The position numbers and the translations under genes are program-made. A DNA stretch of 42,238 bases from the IMG/VR virus record IMGVR_UViG_3300032302_000137, positions 1-42,238 of that record. The stretch is one strand, 5' to 3'. This document shows positions 1 through 42,238 of this stretch, in pieces. The notes beneath the pieces are model-generated. The model had not been told where the DNA came from, did not search any database, and worked only from the letters and a program-made list of their open reading frames with translations. Source of the DNA: a virus. Its lineage: Duplodnaviria > Caudoviricetes. The stretch's first letter is position 1; the number at the start of each line of letters is the position of its first letter.

Positions 1-303
1 ACCCGCTCGCAAACCTCGCACACCATGACAATGAAGGGCACCCGGTGGATCCTCCCCGGACTGCACTTCGATGTGGGCAGTCGCATTGGGTCAACGGTCA
101 AGGAATATCCGAACTATGTTTTTGTGAATCAGGTCGAGTCAATTGAGGCAACCTGGGATCACACTGGGGATGGCGGTCTGGAATACACAATTCAGGTCGG
201 CACCAATAAGGCCGCGATGAGTTTGGGTGAAAGGTCCGCTAGGGCCATGCAGAAGGCTCTGACCACGATGAACAATATCGGCGTGAACCTTATTTCCGGA
301 TAA
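1..303 (+). CDS. minor tail protein, C-terminal fragment (5' partial)
   Basis: Frame is open from base 1. The C-terminus (PGLHFDVGSRIGSTV...IQVGTNK) resembles mycobacteriophage minor tail proteins, and it lies directly before a DUF2744-like gene. Confidence 0.7.
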   Translation, partial: TRSQTSHTMTMKGTRWILPGLHFDVGSRIGSTVKEYPNYVFVNQVESIEATWDHTGDGGLEYTIQVGTNKAAMSLGERSARAMQKALTTMNNIGVNLISG

Positions 304-338
304 ATTGACTGATAAGCTATTACCAGAGGTGATCTGAA

Positions 339-761
339 ATTCATCCCATTCAGAGTGAATGCGACCCCCACAACCCTGAGCAACATGCTGCTTGGTGTTG
401 GGCTGCTGGCATTCCAGATCCTTCACCGGCTAGGCCAATGCCTATCCCGCTGATTAGTCCGCAGCTTACTGCTGGGGTTTCCAAGATGTTGTGGGATTTC
501 GGGTTCCGTTGGCACCCGGAGTTGCAGAACTCGTGGATCGAGGGTGTCGCCGGGTTGGGGACGGTAGCAAATCTGGTGGATGAGAAGCCGGAAGAAGCGG
601 ATTTCAAAGACGGTGCCCTGGATTTCCTAGAGGCAAACAATCCTGAGCTTATGGAAGCTATCAGGAATGTGAAGCCGGAAGAGCGCGATGCCCTGATCCG
701 GAAATTGGAGAAGAGTTTCGGGGAGCTTCAGGGACTTATTGATGCACTGAAGGAGGGCTGA
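339..761 (+). CDS. DUF2744-like minor tail-associated protein (start uncertain: ATT 339 or ATG 438)
   Basis: Motifs QSECDPHNPEQHAAW and SKMLWDFGFRWHPELQ are typical of DUF2744. The similarity extends upstream of the first ATG. Confidence 0.7.
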   Translation: MHPIQSECDPHNPEQHAAWCWAAGIPDPSPARPMPIPLISPQLTAGVSKMLWDFGFRWHPELQNSWIEGVAGLGTVANLVDEKPEEADFKDGALDFLEANNPELMEAIRNVKPEERDALIRKLEKSFGELQGLIDALKEG

Positions 762-3040
762 TGGCTGGCATACCAATAAAAACCAATACCCTCGCAACCT
801 CCGGTACCGGATCTACCGCCACGGTGCAGCTGAGTTCCGCGCCAAACGTAGCGGTTGGGGATTCCATTGCGATTGGCGGGGTGACACCGACAGCGTATAA
901 CGGAACGCATACCGTTACGGCATTCTCTAACTCGTCCCCGTACAGTGTTTCTTTTGCTTCTACAGCCACCGGGCAGATGACGGTCGCCGGTACTTTTACG
1001 GCGATAAATGCTAGGGGTGGCGGCAAGACACCGTATTCAAATTCTACGTCTACTACCGATGCCAGCACTGAGACGGTAACGCTGACGACTAGCGATGCGG
1101 CTACGCCACGTCAGGTGTTTTATGCAACCCTGACCCTGGCGAGTCAACTCAATGCGGCAGTTGGAAGCACCATTGAGGTGACCGGTATTTCACCAACTGG
1201 TTATCGGACCGGTTCGACGGTTTCCGGGGTGGTAGTTGATGTATCTGACACCTATCCTTACACCGTCACTTACGAAGTTGGTAGCCCACTTGGGGCGCAG
1301 ACCGCGGCGGGGACGGTAAAGGTATCCGGAACCCATTTTGATACCGGTGATTATGGGATGGTGGGTACCGGCAGTACCGGCCTGATGACGAACCGCACAC
1401 AGAGCAATGTGCAGGCGTTCTACAAAGACCAGAACACGTTCCTCAGTGACAAGCGGGTAACCCTGTTTGATGGGTTGGATACCAACTTGCCTTTCCCTGT
1501 TGCAGTCTTGAAGGCAATAGCTGAGAAGCTGGTACAGGGCACCCTGAACTCTGTCGCTACGGTTGCAGAGGTTTTAGGTCACGTCGCAAATTGGGTTTCC
1601 GGATTTCTGAGTTCTGCCGGGAAGATAATTGGTGATATTACAACCGCTGTAGTTGATGCCGCGTCCGCTACCGTGTCGAATCTGATCGACTTTCTTACCC
1701 ACGTTTTCAACCGGGGAACCCCCGGAGTTGGAGTCAGCACCGGTAAGACGGTAAACGATTTGACCAACTCCGCGAACGCGGTAACCGGTGTCACCTACCT
1801 GACGAACTACTCGACAAAAACTCACGACGACTTCTGGAACACTCCAAGAGTTCTCCCGGCTTGGCTTGGCGGGACAAGCGATGACGTTTCATTTGCCCAG
1901 TCCCTCATAGACACCACGGAGACACCGGCACTGGGCCGTCTGGTTCTCATTCCCGTAACGGTTACCCAGAACAGAACCTTTGACTCCATAAAGTTCGGCA
2001 TGTCGGTACCGGGCGGCGGCGCGACAATGACCTACTGCTGGGCCGCGCTGTACGACGTGGACGAGACTACCGGTGCCGCTACGAAGATCATCGACCTTGG
2101 AAACATCAAGTCATCCTTGAACGGGAATTACAGCCTTCAAACAATTCCGCTTGGGCAGTCTCGGTCATTGCAGCAGGGCGAGCTTTACTACATTGGGATC
2201 GTTCAGGAGGGCGGCACCGCGTGCGCCATTCACAAGTGGTCCGCTACGAACAACTTTACAACCGGTAGGTATCCGAAGTTTATTGGCAGCTACCATCAGA
2301 ATGGATTCACTCCATCAACTGCCACCCCGCAGGGACTTCCGGAAAGCTTTGCCCAGACGGACCTGCTTTCGGGTTCAAAGTATTGGGGTGCCATTGGGTT
2401 GATTACCCCATCCGTAACCGCGCCAAGCATGTATTTCTCCGATACCTTTAACAGGACTAATGGCCTTGGATCTTCGTGGACTCAGAGGTATGGCACAACC
2501 ACGGTTTCCAACTCTTTTTCTTCAACTACCGGAAGCCTCGCTTCATATAACGGGCGACTTGCCACCACGGTTCAGGAAGTTGGCGTGACACTTCCCGCCC
2601 CTGGTCCGGGCGGTAGGGCTACAACATGGAGTGATGTTGGCCTGATCGGATTGCGCGGTGACGGCTCCGGAAAGTTTGTTTACTTGCGGTTCATTTATTC
2701 ACGAAGCAGCACCACCTATACCATTGGGTACGAGATTAGAACGACAACAAGCTATGCCCAGGTTGGCAGCGCCCTGAATGGCGGAACCCTCAAGGCAAGC
2801 CGAACCCTGTATTCGTCGAGTACCTATAACTCGGATTTTACTAATCCATCCAATTGGTCATTCAAGGTATCAACCTCGGGAAGCACAAGCACTTATTTGG
2901 TATTCAAGGACGGGGTTCAACAGGCCACCAGTTGGGTAGATACTAACTCAACCGGATTTCCATTCAACACTTCCAATACAGAAGTTTTACTTGGCGGATA
3001 TTCGGCAGCACTTTATAACTGGTACGCAAAGGACGTATAG
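761..3040 (+). CDS. minor tail protein / tail fibre
   Basis: 759 aa, Thr/Ser/Gly-rich and beta-strand-like, with an FSDTFNRTNGLGSSW motif. Lies in the tail module. Confidence 0.75.
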   Translation: MAGIPIKTNTLATSGTGSTATVQLSSAPNVAVGDSIAIGGVTPTAYNGTHTVTAFSNSSPYSVSFASTATGQMTVAGTFTAINARGGGKTPYSNSTSTTDASTETVTLTTSDAATPRQVFYATLTLASQLNAAVGSTIEVTGISPTGYRTGSTVSGVVVDVSDTYPYTVTYEVGSPLGAQTAAGTVKVSGTHFDTGDYGMVGTGSTGLMTNRTQSNVQAFYKDQNTFLSDKRVTLFDGLDTNLPFPVAVLKAIAEKLVQGTLNSVATVAEVLGHVANWVSGFLSSAGKIIGDITTAVVDAASATVSNLIDFLTHVFNRGTPGVGVSTGKTVNDLTNSANAVTGVTYLTNYSTKTHDDFWNTPRVLPAWLGGTSDDVSFAQSLIDTTETPALGRLVLIPVTVTQNRTFDSIKFGMSVPGGGATMTYCWAALYDVDETTGAATKIIDLGNIKSSLNGNYSLQTIPLGQSRSLQQGELYYIGIVQEGGTACAIHKWSATNNFTTGRYPKFIGSYHQNGFTPSTATPQGLPESFAQTDLLSGSKYWGAIGLITPSVTAPSMYFSDTFNRTNGLGSSWTQRYGTTTVSNSFSSTTGSLASYNGRLATTVQEVGVTLPAPGPGGRATTWSDVGLIGLRGDGSGKFVYLRFIYSRSSTTYTIGYEIRTTTSYAQVGSALNGGTLKASRTLYSSSTYNSDFTNPSNWSFKVSTSGSTSTYLVFKDGVQQATSWVDTNSTGFPFNTSNTEVLLGGYSAALYNWYAKDV

Positions 3041-3043
3041 ATA

Positions 3044-3319
3044 ATGATTGAACTTACAATGCAGGTAACCGGGATCGCTAAGAAGCTGGATTCCATTTCC
3101 GATATCGCAGACATTCTTTCCTGGGTTCTGGATAAAGACAATTTGTATTGCAGTGTCTCTTCAAGGCTAGACGGCACCCTTCTTGTTGAGTGCGGTGGCA
3201 CGGATGTTGCATCCGTTTATCCAGAACTTGGTAAGTGGATAATCTTCGATGGAACCAAATTTTTGACGCTCACCCAGGAAGAGTTTAATGCCAGTGGCTA
3301 TTCAGAATCTTCCACATAA
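3044..3319 (+). CDS. hypothetical tail-module protein
   Basis: 91-aa ORF tightly packed in the operon. Confidence 0.6.
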   Translation: MIELTMQVTGIAKKLDSISDIADILSWVLDKDNLYCSVSSRLDGTLLVECGGTDVASVYPELGKWIIFDGTKFLTLTQEEFNASGYSESST

Positions 3320-3355
3320 TTAGACAAGCTAAGTGATAGGATTTAGGTGAGATAG

Positions 3356-3679
3356 TTGGCCCTCAAAAAATTTACCAAAGACCCAAACGGCAGGCTGGAC
3401 TACGTTCTCGATTGGTCAGCTTGGCTTTCCCCATTCAGTGACCAGATTTCCGGGGCTACGGCAACGGTTTCCCCCACTGGTGGATTATCCATATCGGGAG
3501 TTTACGGAAGCGGCTTTTCTAATACCGCACAGGTAACCCTGTCGAACGGAACAACGCTTGTAACGCTATGGGCATCGGGCGGTACAGCCGGTTCCTCCTA
3601 CGACGTAACGGTTCGCGTTACCACCACCGGGGGCCGCATTGATGATCGGACAATAACCATTACCTGTAAGGAAATGTGA
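3356..3679 (+). CDS. phage tail fibre adaptor-like protein
   Basis: KDPNGRLDYVLDWSAWL...GGTAGSSYDVTVRVTTTGGRIDDRTI pattern of a common virion protein family. SD AGGTGAG. Confidence 0.7.
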   Translation: MALKKFTKDPNGRLDYVLDWSAWLSPFSDQISGATATVSPTGGLSISGVYGSGFSNTAQVTLSNGTTLVTLWASGGTAGSSYDVTVRVTTTGGRIDDRTITITCKEM

Positions 3680-3783
3680 TGGACAACGAAAACAATCAGA
3701 ACATGGTTCTGTCGTGGTCGGCCACTGCTGACGCGGAGGTAACCAGACCAATCAAGGAAGAAGAAGAAAATGCCAGGTCTTAG
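3679..3783 (+). CDS. small hypothetical protein (34 aa)
   Basis: ATG overlaps the upstream TGA. Reads MDNENNQNMVLSWSATADAEVTRPIKEEEENARS and fills the gap. Confidence 0.5.
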   Translation: MDNENNQNMVLSWSATADAEVTRPIKEEEENARS

Positions 3784-4168
3784 TCAGACTAACTTTATCC
3801 ACAAGATCCTGAACCACATCAAGGGTGCAGCATCTACCACCTTCACGCCCCCGACGCAGCTGTACGTTCGACTACATACCGCCGACCCCGGCACTGCTGG
3901 AACAACCGCAAGTTCTACCGGTGGCGGTGCAACTGGCGTTGCAATCAGCTTCGCCACCGCTGCATCGAACGCCATTGCATTGACCGGCACACAGCCAAGC
4001 TGGGCTTCACTGACGGCCAGCGAAACAATCACACACATCTCTGTGTGGGATGCCTCAACTTCGGGTAACTTCCTGTGGTCTGCCGCATTGACTGCGAACA
4101 AGTCCGTGGTCGCGGGTGACACCCTCACCCTCACCACCTGCACTCTAACCCTCAGTCCAGCAGCCTAA
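3770..4168 (+). CDS. tail fibre-associated structural protein
   Basis: LYVRLHTADPG...ETITHISVWDASTSGNFLWSAAL motif of a widespread phage tail protein family. Confidence 0.75.
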   Translation: MPGLSQTNFIHKILNHIKGAASTTFTPPTQLYVRLHTADPGTAGTTASSTGGGATGVAISFATAASNAIALTGTQPSWASLTASETITHISVWDASTSGNFLWSAALTANKSVVAGDTLTLTTCTLTLSPAA

Positions 4169-4191
4169 GCCCCTGAGCGGAGGGGTGGCCT

Positions 4192-5982
4192 ATGGCGACC
4201 CAACTCGATACGTTTAGCACGGCTGGATCTTTCACATACACCATCCCGTCTTGGGCGTACAAGGTGGATGTTATCGTCCTTGGCGGCGGTAAGGGTGGGC
4301 GATCCGGTGGCTTATTCTCCTTTAACCAGGGCGGTGGCGGAGGTAAGGGTTCTTACGCTTCTGCCACGCTAACTCGCGGTATAACCATTGGCTTTAATGT
4401 CACGTCTATTACTGGCGTGGTCGGCTCTGGCAGTGCCGGTGGTAGTGGTGGGGTAAATGTTGTTTCCGGAAACGGTGTTGCATCAACAGCGGTAGCTACC
4501 GGCTGGGCAGGAATCAGTGGCGCTGGCGGCACAACGGATTTTCAGGGCAGCAACAATAACGGTGAAGCTGCCGGGAACTTGACCTTCAATTCTCAAACTT
4601 ACGTTGGTGGAGCGGTGCAAGCCACGCTTGGCGCGGTTGGAAACGCACCAGGCGGTGGTGGCGGTGGCGGTCAGGGTCCACAGGGCACTGGTGGTGCAGG
4701 TGCTGTAGGTCGAGTTTGGTTTTACGCTTACGGAACGCTCGTCTCAGGCGATGCGGCAGCAACCGCTACGGCAACACCGACAGCTGCTTTAACAAAAACC
4801 CATAATGCTGATTCGGCACTTACCGCGACCGCTGCGGCTTCCGCTTCTCTACTTAAGACCGCCAATGTGGATGCCGCAACCACTGCGACCGCAACATTCT
4901 TGGCAACTGAGACTAGAACCGCGACAGTCTCAGCAAGCCTCACGGCAACCGCTGCACCAGCCGCGAGCGGGGGGAGGGGGCAGTTCCTTTCCGCAAGCCT
5001 CACCGCGACAGGGGATTCTGGAACACCGCAGCCGCTGTATAACGCTGGCGCATTCTCGTCGCTGTTCGCAAATTCACTGTTTTCCGCTACCGGTTTAAGA
5101 ACTTTAGTCGGCCAAGCAAACCTGACTTCGACCGCCGCAGCTGTCGCAAACCTTACAGAGTTCGGGGTTGCCGCTGCTTCCATCACTGCGACTGCTACCA
5201 GGACTGGAAATCTTGTATCTAGTCAGAGGATTTCCGATTCCGGTGTTACCGGAACGGCTAGCGCATCCGGTGACCTTTCCAGGGGGCAGAACCTCGACAC
5301 TAGTGGATTAACCGCGACGGGTGCCGGGGCTGGAACGCTCTCTTACGGTGCTTCCGCTGGCGCAAACCTTCTGTCTACCGCCCTTTTCTCTGGCGCAATC
5401 GTCAAGACAAGATTGCTTTCAGGTTCGCTCACTGTGACGGCATCAATGTCTGTAGACATGTCGGAAAACACGGTAGCCCAGGCGACCCTCACCGCTGGTG
5501 CTGCATCAGCCGCTGCGCTAGCCAAAACCATGCCTGCGGCAGCGACCCTAACTGCTGTCGCCGCTCCTTCAGCTTCCCTATCCGCTAACCGAAGAATGCA
5601 GGCCGCACTAACAGCTGTCGCGTACCGGGAAGCCGTGATTGATGAGCCGCGAGAAATTGTTTACATCGAATACGACGATAGAAAAGCATCAGTAGACTCA
5701 GTATATAGAAAAGCTTACATAAACGAGTACGACAGATACGCAATTGTTCCGGCCTATTCCGATAGGACGGCCAAGGTTGAAACCACAGAGATAAGTCAGG
5801 CAATTTCGCGGGACGCATTACAGGGTTTCCGTGGGCTTTTCTTCTGGTTTGTTGAGTTGCCATCAATTAGATCATCTTCACGTTCCTATCAGATAGTGGA
5901 TGATGACCGGTTTGTTCCCGTAAATGCCGAAGATCGAGATGCCTTGGTCCCGGCGACAAGGCCCGAAAGTTTACTTAAATGA
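4192..5982 (+). CDS. glycine-rich minor tail protein with Ala/Thr repeat stalk
   Basis: N-terminal glycine-rich domain (YTIPSWAYKVDVIVLGGGKGG; PGGGGGGG) followed by many AxLTATA-like repeats. Confidence 0.75.
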   Translation: MATQLDTFSTAGSFTYTIPSWAYKVDVIVLGGGKGGRSGGLFSFNQGGGGGKGSYASATLTRGITIGFNVTSITGVVGSGSAGGSGGVNVVSGNGVASTAVATGWAGISGAGGTTDFQGSNNNGEAAGNLTFNSQTYVGGAVQATLGAVGNAPGGGGGGGQGPQGTGGAGAVGRVWFYAYGTLVSGDAAATATATPTAALTKTHNADSALTATAAASASLLKTANVDAATTATATFLATETRTATVSASLTATAAPAASGGRGQFLSASLTATGDSGTPQPLYNAGAFSSLFANSLFSATGLRTLVGQANLTSTAAAVANLTEFGVAAASITATATRTGNLVSSQRISDSGVTGTASASGDLSRGQNLDTSGLTATGAGAGTLSYGASAGANLLSTALFSGAIVKTRLLSGSLTVTASMSVDMSENTVAQATLTAGAASAAALAKTMPAAATLTAVAAPSASLSANRRMQAALTAVAYREAVIDEPREIVYIEYDDRKASVDSVYRKAYINEYDRYAIVPAYSDRTAKVETTEISQAISRDALQGFRGLFFWFVELPSIRSSSRSYQIVDDDRFVPVNAEDRDALVPATRPESLLK

Positions 5983-7079
5983 TTGATTTATCAAGCGAAC
6001 CTTCGCTTGGGACTTTAATTCTCTCTGAGGACGGCGTACTGAAATACAGTTACGTCCTACCCAGGGGAATGACATTCCCAACAGGTTCAGAAGCGTACAT
6101 TGAATTTAGTGATCGCGCCGGTGCCGTATACAACCTTGGCGATTACAAGTACGGATCCATGAGCGATGATCTCACCACTTTCACTTGGGTCATCGGTTCG
6201 GTCCTTACTAATCAGGTTGCGGCTGGCGAAAACTTTGAGATATTCGTTAATATCGAGGGCGATATATATAAAGTTCGCTACGGTCGTGTGGTCCGCAGGC
6301 AGGTTTCCTATCCGCTGAATCCGATCACCGTCGAGTCACCGCCCCTCTTGTATGAGGACGATATGCAGCGAAACATTCCCGGTCCTCGCTGGCTAGCCAA
6401 GTACGGCAACGTGTCTATGAATACATTGACTTTCGGTGGCGGTAACACGTCGTTCGGAACCAAGTACGTCATGGGTGCCCGGTATACGGCGGACATTTTC
6501 GGGAACTCTTTGGCTCTTTTCTCCAAGGCATCTGTCCTGTGGTACGCGCCCATGCGTACCGATTCGGTTGATATCTCCGTGAAGGTGGTATCCGGTGCCG
6601 CGAACAACGACGGTGAGTGCTTTATTGTCTTTGCCAGCAATTCATCAATGACTAGATGGTTGGCCGTCAGGATTAGCGACCCGAGTACCGGATGGACTAG
6701 GACTGCCGACAACATACAGGTGGTGGCCGGTTTCTATACTGCCGAGCCGCCAACATTTGATGCGCTTCTAACCAACTACACACCCGGAGTTGGTGAAATC
6801 GGATCGTATGTCAGCTACGACACCCCCTACTACAACCAGTCCGCAGCAAACACGTTCACCTACAGGGTGGTCTACGACGCGGCACTGACCAACCCGACCC
6901 CATCCGTATCGGTGTATACCCCGGCAAGCACCACCACACCGGCACTAACGACCAGCCTTGTCAATAGTGGCTTCATCAGGGGTGCCGGTTACCGGTACTG
7001 CGGACTGATGTTCAACGGTTCCCTGCTCACCGCGGGGCCAAGGGTTTTCTCTTGGAAAGCCAAGGACACCGTTTTATAA
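5979..7079 (+). CDS. minor tail protein
   Basis: 366 aa with an RYGRVVR N-terminal module and a GAGYRYCG C-terminal motif seen in actinophage minor tail proteins. Confidence 0.65.
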   Translation: MIDLSSEPSLGTLILSEDGVLKYSYVLPRGMTFPTGSEAYIEFSDRAGAVYNLGDYKYGSMSDDLTTFTWVIGSVLTNQVAAGENFEIFVNIEGDIYKVRYGRVVRRQVSYPLNPITVESPPLLYEDDMQRNIPGPRWLAKYGNVSMNTLTFGGGNTSFGTKYVMGARYTADIFGNSLALFSKASVLWYAPMRTDSVDISVKVVSGAANNDGECFIVFASNSSMTRWLAVRISDPSTGWTRTADNIQVVAGFYTAEPPTFDALLTNYTPGVGEIGSYVSYDTPYYNQSAANTFTYRVVYDAALTNPTPSVSVYTPASTTTPALTTSLVNSGFIRGAGYRYCGLMFNGSLLTAGPRVFSWKAKDTVL

Positions 7080-7471
7080 TGAATGGATGGTTTAATCCAG
7101 ATTCGTGGATGGATGTTTGGTCCCAATTCCTACTCATAGTGGGGGCACTTTCAATCGCAATTGCCCCTTCCTGGTTTTCTGCCAGGAAAACCCATAAAGA
7201 TTTGAGGGATGTAAAAGACCAAGTGAAAAATGGTCACACAAATACCAATCTTCGTGATGATTTGGACCGGGTGCTTGAGAGACTGGAAGAGCTTTCCAGG
7301 CACGTCACAGAAATATCCAGGGGCTTCTCTGGGCTTAAGTCAGAGCTAATTGATGAGGAAATTCGCAGGCGGGAATCGGTTAAGGAATTGCGCGGTGACC
7401 TGCGGGATGGAATATCACATATTGAGGGTCGCCTATCCAATTTGGAGGTCCGGATAAAGCCCAATGAGTGA
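7079..7471 (+). CDS. DUF2746-like membrane protein
   Basis: One N-terminal TM segment, a QVKNGHTNTNLRDDLD motif and a coiled-coil C-terminus. TAATG overlap with the previous gene. Confidence 0.7.
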   Translation: MNGWFNPDSWMDVWSQFLLIVGALSIAIAPSWFSARKTHKDLRDVKDQVKNGHTNTNLRDDLDRVLERLEELSRHVTEISRGFSGLKSELIDEEIRRRESVKELRGDLRDGISHIEGRLSNLEVRIKPNE

Positions 7472-7703
7472 TAGACTGAAATTGGGCCGAGAGGCGCTCA
7501 TGGAAAATATCGCAACAATTGAACGGGCTTACTATGATTCGGTTTACCGAATAACAAAAGCCGCCCTTGAGCCAGTAGTGGCAGCCACAAGCGATGTTAT
7601 CCGAGAGTCCGTTTCAGAGGCCGTTAGGGAGGGCGTCAGGGATGCCCTTTCCCCAGCCGATTTGATCGGTGATCTGATTTATGGGAGAAGAAAAAGGAAA
7701 TAA
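7464..7703 (+). CDS. hypothetical protein
   Basis: 79-aa ORF coupled to its neighbours. Confidence 0.55.
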   Translation: MSDRLKLGREALMENIATIERAYYDSVYRITKAALEPVVAATSDVIRESVSEAVREGVRDALSPADLIGDLIYGRRKRK

Positions 7704-8071
7704 TGTTCTGCTTTCTTCGTGATTATTTTCAAAGCAAATACTTGCCGTACCGAATGAATAGGTTGGAATACCAAATGGCTTCTTTTGATGACGCACTCGC
7801 AGCCCTGGCCGCGAAGGTTGACGCTGTTGTCGCAGTAATCGCTAACGATGCGGTGGCTCTTGAGGCTGCTCGTCGGGCCGTGGCAGAGGCAGAGGCCAAG
7901 GCCGCTGCGGTTGTGGCTGATGACGCTGCTGGCGATGCCGCCGATGACGCTGCTCGCGCTGACGCTCTGGCCGGTGTTGGGGCGAAGCTCGATGCGGTGC
8001 TGAACCCGGTTGTTGACGTTCCTGTTAACGCGCCGGTTGACGCACCTGTTGAGGACGCTCCGCAGGTCTGA
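7703..8071 (+). CDS. Ala/Asp-rich hypothetical protein (alternative start 7775)
   Basis: Helical Ala-rich ORF with VDAP repeats, directly before lysin A. Confidence 0.6.
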   Translation: MFCFLRDYFQSKYLPYRMNRLEYQMASFDDALAALAAKVDAVVAVIANDAVALEAARRAVAEAEAKAAAVVADDAAGDAADDAARADALAGVGAKLDAVLNPVVDVPVNAPVDAPVEDAPQV

Positions 8072-8082
8072 GGTAGTTAGCA

Positions 8083-8835
8083 ATGCCTACCGATCCCAAG
8101 CCACAGTTCAATGAGTACTGGGTTTCCTCCCCGTCCTTCCATGGGCGGGGGGGAACCAGGGTTGACTTGTTCCTCCTGCATACGCAGGAGGGTCCGGGCA
8201 ATGCCGATTCGCTGGCAAGGTTCCTTGCCAATCCCGCCAACAAGGTGTCGTACCACTACACGGTTTCGCAGGATCCCCGCGATAACGGGGTGACCGTGTG
8301 CGACGTGGTGGACACCGACTCTTGCAGTTGGTCGGTATTGTCCGCGAACCCGCGGTCAATCAATCTGTGCTTTGCCGGTTCTTCGGCCCGGTGGACCCGC
8401 GAGCAGTGGATGGAACAGTCCAAGGCCATCGAGGTTGCGGCTTTCATTGCCGTGCAGGACTGCAAGAAGTACGGTATCCCGCTTCGGGTGTTGTCGCCGC
8501 CGTATTCTTCACCACCACCGGGCATTTCGGATCACCGCTATGTGAGCGAGTACCTGAAGGACGGGGACCACACAGATGTTGGACCCAACTTTCCATGGTC
8601 GTTCTTTCAGCAGTGTGTGTCGAAGTGGTCGGGTGGTGAGGCTGCCCCGGCGAAGCCGATGCCGGTGGTAGCTGCGCCGCCAGCTGGACCGCCGCCGTAC
8701 CGATATCCGTCAAGTGACGAAATGATCCGGCAGGTTTGGGAGCAACTTTTCGGTCCGCGGGGCGGTGGTTGGCCGCAGTTGGGCGGCAAAACCCTTGTGG
8801 ATGCTATTGCCGATCTTGAGAAGCGGTTCAAGTGA
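8083..8835 (+). CDS. lysA: lysin A, N-acetylmuramoyl-L-alanine amidase
   Basis: Amidase_2 motifs LHTQEG, SYHY, SINLCFAG, DH...HTDVGPNFPW. Pro linker, then C-terminal GWPQLGGKTLVDA cell-wall-binding motif. Confidence 0.9.
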   Translation: MPTDPKPQFNEYWVSSPSFHGRGGTRVDLFLLHTQEGPGNADSLARFLANPANKVSYHYTVSQDPRDNGVTVCDVVDTDSCSWSVLSANPRSINLCFAGSSARWTREQWMEQSKAIEVAAFIAVQDCKKYGIPLRVLSPPYSSPPPGISDHRYVSEYLKDGDHTDVGPNFPWSFFQQCVSKWSGGEAAPAKPMPVVAAPPAGPPPYRYPSSDEMIRQVWEQLFGPRGGGWPQLGGKTLVDAIADLEKRFK

Positions 8836-9839
8836 GTTGGGTTGGCTGGCAGGTCGGCATGTCCAGCCCAACCGTCCGCGAAGCGAAGCGGATCCTGAAG
8901 GTCAAGTTCTCCTATGCGAAGGGCTTGGATGGCTCCGAGCTTTTCACTGAGGATCTTCGCGCTGTTCTGGTTGAGTTCCAGAAGCGCAAGAACTCGACCA
9001 ACAAGTTGGCTTTGCGTACCGATGGGATCCTCGACTGGTCTACCCAGGTGGCTTTGGGTGTTGTTAATCCGAACCCGCCAGCGCAGAAACCGAAGAAGGG
9101 CGTAATCCTCACTGTCCAAGGGACTTTCGTGGATATGTGGACCGGATATCCGGCTGATACCGCGAGGGCTGTGCAGGATTTGTTTTACTGGCAGCCCATA
9201 GGTAATTATGACGCGCAGGCTTTCCCGATGAAGCCGTCATATAACCAGGGCATTGAGGAGCTTGTGCTTCAGTGCCGCAAGCACGCCGGTAAGCCGAAGG
9301 TTCTGGCCGGTTATTCCCAGGGTGCCATCGTCACCAGTCGCGTGATGAAGCACGAGGTGTTGAATCCCAATGGTCGTCTGCACGATCTGAAGGATGAGTT
9401 TATTGGTGGGGTGACGTGGGGCAATCCGGACCGGGAGTTCGGAGTCGCTAACGGTAATGCTTTCGCCGGGTGGCCGATACCGGAGGGCCGGGGTGCCAGC
9501 GATGACCGGTTAGAGGGAACCCCTTCGTGGTGGCTGGATTTCGCGCACGGAGCTAACTCGCCGTGGGGCCGCGATCTTTACACCGATACCCCGGCAGACA
9601 AGGCGGGGGAGGACGTAACGACGATCTGGCATCTTGTAGAGAACGTGACTATCTCGTCCCTCACCGGTTTGATGGTGAAACTCCTTGAGGTGGTGGAGAA
9701 GCCGGTCGAGGAGATCGTCCCGCTGTTCCATGCGGTGCTGTATGCCGGTGCGTTCTTTTTCACCGGTACAGGCCCACACGTTAACTATGACATTGACCCA
9801 GCAGTCCGGTATTTACGGCAGCTGGGGGGCAGGATTTAA
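8832..9839 (+). CDS. lysB: lysin B (cutinase-like esterase with N-terminal peptidoglycan-binding domain)
   Basis: GYSQG nucleophile elbow, WGNP, DLY and a C-terminal H(VNY). N-terminal PG-binding-like region. Confidence 0.9.
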   Translation: MSWVGWQVGMSSPTVREAKRILKVKFSYAKGLDGSELFTEDLRAVLVEFQKRKNSTNKLALRTDGILDWSTQVALGVVNPNPPAQKPKKGVILTVQGTFVDMWTGYPADTARAVQDLFYWQPIGNYDAQAFPMKPSYNQGIEELVLQCRKHAGKPKVLAGYSQGAIVTSRVMKHEVLNPNGRLHDLKDEFIGGVTWGNPDREFGVANGNAFAGWPIPEGRGASDDRLEGTPSWWLDFAHGANSPWGRDLYTDTPADKAGEDVTTIWHLVENVTISSLTGLMVKLLEVVEKPVEEIVPLFHAVLYAGAFFFTGTGPHVNYDIDPAVRYLRQLGGRI

Positions 9840-9840
9840 C

Positions 9841-10098
9841 ATGTTGAGCAAGCAGTTTTGGATTGGCGATTACGGGGTGTTAGCGCGGTGTCTCCGGACG
9901 TTCGCGCAGACCGCTATCGCCATGATCGGTGTGTCCAGCTTCAGTGTGTGGTCGGTGGATTGGCAGAACGTCCTTGGGGTGTCCCTTGGCGCGGCCCTGC
10001 TGTCCCTGCTGATGAGTTTGGATCGCTCTACCGAGGTCGCTAAGTCGGCCCCGGCCCCGGTCGTCACCGTATGTGGTGACGTTCGGCAGCGGAACTAA
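9841..10098 (+). CDS. holin (r1t-like)
   Basis: FW...RCLRTFAQTAIA...VDWQNVLGVSLGAALLSLLMSL, with two TM segments. Confidence 0.85.
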   Translation: MLSKQFWIGDYGVLARCLRTFAQTAIAMIGVSSFSVWSVDWQNVLGVSLGAALLSLLMSLDRSTEVAKSAPAPVVTVCGDVRQRN

Positions 10099-10161
10099 TC
10101 CGCTTCTTTTAACCCCCCAAATTCCCGGTGCCTGGGGCACCGCCATCCCGAAAGGCACTTC

Positions 10162-10419
10162 ATGGTCATCACCGTCTACTCTCTTCCCGCTTCTATCTGC
10201 GTCAGGTGCCGCGCAGTCGAGATCAGCATGAGGCGGAAGGGCATCGAGATCGTCAAGGTCGAGGTGGACAAAGACCCCAAGGCAATGACCTACATTAAAT
10301 CGCTTGGCTACGCGGAAGCACCGGTAATAGTTGTCACTGAGGGTGATGACGTTGTGGATCACTGGTCGGGATACAGCGAGGAGAGGATCACTTCCCTTAA
10401 GGACATGGTGGCTGCATAA
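10162..10419 (+). CDS. nrdH: NrdH-like glutaredoxin
   Basis: ITVYS...CVRC, LGYAEAPVIV, HWSGY. Confidence 0.85.
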   Translation: MVITVYSLPASICVRCRAVEISMRRKGIEIVKVEVDKDPKAMTYIKSLGYAEAPVIVVTEGDDVVDHWSGYSEERITSLKDMVAA

Positions 10420-10604
10420 TGGATGATATGGAGTTCACTAAAGGCGAGAGAGTTACTTGGGCTGACCCAGGCGGGGTCGTCCATGACGGCATTGTCGAAA
10501 GCTATCGGCATGGCTGGGTGATGATTGACCTTGACAAGCCACATGAGACTGAGCAGGGGTGGAGTACCTCAAAGATGATGGTGAGGGCTTCCGATCTTGG
10601 GTAG
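10419..10604 (+). CDS. hypothetical protein (possibly SH3-like)
   Basis: 61-aa ORF with TAATG coupling. Confidence 0.6.
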   Translation: MDDMEFTKGERVTWADPGGVVHDGIVESYRHGWVMIDLDKPHETEQGWSTSKMMVRASDLG

Positions 10605-10636
10605 CAACGAATATAAGCCTGAGGGGGAGGGGGTGA

Positions 10637-10741
10637 ATGAACATGGCCTACATGATTCCTAAAAAGGGTAAGCCGATGGCAAAGCCAGCAGCTTCACCCG
10701 CGAAGCCGAAGATGCCGCCGAAGAAGATGCCAAAGAAGTAA
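10637..10741 (+). CDS. small Lys/Pro-rich basic peptide (34 aa)
   Basis: MNMAYMIPKKGKPMAKPAASPAKPKMPPKKMPKK. G-rich SD upstream, terminator downstream. Confidence 0.5.
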   Translation: MNMAYMIPKKGKPMAKPAASPAKPKMPPKKMPKK

Positions 10742-10752
10742 AAACGCACACG

Positions 10753-10790
10753 AAAAAGCCCCCCGGATTTTCAGTTCCAGGGGGCTTTTT
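10753..10790. terminator. bidirectional intrinsic terminator
   Basis: AAAAAGCCCCC...GGGGGCTTTTT between convergent genes. Confidence 0.85.
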
Positions 10791-10822
10791 CTGTTACACC
10801 AGGGTCCGGGGTGTTACACCTA

Positions 10823-11137
10823 TCAGGCCAGCTTAGAAAGGTTAACCTTGTCTATGGGGCCTTGGCACCGGGTGAGCTTCCACTCTTTGACTGCGGTCTT
10901 TCGCTTGTCCTCGCTGGCCCTTTTTGCTGCACCGCACACTTCGCACCGGCATCCTCTGTCGTAGCCGTAGCGACCGTGTGTGGTGACCTCGCCCGAACGG
11001 TCCTCACGAGCCTTTTCCCTTGCCGAATCTCGACACTTATCGCACTTGCATCCCCAGTACCCGTACCCCGCGGGTGTTCCGTGTCTGGGATCTGACGCTC
11101 CCCGTAGCGGCTTTACCGCTTTGACTGCTTTTCTCAT
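10823..11137 (-). CDS. hypothetical Zn-binding repeat protein
   Basis: Two HG...GY...GC(K/R)CxxC repeats. Confidence 0.7.
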   Translation of the reverse strand: MRKAVKAVKPLRGASDPRHGTPAGYGYWGCKCDKCRDSAREKAREDRSGEVTTHGRYGYDRGCRCEVCGAAKRASEDKRKTAVKEWKLTRCQGPIDKVNLSKLA

Positions 11138-11422
11138 GGCGACGAGGATACACGCGAAGAAACTATTACGTCAACCCCTAGTGACGTACCCGGCTTGGGT
11201 GACAACCGTTTATCTGTTCTCTTCGCGTCATGTTTACCGATTAAACAGGACGATCTTGTAGTATCGGCTATGCCAGGACACGGAGGGTGCAGCGGCTATG
11301 GATATGCCAATCAGTGTCCACTCCTCCGCTGCGCTCCGGAGTGTCCACTACAGGTAAAGGCATTTTTTTGAAGTAGATAGACGCGACACGCAGACTTTAT
11401 CAAACTCTTAGAAAACTCTTAC

Positions 11423-11452
11423 TTGACGTCTTGAGACACCGATGGTTATAGT
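11423..11452 (+). promoter_or_regulatory. SigA-like promoter, probably giving a leaderless mRNA
   Basis: TTGACG-18 nt-TATAGT, with an ATG at 11460 seven nt downstream. Confidence 0.65.
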
Positions 11453-11459
11453 TAACGCT

Positions 11460-12353
11460 ATGACAGCAATCATGGACACCATCAACGGTGTCAAACACAA
11501 GAACGAGGGAGGCGGGGAAGTACCCGCTGACCTGGACATTCGCGTAATGTCAATCTCTTCGGCTCAGGCCGCGCAGATGCTGGAACTTCACAAGGGGCCT
11601 AACCGTCGCACGTCGGACAATCAGGTCTTGAAGTTTCAGGCCGATATGGAAAATGGTCGGTGGCACTTTGAGGGTTCCGGTATCAAGATTTCCAAGAGCG
11701 GCAAGCTCCTCGATGGCAAGCACCGGCTCACGGCCCTCGCCAACACGGTGCCTGCGATGGAAATTTCCTTCGTGGTCATCTCCGGACTTCCCGACGATTC
11801 ACAGTTGTATATGGATCAGGGACAGACCCGCACGGTGGGCCAGCAGTTGGGCCTGCGGAACATCTCCAACGGCACCACCATTGGGGCGGTCGCCAAGCTC
11901 TACCTGGAATGGACCCGCGGACGTTTGTTCCGGGCTTCCAACCGGGGATCCACGAGCAAGCCTGAGCAGACTGAATGGGTAATCTCCCACCAGGACGTTC
12001 TGGCGAAGCTTTCGGAGACGGGCTTCCAGCAGGTTGATGCACCCCCCTCAGTGGTCGGTGCCTTCACCTTGGCGGCGTTGCAGATCAATCCTGCGAGGGC
12101 GGCGAGGTTCATCAGCCAGCTGGTGAGTGGGGCTTCCCTCGCGGAGGGCGATCCCATCCTGGCCCTGGACCGGCGTCTGCGGAACATCCGCCGCTCCGGT
12201 GTCAAGGTGACCCAGCGGGAATACTTGGCCTACTTCATCAAGGCGTGGAACGCCTGGGTGATGGGGGACAGGTTGCAGAAGTTGCAGCTTTCCAATCTCA
12301 CTGAGGAAAGCTTTCCTGAACTTCTGTCCGTGATCGACGCTAGCGATCTCTAA
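11460..12353 (+). CDS. ParB/Srx-like N-terminal domain protein
   Basis: NRR...MENGRW...LLDGKHRLTAL...MDQGQTRT motifs. Confidence 0.75.
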   Translation: MTAIMDTINGVKHKNEGGGEVPADLDIRVMSISSAQAAQMLELHKGPNRRTSDNQVLKFQADMENGRWHFEGSGIKISKSGKLLDGKHRLTALANTVPAMEISFVVISGLPDDSQLYMDQGQTRTVGQQLGLRNISNGTTIGAVAKLYLEWTRGRLFRASNRGSTSKPEQTEWVISHQDVLAKLSETGFQQVDAPPSVVGAFTLAALQINPARAARFISQLVSGASLAEGDPILALDRRLRNIRRSGVKVTQREYLAYFIKAWNAWVMGDRLQKLQLSNLTEESFPELLSVIDASDL

Positions 12354-12365
12354 GGGTGAAACTGA

Positions 12366-12405
12366 TCGGGGGGTGGGGGAATACCCGCCCCCCGATTATT
12401 GTTTT
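12366..12405 (+). terminator. intrinsic terminator
   Basis: ATCGGGGGGTGGG...CCCGCCCCCCGAT followed by a T-rich tail. Confidence 0.7.
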
Positions 12406-12412
12406 ATCTATT

Positions 12413-12691
12413 ATGATGGAGAGCATGGAAGTTGTTGAGATAGTTCCCGGTTGGGGCGTCGAGCTTGAAATCCCCCAGTGCGAACTGCACATTGATGATG
12501 ACTGCGAAAGCCTGTGTACGCATGGCATTCGGGTTCACAACTGCGGTTTCCACTACTCCTGCGAGGAGTGCGCGAAGCAATTCGCTAAGCGTGTCCGTAG
12601 CGGGTTCGGTGATTTCAAGAAGATGCGGTGTGCCGCGTGTAAGCGAGGCTTCACCAACAACAAAAAATATTATCAAATTATTGAGTTGTGA
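12413..12691 (+). CDS. Cys/His-rich (zinc finger-like) hypothetical protein
   Basis: Several Cys/His clusters, including CEEC and CAAC. Confidence 0.6.
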   Translation: MMESMEVVEIVPGWGVELEIPQCELHIDDDCESLCTHGIRVHNCGFHYSCEECAKQFAKRVRSGFGDFKKMRCAACKRGFTNNKKYYQIIEL

Positions 12692-12705
12692 GAGGCAGTA
12701 GCGGC

Positions 12706-13320
12706 GTGGAACTGGACAAATTGGCGGCGGCTGTAGTGAAACTACAATCAATGCTTTCCCCGGTTGACAAGAGTGCGGAGAATCCGTTCTTCAAATCCCG
12801 GTACGCGCCGCTACCGGAGGTCAGGGCGGCACTTCAGCCGCTCCTGGCCTCCTGCGACCTGGCGTTGGTGACGATGCCAATGATTAAGGATGGGACCAAC
12901 GGGTTGCACTTCTACCTGTTTCATTCCAGCGGTCAGTACTTGGACGGCGAGTGGTTGTTGACCCCGGCCCAGCGGACCCCGCAGGGCGAGGGTGCCGACG
13001 TGACGTTTAAGCAGCGGTACGGGATCCAGGCGATCACCGGACTGGTAGCTGATCTTGATGATGACGGCAACGAGGCTTCCAAGCCGGTAACAACTTCGTA
13101 CAGCGCGAAGCTTGCCAAGCCCAAGGCAAAAACTGACAGCCGGTTAGATTTAGCAAAGGCGCGGCTGCGCGAGGCGATAAAGTCATCCGGCGCAAAGGGT
13201 GAGGGCTATGCATGGGTGGCAAAGGCCACCGATAAAGATGCAGAAAAGATTGAGGGCTTGGCAGCTGCCCTTGAGTTGGGTGAGGTGGTAAGTGATTCCA
13301 CTAAAACCATTGCCTCGTAG
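12706..13320 (+). CDS. ERF-family single-strand annealing protein
   Basis: ENPFFKSRYAPL, PQGEGADVTFKQRY...GLVADLDDDGN. Confidence 0.9.
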   Translation: MELDKLAAAVVKLQSMLSPVDKSAENPFFKSRYAPLPEVRAALQPLLASCDLALVTMPMIKDGTNGLHFYLFHSSGQYLDGEWLLTPAQRTPQGEGADVTFKQRYGIQAITGLVADLDDDGNEASKPVTTSYSAKLAKPKAKTDSRLDLAKARLREAIKSSGAKGEGYAWVAKATDKDAEKIEGLAAALELGEVVSDSTKTIAS

Positions 13321-13344
13321 CTGACTGTCCTCTATAACTGTCGG

Positions 13345-13383
13345 ATGCCCAGCTAACCTTCGGGTTGGCTGGGCATTTTCTTT
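13345..13383 (+). terminator. intrinsic terminator with UUCG loop
   Basis: ATGCCCAGCTAACC-TTCG-GGTTGGCTGGGCAT then TTTCTTT. Confidence 0.85.
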
Positions 13384-13504
13384 GGGGTTGCTGTGAACTG
13401 TTCGGGGCACTGGCCTGATCCGGTCCCGTCCAAAAATATAATAGTTAACCATAGAGGGCGTGTCGCGCTTATGGAAAACATTACTTCGCGTCATCATAAC
13501 TGTG

Positions 13505-14380
13505 ATGACCGACTTCAATGTGGAACGGGACGGCTGGGGCCGACCGATGCTATATCCCCCGCGGGGCGGCAAAGCGGTGGCCTATACCAGGGTGTCCACC
13601 ATGGCTAAGTGGACTTCGGATCAGTCCGGTCTAATCAACTGGAAGGCATCCATGGCGATGATCGGCATGGCCCGGTCCAAGCCCATCCAGGCACGGATCG
13701 CCGCCATTGTCGCTCGTACCGAAAACGATCCGTACCGGGAGAACAAGACCGCCCTCAAGGAACTGGTGGAACATGCCACCCAAATCGCTCAGGCCCAGGG
13801 CCGCGCAGACATTGGGACCGCGGTCCACGAGTTCACTGAACTTCTCGACGCTGGAAAGCTTGACTGGCAGTTCGTTCCGGAACAGTTGAAAGCCCCGCTC
13901 GCCGCCTACCGCGAGAAGATGCAGGGGTTTGAGACGGTGGACACTGAGGTTTTCGTAGCCCTCGACGTTGAGGATGACGGCAAGCCGCTGCGGGGAGCCG
14001 GAAGCTTGGACCGCTTAATCCGCCACCCCGAACTTGGCGTGTGTGTGGCAGATATCAAGACCGGTGCAGATGAGCCGACCTATTCGCTGGGTGTCACCAC
14101 GCAGGTTGCGATTTATGCGCGTGGTAGCCGATACCGGGATGCCCGGTTTTCCGGTTCCCCGGCGTTCACGGACGGCGAAGCCAACGCTGATGGCACCGCC
14201 TACCGCAAAGAGCTTCACCCGGAACTGAACAAGTCCGTGGGAATTATGATCCACCTTCCCATTGACCGGGCCGAATGCACTTTGTATGCACTTGACCTTG
14301 ACCGCGGCTGGGACTCCTTGCTGCTGGGTAATCGGATCCAAAAGTCTCGTCGCCCACCGAAACTGAAAAGGATTGACTGA
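13505..14380 (+). CDS. PD-(D/E)XK exonuclease (RecE/Cas4-like)
   Basis: RDGWGRP, YTRVST, GTAVHE, AGSLDRL, ADIKTG, QVAIYA. Adjacent to ERF. Confidence 0.85.
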   Translation: MTDFNVERDGWGRPMLYPPRGGKAVAYTRVSTMAKWTSDQSGLINWKASMAMIGMARSKPIQARIAAIVARTENDPYRENKTALKELVEHATQIAQAQGRADIGTAVHEFTELLDAGKLDWQFVPEQLKAPLAAYREKMQGFETVDTEVFVALDVEDDGKPLRGAGSLDRLIRHPELGVCVADIKTGADEPTYSLGVTTQVAIYARGSRYRDARFSGSPAFTDGEANADGTAYRKELHPELNKSVGIMIHLPIDRAECTLYALDLDRGWDSLLLGNRIQKSRRPPKLKRID

Positions 14381-15071
14381 CGTGACCGACGACGTGATCG
14401 AGGCGTCCGAAGCCGAAGCCGCCTACGATTCCATCGACCTGAGCAAAGCCCTCTCCGAAGCGGAGAAGGCTGCATTTGAGGCCCGGTTATCAGAGCTTCA
14501 GGTAGCCCGGTCAGAGATAGAGCTTCTTGAGGCCCAGATCAACCTGGACTACCAGCTGTCCGGTCTGTTTACATTCCACCGCAGGGTGGAGCAGAAGTCG
14601 ATGAACCGACTGTACCGGTCGATGCGGCTGTGGAACAAGCACAACCCCACCGGGAAGTGGGAAATCTATCTCAACTCTGTCGGCGGTGAAGCGTGGGCCG
14701 GTATTGGCATCATTGATGAGTTGATTGCTCAGTCGATCCGCGGTGGCGGCAACCACGAAATCACCATCAAGGTTCGTGGTGTGGCTGCGTCGGCGGCGGC
14801 GATGATCTTGCAGGCTGCCGACCACCGGGTGATCGGTCGTAACTCTCAGCTGATGATCCACAAGGGTTCTTCCGGAATTCAGGGGACCGCCGACGATATC
14901 GGTGATGAACACGCGTGGTGGGAAGCGAGCGTGAGCCAGATGGTTTCCCTGTTCCTGTCCCGCACGGACAAGATCAGTAAGCGCGAGTTCATGCGGAAGA
15001 TCACTCGCCGCGACTGGTGGCTCAGTGCGGAGGAAGCGGTGGAGATTGGATTCGCTGATGAAATCGGATGA
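14373..15071 (+). CDS. ClpP-like serine protease
   Basis: IYLNSVGG, AASAA (Ser), MIHKG (His), RDWWLSAEEAVEIGFADEI (Asp). Confidence 0.9.
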   Translation: MTDVTDDVIEASEAEAAYDSIDLSKALSEAEKAAFEARLSELQVARSEIELLEAQINLDYQLSGLFTFHRRVEQKSMNRLYRSMRLWNKHNPTGKWEIYLNSVGGEAWAGIGIIDELIAQSIRGGGNHEITIKVRGVAASAAAMILQAADHRVIGRNSQLMIHKGSSGIQGTADDIGDEHAWWEASVSQMVSLFLSRTDKISKREFMRKITRRDWWLSAEEAVEIGFADEIG

Positions 15072-15420
15072 CCTTGTTACCCCGGCTGATATTGAGCGGG
15101 AGATGGTTGACCTGACGAGCCGTATCGACCGCGCCCCCGCCACCTTGAAGGAATATCACGAAAAAGTTAGGGCGGCTAGGCAGGCTCACAAGAGGGCGTA
15201 TGCGCTGGCGTATGCCGCGGCTGTCGGTACCCAGATGGATCGCAAGATGCAGGCCGATTTGGATACCGAAGATACGTTGAAGGAACTTGACAACGCTGAG
15301 ATTTCTTACCGGTTTGTCACCGACACGTTCGACAGCCTTGGCAAGAAACTCCGTGCGCTGCAATCGGTTTCGTCGTTGATGAAGGCAAGTATGTTTGGTA
15401 GCACGACGGGTGGAATGTGA
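15058..15420 (+). CDS. helical hypothetical protein
   Basis: Coiled-coil-like ORF coupled to its neighbours. Confidence 0.65.
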   Translation: MKSDDLVTPADIEREMVDLTSRIDRAPATLKEYHEKVRAARQAHKRAYALAYAAAVGTQMDRKMQADLDTEDTLKELDNAEISYRFVTDTFDSLGKKLRALQSVSSLMKASMFGSTTGGM

Positions 15421-15773
15421 TGGCGTTCTTTAAGAAGAAGATTGTTCCGGTGAGGTCGGTTCATATCCCGCGGGAGCATCAGCACCCTGGGGATTGGATC
15501 ACTGTGCCGTTCCGGTTCGCGGAAGCCGCGAGGATGAGCATCCATACGATTGGCTGTCAGGAGGAGATCCCTGCGGCAGTGAGATATTGGATTGCTCAAT
15601 GGCTTGTCGATTACAACTACCAACTGGTAGCGTATATGAAGAAATATTACGGGCCGGAGATTCTTCCGCTACTCGACCGGATCACCGAAGAGGTTAAGCC
15701 TCCGCAATCGGAATCAAATGGTCAGAGTGCGGAATGGGATCATTGGGAAAGTCAGTTCAGGGAGGACGGCTAG
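15417..15773 (+). CDS. hypothetical protein
   Basis: ORF with overlap coupling. Confidence 0.6.
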   Translation: MMAFFKKKIVPVRSVHIPREHQHPGDWITVPFRFAEAARMSIHTIGCQEEIPAAVRYWIAQWLVDYNYQLVAYMKKYYGPEILPLLDRITEEVKPPQSESNGQSAEWDHWESQFREDG

Positions 15774-16123
15774 TGGGGCGATCATTTGACCGGCACATTG
15801 ATTCAGTTCAGCTGGCATACGAGAGCGCCCTGAGCGTTCCCCTTCGCCTTGCCGAACTCTTACACTCCACCCTTGGCCCCCTAGCCGATCAGCTTGCCGC
15901 TGAGGGCCACGCCTGGGAGCCGATGTTGCGTCGGGTGTTGGCCGAGTACACAGACATGCGGAACTCGATTCTGCGACAGGGGAACGGTCCTTCCGTCCTG
16001 GCTGATATCAAGCACGAAACTTTCCTTGCCGCCGAATGGGTTTGCGATCTAACAACTTTGGCTCTTGACGAAGCGTGTGACTTCGCTGAGTGGGCGACAG
16101 AGGTAAGTGGCGAAACAGCCTGA
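15773..16123 (+). CDS. hypothetical protein
   Basis: GTG overlaps the TAG. SD GGAGG upstream. Confidence 0.6.
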   Translation: MGRSFDRHIDSVQLAYESALSVPLRLAELLHSTLGPLADQLAAEGHAWEPMLRRVLAEYTDMRNSILRQGNGPSVLADIKHETFLAAEWVCDLTTLALDEACDFAEWATEVSGETA

Positions 16124-16451
16124 GCGCCGCTGCCGGGAGCTAGTTGCTGAACGCTCTGGTGGTTTGTGTGAGCGGTGTGGCGTCGCGGCCCACAGTTTCC
16201 ATCACCGGGTGAAGCGTGGGCAGGGTGGTCCCTGGTCCCCGGAGAACATTGTGCATTTGTGTGGTCATGGCACTGTTGGTTGTCACGGCTGGGTGGAGTC
16301 CCATCCGAATGCCGCGGAGGATGAGGGGTTTCATGTTCGACCTTGGCGAGATCCGGAGCGTGTCGGTCTTGTCTATAGAAAACTATTACTGATACGTTTA
16401 TTTCCATCCGGTTCGATGGAAAGGTTGGCAAAGATATGTCACTACCAGTAG
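16107..16451 (+). CDS. HNH endonuclease
   Basis: CERCG...HHRVKRGQGG...NIVHLCG...GCHGWVE. Confidence 0.85.
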   Translation: MAKQPERRCRELVAERSGGLCERCGVAAHSFHHRVKRGQGGPWSPENIVHLCGHGTVGCHGWVESHPNAAEDEGFHVRPWRDPERVGLVYRKLLLIRLFPSGSMERLAKICHYQ

Positions 16452-16822
16452 TCAGCGGCAGAGGGTTTCTCATAAGCCCAGGAGTCGAGTTGAAGTTCGG
16501 CAAGACTGGGACCGCGTATGCGCGACTTCCGTTGTCTTTCAAGAACTCTCGCAAGACTCCGGACGGTTGGACCCATGACAAGGAAATCTTGATCGAGGGC
16601 ACTGTGTTTGGGAAGCTGGCCGAGTACCTGTGCGAGGTTGTAACAACCCAGCAGGAACTGAACTTCTCCGGTGAGGTTTACGTCGAGGAGTACGAGGGCA
16701 AGAAATACATCAAGGCCAACATCCTGAGCGCGTGGCCGGTGAAAGAGGGCGGAAGCTCCGGTGGTTCATTCGCGGGTGCCGGTGCCGGTTCCCGTTCCTC
16801 TGGGGCCGATCTCCCGTTCTGA
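16436..16822 (+). CDS. ssb: single-stranded DNA-binding protein
   Basis: OB-fold pattern (ELKFGKTG; FGKLAE), Gly-rich tail ending in DLPF. Confidence 0.9.
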   Translation: MSLPVVSGRGFLISPGVELKFGKTGTAYARLPLSFKNSRKTPDGWTHDKEILIEGTVFGKLAEYLCEVVTTQQELNFSGEVYVEEYEGKKYIKANILSAWPVKEGGSSGGSFAGAGAGSRSSGADLPF

Positions 16823-16825
16823 TCC

Positions 16826-17296
16826 ATGGATCGCGCAGAGGCCCGGAAAAGGTACGAAGAAACCTTTAGGGACTTCATGGCGGCGTATCCGCGCCGCGTG
16901 GATCATGCTCGTGCATACGACATTTTCCTAGACCTCGTTCTGGATGAGGGGGTGGAACCGTCAATGCTCATTTCCAGGGCCGCATCGTATAGCTCTAACG
17001 TGGACCCCGAAAGCATCAAGTACGTCCCCTCACCCCGAACGTGGTTGCGCGACAGAAGGTTTCACGACGAGGACATTTTCACCGACCGCAAGGTGTCCGC
17101 CAGGGAGTGGTTCATCCGGGCCTACACCGATGCTGACGCGGCAGCGGTGGAGAAGAAGTACGGGTACGTCTATCCAGATCCCCCGATCCCTGACATGCCC
17201 CAGGGCGAGATACGTCAGTGGTGTGAGGACGACCGCAGGAAGTGGGTCGGCCAGATCGCTAACCATGTCCTGAACAATGCACCGTTACCGGAGTGA
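16826..17296 (+). CDS. replication initiator / helicase-loader-like protein
   Basis: FMAAYPRRV...YVPSPRTWL motif typical of phage replisome organiser domains. Precedes the primase-helicase. Confidence 0.6.
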   Translation: MDRAEARKRYEETFRDFMAAYPRRVDHARAYDIFLDLVLDEGVEPSMLISRAASYSSNVDPESIKYVPSPRTWLRDRRFHDEDIFTDRKVSAREWFIRAYTDADAAAVEKKYGYVYPDPPIPDMPQGEIRQWCEDDRRKWVGQIANHVLNNAPLPE

Positions 17297-17297
17297 T

Positions 17298-18779
17298 GTG
17301 CTAGACGCATACAAGAGGTTCATTGACGCGGCCAGGGACAAGGGGCTGACGGTTCAGGAACTCGACGGCAGAGCGATGGCCCAGTGCCCTGCGCACAACG
17401 ACGGCAGGCCGTCGCTGAGCGTGCGCCCCATTGAGGGTTCGGTGTTGCTGTACTGCATGGCCGGGTGCGAAACCCTTGACGTTGTAAAGGGTTTGGATCT
17501 GTCCATGTCGGATCTTTTCGATGACAGTTCCGGATTCTCCTACGAGTATCCCGGTGGCCGGATCGTCAAGCGCACCCCGGACAAGAAATTCATCCAGTCG
17601 GGTAACAAAGCCGACACATCCCTGTACCGGGCAGACCGTATCGGGGATGAGAAAACTGTGTATGTAGTGGAAGGAGAGAAGGATGTTCTCGCTGTTGAAT
17701 CGGTTGGAGGACAGGCTGTTTCAGCACCTAACGGGGCTTCGGCCTCCCCCGACAAGTATGACTGGGAACCCTTACGCGGAAAAACAGTGCGGGTTATCGC
17801 GGACCGCGACAAGGCTGGGGAAAAACGCGCAAAAGGTATCTCGCTGCACCTTGAGGGAATTGCGGACAATGTTTGTATCGTTGACCCAGCGGTAGGGAAG
17901 GACGCCGCGGACCATATCGCTGCCGGGTACGGCCTGGACGATCTTCGGTACCGGCAACCCGCCGATGTAATCACCATGTCGCAGGCGTTCGACTCCTGGC
18001 TGATGTGGCGGGACAGCGAGAAGTCGGAACCGATCCCTACGCCGTGGCAGCCCTTGAACAAGGGGCTGGCCGGTGGGCTGCATCCGGGTCGGCTGTATGT
18101 GGTGGCGGCGCGTACCGGTCAGGGCAAAAGTGTGGCCGGTCAGAACATGGTTTCTTATGCCGTCATGCATGGACACCCCTCGCTGGTTGTCAGCGTGGAG
18201 ATGCCGGTGGTGGAAGTGGTGTCCCGCATCCTCGCGGCGCAGGCCGGTATCGACTACAGCGTTATCACTAAGAGGGAGTTCGGGGAGAACCTGACCGCGG
18301 TGGACGAATACATTCAGGGCCACCGCTCTATGCCGATGTATCTGTGCGATAACCCTGCGGTGACGGTGGAGCAGATCGCGGCGAAGTGCAGGACTCTCAA
18401 GGAAACGACCGGCCTGTCGATGTTGTTCCTCGACTACGCCCAGCTGGTGTCGCCGTCCGACCGTAGGGTGTCCCGTCAGGAGCAGGTAGCCCACATTGTG
18501 AGGGCCACGAAGCTGATCGCCATGGAGTTAGAGATCGCCGTGGTTCTGGCTGCCCAGCTAAATCGAAATGCCGACTCCGAAGTAGACGGACGTACCCCGA
18601 AGGTGTCGGATCTGCGGGAGTCCGGAGAGCTTGAGCAGTCCGCGGACGTGATCCTGCTGCTGCATCAGGAGCCGAACTCGCCGTCGATCATAGTTAACAT
18701 TGCGAAGAACCGGACCGGCCCCCCAAAGTCCATCTCCCTGATCCGCCGCTTCGACCAGGCGAGGTTGGATTCGGTATGA
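17298..18779 (+). CDS. fused DNA primase (Zn + TOPRIM) and DnaB-like helicase
   Basis: CPAHND..PSL...CMAGC, VEGEKD, ADRDKAG, KDAAD. Walker A ARTGQGKS, DYAQL, AQLNR, DLRESGELEQSAD, AKNRTGP. Confidence 0.92.
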   Translation: MLDAYKRFIDAARDKGLTVQELDGRAMAQCPAHNDGRPSLSVRPIEGSVLLYCMAGCETLDVVKGLDLSMSDLFDDSSGFSYEYPGGRIVKRTPDKKFIQSGNKADTSLYRADRIGDEKTVYVVEGEKDVLAVESVGGQAVSAPNGASASPDKYDWEPLRGKTVRVIADRDKAGEKRAKGISLHLEGIADNVCIVDPAVGKDAADHIAAGYGLDDLRYRQPADVITMSQAFDSWLMWRDSEKSEPIPTPWQPLNKGLAGGLHPGRLYVVAARTGQGKSVAGQNMVSYAVMHGHPSLVVSVEMPVVEVVSRILAAQAGIDYSVITKREFGENLTAVDEYIQGHRSMPMYLCDNPAVTVEQIAAKCRTLKETTGLSMLFLDYAQLVSPSDRRVSRQEQVAHIVRATKLIAMELEIAVVLAAQLNRNADSEVDGRTPKVSDLRESGELEQSADVILLLHQEPNSPSIIVNIAKNRTGPPKSISLIRRFDQARLDSV

Positions 18780-19069
18780 AAAAGTGGCACCGGAAAGATG
18801 AATGGGTTGACCTGGCTAGGTGCGTCGATTCAGCCATTCATACGATGGAAAACCCCACTGAAACGGACCGGCTGGAAGCCGAAATAATTTGTGGCGAGTG
18901 CCTAGTTAGACCGGAATGCATTGAGTGGGCGATCAGGGAAAAGGCTTGTTCAGTATTTGTGGCCGGTGTTTATTTGCCCGACCCTTCCGGTAAGCGTGAA
19001 CTAAAATTAATTTATAGTCAATTGGAAAAGTCAATTACTGCTGAGCGTGCTTTGATTGGAGAAATATGA
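18776..19069 (+). CDS. WhiB-family transcription factor (divergent)
   Basis: W..LARC...ICGECLVRPECIEWA; the turn motif is degenerate (VFVAG). Confidence 0.7.
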   Translation: MKKWHRKDEWVDLARCVDSAIHTMENPTETDRLEAEIICGECLVRPECIEWAIREKACSVFVAGVYLPDPSGKRELKLIYSQLEKSITAERALIGEI

Positions 19070-19245
19070 TTAGCAATGGCGCTATTTTTGATCCAGCAGA
19101 TAAGACCCTGGTCATATCGGTCAGGGTTGGGGATGTTTCTGTCTTTCCGGAGAGCGACGGTCGCCTCACCATAGCGGTGAAGAGCCTTGAAGAGGGGATC
19201 GAGATTGTTCACGATGATGAGGAGGCCCTTTGGTGGCCGGTATAA
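19066..19245 (+). CDS. hypothetical protein (59 aa)
   Basis: ATGA overlap and SD GGAG. MISNGAIFDPADKTLV... Confidence 0.55.
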   Translation: MISNGAIFDPADKTLVISVRVGDVSVFPESDGRLTIAVKSLEEGIEIVHDDEEALWWPV

Positions 19246-19526
19246 ATCGGAAGGTCATGGTTCCCGGTAAGTCGCTGGAAGTTTCCTATGTCGCCGGGGG
19301 CGAGACGATCAAAAATTCTGTCATTGCCATCCCGCACGCTGACCGGATCATCATGGTGTTCTACGCCAAGGAATCCGGACCGCCTTCTGCCTGGTCAATG
19401 ACCATAGATGAGGCCCGAAAGTTCGCGGGTGATGTGAAAGAGGCGTACCAGGCGATTGCCGATGACGCACAGATCGCTCAGCTAGAGAAGGAGTTCGGAG
19501 GTTTAGATGAAGGAGATCGAACCTAA
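19230..19526 (+). CDS. hypothetical protein
   Basis: SD GAGGAGG, coupled ORF. Confidence 0.6.
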   Translation: MVAGINRKVMVPGKSLEVSYVAGGETIKNSVIAIPHADRIIMVFYAKESGPPSAWSMTIDEARKFAGDVKEAYQAIADDAQIAQLEKEFGGLDEGDRT

Positions 19527-19770
19527 CTGGAACTGGGGTCCAGCTTGGAACAGGTTGCGGCAGGACGTGAACACCCTGGCGTGGCTGTTTGAGGAGGAGC
19601 GGACCATCCAGCGGCTCTATATCGAGAGCTTCTTTTGGGCCTTGAGTGGAACGAGAATGACCGTTGAAGAGTTCGCCAGAGAAGTGGGTTTTGGTTCTTC
19701 CGCTGAAGGCCCCAATGATGAGTACGAACGGCCAGCGGAGGGCGCACTGGACGGAAGTAGCGAAAGCTAA
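19507..19770 (+). CDS. hypothetical protein
   Basis: SD GGAGGT, 87 aa. Confidence 0.55.
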   Translation: MKEIEPNWNWGPAWNRLRQDVNTLAWLFEEERTIQRLYIESFFWALSGTRMTVEEFAREVGFGSSAEGPNDEYERPAEGALDGSSES

Positions 19771-20074
19771 GTCCGACTCAGAGATAATAGTTTTAGCTGC
19801 TGCTAGGAAAGCGAAACTAAAGCGAGTCGATGGGCTAGTATCGGTTCGGATAGTTTGGTACTCACCGGATGCCCGTAAGAGAGATGTTGATTCACTTGCT
19901 GTTTTAGCTAAATCATCTTTGGACGCACTCAAAAAAGGAAATATTATTGATGACGACCATGCAGGCATTGTCCACGAAGTTCACCTTGGACCCATCATTG
20001 TCGCAAGAGACAATCCGCGAATCGAGATTCACGTCCGAAGATTGGAAACTGGATGGGGTTTGTCGGACGATTGA
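19664..20074 (+). CDS. rusA: RusA-like Holliday junction resolvase
   Basis: MSTNG...RKRDVDSL...KSSLDALKKGNIIDDD...PRIEI. Confidence 0.85.
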   Translation: MKSSPEKWVLVLPLKAPMMSTNGQRRAHWTEVAKAKSDSEIIVLAAARKAKLKRVDGLVSVRIVWYSPDARKRDVDSLAVLAKSSLDALKKGNIIDDDHAGIVHEVHLGPIIVARDNPRIEIHVRRLETGWGLSDD

Positions 20075-20264
20075 TCCTGACCTGTGGTTTCCGGAGGGAT
20101 CATCCACCGGGTATGCGGCAAAGAAAATGTGCCGCCGTTGCCCGGTGATGGATGAATGCCTTCGGTATGCCCTGGACAACAACGAGCAGTACGGGGTATG
20201 GGGTGGGATGGGCAGTTCGGAGCGTCATAATATGCGTCGTCGCCTACGACGAAGAGCTATTTAG
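19998..20264 (+). CDS. whiB: WhiB-family transcription factor (start uncertain)
   Basis: WKLDGVCRTIDPDLWFPE...AKKMCRRCPVMDECLRYAL...YGVWGG. Confidence 0.9.
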   Translation: MSQETIRESRFTSEDWKLDGVCRTIDPDLWFPEGSSTGYAAKKMCRRCPVMDECLRYALDNNEQYGVWGGMGSSERHNMRRRLRRRAI

Positions 20265-20396
20265 ATACGCTATCTAATGATAGAATTGTGAGGGGTAGGC
20301 TTTGGCCTTTAAGACTCTGCGCCCTGGCCCGGAGGATGTTCCAGTCCGCCTCTCCCAGCGTGCCTCCTCCGGGCCTCACAAACTTGAGGGGTTGAG

Positions 20397-20627
20397 GTGT
20401 TTGACGAGGAATACGCAGAGCGACTGCGACTGCTGCGTGAGCATGTCGCGCAAGAAGAGATAGACGAGATCGTCCGGTGGCAGCTAACCGGGCTACTAAC
20501 GAAGAAGGCACCTGTGGTTAAACATCAGGAACAGCCGCGCTGCTGGCGGTGCAAGAGCGACTGGCATGGACTTCCCAGGGATGGGTGCCAAGGCTCTTTC
20601 AACACGCCGACGAAAGATAAACAATAA
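20397..20627 (+). CDS. hypothetical protein
   Basis: IDEIVRWQL...CWRCKSDWHGLP...GC. Confidence 0.6.
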   Translation: MFDEEYAERLRLLREHVAQEEIDEIVRWQLTGLLTKKAPVVKHQEQPRCWRCKSDWHGLPRDGCQGSFNTPTKDKQ

Positions 20628-20657
20628 CTATTACGCAATAGGGTTTAGGGTTTATAT

Positions 20658-20888
20658 ATGCGCTCCGCAGAACGCGCCTGGATTGCTCTAGGTGTTGGCG
20701 TTGCCGCATACGAGGTATTGGCAAGGGATGGCGAGTTGCTGTCCCATCAGGTTGATCGCTGGCTGGAAACCCACCCGGTTGTTACGACGGCTGTTGTGAC
20801 CTTCACCGCCGCGCACCTACTGAACATTCTGCCGCCGAAAGCGGACCCCTGGGTGTGGATGTTCGCTTGGAGGAATCTTGTCTCCTGA
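20658..20888 (+). CDS. small conserved mycobacteriophage membrane protein
   Basis: AWIALGVGVAAYE...GELLS..VDRWL..HP...HLLN...DP. Confidence 0.7.
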   Translation: MRSAERAWIALGVGVAAYEVLARDGELLSHQVDRWLETHPVVTTAVVTFTAAHLLNILPPKADPWVWMFAWRNLVS

Positions 20889-21651
20889 AATCTGGACAGT
20901 AGATATTGAAACAAGACCCAACGAGGTTTATGCCTGGGGTCTGCGGGATCAGAACGTGGGCATCAACCAGATCATCCGACCGGGTGGGCTACTGATGTTC
21001 GCGGCGCACAAGCACGGCAACAAAACCGTTGAGGCCCACGCCGAGTGGGATGGCTACGAGGATATGGTTCGCCGGTCCCATGAAATTTATGATGCCGCGG
21101 ATTACATCGTGACGTTCAACGGGGTGCGGTTCGACAACAAGCATTTGCGTGCGGCGTGGGCAGAGATCGGCCTGCCGCCGCCGTCACCGTGGCGTGACAT
21201 TGATTTGTTTCGCACGGTCGGTAAGTTCCAGTGGCCCAGCAGAAAGCTCGCGTTCGTGTGCGAGAAGTTGGGCCTTGATTTGAAGAGCGACCCCGGAGGG
21301 TTTAGTACATGGGATCACATCATCCGGGGGACCGACGAGCAGAAGGCGAAGGCTCAGAGGCGGATGATCCGGTACTGCAAGAACGATGTGAAGATCACGA
21401 GCCAGTTGTTCGACCGGCTGCTGCCGTGGATCGACGGACTGAACGTACCGTTGATTTCTGGTGGGAGCGAGGAGGATACGTCGGAGGGCGCGGCAATGTG
21501 TACCAGATGCGGTGGGGTGAACATCCACCAACGGGGATGGGCGTACACGACGACGTATAGGTACAAGCGTTATTGCTGCGCTGACTGCGGCGGTTGGATG
21601 AAGGACAAGAAATCTGAGCCGGTGGTCAACGCGGATTTGAGGAACGTGTGA
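20878..21651 (+). CDS. DnaQ-like 3'-5' exonuclease with C-terminal Zn ribbon
   Basis: DIET, TFNGVRFD, YCKND. CTRCG...CADCG. Confidence 0.85.
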   Translation: MSPEIWTVDIETRPNEVYAWGLRDQNVGINQIIRPGGLLMFAAHKHGNKTVEAHAEWDGYEDMVRRSHEIYDAADYIVTFNGVRFDNKHLRAAWAEIGLPPPSPWRDIDLFRTVGKFQWPSRKLAFVCEKLGLDLKSDPGGFSTWDHIIRGTDEQKAKAQRRMIRYCKNDVKITSQLFDRLLPWIDGLNVPLISGGSEEDTSEGAAMCTRCGGVNIHQRGWAYTTTYRYKRYCCADCGGWMKDKKSEPVVNADLRNV

Positions 21652-21769
21652 GGAATTGGAACGATCCGCTTGGACCGGAAGAGATCGCGTTGCTTCAGGA
21701 ACAGTTTGAACTTGCACGCCAGAGAATTGAGGGTGAGCAGGAGAAGCCCTGGAAACAGAACAGGCATGA

Positions 21770-22153
21770 GTGATGCCAAAGTTCGTTGCAACACCGAAGA
21801 AATCGAAGGGCCGTGGCGGGAGACTGTGGGAGAGATCGAGGGCCAGTTGCCTTTCCCGGTCACAGATTTGTTGGATCTGTGCGGGGGAAGCTGCCGATGT
21901 GGAGTACGCCCCGTTCAGTTGGGACAAGCTTCCGTTTGAGTCAACGGCTATTGACTTGACGTTGGAGTGGCCGAACCCGGCCAGCGCAAGTGTCGATCAC
22001 GTCATCCCGATATCCATGTTGGATCCTGACGATCCGCGGTTGTGGATGGTGGATCACTTGAGGCCGTCGCATCTGCGATGCAACTCCGCTCGCGGGGATG
22101 GGCGCAATGGGGACAGGATTAAGACAGTCACTAGTAGGAATTGGTTAGCGTAA
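21770..22153 (+). CDS. HNH endonuclease (packaging-associated type)
   Basis: CWICA...SVDHVIP...LRPSHLRCNSARG...TSRNW. Confidence 0.85.
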   Translation: MMPKFVATPKKSKGRGGRLWERSRASCLSRSQICWICAGEAADVEYAPFSWDKLPFESTAIDLTLEWPNPASASVDHVIPISMLDPDDPRLWMVDHLRPSHLRCNSARGDGRNGDRIKTVTSRNWLA

Positions 22154-22417
22154 ATGGCAGCAGGTAAAGAGGCCACGCCTCAGGACCGCAAGAATGTTAA
22201 ACAGCTTCGCCGGTATTGGGCTTACGAGGAGGGCCGTCAGAAGTGGGTGAACGCCGCCCACCCGTACACGACACTGGTCGGACTGCTGAGCAAGTACATC
22301 CAGAACGACCGTGAGTTGAAGGGCTTTGCCGCCGAGGTTTTCCACGATGCACTGGGCTTCTGGCCGGGTACCCCTCACGAGGGAAAGACGCCGACACCGG
22401 GAAAGAAGCGCGGATAG
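22154..22417 (+). CDS. conserved actinophage hypothetical protein
   Basis: QLRRYW...GRQKW...L.KYI...KGF.A...H...GFWPG. Confidence 0.65.
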   Translation: MAAGKEATPQDRKNVKQLRRYWAYEEGRQKWVNAAHPYTTLVGLLSKYIQNDRELKGFAAEVFHDALGFWPGTPHEGKTPTPGKKRG

Positions 22418-22436
22418 AAACTATTACGATATAATT

Positions 22437-22604
22437 ATGAGTATGTACCTAGAGATTGAACGAATCGGAGAACGATTCGGGGTGCGTGAACAGTATATTC
22501 CAGAATTCATCACTGCCGTTACAGAGGTAATCAGCAGGCATTTGCTGCCCCCGGTCGAGGGTTGGCATGGCAAGGCAACAAGCAACCAACAGATAGGGAA
22601 GTAA
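22437..22604 (+). CDS. hypothetical protein
   Basis: 55-aa ORF right after TATAAT. Confidence 0.5.
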   Translation: MSMYLEIERIGERFGVREQYIPEFITAVTEVISRHLLPPVEGWHGKATSNQQIGK

Positions 22605-24164
22605 ATGACTGAAAAGATTTATGCGCCGGGAGTCCTTCCCCGCATTGACGACCGCGGAGATGGATCGTTCTCGCAGATCATCAAGAATGAGAGCAGGTTC
22701 AACGATGCCTTGGGGCGGCTCAAAACTAGCCGTCACCAGAACATTTATGAAGCGGATTTTGAATATGGCACGCAGCCGTTGCGCTGGGAGAGCCTGACAG
22801 CCGGTGGTGGCACCGTTGCACACCAACCTGGCCTGGGCGGTGTGCGCATGAGAATCGGTACGGCTTCGGGCGATCTCACCATCCGGCAGTCCCGCCCTTA
22901 CCACCGTTACCAACCCGGCAAGACCATGATGATGGCGACCGCCGTGAACTTCGGCACCGCGCAGACCAATCAGCTGCAACGGGTCGGATTCTTCGATGAC
23001 TCCAATGGAATCTTCATAGAGCAGGGAAACCCTTCGGCTGACAACACCTACGGCATGGCTTTAGTTGTTCGTTCCGACACTTCGGGAACCGTCACCGACA
23101 CCAAGTTCCAAGCCGGAACATCGGGTGGCGGGACTGAATGGAACGGCGATGCCGTCGTCCGTGCATCTCTTGACTGGACACGAATCCAGATGGTGTGGAT
23201 GGAGTACGCCTGGTACGGCGCGGGTGCAGTCCGATACGGTGTGTTCGTCAACGGTGAGCCGATTGTGTTGCACACTGTCGGGTTCGGTAACCGCTCCGGA
23301 CAGCTTGCACCGTGGGCAAAAACCGGCAACCTTCCTGTCCGCTACGAGCAGAGGAACATCGGCACCGTAGCAGCCCAAAATGACATGTATCACTATGGCG
23401 TGTCCGTGATAGTTGAGGGTGGAATTGATGAGGCGCGTGGCTTTACCTACAGCTACGGCAATCCTCAGTCAGCACCCTTAAAGTCGGTTGCCGCTTCAGC
23501 TTCTCGCGCCCCAGTGATTTCGGTTCGCGGAAAGCCTTTGGGTGTTGTTGAATACACTCAGGCTACCGCCGCCGCGACCGCAGGTAGCACTACCAGCCTG
23601 ACCGCTGGCACAGCGGCGTGGACGGTGGATCAGTGGAAGGGCCGGTTCGTCAACTACACCGTGTCCAGTGTGCAGTACACCGCACGCATCACATCGAACA
23701 CCGCGACCGTCCTGACCCTGGCTGACATTGTGACAGGTGGTGCGCTTGCAACTGCTCCGGTAGCGGGGCAGAACTACAGCATCGGCATCATCAACCGGGG
23801 TCAGCTTCTCCCGCGTCGTTTGCAGGTCACGTCAACTCAGCCGGTGTTCATCGAAATTTTCGTGTCCACCCCGACCTCCGCAATCAACCTGACCGGTTCC
23901 AACTTCGTTGCTAACGCTGCGGCACCTAACTCGTTCGCACAGATTGATTCGTCTGCTACAGCGTTCACCCTGTCGGGTGAGGTTGTGTATTCGATCTTCG
24001 TTCCCGCGAACACGGCTGTCGATCAGCAGATTGACCAGCTGTTCCCGCTAGTCAACTCGATCCGTGGCGCAAGCCCAGACACCTTGACTGTGGTCGCCAC
24101 CAACACTACGGCTTCTGCTGCGAATGTGTCCGTTCAGATCATCGGCCAGGAGGCAATGTCGTAA
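22605..24164 (+). CDS. virion structural-like protein (beta-rich, 519 aa)
   Basis: DALGRLKTS, YQPGK, RVGFFDDSNGIF, WYGAGAVRYG, NLPVRYE motifs; Thr/Ala-rich. Confidence 0.65.
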   Translation: MTEKIYAPGVLPRIDDRGDGSFSQIIKNESRFNDALGRLKTSRHQNIYEADFEYGTQPLRWESLTAGGGTVAHQPGLGGVRMRIGTASGDLTIRQSRPYHRYQPGKTMMMATAVNFGTAQTNQLQRVGFFDDSNGIFIEQGNPSADNTYGMALVVRSDTSGTVTDTKFQAGTSGGGTEWNGDAVVRASLDWTRIQMVWMEYAWYGAGAVRYGVFVNGEPIVLHTVGFGNRSGQLAPWAKTGNLPVRYEQRNIGTVAAQNDMYHYGVSVIVEGGIDEARGFTYSYGNPQSAPLKSVAASASRAPVISVRGKPLGVVEYTQATAAATAGSTTSLTAGTAAWTVDQWKGRFVNYTVSSVQYTARITSNTATVLTLADIVTGGALATAPVAGQNYSIGIINRGQLLPRRLQVTSTQPVFIEIFVSTPTSAINLTGSNFVANAAAPNSFAQIDSSATAFTLSGEVVYSIFVPANTAVDQQIDQLFPLVNSIRGASPDTLTVVATNTTASAANVSVQIIGQEAMS

Positions 24165-24277
24165 TGGCTACACCAAAGCCCAAGCCCAAGCCGAAGGCCA
24201 AGCCCATGCCCAAGGATGCTATGGATGGCGGCATCGAGACTAAGCCTGGAAGCAAAGGTTCCCGCAAAAAGAAGTAA
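24164..24277 (+). CDS. small Lys/Pro-rich basic peptide (37 aa)
   Basis: MATPKPKPKPKAKPMPKDAMDGGIETKPGSKGSRKKK. TAATG coupling, AGGAGG upstream. Confidence 0.6.
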   Translation: MATPKPKPKPKAKPMPKDAMDGGIETKPGSKGSRKKK

Positions 24278-24278
24278 C

Positions 24279-24307
24279 TTGACCTATCGGTAATAGTTAT
24301 GTATTGT
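24279..24307 (+). promoter_or_regulatory. SigA-like promoter
   Basis: TTGACC-17 nt-TATTGT. Confidence 0.65.
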
Positions 24308-24315
24308 TTCCGATA

Positions 24316-24581
24316 GGGAAGGGTCGCCTACTGACACTGACCGTGAGGCGCAGTACCCCCCACTTGCTGCCTCCGAAAGGTTGACCCTTCCCCCTTAATC
24401 TGCGCCCCGGTAACGGGTTCCGATGGTAAATGCACTGCCCCCACGAGGGGTTTCGGATGAGTTACCTCACCCTGGGTGGCTGGTAGTAGTGAGCGCGAGC
24501 GGACCGAACCCAGCCAAGCCGCGGCCCCACGGTGGAGACAACAACCCCATGCACTATTACAGTGTGTGGGGTTGTTGCTTT
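24316..24581 (+). ncRNA. candidate structured non-coding RNA
   Basis: 10-bp closing stem GGGAAGGGTC/GACCCTTCCC, several hairpins with GAAA/GTAA/GCGA loops, and a long terminal hairpin. Confidence 0.6.
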
Positions 24582-24607
24582 ATGCCTAATAGTGGTACAT
24601 TACTTTC

Positions 24608-24835
24608 ATGGAGTACATGGACGGCTTCGCAGAGATGGGGGCTATCTCCCTCAACATCGTTGATTCCGACCGGGTGATTGTCGGTGTTCTTGCCGACGCA
24701 CCGGATCGTGTGGCCCTTGCTCTGGGCAATGATGCCGCCGATAGCTATTACCTGTTGCAGTTGACTCCTGAGAGGGCGCGTCAGTTGGCGGCTTCTCTTC
24801 TCAACAAGTCCGATTCAGTGGAAGGGATTAAGTGA
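24608..24835 (+). CDS. hypothetical protein
   Basis: ORF after TGGTACATT (probably leaderless). Confidence 0.6.
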   Translation: MEYMDGFAEMGAISLNIVDSDRVIVGVLADAPDRVALALGNDAADSYYLLQLTPERARQLAASLLNKSDSVEGIK

Positions 24836-24996
24836 TGGCCGGTAAACCCCGCGGCGAGGACATGCTGCTACAGCAGATCCCCATGCCCCTCAAGCCCACC
24901 CAGGAGATGATCGACAAGGCACGGCTCGCGGTCTGCTCCAACGTCGTTGATGCTGATGAGGCACGCACGATGTTGTCAATGCTGGGGTTGCTATGA
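24835..24996 (+). CDS. hypothetical protein (53 aa)
   Basis: TGATG coupling. Confidence 0.55.
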   Translation: MAGKPRGEDMLLQQIPMPLKPTQEMIDKARLAVCSNVVDADEARTMLSMLGLL

Positions 24997-25196
24997 ACCT
25001 TTCAGATCAGTACATCAACTACGACAAGGAACCCCTAGAAATTTGGGAGGATCCGTCGTACTCCGTCTACGACCCTTGGACCGCTCAGGTATTGGGGACG
25101 TTCAGTACCCGCGAGGACGCCGAAACCTTTATGAAGGCCGTCTACAAGAGAGATAAGAAGGCTGCCCTCAGAGCCGATAAGTGGCCCGACAAGTGA
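24993..25196 (+). CDS. hypothetical protein
   Basis: ATGA coupling. Confidence 0.55.
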   Translation: MNLSDQYINYDKEPLEIWEDPSYSVYDPWTAQVLGTFSTREDAETFMKAVYKRDKKAALRADKWPDK

Positions 25197-25348
25197 ACGG
25201 CGTTTACCAGCCGTATGGGGATATCCGAAAGACGGCCCTAGAGCTTGCGATTGAGTCTGCTGCCATGCACAACTTGGAGTCCATGGACACCGATGCGGTG
25301 GTGGCGAGGGCTGAGTCATATTTCCTGTTCCTCATGGAGGAAGCATGA
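25193..25348 (+). CDS. hypothetical protein (51 aa)
   Basis: GTGA coupling. Confidence 0.5.
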   Translation: MNGVYQPYGDIRKTALELAIESAAMHNLESMDTDAVVARAESYFLFLMEEA

Positions 25349-25518
25349 GGGGTAATTTTGAAATTCCCCTCCTGAAATCTGAGGGCACTAACTTTTCACG
25401 CCTCAAGATGGCTGTCTATTGGATTCTGTGGGCGGTCGCCATGTCGATCATCATTGGTTGCTCCGTGGGGGCGATTGCGTGGATGGTCCTGGTTTTCGGG
25501 GTATATGACCATCAATGA
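25345..25518 (+). CDS. small membrane protein (57 aa)
   Basis: SD GGAGG, ATGA coupling, long hydrophobic segment. Confidence 0.55.
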   Translation: MRGNFEIPLLKSEGTNFSRLKMAVYWILWAVAMSIIIGCSVGAIAWMVLVFGVYDHQ

Positions 25519-25667
25519 GCGAATACAAGAAATGCCAGATTTACCGGACCAGCGAGTGGGTGGTCTGGGATCCGAACAACAAGATGTTGCACCTGTTCGA
25601 TGACGGCCAGGGTGCTTTGAAGTTTTTCAATGAAGGGATGCCGGTAAGACAATATGAAGATGAATAA
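25515..25667 (+). CDS. hypothetical protein (50 aa)
   Basis: ATGA coupling. Confidence 0.5.
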   Translation: MSEYKKCQIYRTSEWVVWDPNNKMLHLFDDGQGALKFFNEGMPVRQYEDE

Positions 25668-25770
25668 ATTCACCCCCGGCGACGAGACGATGCTTCTCGT
25701 GCTGAGTTTGTCGATGCTGTCGGTGCTTATTTTCGTTTTGTGTGCAATGGCGTACTTCCATGGGGTTTAG
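25654..25770 (+). CDS. small membrane peptide (38 aa)
   Basis: One hydrophobic segment; fills the operon gap. Confidence 0.45.
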   Translation: MKMNKFTPGDETMLLVLSLSMLSVLIFVLCAMAYFHGV

Positions 25771-25993
25771 CACGCTTGAGGCGCAAATAGCGGCGCATGA
25801 GTCCTGGGCGAAAACTCAAGATCGGTCGGCCCGTACCGCGGCGGCGCGGAAGGCCATGATGGACCGTTTTGAGAATTTGGTGGATCCCGATGGGGTGATG
25901 CCGGAAGCGGCGCGGCTGGAAATGGCGGAATCCGCCCGGAAAGCCCACTACCGAAGAATGGCTTTGAAATCGGCCAAAGTGAGGGCGAGATGA
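25760..25993 (+). CDS. conserved actinobacterial mobile-element protein
   Basis: AAHESWAKT.DRSARTAAAR...RFE..VDPDG...AESARKAHY. Confidence 0.7.
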   Translation: MGFSTLEAQIAAHESWAKTQDRSARTAAARKAMMDRFENLVDPDGVMPEAARLEMAESARKAHYRRMALKSAKVRAR

Positions 25994-26145
25994 AAGTTCA
26001 CGGTTACTACTGGCGCGACACGATTCTGCCTAAGACGGCAGTGAATGTGATTAGCGTCGATGCTGAAAGTAAAGAGCAGGCCATGGAGACGGCGGAAATG
26101 TTTCTGCGAAATGGGTGCGGTGCCGTAGAGGTTGACTGGTCGTGA
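25990..26145 (+). CDS. hypothetical protein (51 aa)
   Basis: ATGA coupling. Confidence 0.5.
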   Translation: MKVHGYYWRDTILPKTAVNVISVDAESKEQAMETAEMFLRNGCGAVEVDWS

Positions 26146-26309
26146 GGTTCCTCAAGAAGATCATTGAGCGCGGCAAAGATAATATGCAATGGTGTGTGTG
26201 CGGTCATCCGTGGTGCTGGCATTCGGGTCCGTGTGGGTCGAAAGTTGCGGACGGTATCGGCGGGTTGCAGCCGTGTGACTGTCCGACGTTCGTAAGTGAT
26301 GTTAAGTGA
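26142..26309 (+). CDS. Cys/His-rich hypothetical protein (55 aa)
   Basis: GTGA coupling. CVCGH...H...C...CDC. Confidence 0.5.
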   Translation: MRFLKKIIERGKDNMQWCVCGHPWCWHSGPCGSKVADGIGGLQPCDCPTFVSDVK

Positions 26310-26551
26310 GCGCCATAACATCACTTAGCCCGGAATGCGAACGCTGCCGCGGTGGTGGCTGGTGGTGGTACGACAATAACCACGCTCAGCCCTGTCCCGA
26401 CTGCTGTCGCCATGACCAGGGGGTGTGGATGCTCACGTTTGAGTATGGGGATGGGGGCAAATGGTGCTGTAGAGGCGGCTGCGGAACAAAATGGGACGGC
26501 ATAGTTGATTATCAGAAAAGACCTAACCGCATACAGGGGGACGGCCAATGA
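26306..26551 (+). CDS. Cys-rich hypothetical protein
   Basis: CERC, CPDC, CCRGGC. Confidence 0.55.
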   Translation: MSAITSLSPECERCRGGGWWWYDNNHAQPCPDCCRHDQGVWMLTFEYGDGGKWCCRGGCGTKWDGIVDYQKRPNRIQGDGQ

Positions 26552-26838
26552 GTTGTCCGGGGTGTTCGTGTTCTATTTGTATTGGGGAAAACGAGGATGC
26601 GGAACGTACCCCAACAGAGTCCGATCTGCGTAGGCCGCGTCGGTTTGGCCGTGATTGGACGCTGCACGATGCAATCACGTTCGCCATTAGGGACAACTTT
26701 TCGCCCAGGTTGTGGGCTGACGCCGACGATATCGCCGTGGTGGTGATTGGTGCCGTAGCTGCATATCGAAGGTCTGTCAGTGAGGATGTTTTCCTTGATG
26801 AAATTCTTGCTCACGACGACAACTGTCTAGGTGACTAG
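26548..26838 (+). CDS. hypothetical protein
   Basis: Last + strand ORF of the operon. Confidence 0.5.
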   Translation: MSCPGCSCSICIGENEDAERTPTESDLRRPRRFGRDWTLHDAITFAIRDNFSPRLWADADDIAVVVIGAVAAYRRSVSEDVFLDEILAHDDNCLGD

Positions 26839-26841
26839 ACA

Positions 26842-26877
26842 CGGCAGATCCACGCGCAACCGTGCGGCAGATCCACG
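26842..26877. repeat. 13-bp direct repeat CGGCAGATCCACG x2
   Basis: Copies at 26842-26854 and 26865-26877, just past the recombinase stop. Confidence 0.85.
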
Positions 26878-26878
26878 T

Positions 26879-27784
26879 TCAGAATCCCAGGTCTAAACCC
26901 TTGGCTTCGTCCAGGGCACGTTCCGCGGCACTGGCCCCGGTGTACCGGTCGATCATGGCCCTGGAACTCCATCCGGCGATAGCCATTAAACCGCCCTCAG
27001 AGCCGCCGTGAAGCAGCCAGCGGGTCGCCGCGGTGTGGCGGGTGCGGTGCGGGTGGAATCCCTTCACACCGGCAGTCTCAGCGCGAGCTTTCAGGGTGGA
27101 TACCAGGGTGTGATATTGCATGGGGGTGCCCCAGGCGGTGATCCAGAACTTGTCGTTACCGGGCTTGGCGGATTTGCGCCGTGCCCGAAGGTAGCGGTCC
27201 AGCGAGGATGCGGTGGCAGCGGAGAACGGCACCACCCGGCCCTTGCCGCCCTTGCCCTTGACAATGACGGCTTTCATGGCCGACAGGTCAAGGTCATCTA
27301 TCCGCATTCCCACCAATTCCGCACTGCGCGTGGCGGTTTCAAACATGAACCGCAGGATCGCCTCGTCTCGCAGGTCGATGAATTTGGAGGACTTGCTGAC
27401 ACCGGCACGCTTGCAGGCTTTCAGCATGGCGGTGACCTGATCGTCGGACAGCGACGGCACCACCTTGTCGTTCTTGCGCGGTGGCCCCATCCCCAGGAAC
27501 GGGTCCGCGTCGGTTTCGCCCTCCTCGCGCAGCCACTTCACGAACGACTTCAGCGCATAGTGGCGCAGCCGTGCGGTGTTGGGTTCGGTGCCTGCGGCTA
27601 GGGTGGCGGCATGAAACTTCTGGATGCTCAGTTTCAGCAGGGGATCCCCGATCCCGTTGGCCTCGCACCATTCCAGGTAGCAGACCGCCGACCGGGTGTA
27701 GCTGTTGAGCGTTTGGGGCGACTTATTCAGCGCAGCCAGGGAAATCCGCCACGATTCGACCAGTTCCAGCAACTCTTCGACCAT
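26879..27784 (-). CDS. int: tyrosine recombinase/integrase (Xer-like, no arm-binding domain)
   Basis: SAM-like N-terminus. Catalytic R (TATRSAE), K (KGKGGK), HxxR (HRTR), W (AGWSS), Y (DRYT). Confidence 0.93.
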   Translation of the reverse strand: MVEELLELVESWRISLAALNKSPQTLNSYTRSAVCYLEWCEANGIGDPLLKLSIQKFHAATLAAGTEPNTARLRHYALKSFVKWLREEGETDADPFLGMGPPRKNDKVVPSLSDDQVTAMLKACKRAGVSKSSKFIDLRDEAILRFMFETATRSAELVGMRIDDLDLSAMKAVIVKGKGGKGRVVPFSAATASSLDRYLRARRKSAKPGNDKFWITAWGTPMQYHTLVSTLKARAETAGVKGFHPHRTRHTAATRWLLHGGSEGGLMAIAGWSSRAMIDRYTGASAAERALDEAKGLDLGF

Positions 27785-27801
27785 GGTCTTATCTTGACAT
27801 A

Positions 27802-27957
27802 TAGCTCTGTGCGTGGTGTGCGCGACCCCGAAAAAGAGTAAACCCCCTGCTCAACAGGGTGTCGGCAGGGGGGTTGAAACTCTTGAAAACACGTTCTTAA
27901 ACTTGACTTAGCTCTGTGCTTTGGACTGTTTTACCTGCACATATCTTAGCTCTGTGC
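27802..27957. repeat. TAGCTCTGTGC x3, probable recombinase binding sites (attP/res region)
   Basis: Copies at 27802-27812, 27909-27919 and 27947-27957. Confidence 0.8.
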
Positions 27958-27963
27958 GCGGTA

Positions 27964-28125
27964 TTATTCTGGATTTTGCAAACCTAGCCCCAATTCGCGG
28001 ATCACCGCGTCGGCCAACTCGTCATACGATGCGTGTTCCACCAGGAACGGGTCGTCAATGCCATCCGTACTGGCTTCGTCCCTAGCTTTCAACGCGGCGG
28101 CGATGCGGGTGCGGAGGTCACTCAT
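27964..28125 (-). CDS. hypothetical protein
   Basis: MSDLRTRIAAAL...LADAVIREL, a common mycobacteriophage small-protein pattern. Confidence 0.65.
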   Translation of the reverse strand: MSDLRTRIAAALKARDEASTDGIDDPFLVEHASYDELADAVIRELGLGLQNPE

Positions 28126-28402
28126 CCGTGATCTCCACACTCCTGCGCTTCTGGAAGTTAACCCCGGCCATGAAGCCGTCAATCCACCCAGCACCGGCAG
28201 CCGCGACGGTCAGCCCCCCCGGTGGGATCTTGATACGGAGGGCGCGTTGAGAGGCCATGTACGCAAGGGAACGCATATCCACCTTGCCAATGATCCTCTC
28301 CATGGCGATACCGTCGTCAGCCGCAGCGTCTACGTCCTGTACGCATTCGGCCATGAGCCAGAAGTCCGGATGATCCGGACGGTTCGGAAAATTCATTTTC
28401 AT
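28118..28402 (-). CDS. hypothetical protein
   Basis: SD GGAGG. FPNRPDHPDFWL...WIDGFMAG. Confidence 0.65.
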   Translation of the reverse strand: MKMNFPNRPDHPDFWLMAECVQDVDAAADDGIAMERIIGKVDMRSLAYMASQRALRIKIPPGGLTVAAAGAGWIDGFMAGVNFQKRRSVEITDE

Positions 28403-28518
28403 TCCTCCCAGGGGAATTCGTTGGTGGGCATTTCGTTCAGCTGACTCCCTAGCGGTCCAGCTGTCCACAGGGTTACCGGTAACGGCTCCCCGGTGTCGTC
28501 GGAGTTGGGGAATTTCAT
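28399..28518 (-). CDS. hypothetical protein (39 aa)
   Basis: ATGA-coupled at both ends. Confidence 0.45.
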   Translation of the reverse strand: MKFPNSDDTGEPLPVTLWTAGPLGSQLNEMPTNEFPWEE

Positions 28519-29378
28519 GCCGTGTCCCTTCCCAGGGTGTAGTCGCTCTCAACAACCCCGGACTCGATGGAGCCGCGGATGTTCCAACCCCACCAGTATG
28601 TGCCAACGTGCCTACCCATGAGGGGGGCATCCGCGGTGTAGGTCTTGAAGTGACCGCGCACCCTGTGGACCGCTGAGGCCCGGTGGTGCGTGCCAGATCC
28701 GGTTCCTACCTTCTCGCTTCCGCCACCCGGCAGGATGATGGTCGAGTAGCGGATTTCCTTGGCCGGGATTCCGCGCCGCTTATCCGTTCCGCTTCGTGCC
28801 TGCCGGATTCGGCCCCCATCCCACAACTTCACGTTGCGGCAGTTGATGAGTCCCAAAGCCGTCAGACAAGCCCTTGCTAGAGCGGCAACGATTGGCGTGA
28901 AATCCCGAAGGGTTTCAAGGCTCCAACCAAGATCGTCAGACCAGTAAACGAAAGCTTCAACGGAACTCTTGCCATTATCCACAGCAGCTTTCCAATTCCC
29001 GTCATCAGTATTTTTACCGTAGATTAGGAATCCATTCTCATCAATTTTGTATTCCAACTCAATAACGTCGTTCATTGCCCCATCGTTGTCAAAAAGAAAG
29101 TATGCCTTCATGTAGATGGAGCGATGGTCGTCGCTTTCCGTGATGAGAAATCCAACCTTGCTGGGGAAGTCGCCATCATTCTTCTTTACCAGCATGGGTT
29201 CTCGATATTCCATGAATATCGTTGGATACGGTAATCTAACCGGTCCGACCTTGCTGAAGTCGATACCAATGTTTCTCGGCATCAAATCTCGCGCAACTTG
29301 AATGTCGAACAGTACTGTGTCGTCGGGAATCATCTTGTTCTTGAGTGCCGCTTTTGCAAGAGGCATCCTATCGCTCAC
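28515..29378 (-). CDS. conserved phage protein of unknown function
   Basis: 287 aa with RLPYPTIFME and a C-terminal HRVRGHFK...G..WW motif. Confidence 0.75.
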   Translation of the reverse strand: MSDRMPLAKAALKNKMIPDDTVLFDIQVARDLMPRNIGIDFSKVGPVRLPYPTIFMEYREPMLVKKNDGDFPSKVGFLITESDDHRSIYMKAYFLFDNDGAMNDVIELEYKIDENGFLIYGKNTDDGNWKAAVDNGKSSVEAFVYWSDDLGWSLETLRDFTPIVAALARACLTALGLINCRNVKLWDGGRIRQARSGTDKRRGIPAKEIRYSTIILPGGGSEKVGTGSGTHHRASAVHRVRGHFKTYTADAPLMGRHVGTYWWGWNIRGSIESGVVESDYTLGRDTA

Positions 29379-29383
29379 TACTT

Positions 29384-29536
29384 CTATTTTCCTTTCTGAA
29401 TCAAGCGAACGGCTTTTCTGAGCTTTGTAACCGCTTCTGCCAGTGCTAAATCCGCCTGGACATTATCGGAGGACATTTGCCCTTGCGCTTTCCTAATGAG
29501 GTTTTCCGCATCGTCAATGTTGCTGATTGCGCTCAT
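29384..29536 (-). CDS. hypothetical protein
   Basis: Short helical ORF. Confidence 0.5.
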   Translation of the reverse strand: MSAISNIDDAENLIRKAQGQMSSDNVQADLALAEAVTKLRKAVRLIQKGK

Positions 29537-29549
29537 GTGGTTCTGCTCC

Positions 29550-29732
29550 CTAGATTTTGTAAACTTCTTGAATGATGTAGCCGGTTCGCTCATACCCCAA
29601 TTCGTCTTGGAGGTAGGTGCGAGCTTTCAGTATTGCGCCGTTTGCGCTGACGGATTCGCAGTCGATTGCTCCGGTCTGCGAGTCCCACGCTTCGTAGGTC
29701 ACTTGGTATTTAGCTACTTTTGTCGCTTTCAT
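29550..29732 (-). CDS. hypothetical protein
   Basis: 60-aa ORF with SD GGAG. Confidence 0.55.
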   Translation of the reverse strand: MKATKVAKYQVTYEAWDSQTGAIDCESVSANGAILKARTYLQDELGYERTGYIIQEVYKI

Positions 29733-29947
29733 CTATTTACTCCGTAGTTGTATCCCTTGGCCCACTGCTTTTGGTGCATCCGGCAAATCGGAGTTCCACC
29801 CTCTCTGCCAACACCATTGTCATCGACTTCCAGCTTGGCCCGGTTGCCGCAGCCAATCATGGAGTCGCCCCACCCCGCTGCCTCGCACTGGCGGCGCGTC
29901 TTGGCCTGACAGAAATTGTCATACCGAATACTTGGGGTTCTAGCCAT
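29729..29947 (-). CDS. Cys/His hypothetical protein
   Basis: RQCEA...CGNRA...CRMHQ. Confidence 0.55.
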   Translation of the reverse strand: MARTPSIRYDNFCQAKTRRQCEAAGWGDSMIGCGNRAKLEVDDNGVGREGGTPICRMHQKQWAKGYNYGVNR

Positions 29948-30135
29948 CACTGCACCGGCCCATCGACCGGAGGAAGTTCTTGACCCCGGTTGAAAAAGTT
30001 GAACATGGCCTCTGCCGTCCCGCACTTGGAACAGATGTTCGTTTTGTTGTCCAGCCGCGACAAAGCGGGGTAATCGTCGTAATCTTTCTTGCATCGGGGG
30101 CAGTTGCCACCCTTTTTGTACTCTCTCATTGTCAA
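29947..30135 (-). CDS. small zinc-finger protein
   Basis: CPRC...PALSRLDNKT.ICSKCGTAEA. Confidence 0.65.
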   Translation of the reverse strand: MTMREYKKGGNCPRCKKDYDDYPALSRLDNKTNICSKCGTAEAMFNFFNRGQELPPVDGPVQ

Positions 30136-30143
30136 CCTTTCCT

Positions 30144-30359
30144 TTACAGATACATCTTATTGATCCCGTTACCGGGACTGACCGTATAACCAGAAGGATG
30201 CATCAGATACGAAACCGATCCAACACCCCCGAATTGCCACTTATCTGACAAAAACGACTCCGCGGTGTCACCCTTGGCGAGGGTGATGACCGCTTCCCGG
30301 TAGCCGTCCCCGATATCGACCGCAGCCTGCTCAATTGCGTTCGCATCGTAATGAACCAT
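30144..30359 (-). CDS. hypothetical protein
   Basis: Starts immediately after the nusG stop. Confidence 0.55.
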   Translation of the reverse strand: MVHYDANAIEQAAVDIGDGYREAVITLAKGDTAESFLSDKWQFGGVGSVSYLMHPSGYTVSPGNGINKMYL

Positions 30360-30974
30360 CTATATCCTTTCGATCTGATGGAACCCAAGTTCCACCGGAG
30401 TATCCCGACCGAAGATTGAAACCAGAACATGAAGCTTCCTGCGTTCAACATCGACCTCACTAACAGAGGCGTGATACCCGGTGAACGGACCATCCATAAC
30501 GGTAACCGCATCCCCGATGGAGAAGTCGCAAACAATCACATTTGCTGCGGTGGGATCCGCACCAACCTGACCCTTGACCTCTTTTACCGGAGGGGGGAGC
30601 AGGAACTTGATAACGTCGCCCAGGGCGAGGGGTGTCGGAACCGTAGTGGCCCCGACGAACCCGCTCACCCCAGGCGTATTTTTGACCACGGTCCACGCCT
30701 CGTCAGTCAACTCCATGCGGATCAACATGTAACCCGGCATGATGGTCTTTTTTGACTGTTTGCGCTGACCGTTCTTGAACTCGACAACGTGATAGGTGGG
30801 AACTTCCACCTGAAATATCACGTCCTCTAGCGCAAAGTTTGCGACTCGCTGTAACAGATTGGTCCGGGCCATGTTTTCGGCACCGACCTTGGCGCGAGCC
30901 ACATACCAATCCCCAGGAAGGGACCGGAGTTCTGCTGCGAGGATTTCCGCGGGATCAGTTGTTTCGGTACTCAT
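30360..30974 (-). CDS. nusG: NusG-like transcription elongation/antitermination factor
   Basis: NGN domain ([34 protein letters not shown]) and KOW domain ([35 protein letters not shown]). Confidence 0.95.
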
Positions 30975-31104
30975 TGTTCCTATCTACCATCAAGGCGAAT
31001 GCCGCCTCTGCCATTTCCTTGCTGAAGAACTGCCCTACATGCTTTCCGTCAACCTCAAGGAACCAATTTTCGTTATTCGCTAACTTGTAAAGATTTTTAC
31101 GCAT
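30955..31104 (-). CDS. hypothetical protein (49 aa)
   Basis: [20 protein letters not shown]..., overlapping the nusG start. Confidence 0.5.
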
Positions 31105-31152
31105 TCTTTCTATATCCTTTACTTTGTTGTGTATTTTTCTACTAAATGATTC

Positions 31153-31252
31153 GGGATGGGGGCGCAGCGATGACCTCGCCGGAGTCGTGGGTCATGGGCC
31201 ATGCTTTGCGCGGAAAAAGGAGTCAACTAACGCGCTTTCACTCCCCCATCCC
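31153..31252 (-). ncRNA. candidate structured three-way-junction element
   Basis: 10-bp closing stem GGGATGGGGG/CCCCCATCCC with two internal hairpins. Strand inferred from the operon. Confidence 0.5.
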
Positions 31253-31260
31253 TGTGGTTA

Positions 31261-31569
31261 CTAAGTGTTCTTTTCAGCCTTGCGGCGCATCCGCTGACGC
31301 AGATTCAATTCTTTACGGTTGGCTTTGCGCCAAGCCGCCGCGTAGTCGTACCTTTCCCGGCACGCCTCAAGGCACTTAGCACACCGGCACGCATAGTTGC
31401 TGTAACCGTTCCAGGTGCCATGAACATGCTCAGGCGTAGGCCCATTCATGCGGCGCTCCCTGGGCGTTTTACCCAGCTTCCGGTACGCCACCGTGCATCC
31501 TTCGCACCGGCATTTGTGATGGACATACCCAGCCGCTCCGACTGGGGCACCAGCAACGTGCTGCGTCAT
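31261..31569 (-). CDS. hypothetical Zn-binding repeat protein
   Basis: GY...CRCEGC and HGTWNGY...CRCAKC; same motif as 10823-11137. Confidence 0.7.
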   Translation of the reverse strand: MTQHVAGAPVGAAGYVHHKCRCEGCTVAYRKLGKTPRERRMNGPTPEHVHGTWNGYSNYACRCAKCLEACRERYDYAAAWRKANRKELNLRQRMRRKAEKNT

Positions 31570-31724
31570 AACTCTCCCTCAAGTAGTCCATCAGCCTTAT
31601 CAAGCTCAACCATTCGATCCTCAATGTGGCGGATGCGTTTGGTTATGCGTATCAACTCGACCTGCAATTCCATCCGTTCGATCCGGACGGCCCTGACGAG
31701 TTCTTCCTTGCTGTACTTCACCAT
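31566..31724 (-). CDS. hypothetical coiled-coil protein (52 aa)
   Basis: MVKYSKEELVRAVR..., ATGA coupling. Confidence 0.5.
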   Translation of the reverse strand: MVKYSKEELVRAVRIERMELQVELIRITKRIRHIEDRMVELDKADGLLEGEL

Positions 31725-32050
31725 GGACTATTACGGTACCGGCTCGTGTGGGTGTCCTCTGCCCACTGGTCGTAGTACCAGGAAATGGGGCCGTGGTGGG
31801 AATGCCAGCCAATGTGGGCAATCTCAAGTCGGCAGTTCAGACCGCCGTCAGGTGAGGGGATGCCACAGATGACGTGCGATGGTGCGCTGTCAGCCTGATC
31901 GTACTTAGCCCACAGCTGCCGCAGCTTCTTGTTACCGCGGTATGGCCTGCCGTCAGGGTTCAGTGATCTGTAAAGCCCGTAAACAATCATCAGGGCCATA
32001 AGCATTAGAACAGGATTAGGCAACTTCTTGGTCCTCTTCGTCGTCGTCAA
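31718..32050 (-). CDS. membrane-anchored hypothetical protein
   Basis: N-terminal TM segment and a C...C...H.G.H motif. Confidence 0.55.
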   Translation of the reverse strand: MTTTKRTKKLPNPVLMLMALMIVYGLYRSLNPDGRPYRGNKKLRQLWAKYDQADSAPSHVICGIPSPDGGLNCRLEIAHIGWHSHHGPISWYYDQWAEDTHTSRYRNSPW

Positions 32051-32234
32051 TGAGGGGATTTACGATCACGCCTAGCTCAACATCGACGCTCACCCGGTCA
32101 CCGGACACAACTTCCTCTACGCCCCACATGGAGCGAAAGTGTTCGTCGGCCATTTGACGGGCCACGCGAGCGGCCTCTACCGGACCGTCTACGTCGAGGA
32201 CGAAAACTCCCCACGTCGCTATGTATGAACCCAC
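32016..32234 (-). CDS. hypothetical protein
   Basis: Operon-coupled ORF. Confidence 0.55.
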   Translation of the reverse strand: MGSYIATWGVFVLDVDGPVEAARVARQMADEHFRSMWGVEEVVSGDRVSVDVELGVIVNPLIDDDEEDQEVA

Positions 32235-32416
32235 TAGGCGGTACCCTTTTCTGCATCGGCTATGGCACTGAAAACTGTTTCCCAGTAGTATTCGATGCTC
32301 TCGACTGCTTTGATGAACTTCTTTTCCTGCCCGGACTTGATTGCCTGTAGGCGGCGTAGCCGCTTGAGGTCGGGGTCAATGCCGCTGGCGAGGATTGCTG
32401 CTTTGTTACGTTCCAA
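32234..32416 (-). CDS. hypothetical protein
   Basis: Operon-coupled ORF. Confidence 0.5.
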   Translation of the reverse strand: MERNKAAILASGIDPDLKRLRRLQAIKSGQEKKFIKAVESIEYYWETVFSAIADAEKGTA

Positions 32417-32444
32417 CTCGTTTTCCTAACTCGATAGTGAAATA

Positions 32445-32795
32445 TTACTTGAGGTTGTAGGGGTTGTCAAATAGCCCGAAGGCGTACTCAATCTCCCGCT
32501 TGGCGGTGTCGGCGTCACCGGCTGCCCATCCACCGGATGCGCGGTGATCCCAGTACACTTCGCGGGGATCGTGGTCGCTGGTATAAGAGGCCCAGCACAG
32601 CCCTTCGCCGTCTATAGGATCTTCCCCAATAGCAAACCGACTGTCGTTGTTCTCTATGATCCAGCACGAACCGTCGCCGCTACCGGAGTCGTACTTGTAC
32701 CGAACTTCATCCGGCAGGTTCTGCCAGAGCCATTGAGCGATATCCTTGGGATTGTCCAGGTCTAGATCGGCGGGTATGGCGATCACTCGACCCAC
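32445..32795 (-). CDS. hypothetical protein
   Basis: 116-aa ORF. Confidence 0.6.
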   Translation of the reverse strand: MGRVIAIPADLDLDNPKDIAQWLWQNLPDEVRYKYDSGSGDGSCWIIENNDSRFAIGEDPIDGEGLCWASYTSDHDPREVYWDHRASGGWAAGDADTAKREIEYAFGLFDNPYNLK

Positions 32796-32962
32796 ACCTT
32801 GATCTGCTCAGGATCCAGCCTTGTGACGAATTGCAGTTCTGCCGCGAAGTTGGCGGCTATCCTTTCCGCACTCTCCCTTGGCACGAACGAGAACACCATC
32901 GGGCTGTCGCAATGCGGGTGATCCTCGCTGTCAATGGTGTACAAGATTGTTGATGTGTTCAC
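32783..32962 (-). CDS. hypothetical protein (59 aa)
   Basis: GTGA coupling, SD GAGGAGG. Confidence 0.5.
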   Translation of the reverse strand: MNTSTILYTIDSEDHPHCDSPMVFSFVPRESAERIAANFAAELQFVTRLDPEQIKVWVE

Positions 32963-33180
32963 ATTGCCTCCTCAATTACTTCGATGATTTTGCCGCACAG
33001 ATCAGCGACCATGCTGTTGTAACTAGCGGTCGCCTTAGCCCGATCCATACCGGCATGATGACACTCCGGATTGTCACACAGCACGGCACGCTCAAAGTCG
33101 CACCGCAGCTTCCAATATGCGGAAATAAGGAACTCAAGCTCCCCTGCGGCATCGTGGACAACATCATCAACAATGCTCAT
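32959..33180 (-). CDS. hypothetical protein
   Basis: ATGA coupling, SD GGAGG. Confidence 0.55.
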   Translation of the reverse strand: MSIVDDVVHDAAGELEFLISAYWKLRCDFERAVLCDNPECHHAGMDRAKATASYNSMVADLCGKIIEVIEEAM

Positions 33181-33539
33181 ATGGCCGAACCTCCACCGCC
33201 GCCATACACGGCGACGAACCGATCAAGTACCGGAATAAAGCGTGGACAGTTGTCAGTAACTGACAACGCCACAATCTCACCGGCCTCATAAGGGGTGAAG
33301 CCACTTCTTCGTTCAATAGCGAGCAACAGCCCAAGAACTCCTTCCACAGTTGGATACGAGGTGATGGTTTCGCATACCGCGTCCTCGTATTTGATCGCAT
33401 ACCTCATCACTTCATCTGAAGGGTCTGGTTCAGCATGTGCTGGGGCCGCGAACGCGGTGATCCCAGCGGTAAGCACCGCCCCCGTCAACAGGCCCAAACC
33501 GAAGGCCCGTACCGATCTATTTCTCAATTGATCTCCCAA
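33177..33539 (-). CDS. secreted protein with signal peptide
   Basis: Hydrophobic signal ending AAPAHA, with AVC...NCP Cys pair typical of small mycobacterial secreted proteins. Confidence 0.7.
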   Translation of the reverse strand: MGDQLRNRSVRAFGLGLLTGAVLTAGITAFAAPAHAEPDPSDEVMRYAIKYEDAVCETITSYPTVEGVLGLLLAIERRSGFTPYEAGEIVALSVTDNCPRFIPVLDRFVAVYGGGGGSAI

Positions 33540-33712
33540 TCTTCCAAGGTTTCATCGTTGATTTCCGAATTGACCAAAGTTGCATTTTGGTACCCTTGCA
33601 GGAACCAATCCTCAATGATCTGATTGTCACTTTCCGGCATGTAGTCGTCCTCAACCTCAATTTCGTAGGTTGAGTAGTCAACACTCCGGATCGTGACAGT
33701 TAACTTCTTCAT
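33524..33712 (-). CDS. acidic hypothetical protein
   Basis: SD GGAGAGGG. Confidence 0.55.
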   Translation of the reverse strand: MKKLTVTIRSVDYSTYEIEVEDDYMPESDNQIIEDWFLQGYQNATLVNSEINDETLEDWEIN

Positions 33713-33891
33713 CCCTCTCCTAAATCGAACGGATCGAAGTGGTACATGTCGAATTCCGGTTCGTGACGCTTCTTCACCCTCGCAAGGGCATCCGAAGCCA
33801 ACTGGCGATGCTTGGTGGCGATTTTCAGATGCGTTTCGGCCACCGCCAGGTCCGCCCGATCCTCGTCGGACAGAGGTTTCTTAGTTTTCAT
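33709..33891 (-). CDS. hypothetical protein
   Basis: SD GGGAG. Confidence 0.55.
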   Translation of the reverse strand: MKTKKPLSDEDRADLAVAETHLKIATKHRQLASDALARVKKRHEPEFDMYHFDPFDLGEG

Positions 33892-34129
33892 ATCTCCCTT
33901 TCTTCTTGTTGTGAACAACCTTCACCCGCTCAGGGTAAAAAGACCTCAACAGGTGCTTGCTTGAGCCGCCGCCAACGAAATTGAGGACAACTTTGCCCCC
34001 GCTGGTGGTGGAGTGGCCCAGGTACTTGAATTTGCCGCGCTCTCCGGTGATGGACACTTCGGAGTCGATTTTGAGCCAGCGACCGTTGATTTGCACTTCG
34101 CCATTGGCGTGGACTACTACTTCACTCAT
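33881..34129 (-). CDS. conserved actinophage protein (SH3-like)
   Basis: EVSITGERGKFKY...RSFYPERVK. Confidence 0.65.
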   Translation of the reverse strand: MSEVVVHANGEVQINGRWLKIDSEVSITGERGKFKYLGHSTTSGGKVVLNFVGGGSSKHLLRSFYPERVKVVHNKKKGRYEN

Positions 34130-34209
34130 CACCATCCTGTTCTGGTGGATCACAAACCACGCAGTATTCGCTAATTCCTACTTGCGAGTCATTTCCACAC
34201 CACATACAT

Positions 34210-34401
34210 TCACTCATCGCAGTTGCACGAATTATTCACTAGATAAATCACGGCTTCCTGCCCAGCATTAACCATCGACTCCTCGACGCACTGCGGATCA
34301 GCACCGTCAAGTTCCTCTGGTTCAAGGATTGCAATGGCGCAGCCTTCATTGCGAAGGGTGCGAATCGCATCCCATATTCTCGCGTTATTTATTGATGACA
34401 C
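34210..34401 (-). CDS. hypothetical protein
   Basis: Operon ORF. Confidence 0.55.
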   Translation of the reverse strand: MSSINNARIWDAIRTLRNEGCAIAILEPEELDGADPQCVEESMVNAGQEAVIYLVNNSCNCDE

Positions 34402-34615
34402 TTTTTAACCTAACCTCTCCTTCGGTTTCAATCCATACTTTCGCCCCGCACGAAAGCGGGTTATCGGGACGGTACACAATCTTGGCTACAACGCTTCCGT
34501 CAACCACGATCTCCGCTTCGGACGCATAGTCGTTCGACTTGTATGTCTTGACGGTTAAGACTTCTGGTTCACCGGCGCGAACTTTGTGCTGGTTGACGTG
34601 AATAATGGTTTTCAC
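34385..34615 (-). CDS. conserved phage protein
   Basis: IHVNQH...TVKTYKSN.Y...YRPDNPLSCGAKVWIET. Confidence 0.7.
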   Translation of the reverse strand: MKTIIHVNQHKVRAGEPEVLTVKTYKSNDYASEAEIVVDGSVVAKIVYRPDNPLSCGAKVWIETEGEVRLKSVINK

Positions 34616-34878
34616 TCATCACCCTTTGGTGGCTTGTAGTTAGCGATTCTGGCTAGTGCAGCCCCAGCCGCAAGCTGTCTAACTTTTTCGCTTATCCACA
34701 TTGCGTATGACTCGTCTGCCTGAGAGCGAAACTCTTCCCGATTAAAAGACCAATCTTGGTGTCCGATCTCCGCGGCAACGTATTCTATTGCCGTAGCAAT
34801 TCCTGCGCGTTCCTCGTCGGTGGTGCATTCGGCAGCGGCACGGCCCAAGGCTTGGGCCAGACAACGGCTACTAATCAA
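34612..34878 (-). CDS. hypothetical protein
   Basis: SD GGAGGT. Confidence 0.55.
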   Translation of the reverse strand: MISSRCLAQALGRAAAECTTDEERAGIATAIEYVAAEIGHQDWSFNREEFRSQADESYAMWISEKVRQLAAGAALARIANYKPPKGDE

Positions 34879-34936
34879 TCCCTACCTCCGAATTTGGTTG
34901 TAAAAAAACTGTCCCAGTCGTAATCGAGCGGGTTGG

Positions 34937-35164
34937 TCAAACCACAATCTCCATATCTTCCGGATCAGTCGCCCGGTCGTCGTCCCATTCCGCTCTCCAC
35001 GTCCACATATCCACACCGGCACGGTGCAAACCCTTGTGGTCTATTTGGCGGGTACAAATCCAGCGGCCACACGGCGACTCTGAATCGCAGTCGCCCCATT
35101 TCCAGCCGATAGGCGGGAGGTGTGATTCACTGGATTTGTCCTGCTTGACTTCGGTGTTATACAT
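34937..35164 (-). CDS. hypothetical protein
   Basis: C...CTR..DHKGLH motif. Confidence 0.5.
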   Translation of the reverse strand: MYNTEVKQDKSSESHLPPIGWKWGDCDSESPCGRWICTRQIDHKGLHRAGVDMWTWRAEWDDDRATDPEDMEIVV

Positions 35165-35302
35165 CTTCGATATCTACAATCAGACGATTGAGGGAAACGT
35201 AGGCGTTAGTCACTTTGACTTTGCGCCCATCGTTGTAAACCTCGATACCGGACATGCGAAGCTGGTCTAGCGTTCCCTGTAGGGAAGCGGCTCTACCGTC
35301 GA

Positions 35303-35482
35303 TCACAGTGCTGCTATCAGTTCGGGCAGGTTGTCGCCACCATCTTCAGTGGGCGACATAGTGATCTGGTCGATGATTTTCGACAGACACATGAAACAGA
35401 ACTCTTTACCTGTCCAAGAGTCGGTGAAAACCCGTTCTTCTGGGCATTCACAGACGCAGCAGTAGTTGTAAAGTCCGAACAT
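35303..35482 (-). CDS. Cys-containing hypothetical protein (59 aa)
   Basis: MFGLYNYCCVCEC...CFMC, purine-rich SD. Confidence 0.5.
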   Translation of the reverse strand: MFGLYNYCCVCECPEERVFTDSWTGKEFCFMCLSKIIDQITMSPTEDGGDNLPELIAAL

Positions 35483-35508
35483 TTTCTTCTCTTTCTCTTA
35501 AAGCCTGT

Positions 35509-35713
35509 TGATGGGCTTTGGAAAGGTCTAGGGGCACTACTTAGGCCAGATTTTCCCGATCTGAAATACGTTTAAGCGCGGACGCCGCCACCTGTCCGTT
35601 AGGCTTATTTCGCCAATCTGACGTACCTTCGCGGTCCGGTCCTCAGAAATCTCTGACGCTGCGGACCGCTACCCGTTCGCGGGGAATCCCCTAGAACTTT
35701 CCGAAACCCATCA
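35509..35713 (-). ncRNA. candidate multibranch structured RNA
   Basis: ~26-bp closing stem enclosing at least five hairpins; no ORF. Strand inferred from the operon. Confidence 0.6.
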
Positions 35714-35732
35714 GGGTTTCGGCTCTCCACAG

Positions 35733-35978
35733 TTATTTCATTAAATGCTGATGCAACGCGTCACGGATATCGACAGAATCATCAATAGCCTCATCAACGA
35801 TGGCTTTACGGGCCATGTTTCTTGCATACTTGTCCTGATGAAGCCTATTCATCAGGGCCATGGTCGCACCGATCATTTCGGTTGCATTGGAACGCGATAG
35901 GCGTTCCTCACGGAGCTTCCCGATAGCCCGGTCGCACCGGTACATCAGGTTGTCAAGCTCATCGTCAGTTAGTCTCAT
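35733..35978 (-). CDS. hypothetical protein
   Basis: SD GAGGA. Confidence 0.55.
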   Translation of the reverse strand: MRLTDDELDNLMYRCDRAIGKLREERLSRSNATEMIGATMALMNRLHQDKYARNMARKAIVDEAIDDSVDIRDALHQHLMK

Positions 35979-36183
35979 CGGCTTCCTCAAGGATGCTTGC
36001 ACTGAACATCACGCCAGCCAAAAGCTCGCTAAGCATGGGTTCACGATCCCAAGCCATACGGAACTGCTCACGAATCTCTTCAAGAGCGGCATCCATAACG
36101 TCCGCGGGACCATCACCCCAATAGTGGCCTTCATCTTCAAGCTGCAAAGACGCACCTTCGGGGCTTGAGTTCCACCAACCCAT
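35965..36183 (-). CDS. hypothetical protein
   Basis: MGWW...WGDGPAD, strong SD. Confidence 0.6.
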   Translation of the reverse strand: MGWWNSSPEGASLQLEDEGHYWGDGPADVMDAALEEIREQFRMAWDREPMLSELLAGVMFSASILEEADETN

Positions 36184-36213
36184 TTTCTCTCCTTCTCTCC
36201 TTACCGGCCCTTG

Positions 36214-36426
36214 TTAGCCAGCGTGAGCTTCAATTGCAATCCGAACCAGATTTTCCCCAGCTTCCGAATTGCCTGAATCGTGCAACTCGGGCAGAAGCAA
36301 TGCGGTAGCCAATTTGACAATGCCTTCTCGCTGGGCTTCAAATTCGTAGACACCGAATAGAAATCCGGCCATGTCCAGAACATCTTCCTGGCAGATTGTC
36401 GGCTTTTTACCTGCTCTCACTCCCAT
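36214..36426 (-). CDS. hypothetical protein
   Basis: SD AAAGGA. Confidence 0.55.
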   Translation of the reverse strand: MGVRAGKKPTICQEDVLDMAGFLFGVYEFEAQREGIVKLATALLLPELHDSGNSEAGENLVRIAIEAHAG

Positions 36427-36442
36427 TTCCTTTCTTGTCGTT

Positions 36443-36883
36443 CTACAGCCCTATGCTGTCGAAAAAGTCTGCTGCATCACCACGAACAGCTATCTTGTAA
36501 TCAGGATGCATTCGTTCAAGATCGTTCTGAAGTGGGATGAAATATCCACCATTGACGCATTTCAGTAGCATGTGTTCGCCATAAGGATCGCCACAGTGCA
36601 TACATCTGACACGGAAATCTATGTCGTAATCATTGTCATACTGGCGAACCAGCACCATGTCGGTTTTCAGAAACCAGCGATAGTTTTCTGTCATCGACCT
36701 GGGTAACCAATAAACTCGACCGCCGACCCGCGGGTCAGAATCTCTGGGGTCCGGTAATTTGATTTTGGTGAAAATTAGGGGACCTAAATCCTCACCCATC
36801 ACACACATGTTTCCGCGTGTTTTATCGGAACCCCAGATGAACTCGTCACCTGTCTTAAGCTCAGAAACCAGCTTGATACGCAT
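36443..36883 (-). CDS. hypothetical protein
   Basis: Very strong SD AGGAGGAGGT. CMHC...H...C. Confidence 0.65.
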   Translation of the reverse strand: MRIKLVSELKTGDEFIWGSDKTRGNMCVMGEDLGPLIFTKIKLPDPRDSDPRVGGRVYWLPRSMTENYRWFLKTDMVLVRQYDNDYDIDFRVRCMHCGDPYGEHMLLKCVNGGYFIPLQNDLERMHPDYKIAVRGDAADFFDSIGL

Positions 36884-36920
36884 ACCTCCTCCTTTCCTCG
36901 TATATTTTTTTCCCCCTTCG

Positions 36921-36999
36921 TGGAGCCGTGGGGAATCGAACCCCAGTCCAAACCATTCCGACTTGCGGGTTTAAGGTTTGTCGATACCATTCCGGCCCC
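36921..36999 (-). ncRNA. minimal tmRNA-like RNA (tRNA-like domain only)
   Basis: GGGGCCG-GAATGGTATCGAC-AAACC...GGTTTG-GAC-TGGGG-TTCGATT-CCCCA-CGGCTCC-A. G3.U70 acceptor stem, stemless D loop, no tag ORF. Confidence 0.8.
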
Positions 37000-37013
37000 T
37001 CGATACAGATAAG

Positions 37014-37057
37014 CGGCCCACGCTAGAATCGAACTAGCGACCACACCATGTGGGCCG
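37014..37057 (-). ncRNA. miniature tRNA-like RNA (acceptor stem + T arm)
   Basis: GGCCCAC-ATGGTGTGGTC-GCTAG-TTCGATT-CTAGC-GTGGGCC-G. Confidence 0.7.
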
Positions 37058-37198
37058 TCCGCACGCGCACGCGTGCGATATAGCCGTTCTCCCTTACCCT
37101 GCGGAAGAGTTGGCTATCCCGATAGTGCTAGACCCACGCCTACAGCTAGGGCAACTAACAGTAAAAACGAAGCCAACTCCACTTAAAGGTAGTCCTTT

Positions 37199-37453
37199 CT
37201 AAAGACCTATTTCGGCCATGAACTCGTGATCTACGCGTTCACACTCACAGTCGTCGGCATCTGTTTCGCCACAATCCCGACATTCGACATTGGTGACTTC
37301 TCCATAATCGGAGTCGTACTCTTCGGAGTCCCAATGTTCGCCGTAACCGTCATAGACCATTTGTTGAGCCTCTTCAAACGAGTCGGCTTCGACTCGCCAA
37401 GTGACTGTTCTATAACTGGTTTCGTCTTGTTGGACTTCAAACCACCTAGACAT
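37199..37453 (-). CDS. acidic hypothetical protein
   Basis: VEADSFEEA motif, CRDC. Confidence 0.6.
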   Translation of the reverse strand: MSRWFEVQQDETSYRTVTWRVEADSFEEAQQMVYDGYGEHWDSEEYDSDYGEVTNVECRDCGETDADDCECERVDHEFMAEIGL

Positions 37454-37550
37454 TTCCTCTCTTTCTCTTGTTTTAGTGCTGGCGCACTAGGACCGCCACG
37501 AGGGGAAACAGGAGGAGGAAAACCCCCATGGCGGTCCTGCTGCGCCAGAC

Positions 37551-37730
37551 CTACAGAGCTTTGGCGAATTCCTTATCTGCGGCATAAACCACTTCGATGA
37601 AACCTTGAGACGAGAGTGACTCTAGGTATTCATTTTTGTGGTGACCGCAGAACGCCAATTCCATGTTGGATTCTGACTTGGTAAACCGGGACTGTGCCCT
37701 AGCACCGCACCGGTCACAAAGAATGACCAT
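37551..37730 (-). CDS. small zinc-finger protein
   Basis: CDRCGARA...LAFCGHH. Confidence 0.65.
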   Translation of the reverse strand: MVILCDRCGARAQSRFTKSESNMELAFCGHHKNEYLESLSSQGFIEVVYAADKEFAKAL

Positions 37731-37877
37731 TCTTACTCCTCTTTTTCTCACAGGGAAAGGGTGAAAAGGGTAGGCCGCAAGAATGTGCAGCGGATTTATC
37801 GGTAGGCTTACAGTCGCCTGGTCCCGCCTACCCTTTTCCTCTCCCCTTTTTCTATCTCCCCACGGTTTGGGAAGTCT

Positions 37878-38222
37878 TTAGTCGTCGTCGCCGCAGCAAT
37901 CCGACTCGTCGCAAGATCGACACTGTTGGCATTCGTCGCACCAATCGCTGTCACCCTGACCGCAGTAATGACACCAGTAGCAGCATGTAAGGCCACAGTG
38001 GGTACAGTTCTCACAGTCAGCGCACCAATCACTGTCACCGCGACCGCAAGAGCGGCAAAAGTTTTCACAATCGCAGCCCTCACAGTATTTACAGATCGTG
38101 CAGTCAGCGCACCAATCACTGTCACCTTCACCGCACTTGCGGCAATATGGCCTGGTGGCGATGCCAAGTTCTGACTCAAACCAGTCAGCCATTTCCTCCT
38201 CCAATTTCTCCTGTTTGGTCAT
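37878..38222 (-). CDS. Cys-rich repeat (metallothionein-like) protein
   Basis: Three CxxCGxGDSDWCxxCxxC repeats. Confidence 0.65.
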   Translation of the reverse strand: MTKQEKLEEEMADWFESELGIATRPYCRKCGEGDSDWCADCTICKYCEGCDCENFCRSCGRGDSDWCADCENCTHCGLTCCYWCHYCGQGDSDWCDECQQCRSCDESDCCGDDD

Positions 38223-38278
38223 TAAGACCCCAAGGCGCACAGCCCGGTAAATATCTGTGCGCTATGGGGACGTAACGC

Positions 38279-38659
38279 CTAGTCCCAAGGATTACTACCG
38301 GTGCCCTCGTCGGGCAGTTCGATGCCAGCCTCGCGCATCATGCGCTTGATTTCGTCGGGCAGTTCACCGGACCGCATCATGGCGGTCATCTCAGCGACGG
38401 TGTGCAGCAAATCGCTGGCACGATCCACCGGCTGAAGAGTCGCATAACCACCACGCTTGTCATGCAGGTCGATGACAGGGCTGTCCAGGTCGGTGTTCAG
38501 ATCACTGCCATCGACCGGCTCCAACTGAAGGAACTGGGCCACGGCCATGAGATCCATCGGCGTACCGACGTAACGGATCTCATGTGATTGACCCTCCTTG
38601 CCGGGAGCAACCAGCACACCCTGAAGAACACCGTCCTTGTAGGTTTTGTGAGCGATCAC
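38279..38659 (-). CDS. hypothetical protein
   Basis: GTG start with SD AGGAG. Confidence 0.6.
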   Translation of the reverse strand: MIAHKTYKDGVLQGVLVAPGKEGQSHEIRYVGTPMDLMAVAQFLQLEPVDGSDLNTDLDSPVIDLHDKRGGYATLQPVDRASDLLHTVAEMTAMMRSGELPDEIKRMMREAGIELPDEGTGSNPWD

Positions 38660-38750
38660 TTTTCTTCTCCTGTTTCTCTCGTATGTACGGCGATCACCGC
38701 ACAGAACACCGCACAAGTCACTGACGACTTATGCGGTGTCCTCTACAGCG

Positions 38751-38897
38751 TCACCAGGCAGCGACTAAAGGCTCGCTGGCTTTGGCCCGTTCGATGTGAA
38801 CGTCGAACCACTCCATTTGCTGGCAGTTACGCCATGGACTGGCCCCACACACCGGGCACTTGGCGGCTTGGTTCTGGTTGAATCCATCCGGAAACAT
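38751..38897 (-). CDS. small phage zinc-finger protein (48 aa)
   Basis: SD AGGAGG. CPVCGA....C...HIER. Confidence 0.55.
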   Translation of the reverse strand: MFPDGFNQNQAAKCPVCGASPWRNCQQMEWFDVHIERAKASEPLVAAW

Positions 38898-38993
38898 CCG
38901 CTCCTCCTATTTCTCCACTTCCAGATAACGAGTTCCGCTATCTGGAAAAGGCCAGGGACATTGCTGCCCCTGGCCCATCCACATAGTCGCTAC

Positions 38994-40526
38994 TCACTCG
39001 ACAATGATTTGACCCTTCTTGTCCTCGCCGTACTTGTCGTACAGCGCGGCTGCGTTCAGACCCTGCTCGATACCGCTGCGGGTGCGACCCTCGATAGCAT
39101 CCAGGTTGCACTGAACACCACTGACTGCCGATTCCAGCAACAGCACCTGCGACTCCGGGGAGTGCAGTACCGCCTGCGCAGCATCCACCTGAAGGGCGCG
39201 GAACGCCTGATCCAGGGTGGGCGGCTTGGGCGGCTCGACGGCCTCCTGCTGCAACTTCCACTGCGCACGAACAACGTTCGCAGCGGCCAACAGGTCATCG
39301 GTCGTCACCGTGATGGTGTCGCCCTTGGAGAGAACGACTGCACCGATGATGGCCTTGTTCAACACCTCGTGGATGTAAGCGGGGGTAAAGCCCTCGATCA
39401 CATCCCACAGGGCATCGAAGTCAACGTCATCGGACAGTTCGGCCTCAGAGATGTTCGCCCGAACGATTCGCTCCATGGTGGATCGGTTGGAAGGACCGAT
39501 ATACAACCATGTGTCGATACGACCGGGACGGAACATGCCGGGAGTGATGCGATCCATGTAGTTGGTCGTCATAATCAACTTCACGTCCGCACCCTTGGCG
39601 GCGATACCGTCGAACGCCTCCAACAAGGCCGATACCTCATGGGCATCGGAAGTGTTGGCTACGTTGTCGATATCCTCAGCACCCACCACGGAAGGACCGT
39701 AGAGGGCACCGATCCGCATGAGGTCCGTCATGTTGACGGAAGGACCGCCCTCAAGCCAAGTGTGGCCTGTGCGGATTGCCTCGACAGCAGCGATCTGAAG
39801 CAGCGAGGACTTACCAGTGCCGAACTCACCGTAACCAAGCGTGGTTCGTTTCTGGCTCACCCCGCGGCGGATCAAGCTGTCGCGCTGACGGATCGGACCA
39901 AGGACGTAACGCTCGATAGCAGCCGTCACGTCATCGTTGAACACGATGCGCTTGGGGTCTGCGTACTTGCTGGTGTCCACGAACTCCAGCGACCCACCCT
40001 CGGTCAGCCGCACCGCCTTGCCGCGATAGATTGAGTGCGAGTCAAGTCGCGCCTCAACCTTGTCGAGGAAATCGGTGATGAGTGGCTGATCCATCCGGCG
40101 CACATAGGCCATGATGTAGAACACACGGCCCAGGTGCGGACGGTCAGGGTCGACGCCTTCTCCGACGTACACCATTGCGTCGTCGCCCAGCGACGGGATG
40201 CTCACCTGACCGGTGGGAACCTCGATTGCGTCGGTGAGAGACACCTTCACGCTCTTGGACTCCGGTGGGTTGAACTTCGACCCCGACGAGAAGCTGATCC
40301 CGAACGACTTGTCGAGACAGTGGGCCGTGGCGACCAGACCGTCATCGAGCAGGTAGCGGAAGTACCGCTTGCTGGTCTTGACGTAGGTTTCCATGGCTTC
40401 CTTGTGACGACAAAGGGCCGTGATCGCAGTGTCGTAGCTGATTTTCTGCGGTAGGACGATATCCGCACGAGCGGAATCGTCATGCCGAGAAACACCGTCG
40501 CTGCTGATTGGCTTGTCGATTGCCAT
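38994..40526 (-). CDS. AAA+ ATPase
   Basis: Walker A GEFGTGKS, Walker B VVGAEDID, SRH TTNY...FRPGRID. Confidence 0.9.
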   Translation of the reverse strand: MAIDKPISSDGVSRHDDSARADIVLPQKISYDTAITALCRHKEAMETYVKTSKRYFRYLLDDGLVATAHCLDKSFGISFSSGSKFNPPESKSVKVSLTDAIEVPTGQVSIPSLGDDAMVYVGEGVDPDRPHLGRVFYIMAYVRRMDQPLITDFLDKVEARLDSHSIYRGKAVRLTEGGSLEFVDTSKYADPKRIVFNDDVTAAIERYVLGPIRQRDSLIRRGVSQKRTTLGYGEFGTGKSSLLQIAAVEAIRTGHTWLEGGPSVNMTDLMRIGALYGPSVVGAEDIDNVANTSDAHEVSALLEAFDGIAAKGADVKLIMTTNYMDRITPGMFRPGRIDTWLYIGPSNRSTMERIVRANISEAELSDDVDFDALWDVIEGFTPAYIHEVLNKAIIGAVVLSKGDTITVTTDDLLAAANVVRAQWKLQQEAVEPPKPPTLDQAFRALQVDAAQAVLHSPESQVLLLESAVSGVQCNLDAIEGRTRSGIEQGLNAAALYDKYGEDKKGQIIVE

Positions 40527-40603
40527 ATTCCTGTTTTCTCCTGTATTTCATCTCGTACCTGCCCGTTGTGGACAGGTGTCTCACTAGATGAGGGGAGACG
40601 TTT

Positions 40604-40672
40604 CTAACCGAACAGCGCCGCGAACAGGCACACGAAGAACACCCACGCAAACACAAAGATCACCGCAGTCAC
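40604..40672 (-). CDS. 22-aa hydrophobic peptide
   Basis: MTAVIFVFAWVFFVCLFAALFG, GTGA-coupled to the upstream gene. Confidence 0.45.
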   Translation of the reverse strand: MTAVIFVFAWVFFVCLFAALFG

Positions 40673-40845
40673 TTACGGATAGTCACCGCACGGTCGTAGA
40701 CCGGTAAGCTGGCCGTCCGCTGATCGAAGTGAGCCTGAAGCTTGACCTTGGCATCAACCAGCCAGCCGTCGTAGTGCCGATGGTCGACCGGGGGCATGAT
40801 GCTGGGCTTGACCTCAAGATTGAGAATCTGCTCAACTTTGTCCAT
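40669..40845 (-). CDS. hypothetical protein
   Basis: SD GGAGGGAG. Confidence 0.55.
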   Translation of the reverse strand: MDKVEQILNLEVKPSIMPPVDHRHYDGWLVDAKVKLQAHFDQRTASLPVYDRAVTIRK

Positions 40846-40937
40846 ATGTCTCTCCCTCCTCAATCCCCGCATCTAGTGAGGCATCAGCCCACAGGAGGAA
40901 CCGGGTTGGAGTACAGGCGCGACGGGACGCGTCGGTA

Positions 40938-41306
40938 CTAGACTCGTTGAGGCCGGTAGCGGTTGCCCACGATCCAAGTGATCTTGTCGTCATCCTCGAC
41001 GACCTCACTGGGATGGGTGTAGAACGTATCCACAACCGGACCCGGACAGCAGGGCAATTCGACCTGCTCGAACTCGAAACTCTCGAAGCCTGCATGTTGC
41101 AGAAGCCTCGACACGAACTCAGCGACCTGCTGAACCGGGGTCAGCGGAGAGCGGCCCAGAAGCTCGACCGCCGAAGTGCTGTTCTGCATGAAGAACACAC
41201 TGACCCTGTTGTCGTCGTTGTCACCGATTTCGACCACGATGGAATCCTTGATCGTCGTCAGCACACTGTTGAGCTTGGGATGGAACACATTGGCTTGAAT
41301 GGACAC
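40938..41306 (-). CDS. hypothetical protein
   Basis: SD GGAGGT, 122 aa. Confidence 0.6.
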   Translation of the reverse strand: MSIQANVFHPKLNSVLTTIKDSIVVEIGDNDDNRVSVFFMQNSTSAVELLGRSPLTPVQQVAEFVSRLLQHAGFESFEFEQVELPCCPGPVVDTFYTHPSEVVEDDDKITWIVGNRYRPQRV

Positions 41307-41646
41307 TAAACCTCCCGGTTTATCGAAGTGCGGAATGATTGAATGCCCCGTCGCACCTGTGCCCCAACCCGGTTCGGATCCACGGAGGGGTCAGGTTTGG
41401 CAGATCCTGTGCAAGCGATAGCCGCTACCCGACCCCTCCGCTTCACCTACGAGAGAAAGTGGAGAGGAATCTTGACCACTGGAAAGCACTGACGTTTCCT
41501 CGTTACCAGTGCAGTGATCGGTCTACCCATTGAGGCATGGATAGCACAAGCAGCAAAAACAACTTGCTGCTCACCCTCTTGCGGGGGCATTGAGCCTTTC
41601 GGCTTTGTGCCCTGTAGGGGTATGAAGCCCTACAGGGCTAGGGAGA

Positions 41647-42096
41647 CTAGAAGCACTCTCCCCTGTGCTGTGTGGTGCAGAGGGCACACGTCGGAAGCCG
41701 ACGCGGTACCTGCACCTGGACGGTCTCGTCAGGAGCCGGAATCTGAACCGGCATCCCGCCGTAACCGGCGACGGTCACCGTAGCGTTAGGACGACGAATC
41801 GTCATCACGACCTCACGATCCACATCGGAACGCTTGCGGCGCGGGTAATCGACAGGGCCGATACCAACGATGACCTGCTTATCGACAACCGGAATCGCAC
41901 CGGCATTGCCATAAACACTTGAGTACATAACAGACCCTTTCGCAGATTGGGTCTGAAAGGCGCGAAAAGCGGCTGGGCCGCTAGGCCCAGCCACCTCCCT
42001 CTCGCTGGGCACGCTCACGTTCGGCGCGTGCCCTGTCAGCCCGCGCCGCTTGAGCGCGTGCCCTTTCCTCAGCGCGTTTCGCAACTTTCGCGGCAT
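41647..42096 (-). CDS. basic hypothetical protein (start uncertain)
   Basis: MPRKLRNALRK..., C-terminal CALC..QH..EC. Confidence 0.5.
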   Translation of the reverse strand: MPRKLRNALRKGHALKRRGLTGHAPNVSVPSEREVAGPSGPAAFRAFQTQSAKGSVMYSSVYGNAGAIPVVDKQVIVGIGPVDYPRRKRSDVDREVVMTIRRPNATVTVAGYGGMPVQIPAPDETVQVQVPRRLPTCALCTTQHRGECF

Positions 42097-42238
42097 CGCG
42101 CATCTGCCTGTAGTCGGCCACTCTCGCGCCGTACAGTTCCCGGTCACTCACACCGGACAAGCCGGTGATCGTGCCGCCATTGCGACGTGAGTACACAGTG
42201 TTCGGCGAAAAGCCGCTGTGCATCACGCCCTCGCGCAT

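Follow-up and report, generated by a model that had tools for sequence, protein, structure and literature searches.

The window analysed here is the whole 42,238-nucleotide stretch, a 42-kb piece of a tailed phage that is 57% complete. It carries minor tail genes, lysins, Erf, an exonuclease, a Clp protease, a primase/helicase, two WhiB genes and an HNH gene, and the leftward genes after the integrase include a NusG paralogue and an AAA ATPase. The best cultured matches of the exonuclease are Vilmaviridae mycobacteriophages, at ~35% identity, and a 70-kb relative (G001) has an Lsr2 gene upstream of its terminase (L147 771-1100, minus strand); both point to a host that is probably mycobacterial or related. 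Between a 37-codon ORF and a gene encoding a 75-amino-acid (75-aa) protein lies an element predicted, from its own letters and those of its relatives, to be a separate non-protein-coding gene for a folded RNA of ~265 bases that matches no catalogued family (Table 1). The cassette follows the exonuclease and HNH genes, and it is at this place that phage Bongo has an array of tRNA and tmRNA genes. Two full homologues were found, at the loci L084 and L128, and close copies are present in contigs of five public DNA runs from two studies (X2-X6).

Table 1. Coordinates of the features of the window.
Feature	Position	Strand	Detail
37-codon ORF	24164-24277		
P1, SigA/sigma-70-like promoter	24279-24307	+	-35 TTGACC 24279-24284, 17 nt, -10 TATTGT 24302-24307
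TAATAGT box in P1 spacer	24291-24297	+	same place in L084 and L128
RNA element (predicted, ~265 nt)	24316-24577	+	
Domain 1	24316-24392	+	10-pair closing helix GGGAAGGGTC 24316-24325 / GACCCTTCCC 24383-24392; internal loop; arm 24345-24373
Six-C loop	24356-24361	+	predicted unpaired
Domain 2, conserved core	24400-24524	+	closed by CTGCG 24400-24404 / CGCGG 24520-24524
Predicted pseudoknot	24405-24466	+	CCC 24405-24407 / GGG 24415-24417; GGTAAC 24409-24414 / GTTACC 24461-24466
Three-way junction	24419-24457	+	TCCGA/TCGGA helix; strand AAATGCACTG 24428-24437; small CCC/GGG hairpin
TGGCTGG/CCAGCCA arm	24477-24516	+	AGTA/GAA motif, presumably E-loop-like; GCGA loop
Terminal hairpin	24539-24577	+	39 nt, 17 pairs, -27.0 kcal/mol, z -6.3
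P2, second promoter-like site	24587-24601	+	TAATAGT 24587-24593, TG-G-TACATT, -10 at 24596-24601
75-aa gene	24608-24835	+	3' of the RNA in all three loci
Integrase gene	26879-27784		
NusG paralogue gene	30360-30974	minus	Pfam E 6.6e-22; kept in G001
tmRNA reduced to tRNA-like domain (L086)	36918-36999	minus	tmRNA model, 61.7 bits
TAATAGT copies	10325, 11162, 13439, 16382, 19785, 20627, 22420, 24291, 24553, 24587, 31727	both	

Scanning with the polymerase-exonuclease encoded nearby led to L084, whose copy shows 86% identity across 334 nt and starts at window position 24278, behind different upstream genes. L128 was reached by aligning the 75-aa protein (22 sequences), which is 49% identical there; a divergent copy of the RNA lies upstream of the 75-aa gene (L128 4741-4972), and a covariance model built from the window and L084 only finds this copy as the sole match in 84 kb, with a score of 51 bits and E 9e-10. 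The core is 81% identical over 67 nt in L128, whereas the gene that follows gives no blastn match. In three of the run contigs the copy also starts at 24278, where homology with L084, X2, X3 and X4 begins. The break at this position is sharp and falls one base 5' of the -35 box, and the block upstream of it is swapped among relatives, being a 519-aa virion-type gene in the window, other tail-like genes in L084 (11815-16534) and neither in L128. The 37-codon ORF, directly 5' of the promoter, is lysine- and proline-rich and takes an altered form in X3 and X5.

The family as found here is small, and no homologue beyond L084, L128 and the run contigs was recovered from the viral, metagenome, genome, phage and plasmid collections. 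Blastn of the element against cultured phages and against plasmids gave no match, the 75-aa protein alignment yielded no locus among 210 metagenome candidates, and covariance model R1, run on 49 of the 77 loci initially selected, matched two of these records, both of them the known homologues. An exact 20-mer in viral contigs (L081) proved to be a chance match within a gene, the 40 loci with a degenerate E-loop pattern are all one unrelated coding stretch, and none of the 13 metagenome and 5 genome loci with the core pattern extends past the pattern as a homologue; a match of model R2 to phage Bongo (9 records; 22 bits, E 0.011) is weak and lies antisense inside gene 82. Among the sequencing runs, none recorded as RNA contained the element. 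Further lineages of the RNA are hinted at, indirectly, by proteins P0003 and P0011, whose N-terminal extensions run across its 3' end.

The promoter described in the original prediction, TTGACC-17-TATTGT, is present as written, with a predicted transcription start near 24314-24316. The match alone is within chance, since a 6-kb scan returned three such sites against 2.7 expected. Its -10 hexamer reads TACTCT in L084 and TATCAT in X3, X5 and X6, keeping the pattern TANNNT, and L128 has TTGCGT-17-TACACT in the same place (by eye). The window contains the TAATAGT heptamer of its spacer 11 times, where 1.35 copies are expected and none of 100 shuffles reaches that count; the box mostly reads GTAATAGTT, several copies are kept in L084 and L128, and it is likely to be a repressor operator. 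Three boxes fall at the RNA locus, namely in the P1 spacer, inverted within the last hairpin (24553-24559) and 5' of P2, and L128 has the P1-spacer and pre-P2 arrangements. The 39-nt hairpin of the original prediction is likewise found and is likely to be a terminator. It carries a compensating change in L084 and X2-X6, A>C at 24544 being matched by T>G at 24572, and its energy is -27 to -30 kcal/mol in the window and L084.

A second promoter-like site, P2, ends 6 nt 5' of the next ATG and is 93% identical in L084, and its counterpart in L128 (TG-G-TATTGT) lies 7 nt 5' of the ATG; it was found by eye and is absent from the promoter scan's list. P2 would likely give a leaderless mRNA, and the locus may hold two co-repressed promoters, an arrangement that would make the RNA a unit of its own. 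To this extent the description of the element as stand-alone holds, more weakly in L128, where the terminal hairpin reaches only -9.6 kcal/mol and has no U run. The 75-aa protein has 21 homologues at 51-96% and matches no Pfam or PHROG family; its predicted structure (pLDDT 66) has three strands and one helix. A COMM domain was considered for it and rejected, the best Z of 5.2 (rmsd 2.8, 58 aligned) being not above common arrangements, and matches to the Atlas stayed below 0.9.

The 77-nt domain predicted from the window alone, closed by a ten-pair helix, is present (z -3.8), with 29 of 30 cells of that helix paired and one pair changed on both sides. Its proposed cloverleaf did not survive: the arm CGCCT/AGGCG, as we read the claim, is broken in L084, and a long hairpin with the C6 loop fits both the window and L084. 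In L128, the helix of this domain is extended, there are two arms and the six-C run sits on a different one. The probability of the loop being unpaired is 1.0 in the window and L084 and 0.91-0.96 in L128; as the loop survives a change of arm, its exposure rather than its place would seem to matter.

The core, Domain 2, contains 33 pairs in seven helices, with 93 of 94 cells paired across the three sequences. Nine of these pairs change on both sides, a count that none of 500 shuffles reaches and for which six slid controls give 0, and which comes from three related full sequences with few independent events, aligned so as to fit the nested pairs of the model. An unfitted fold of the window and L084 gives the same main helices, with six both-sided changes among 81 pairs. 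The one-sided changes are swaps of G-U with G-C or of U-G with U-A, a pattern consistent with an RNA of the + strand. All 11 listed variant positions of X2-X6 inside the RNA are unpaired or keep their pair, including a change of GCGA to GUGA present in three run contigs (a small number of differences are missing from the variant tables, namely 2 of 41 for the X2 contig and 2 of 8 for one X3 contig).

Within the core, the sequence CCCG-GTAA-CGGG had been read as a GNRA hairpin. That hairpin is replaced here by a predicted pseudoknot: its loop becomes GTGC in L084 and GTGT in L128, none of its four pairs covaries and one is broken, whereas the same letters pair with GTTACC, two of the six pairs changing on both sides and two on one side (GGTGCC/GGCACT in L084). 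The resulting architecture is a three-pair stem, a one-base loop (24408, C or A) and a six-pair stem. The three-pair stem is suggested by its fit, because CCC/GGG never varies, and would form simultaneously with the six-pair stem. The TCCGA/TCGGA helix of the original prediction is present in the three-way junction and, like the small CCC/GGG hairpin beside it, shows one both-sided change; the junction strand AAAUGCACUG is invariant in all three sequences. The TGGCTGG/CCAGCCA arm with its GCGA loop was also correctly foreseen, and three of its seven pairs change on both sides. Its AGTA/GAA motif, which we take to be E-loop-like, has GAC for GAA in L084, and the tip of the arm is replaced in L128. 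The claim of three GNRA loops stands in part: GAAA (as GCAA) and GCGA remain of that type in L084 and are absent in L128, and GUAA is not kept.

The whole element folds with a z of -3.05 on the + strand and -2.56 on the - strand; the signal stems from Domain 1 and the terminal hairpin, the middle part scoring +1.0. As the middle is no better than shuffles, and as a z of -3 or below is also seen in 5 of 30 control windows taken from the contig (15 shuffles each), energy is no proof of an RNA. It is on account of the both-sided changes among homologues, and not of energy, that we regard the element, by comparison of sequences, as real: a structured RNA gene, absent from the family catalogues, in a mycobacteriophage-like lineage that is uncultured. 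Helices preserved by compensating changes are found in three lineages and the promoter is kept with different letters; the original prediction of an unannotated phage RNA of no recognised family is supported, also by the Rfam scan that it proposed, with corrections to its detailed fold.

In that scan (Rfam 15), no family reached the gathering cut-off, and the best hits were generic hairpins far below theirs. Searched individually, the models of the raiA motif (RF03072), GOLLD (RF02032) and Ms1 (RF02566) matched none of three records. The same was true of ROOL (RF03087), which gave no hit in the Rfam scans either and for which controls also gave nothing. The 6C model (RF01066; E up to 10) had no match at the locus in any of the three records; no control genome reached its cut-off, so that this search may be insensitive. 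The Cobalamin riboswitch model (RF00174) had no match at the locus, with 7 of 14 controls passing the cut-off. The element had been held not to be a tRNA, and ARAGORN indeed finds no tRNA genes in the window; the tmRNA model matches not at the RNA locus but solely at 36918-36999. Resemblances to hammerhead, twister, HDV-like, pistol, group I, group II, T-box and c-di-GMP RNAs were considered and are without Rfam support. Literature searches found no published description of an RNA with this fold. Supplement files of Fremin et al. 2023 (PMC10690425) may bear on this: files 3, 5 and 6 contain neither contig name nor the junction motif and file 4 contains neither contig name, and other files of that supplement may hold an entry.

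The same phage carries other likely modulators of host expression, namely a tmRNA with the tRNA-like domain only, the NusG paralogue and the two WhiB genes. The tmRNA has only 16 nt where a tag region is expected and ends in CCACGA; its 82 nt are identical in G001 and its flanks differ (by eye). A similar form is known from phage DS6A. According to one published account, such a molecule inhibits tmRNA, perhaps via SmpB titration (PMC4131195), and another ascribes this to the DS6A form (PMC11915505). No specific pairing of the RNA element with the tag-less tmRNA was found when looked for. The 41 tblastn matches of the NusG paralogue in the phage collection include no named mycobacteriophage.

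The reading that we favor, tentatively and by analogy, is that of a trans-acting phage RNA that works in the manner of 6C/B11 through its C loop, carried on a protein-binding or stabilizing core. On this view, the RNA would be transcribed from a promoter of its own under operator control, the unpaired six-C loop would, as in 6C/B11, base-pair with host mRNAs at their G-rich ribosome-binding sites, and the pseudoknotted core would bind a protein or shield the RNA from decay. As described for 6C/B11 (RF01066; PMC6486639), C-rich loops bind G-rich mRNA sites without a chaperone, and the element shares with that RNA an unpaired six-C run in a stem-loop, an actinobacterial setting and its own promoter. 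This reading is supported by the covariation in three lineages, by the C6 run staying unpaired in all three despite its change of arm, by the core outlasting the next gene in L128 and by the presence of the other likely modulators, although the tag-less tmRNA, the NusG paralogue and the Bongo-like location are context rather than proof. It is weakened in several respects. There is one C loop here and two in 6C, and the 6C model finds no match; other differences from 6C are a length of ~265 nt against a model of 75 positions, an added pseudoknot domain and a phage as carrier. Complement scans for the C loop and the junction in phage DNA revealed no conserved target (a G-run precedes 20 of 142 phage genes, a count biased by the choice of starts). 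The RNA precedes the same gene in all cases, as a leader would, and the L128 hairpin is weak.

A further weakness is that most invariant bases lie in Domain 2 and not in the C loop, which could itself form 6-7 pairs, in all three sequences and without covariation, with the G-rich strand on the 3' side of the last hairpin. It is these two points that raise the main rival, which we consider rather unlikely: a decoy or scaffold that acts through structure alone, as raiA, GOLLD, ROOL or Ms1 would, on a host protein or complex and with no mRNA pairing. The RNA would then be one compact body, its C loop docked on the 3' G-rich strand and GCAGU on ACUGC. An invariant single-stranded junction beside a pseudoknot would suit such a body, and both cross-domain pairings are possible in all three sequences, but the GCAGU-ACUGC pairing, too, shows no covariation, the models of raiA, GOLLD and Ms1 do not match, and the C loop shifts place in L128, a move that a fixed tertiary contact would resist.

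The known members of this group illustrate how far the likeness extends. With the raiA motif, or ModT (RF03072), the element shares size, a trans-acting reading and, as an echo of modules only, a six-pair pseudoknot on a short-stem loop and an optional E-loop arm. As set out in the raiA accounts (PMC12968392, PMC10861870), raiA also has a 5'-3' closing P1 with GU and GGU bulges, a second pseudoknot (PK2) and an UUAGACGUAA linker, all missing here; the RNA has instead two separately closed domains where raiA has a long P1 joining both ends, its pseudoknot partner lies outside the inner helix, and its locus is not beside raiA/comFC. GOLLD (RF02032) and ROOL (RF03087), which the literature describes as phage orphans near tRNA islands (PMC12286853, PMC9569102), are likewise phage-borne orphan structured RNAs, and the element lies 3' of an HNH gene, where a related phage group has tRNA arrays. 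However, it is far shorter than these RNAs and the window has no tRNA genes. Ms1 (RF02566) is of the same size range and likely host group, but differs in fold.

An unlikely alternative to action in trans is a cis-acting leader, which would set read-through into the block of small genes either as an attenuator of the riboswitch type or, together with the phage NusG, as a put/EAR-like antiterminator. RNAs of the put/EAR type are antiterminators, and the order of promoter, aptamer-like core with an invariant junction and hairpin 14 nt later resembles such a leader, as do the same gene following in all three loci and in X2, X3 and X5, the NusG gene itself and the weak hairpin in L128. Nevertheless, the next gene need not depend on the RNA as its leader, because the window, L084 and L128 each have a promoter-like site just 5' of its ATG. 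Furthermore, inspection of the three sequences shows no conserved antiterminator pairing with the 5' arm of the hairpin, the block downstream spans only ~2.2 kb, and no riboswitch family matches. Very unlikely is a new class of ribozyme that cleaves itself or acts on tRNA-like substrates; a compact pseudoknot with invariant unpaired bases would befit one, but no known family matches and neither a cleavage site nor a substrate is apparent.

Least credible of all is the absence of any functional RNA, the stretch being either the gene of an overlapping 84-aa protein or a region of control at the DNA level whose hairpins arose by chance: a z of -3 is common in the contig, three operator-like boxes lie in or beside the element and L128 keeps the ATG with a 41-aa frame, but that frame is alike in its first codons only, the start ATG at 24423 is ATA in L084 and the alignment has three gap columns, the codon positions take 8/13/10 substitutions as compared with 14/5/38 in the neighboring 75-aa gene, a protein word search found no protein sharing words with the ORF, and both the nine double-sided pair changes and the strand-specific G-U swaps speak for an RNA. 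The ORF is thus not conserved as a protein, as judged from the aligned loci, and is disfavored as the product.

To our knowledge, only a small number of non-coding RNAs of phages have been assigned a function. The favored reading, that of a 6C/B11-like RNA acting in trans, makes separate predictions for the two parts of the molecule, namely that the C loop silences G-rich ribosome-binding sites and that the invariant core binds a partner, and the RNA with its promoter is small enough to be cloned whole and tried in Mycobacterium smegmatis. A positive outcome would add both a phage-borne functional relative of the 6C/B11 regulators and an RNA tertiary fold new to science; its rarity is the limitation, the three full sequences all coming from uncultured phages. 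It is tempting to speculate further, on a conjecture that is more probably wrong than right by a wide measure, that the element represents a new class of phage RNA in which an undescribed core of pseudoknot and junction binds a host machine (ribosome, RNA polymerase or ribonuclease) or is catalytic, and a movable anti-Shine-Dalgarno C loop aims it at mRNAs. If this were true, the RNA, the tag-less tmRNA and the NusG paralogue would together equip the phage with RNA-based means of taking control of gene expression in mycobacteria.

Elsewhere in the window, two long inverted repeats (40567-40596 with 40864-40893, 30 nt, 83%; 40898-40926 with 41347-41375, 29 nt, 90%) occupy a region with few clear genes, and a further 31-nt inverted pair lies at 37474-37553; these are possible further structured RNA or DNA elements. 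A 65-nt repeat is present three times at 37910-38145, with a spacing of 84-87 nt, within a minus-strand ORF that is apparently cysteine-rich.

What the first reader, a model, noticed from the sequence alone, without database searches (positions are those of the whole stretch)
36921..36999. 79-nt mini-tmRNA: a tRNA-like domain with no mRNA-like domain
Seen: the minus strand reads GGGGCCG GAATGGTATCGA CAAACC [20 nt] GGTTTG GAC TGGGG TTCGATT CCCCA CGGCTCC A. It has a 7-bp acceptor stem with G3.U70 and discriminator A, a stemless D loop ending GGxxTCGA, a 6-bp helix, a GAC linker and a perfect T arm. CCA is not encoded. Established: this is the architecture of the tmRNA tRNA-like domain (G3.U70 alanine identity, SmpB-binding elbow). 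Normal tmRNA carries roughly 270 more nt here, with pseudoknots and the tag ORF. The order is not permuted. Inference: an alanylatable SmpB-binding RNA that could titrate SmpB, rescue ribosomes without tagging proteins for degradation, or decoy tRNA/tmRNA-targeting defence enzymes.
Basis: partly seen in the sequence, partly recalled or inferred. Interest (0 to 1): 0.92.

Follow-up and report, generated by a model that had tools for sequence, protein, structure and literature searches.

The report
Phage tag-less mini-tmRNA with minihelix neighbour
This uncultured phage carries a conserved 79-base gene for only the tRNA-like head of the bacterial ribosome-rescue RNA (tmRNA), a form already reported from one mycobacteriophage, and it likely competes with the host's rescue RNA so that fewer proteins get tagged for destruction.

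Summary
In detail: 36921-36999 (minus) is a tmRNA tRNA-like domain with both ends and no tag region (Rfam tmRNA 61.7 bits; no ARAGORN call). The RNA is unchanged in related contigs from three studies while its flanks are swapped, so it is not an assembly deletion. It is not new in kind: mycobacteriophage DS6A's 'TLD only' RNA is in print, is 80 nt and shares the A-rich bulge and inner hairpin. This scan has also noted the form at least 40 times in other genomes. The family is large (about 410 IMG/VR stretches estimated) and its helices covary. In a search blind to the acceptor stem, 75 of 75 intact members keep G3·U70 and A73, which argues for alanine charging rather than a bare sponge. Best reading (0.5): a charged competitor of host tmRNA for SmpB and stalled ribosomes that lowers tagging. 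Expression and activity are untested.

The parts
36921..36999 (-). Mini-tmRNA gene (tRNA-like domain only), 79 nt from G1 to discriminator A; CCA not encoded (CGA follows)
36981..36992 (-). Stemless D loop; keeps U17, C18, G19 equivalents of the SmpB-contact set; position 16 is A
36949..36980 (-). Helix 2 stub (6 bp) capped by an A-rich bulge and a 3-bp hairpin in place of the pseudoknots and tag ORF
   Evidence: same layout in DS6A
36929..36948 (-). GAC connector (A334 equivalent) and T arm
37014..37056 (-). Second tRNA-like element: 7-bp acceptor-like stem, 11-nt linker with ATGGT, T arm, discriminator G; no anticodon arm; 14 nt upstream of the mini-tmRNA
   Evidence: 0 hits in 100 simulated 42-kb sequences; kept in relatives; class recurs in phages
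37114..37182 (-). 22-codon hydrophobic ORF upstream, with a similar ORF in relative L006; replaced in runs X5/X6, so not part of the conserved unit
36443..36883 (-). 146-aa ORF of unknown function directly downstream; replaced in runs X2/X3

Best explanation
The phage encodes a 79-base tmRNA head with no message, which likely is cut out of a longer transcript, charged with alanine, and likely competes with the host's full-length tmRNA for the SmpB protein and for stalled ribosomes, so that fewer unfinished proteins would receive the degradation tag. Shown: the gene, its fold by covariation, its invariant alanine identity set and its SmpB-contact bases. From established knowledge: RNase P and CCA-adding processing of tmRNA, AlaRS reading G3·U70, SmpB binding the D-loop/connector elbow, and TLD-SmpB entering the A site with EF-Tu. 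Inferred: the RNA is expressed in infection, uses host SmpB (none found in the 70-kb relative), accepts the nascent chain, adds one or a few alanines and, lacking a resume codon and stop codon, cannot write the SsrA tag; the net effect is less tagging and less tmRNA-linked decay of phage products.
For: Both tmRNA ends present, no tag region. Acceptor-blind scan: 75 of 75 representatives with an intact acceptor have G1:C72, G2:C71, G3·U70 and A73 while other acceptor pairs vary (6 of 81 dropped as likely 3' ends of full-length tmRNAs). Covariation in acceptor, helix 2, inner hairpin and T stem: 97.9% of cells paired, 0 of 500 shuffles reach it; helix-2 pairs 2-8 each 0 of 2000 shuffles in 64 representatives. 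SmpB pocket bases named in PMC8363625 (A15, U17, A334; C18, G19) are kept except position 15, which is U as in three actinobacterial host tmRNAs. A TLD-only RNA strongly inhibits tmRNA in E. coli (as cited in PMC4131195 and PMC11915505). TLD plus SmpB supports template-free polyalanine synthesis in vitro (as cited in PMC3929946). No smpB in the 84%-complete relative. 88 identical bases across the gene against a relative whose neighbouring blocks are 69-90% identical apart from one 29-base exact stretch.
Against: No expression, processing, charging or binding data exist for this RNA. [quoted passage not shown] The two papers differ on whether DS6A's own RNA or a similar molecule was tested, and the primary paper (Mao 2009) could not be read. 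Blocking rescue could also stall ribosomes that the phage needs. Nine of 80 family loci sit in arrays of 5 or more tRNAs, a context that usually supports translation. Position 16 of the D loop is A rather than the majority U (A in 13 of 64).
Confidence: 0.5

Rival explanations
1. Tag-free rescue: alanyl-RNA plus host SmpB clears stalled ribosomes by adding one or several alanines without a template, as mitochondrial tmRNAs are thought to do, keeping translation running when host tmRNA or mRNAs are cut during infection. A poly-Ala tail could itself be a degron.
For: Invariant alanine identity; template-free polyalanine synthesis by TLD-SmpB in vitro (PMC3929946); CDS-less tmRNAs persist with SmpB in mitochondria and some plastids (PMC11915505); poly-Ala tails are ClpXP degrons in B. 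subtilis (PMC8138137); 9 of 80 loci in tRNA arrays.
Against: No release step is known for a peptidyl-TLD without a stop codon (inference); the only reported in vivo effect is inhibition of tmRNA.
Confidence: 0.25
2. Decoy: the RNA and the neighbouring minihelix soak up host nucleases or sensors that attack tRNA/tmRNA during anti-phage defence.
For: Two anticodon-less tRNA mimics in tandem kept as one block in relatives; t(m)RNA fragments are linked to anti-CRISPR action on RNase R in another phage (PMC11662646 passages).
Against: A decoy for anticodon or message nucleases would be expected to keep the anticodon or message that this RNA lacks; it would not need invariant AlaRS and SmpB determinants. 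No paper found linking these terms.
Confidence: 0.12
3. Processing mark only: a tRNA-like fold that lets RNase P and 3' nucleases split the polycistronic transcript.
For: It lies between small same-strand genes, about 15 nt ahead of a purine-rich ribosome-binding site; no sigma-70-like promoter on its strand in the scan; flanking genes are exchanged freely.
Against: The acceptor-plus-T-arm minihelix class has mixed discriminators (A 12, C 9, T 5, G 3 of 29), whereas the mini-tmRNA keeps alanine identity, the SmpB elbow and a covarying helix 2 that cutting alone would not need.
Confidence: 0.08
4. Not a working gene: an attP-type copy of a host ssrA end, a decayed pseudogene, or an assembly deletion.
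For: The window has a tyrosine integrase; tmRNA 3' fragments occur beside integrases (Gordonia phage Ruthy); large internal deletions in metagenome-assembled tmRNAs are a known artefact (PMC11915505).
Against: Integrase is 9 kb away; 5' end and helix 2 are intact; the 28-nt 3' end is not within 2 mismatches in 401 genomes of the order searched; unchanged in contigs from three studies; sharp size class, 75 of 78 at 75-81 nt and only 5 hits with a 41-70-nt centre against 119+ with 10-40; same form in cultured phages DS6A and Alone3.
Confidence: 0.03

Closest known systems
'TLD only' (CDS-less) tmRNA of Mycobacterium phage DS6A (tmID 11587; JN698994 28478-28557)
   Same: 80 vs 79 nt; G3·U70, A73; no encoded CCA; helix-2 stub with A-rich bulge and the same small hairpin; 55 of 81 aligned positions identical; both score with a model built from neither (75.1 and 62.1 bits).
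   Different: Different phage lineage and gene context (right-arm small genes here; after gene 33 in DS6A); GAC connector here, CAC in DS6A; hairpin loop CAAGU here; preceded here by a conserved minihelix (none detected in the 40.6 kb of DS6A fetched).
Standard one-piece bacterial and phage tmRNA (Rfam RF00023)
   Same: Both termini, stemless D loop, connector, T arm and alanine identity.
   Different: About 290 nt missing: no pseudoknots, resume codon, tag ORF or stop codon; host examples are 368-392 nt.
CDS-less organellar tmRNAs (jakobid/oomycete mitochondria; ~65-nt Mallomonadaceae plastid genes)
   Same: No tag reading frame (PMC11915505 passage).
   Different: Those are the organelle's own rescue RNA with a targeted SmpB; this one is a phage copy that would act beside an intact host tmRNA. 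No mt-tmRNA model was listed for the window.
Engineered TLD fragments (Bessho 2007; Shimizu and Ueda 2006; Neubauer 2012, seen only through reviews)
   Same: Same architecture; shown to bind SmpB, be alanylated, enter the ribosome and make poly-Ala.
   Different: Synthetic and capped by a plain loop; the natural family has a conserved bulge and hairpin of unknown role.

Membership tests
TLD-only tmRNA (DS6A type) | Both tmRNA termini in standard order | tested here: met
   RF00023 positions 1-374 matched with central deletion
TLD-only tmRNA (DS6A type) | No tag reading frame or pseudoknots; about 80 nt | tested here: met
   32-nt centre incl. helix 2; 79 nt vs 80 nt in DS6A
TLD-only tmRNA (DS6A type) | Alanine identity G3·U70 and A73 | tested here: met
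   75 of 75 in acceptor-blind set
TLD-only tmRNA (DS6A type) | Stemless D loop and connector with SmpB-contact bases | tested here: met
   U17, C18, G19, A334 equivalents present; numbering mapped by me from the Rfam consensus to PMC8363625
TLD-only tmRNA (DS6A type) | Shares a structural model with DS6A | tested here: met
   Model R1 from 28 other sequences: window 75.1, DS6A 62.1 bits; full-length tmRNA 3' ends at most 35.4, tRNAs at most 26.9
TLD-only tmRNA (DS6A type) | Processed, CCA-added, alanylated, SmpB-bound; inhibits tagging | not testable with these tools
   needs bench work; no RNA run listed
Standard tmRNA (trans-translation competent) | mRNA-like domain with resume codon, tag ORF and pseudoknots | tested here: not met
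Permuted two-piece tmRNA | 3' piece encoded before 5' piece | tested here: not met
   RF04321 20.4 bits, E 3.1, below 47
Canonical tRNA | D stem and anticodon arm; RF00005 above 29 bits or an ARAGORN call | tested here: not met
   ARAGORN 0; identical copy 26.1 bits
attP-type ssrA fragment | One tmRNA end only, near-identical to a host ssrA, next to the integrase | tested here: not met
   both ends present; 0 of 401 genomes within 2 mismatches (the true host is unknown and may lie outside those searched); integrase 9 kb away
Bacterial Y RNA (YrlA) with Ro60 | Ro/TROVE protein nearby and a Y RNA model match | tested here: not met
   the 510-aa neighbour is an AAA ATPase; no Y RNA family listed

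The most novel reading that the evidence does not exclude
Hundreds of phages encode an alanine-charged mini-tmRNA that turns host SmpB into a template-free alanine-tailing rescue system on 70S ribosomes, replacing SsrA tagging during infection; in this lineage it is co-processed with an anticodon-less minihelix from a second, widespread class of phage tRNA mimics that matched no Rfam family here.
Probability: 0.2. Interest if true: 0.85.

Novelty: new member of a known kind. Interest (0 to 1): 0.45.

Why it matters
The form is known from a single phage and has been noted only in passing in the two papers found. The evidence here shows a large, structurally conserved phage family under strict selection for alanine identity, which makes an open question testable: what does a ribosome do with a tmRNA that has no message, the situation also faced in mitochondria? 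A cultured phage with an unannotated copy (Streptomyces phage Alone3 on S. lividans) offers a laboratory system. If the RNA inhibits tagging it is a natural phage inhibitor of trans-translation; if it tails with alanine it is a new rescue route. As a single locus, this copy adds little beyond its pairing with the minihelix.

Tried and rejected
Degenerate ordinary tRNA: rejected. Permuted tmRNA: rejected. Y RNA with Ro60: the large neighbour is an AAA ATPase. attP copy: 0 of 401 genomes. Assembly deletion: rejected; run X1 may be the window's own source and is not counted as independent. Overlapping protein: the 81-codon minus-strand ORF 36799-37044 loses its start frame in relative L006, where that frame opens only 6 nt before the RNA, and runs X5/X6 carry a 1-nt insertion in the spacer. 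Pairing of the central loop with a second RNA (lead from note e1-10067179): only two perfect 9-nt complements on the RNA's strand in the window, both far away, and none in L136; imperfect pairing was not tested. Origin by deletion between two GCAYG repeats flanking the message: the host-type tmRNAs printed do not show such paired repeats at both ends, so this stays a guess. Thermodynamic folding gave no support (z -1.47 for the RNA, -1.71 for the minihelix region). Promoter scan: 3 found vs 2.2 expected, none on the minus strand. No RNA holder listed among sequencing runs. Close relatives are scarce: 1 locus by the ATPase, 1 by the minihelix pattern; the metagenome scan for the minihelix returned many ordinary tRNAs (53 of 120 loci had an ARAGORN call) and no further copy beside a mini-tmRNA. 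Literature searches for a family-level description found only PMC4131195 and PMC11915505; subscription journals and the supplements and database files of those two papers were not seen and may list more short forms.

Full report
Observation. Rfam's tmRNA model matches model positions 1-374 with a central deletion at 61.7 bits, above the gathering score of 47; the other two matches listed for the window (mascRNA 26.7, permuted tmRNA 20.4) are below their cut-offs. ARAGORN finds no tRNA or tmRNA in the window. The stand-alone fold is unremarkable (z -1.47), so the structure has to be judged by comparison.

Setting. The window is a linear virus record estimated 57% complete. PHROG and Pfam hits include minor tail proteins, two endolysins, Erf, an exonuclease, a Clp protease, primase/helicase, two WhiB-like proteins, RusA, a tyrosine integrase and NusG; the best cultured matches to the helicase and the AAA ATPase are Mycobacterium and Gordonia phages at 34-38% identity. 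It is therefore an uncultured actinophage, host unknown (inference). The RNA lies in a run of small minus-strand genes, 9 kb from the integrase.

It is a real, selected gene. A 70-kb relative (L006/L136; ATPase 93% identical) has 88 identical bases across the gene while the other aligned blocks are 69-90% identical, apart from one 29-base exact stretch, and the flanks differ. Contigs from sequencing runs of three studies cover the RNA without listed differences; in X2/X3 the downstream gene is replaced, in X5/X6 the upstream region is replaced from 37060, and in X7 a contig matches 36914-37000 with no other letter and unlike sequence on both sides (X1 may be the window's own source).

The family. 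The same pattern with a 41-70-nt centre gave 5. In 64 representatives under 90% identity, acceptor pairs 5 and 6, T-stem pairs 1 and 2 and helix-2 pairs 2-8 were paired far above shuffles (0 of 2000 each). On a 28-sequence alignment all four helices held (97.9% paired, 0 of 500 shuffles; slid controls 36-53%), including the 3-bp inner hairpin with two pairs changed on both sides; relatedness inflates such shuffle tests, but the slid controls keep it. A second pattern with no acceptor base gave 120 loci and an estimate of about 410 stretches (it overlaps the first scan and includes some full-length tmRNA ends): 103 distinct, 81 representatives, of which 75 close an acceptor stem, and all 75 have G1:C72, G2:C71, G3·U70 and A73; the 6 dropped lack helix 2 and look like 3' ends of full-length tmRNAs. 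In one genome per bacterial and archaeal species the first pattern hit only 14 stretches, 13 with an intact acceptor, some among phage-type genes. Contexts vary: 9 of 80 loci with flanks lie in arrays of 5 or more tRNAs, and 25 of 80 share one neighbourhood that I read as head genes from the sequences, not by HMM.

What is known. PMC4131195 (passages read) lists 'Mycobacterium phage DS6A (TLD only)' and says a similar molecule, chargeable or not, strongly inhibits tmRNA, perhaps by titrating SmpB (Mao 2009). PMC11915505 (first fifth and passages read) says the DS6A form was shown to inhibit endogenous tmRNA in E. coli and reports other CDS-less forms in mitochondria and plastids. Mao 2009 itself was not held. 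I located the DS6A RNA (80 nt, 43.2 bits); it has the same bulge and hairpin. A model built from 28 sequences that exclude both scores the window 75.1, DS6A 62.1 and an unannotated copy in the tRNA cluster of Streptomyces phage Alone3 56.2 bits, against at most 35.4 for full-length tmRNA ends and 26.9 for tRNAs. The window's RNA is thus a member of the DS6A kind. Searches for a family-level description found none in the library held. This scan has at least 40 earlier notes on the form in other genomes; they are not independent support.

Mechanism. Reviews (passages read) state that G3·U70 directs alanylation, that tmRNA is processed by RNase P, that SmpB binds the D-loop/T-stem elbow and boosts charging (PMC3989591; PMC3968760; PMC8012679), and that a TLD fragment with SmpB makes polyalanine in vitro without mRNA (PMC3929946). 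The cryo-EM paper names A15, U17, A334, C18 and G19 as SmpB contacts (PMC8363625); the window keeps all but A15, which is U as in three actinobacterial host tmRNAs; the numbering is my mapping. No smpB was found in the 84%-complete relative, so the partner would be the host's. Because inhibition by titration reportedly needs no charging, the invariance of G3·U70 and A73 suggests that the selected function includes alanylation, and so probably ribosome entry; charging could also merely stabilise the RNA. I therefore commit to a charged competitor that lowers SsrA tagging (0.5), with tag-free alanine-tailing rescue as the main rival (0.25; poly-Ala is a ClpXP degron in B. subtilis, PMC8138137 passage), then nuclease decoy (0.12), processing mark (0.08) and non-functional origins (0.03). 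None of these steps has been tested for this RNA.

The neighbour. Fourteen bases upstream, 37014-37056 (minus) forms a 7-bp stem, an 11-nt linker and a T arm with no anticodon arm. It is the only such element in the window, and 100 simulated sequences gave none. Relative L006 keeps it with two compensated stem pairs, and X5/X6 keep exactly the block 36916-37059, with one U-A to U·G change in the T stem. A loose pattern shows the class is common in phages: 29 of 76 representatives close a 7-bp stem against 2.4 expected from shuffled partners, with mixed discriminators and no encoded CCA; 16 loci gave no Rfam family for it above a gathering score. The pairing with a mini-tmRNA was seen only in this lineage. 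It most likely serves as an RNase P cutting mark or a second tRNA-elbow mimic (inference; the cutting-mark reading follows earlier notes).

Verdict. Real, conserved, and a new member of a known but little-studied kind. Interest 0.45: the kind is published and repeatedly seen in this scan, but the family's breadth, its strict alanine identity and a cultured test system make the function directly testable.

Noticed in passing
window 37014-37056 (-); L006; runs X5/X6: 43-nt anticodon-less minihelix kept in tandem with the mini-tmRNA; the class (stem, ATGGT linker, T arm) recurs widely in phage contigs, sometimes twice per locus (L416, L445), with no Rfam family found.
   Followed up: partly
L122, L125, L127 (genomes G001, G003, G004; records titled Candidatus Saccharibacteria): 62-nt TLD-only RNAs with encoded CCA and a bare hairpin centre, in genomes that also hold a 390-392-nt tmRNA; a TrmB-family gene lies nearby in L122 and a same-length ORF in the other two. 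Possibly a cellular, not phage, second copy.
   Followed up: partly
L128 (G005) and L124 (G002): Short tmRNA is the only tmRNA match over the cut-off in these incomplete genomes; could be an assembly deletion of the cell's own ssrA.
   Followed up: no
L001 3001-3077 (Streptomyces phage Alone3, OR725492 18155-18231); L022: Unannotated mini-tmRNA inside the tRNA cluster of a cultured phage; its D loop is one base shorter than the window's.
   Followed up: partly
L159-L163: Five longer message-less forms (99-118 nt) with extra helices in the centre.
   Followed up: no
window 37476-37550 and 37750-37850 (-): Two long intergenic hairpins conserved in relative L006, each ahead of a purine-rich ribosome-binding site; possibly regulatory leaders.
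   Followed up: no
window 30360-30974 (-) and 14373-15071 (+): Phage-encoded NusG/KOW protein and a ClpP-family protease outside the head-gene region; the latter is of interest beside an RNA that may alter degradation tagging.
   Followed up: no
family alignment, inner hairpin: The hairpin often carries GCAYG (55 of 133 distinct centres; GCANG 69 of 133), resembling the 3' strand of helix 2 in several full-length tmRNAs seen; here it reads GCAAG.
   Followed up: partly

Follow-up and report, generated by a model that had tools for sequence, protein, structure and literature searches.

A tRNA top-half mimic beside a mini-tmRNA in an uncultured phage genome

We identified in the genome of an uncultured phage a 45-base element whose sequence is predicted to take the form of a tRNA top half, with a 7-bp acceptor stem, a 5-bp T stem and a canonical T loop, and with an 11-nt linker in place of the D and anticodon arms. 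Comparison with a diverged relative suggests that this mimic is probably selected. The explanation that we favour, tentatively, is that it may be a conserved t-element-like cutting signal for host RNase P and 3′-end enzymes, which would set free a minihelix as well.

The window, i.e. the whole stretch of DNA that was analysed, is the complete virus record of 42,238 bases, and the genome is estimated to be 57% complete. It has PHROG matches and codes for a primase-helicase and a tyrosine integrase as well as an amidase, an AAA ATPase and a NusG homologue. The best matches of the ATPase in cultured phages are those of Mycobacterium and Gordonia phages (34–38%), and the full NusG homologue at 30360–30974 (minus strand) has matches in 245 of the 251 genomes from one actinobacterial class, the best at 56–58%; nothing claimed here depends on those of the genomes that are marked as unpublished. 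In one of the top NusG genomes, G237, the nusG region is 78–81% like Nocardia and Tsukamurella records. From these sequence matches we infer that the host probably belongs to the mycobacteria or their kin.

Sequence, predicted fold and selection on shape

The features of the locus are collected in Table 1. The original prediction had placed the mimic 14 nt upstream of a mini-tmRNA on the same strand, and bases 37013–37000 indeed separate G73 from position 36999. Also as predicted, the GGCCCAC/GTGGGCC stem can be extended by a C–G pair between C-1 (37057) and G73 (37014), and the T arm, read at 37038–37022, is perfect and joined directly to the acceptor strand. No CCA is encoded. The linker looks like the GG of a D loop joined to the end of a variable loop, a likeness based on comparison with a host-type tRNA-Asp and with the D loop of the DS6A mini-tmRNA. 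An 8+5 register, the acceptor/T arrangement of the tRNA-Sec/His type, was set aside, as the mimic would then begin with C1.

Table 1. Coordinates of the mimic and the features around it
Feature	Position	Strand	Evidence or remark
Message-less (TLD-only) mini-tmRNA, G3–U70 and A73	36918..36999	minus	RF00023, 61.7 bits, E 1e-22
Variable spacer between mimic and mini-tmRNA, 13 nt	37000..37012	minus	Run and L002 comparison
tRNA top-half mimic (C-1 to C74)	37013..37057	minus	Sequence, shuffle control, homologue L002, run edges
C74 of mimic	37013	minus	Sequence
G73 of mimic	37014	minus	Sequence
3′ acceptor strand GTGGGCC	37021-37015	minus	Sequence
T arm GCTAG-TTCGATT-CTAGC, 5-bp stem	37038-37022	minus	Sequence
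Linker ATGGTGTGGTC in place of D and anticodon arms, 11 nt	37049-37039	minus	Sequence
5′ acceptor strand GGCCCAC	37056-37050	minus	Sequence
C-1 of mimic	37057	minus	Sequence
Hairpin B, next to the predicted RNase P site on its 5′ side	37060..37077	minus	Folds in window and L002; stem sequence differs
Hairpin A, two stacked stems from the stop codon of the small ORF	37080..37117	minus	Same fold in L002; stems changed
22-codon hydrophobic ORF, likely small membrane peptide	37114..37182	minus	L002: 22 codons, similar hydrophobic product

A descriptor scan for strict Watson–Crick pairing in acceptor stem and T arm alike returned the mimic as its sole match in the window and gave no match in 300 dinucleotide-shuffled windows; when G–U pairs were permitted, the shuffles yielded 0.01 matches per window. 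In ViennaRNA predictions, the acceptor pairs of the isolated mimic have probabilities of 0.84–1.0, which fall to 0.42–0.50 when the window copy is folded within a 300-nt context, compared with 0.68–0.92 for the copy in the homologue L002 in its own context. The T stem reaches 0.41–0.61 in the isolated piece and 0.41–0.69 across folding models, and in the minimum-energy fold of the isolated mimic the linker takes part in an alternative pairing.

Standard annotation passes over the mimic: ARAGORN called no gene there, and Rfam gave no match to RF00023 and none to RF00005 even at E-values up to 10. Relaxed ARAGORN calls (20 and 41 in the two phage contigs), including a permuted-tmRNA call over the mimic region, were discarded as noise. 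An Rfam hit to plastid-ycf2 on the other strand scored 22.9 bits, below the 65.7 required, and is explained by the T-arm hairpin alone. No U-run lies behind the mimic and the terminator scan reported nothing at the locus, while the promoter scan found two sites against 2.3 expected, both on the opposite strand.

Evidence bearing on selection comes from L002, a locus in a 70-kb contig (G002) that is colinear with the window in blocks of 66–92% identity. The two copies of the mimic agree at 35 of 44 positions (~80%), and of the nine differences, six fall in stems and three in the linker. All 13 pairs are nevertheless kept in L002, by two double-sided changes (C4–G69 to U–A and A6–U67 to G–C) and two wobble changes (G2–C71 to G–U and one T-stem U–A to U–G), the varying pairs in mid-stem being 4 and 6. 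The six stem changes are all transitions, and six random stem changes restricted to transitions keep all pairs in 5.6–7.6% of trials; random placement keeps all pairs with two double changes in ~2%, or in <0.1% if any substitution is allowed. A column-shuffle control on the two-sequence alignment was not significant (109/500). With two clearly diverged copies, the window and L002, the statistics are modest, and the pairing pattern is fair, not strong, evidence for selection on shape.

The linker of L002 keeps ATGGTG and the final TC at an unchanged length of 11 nt and differs in its middle three bases. Both of the TGG motifs that the original prediction had pointed out are present in the window, whereas the second is lost in L002. 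Common to both copies are all seven T-loop bases, the first TGG, G73, C74, and the 7+5 geometry. The linker has the same length in L002, and a recent deletion from a full tRNA is therefore not indicated; a full tRNA at this place in a relative would have refuted the original prediction, and L002 has the short-linker form. Among 116 mini-tmRNA loci, a top half near the mini-tmRNA that pairs perfectly across a short linker and has no alternative reading as a full tRNA is present at L002 alone. The covariation search proposed with the original prediction thus yielded one homologue with every pair kept, and its claim of a selected top-half mimic, and not a decayed tRNA, is borne out at the strength given above.

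Distribution, neighbours and module edges

A model built from the two sequences (R1), of low sensitivity such that distant members would be missed, was searched against 89 records, comprising 85 viral contigs with mini-tmRNAs (of 116 loci; the 31 loci left out were mostly near-duplicates) and four cultured phages. Four records matched, one of them a true homologue, the contig of L002. The other matches were ordinary tRNAs, the T arm of DS6A, or a stretch in DS6A gp81 that has no T loop; R1 found no homologue of the mimic in the other 84 mini-tmRNA contigs, DS6A or Alone3, and no second top-half element in DS6A. Of 151 genomes of the family of G237, 12 gave weak matches, and the five inspected contained no such element. 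None of the 50,697 phage records compared by BLAST with the cassette, the mini-tmRNA and the mimic contained a homologue of the mimic. The exact T-arm pattern occurs in at least 119 loci in viral contigs, which are tRNAs and unrelated T-arm hairpins, and the linker of the mimic is absent among the matches listed. Linker and acceptor patterns in viral contigs recovered the contig of L002 as one of 17, one of eight and one of eight matches, the rest being tRNAs or chance; both stems were intact in none of the 41 metagenome and none of the 29 genome matches to such patterns. As protein anchors, the 146-aa ORF had no match and the AAA ATPase led to the contig of L002 only. Judged by sequence matches, the mimic is confined to one lineage in the viral, metagenome and genome scans done.

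Two other kinds of hairpin were seen in these scans. Short-linker T-arm hairpins of another family, with a CACT/AGTG stem directly before a ribosome-binding site, occur in several viral contigs (L132, L144, L145, L164, L168, L186, and L205). A metagenome motif at L270, L274, L287, and L294 has a T-loop-like hairpin between CCTGA and GAAA and is neither a tRNA nor the mimic.

The neighbouring mini-tmRNA is identical in the window and L002 and is of the same type as the TLD-only tmRNA of mycobacteriophage DS6A (PMC4131195, PMC11915505). A pattern search returned 116 viral loci (L001–L116) with such message-less tmRNAs, of which 80 are distinct, with lengths of 71–90 nt; many share an AA-CC hairpin motif in the P2 loop, and all 80 have G3–U70 and A73 (G3 was fixed by the search pattern). 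The mini-tmRNA pattern of this lineage had no match in metagenome contigs. The tRNA cluster of Streptomyces phage Alone3 contains an unannotated message-less tmRNA candidate (L254, 2001–2079) together with two unannotated tRNA-like stretches (L254, 1868–1997 and 2080–2220), one of which has a long insertion at the place of the anticodon arm.

Upstream of the mimic, the 22-codon ORF has no Pfam match, and its five changes in run X2, read by hand, are three synonymous and two conservative. The loop of hairpin A takes the run variants at 37100 and 37102, and a search with its pattern found the contig of L002 only. The ORF and hairpins A and B could make up an RNA that would receive its 3′ end through cleavage by RNase P. 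Further upstream on the minus strand lies a long hairpin at 37470–37555 (~27 bp, −53 kcal/mol), kept in L002 at 1772–1852, whose loop shows CCTCCTCC, a Shine–Dalgarno complement; it is possibly a small regulatory RNA. A second long structured intergenic element at 37750–37850 (minus) is largely kept in L002 at 2030–2150 and matched no Rfam family at the gathering score. Finally, a 120-aa protein of Cys-rich repeats (CxxCGxGDSDWCxxC) encoded at 37878–38240 (minus) is kept in L002, with no Pfam or PHROG match.

Contigs from eight public DNA runs were aligned to the locus; none of the sequencing runs listed as containing it is an RNA run. Six of them cover the mimic (X2, X3, and X4 from one study, which may be the one that yielded the window; X5, X9, and X10 from three others), and X7 and X8 do not. 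The one change recorded inside the mimic across runs, differences at segment ends not being recorded, is in X5 and is the same T-stem wobble as in L002. In X5, identity ends at 37059, upstream of which 140 nt are swapped for 122 other letters. In X9, one contig at a depth of 3.1, identity runs as far as 37013 (C74); instead of the mini-tmRNA, a GGAGG site and an ATG come within the 30 letters that follow. With identity edges at about −3 and at C74, the mimic therefore appears to behave as a unit independent of either neighbour. The spacer has three changes in X5 and three in X10, and is replaced and longer in L002. Behind the mini-tmRNA, the sequence differs among X2, X3/X4, X5, and X7, and different ORFs are exchanged right behind the tRNA-like elements between runs, both read from loose contig ends. 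Taken together, the sequence comparisons indicate that the locus is a region of small-cassette exchange.

Possible roles of the mimic

As a t-element-like cutting signal, the mimic would be transcribed within the long leftward transcript of the phage and would fold as a tRNA top half, with the linker GG forming the elbow. Its 5′ end would be made by host RNase P and its 3′ side, behind G73/C74, trimmed by host 3′-end enzymes, and CCA would likely be added, so that the leftward transcript would be split and a minihelix of ~45 bases set free. For the upstream piece (22-codon ORF with hairpins A and B) this would mean a 3′ end protected by a hairpin, and for the downstream piece, carrying the mini-tmRNA or, in X9, an ORF, a new 5′ end.

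E. coli RNase P efficiently cuts, at the canonical site, a model substrate made up of an acceptor stem, T stem and T loop (PMC11143913), and the elbow is also the point from which RNase Z and CCA-adding enzymes measure (PMC4810234). The missing CCA would be no bar to processing, since most tRNA genes of one mycobacterium (30 of 45; PMC10435456) and of G237 (26 of the 42 parsed, with 16 encoding it) also lack it. In YrlA, a 7-bp acceptor stem suffices for cleavage and CCA addition in a mycobacterium (PMC4201824). As RNase P, RNase Z and the CCA enzymes read the top half and YrlA sets a precedent, processing of the mimic is likely under any reading. We favour the cut over the released piece as the function because the mid-stem pairs vary, because plant t-elements offer a functional precedent (PMC1920247), and because the mimic lies between swappable units; free variation at pairs 4 and 6 would fit an enzyme that reads shape. 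Several points count against a cutting signal. In a hairpin model substrate, a C-1/G73 pair made RNase P ~10-fold slower compared with U-1 and promoted cutting at −1 (PMC3874170), and this pair is conserved in the mimic. Furthermore, a second cutting signal 14 nt from a mini-tmRNA that is likely an RNase P substrate itself looks redundant, and the low predicted probability of the T stem, the small number of diverged copies (two), the non-significant column shuffle and the single low-depth contig of X9 also weigh against it.

The main rival reading, possible if doubtful, is that the released piece matters instead, as a decoy or sponge: a CCA-ended minihelix would titrate a host factor that recognises tRNA by its acceptor end and T arm. 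Candidates would be AspRS/EF-Tu and defence enzymes such as Cas12a3-type nucleases, nucleotidyltransferase toxins and toxSAS. Some enzymes require no more than the top half of a tRNA, and the neighbour offers a parallel, as TLD-only tmRNAs of its type are reported to inhibit tmRNA, perhaps by titrating SmpB (PMC4131195). The specific form of this idea, a free CCA-ended tRNA-Asp-like minihelix acting as decoy in a cassette of two mimics, one for SmpB and one for a defence enzyme or synthetase, is unlikely. Over the terminal three pairs and the discriminator, L002 matches the tRNA-Asp of G237 at seven of seven positions and the window at six of seven; the G2–U71 wobble of L002 matches the same tRNA and occurs in 1 of 43 tRNAs; G1–C72, G2–C71 and G73 are bacterial Asp acceptor determinants (PMC9976931); and C74 is kept in both copies and is the edge of identity in X9. 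However, the Asp match, though suggestive, does not reach significance in a look-elsewhere test: ends generated at random from G237 position frequencies equal some host tRNA end 51% of the time. Over the whole top half tRNA-Val(CAC) is slightly nearer to the window copy (16/25, against 15 for tRNA-Asp). With no anticodon arm, the mimic lacks the GUC anticodon and C38 of tRNA-Asp identity, and the anticodon determinants of bacterial AspRS are the strongest (PMC9976931), so poor charging is expected. In addition, a loose end in X7, with 30 letters visible, hints at a variant with A71–C72, which is not Asp-like, and no partner or target gene for a decoy was identified. In view of this look-elsewhere result and of the t-element precedent, we rank processing above the decoy.

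It is rather unlikely that the mimic is an old remnant of a tRNA or mini-tmRNA, kept as a stable stem-loop at a cassette boundary for stability or as a recombination anchor, with its T loop present by descent. Such an origin would agree with the resemblance of the linker to joined D and variable loops, with the exchange of ORFs behind tRNA-like elements across runs and with confinement to one lineage; moreover, the 80% identity of the mimic to L002 is not above that of the genome-wide blocks, while the mini-tmRNA is identical. Yet ~20% divergence has altered neither the exact 7+5 geometry and the linker length nor the seven T-loop bases, the first TGG, G73 or C74, features that a plain hairpin would not need, and neither a U-run nor a terminator call marks the mimic. 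The original prediction had suggested a signal for release of the mini-tmRNA, and a dedicated signal of this kind, freeing the 5′ end, now appears very unlikely, even though the mimic adjoins the mini-tmRNA on the same strand in the window, L002, X2, X3, X4, X5, and X10. The mini-tmRNA carries its own 7-bp acceptor stem and T arm; among the 89 records the mimic accompanies it in the contig of L002 alone; the spacer varies in length and sequence; and a ribosome-binding site stands in its place in X9, which is why the mimic is probably not dedicated to it. Last, an attP-type copy of the 3′ end of a host tRNA is next to negligible in probability: the phage does encode a tyrosine integrase (26879–27784), but this gene is 9 kb off, an att core needs neither the 5′ acceptor strand nor compensatory changes, and the best match among 42 G237 tRNAs covers 16 of 25 stem and discriminator positions.

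Relation to known tRNA-like RNAs

The mimic shares with tRNA (RF00005) the 7-bp acceptor stem with discriminator and the 5-bp T stem with a TTCRANY loop; unlike tRNA, it has the 11-nt linker for its D and anticodon arms and cannot decode. With the t-elements of plant mitochondria, it shares a tRNA-like form with a conserved T arm and a place inside a longer transcription unit. These were proposed as signals for RNase P and RNase Z, and after their release C and A that the genome does not encode are added to them (Forner et al. 2007, PMC1920247). In contrast to them, the mimic belongs to a phage and not an organelle, has 42 nt between its stem ends and no D or anticodon arm (the cox1 t-element has 74 nt), and differs from the t-element search motif GGTTCRANYCC at both outer bases of the T-stem flank; t-element ends are mapped transcript ends, whereas the mimic is known here from DNA sequence alone. 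Minihelix and hairpin model substrates of RNase P also stack the acceptor stem on the T stem and T loop (PMC11143913). Those are synthetic, while the mimic is natural and genome-encoded, its two halves connected through 11 nt of linker in which a GG is conserved, with CCA not encoded.

RF01684, the family of mascRNA and menRNA, had no match at 37013–37057 at the gathering score. MascRNA keeps a small extra stem and comes from a vertebrate lncRNA context. It is described in general terms as a small tRNA-like RNA cut by RNase P from a longer transcript (PMC4810234). The TLD-only tmRNA of DS6A is, like the mimic, a phage tRNA-like RNA with no anticodon, but the mimic has C3–G70 and G73 in place of the G3–U70/A73 alanine identity and lacks a D loop ending in UCGAC, the P2 helix, and the GGAC connector. 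YrlA Y RNAs of mycobacteria and mycobacteriophages have a tRNA-like module that is cut by RNase P and receives CCA in a mycobacterium; they possess a D arm, which the mimic lacks, a Ro60-binding stem and a Ro60 gene nearby (PMC4201824). No Rfam Y RNA matched at the mimic, and PF05731 (Ro60/TROVE) matched neither of the two records, which are 57% and 84% complete. By this comparison, the mimic is not a member of the tRNA, tmRNA, mascRNA or YrlA families and would work like a t-element or mascRNA.

We found no published example of a natural phage minihelix in a literature search that covered few subscription papers. Minihelices are familiar as substrates in the laboratory, and t-elements as features of organelles; the mimic would be a selected 45-base phage version. 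Missed by ARAGORN and Rfam, it gives an idea of the minimum size of a tRNA mimic in a living system, and it would allow one to test directly whether a given host enzyme reads the top half on its own. If the mimic is only transcript punctuation, it would extend tRNA punctuation to phages. If it is a decoy, it would represent a new kind of counter-defence, made of RNA only, directed at tRNA-tail-attacking enzymes, and no natural minihelix gene before it would have had a function assigned.
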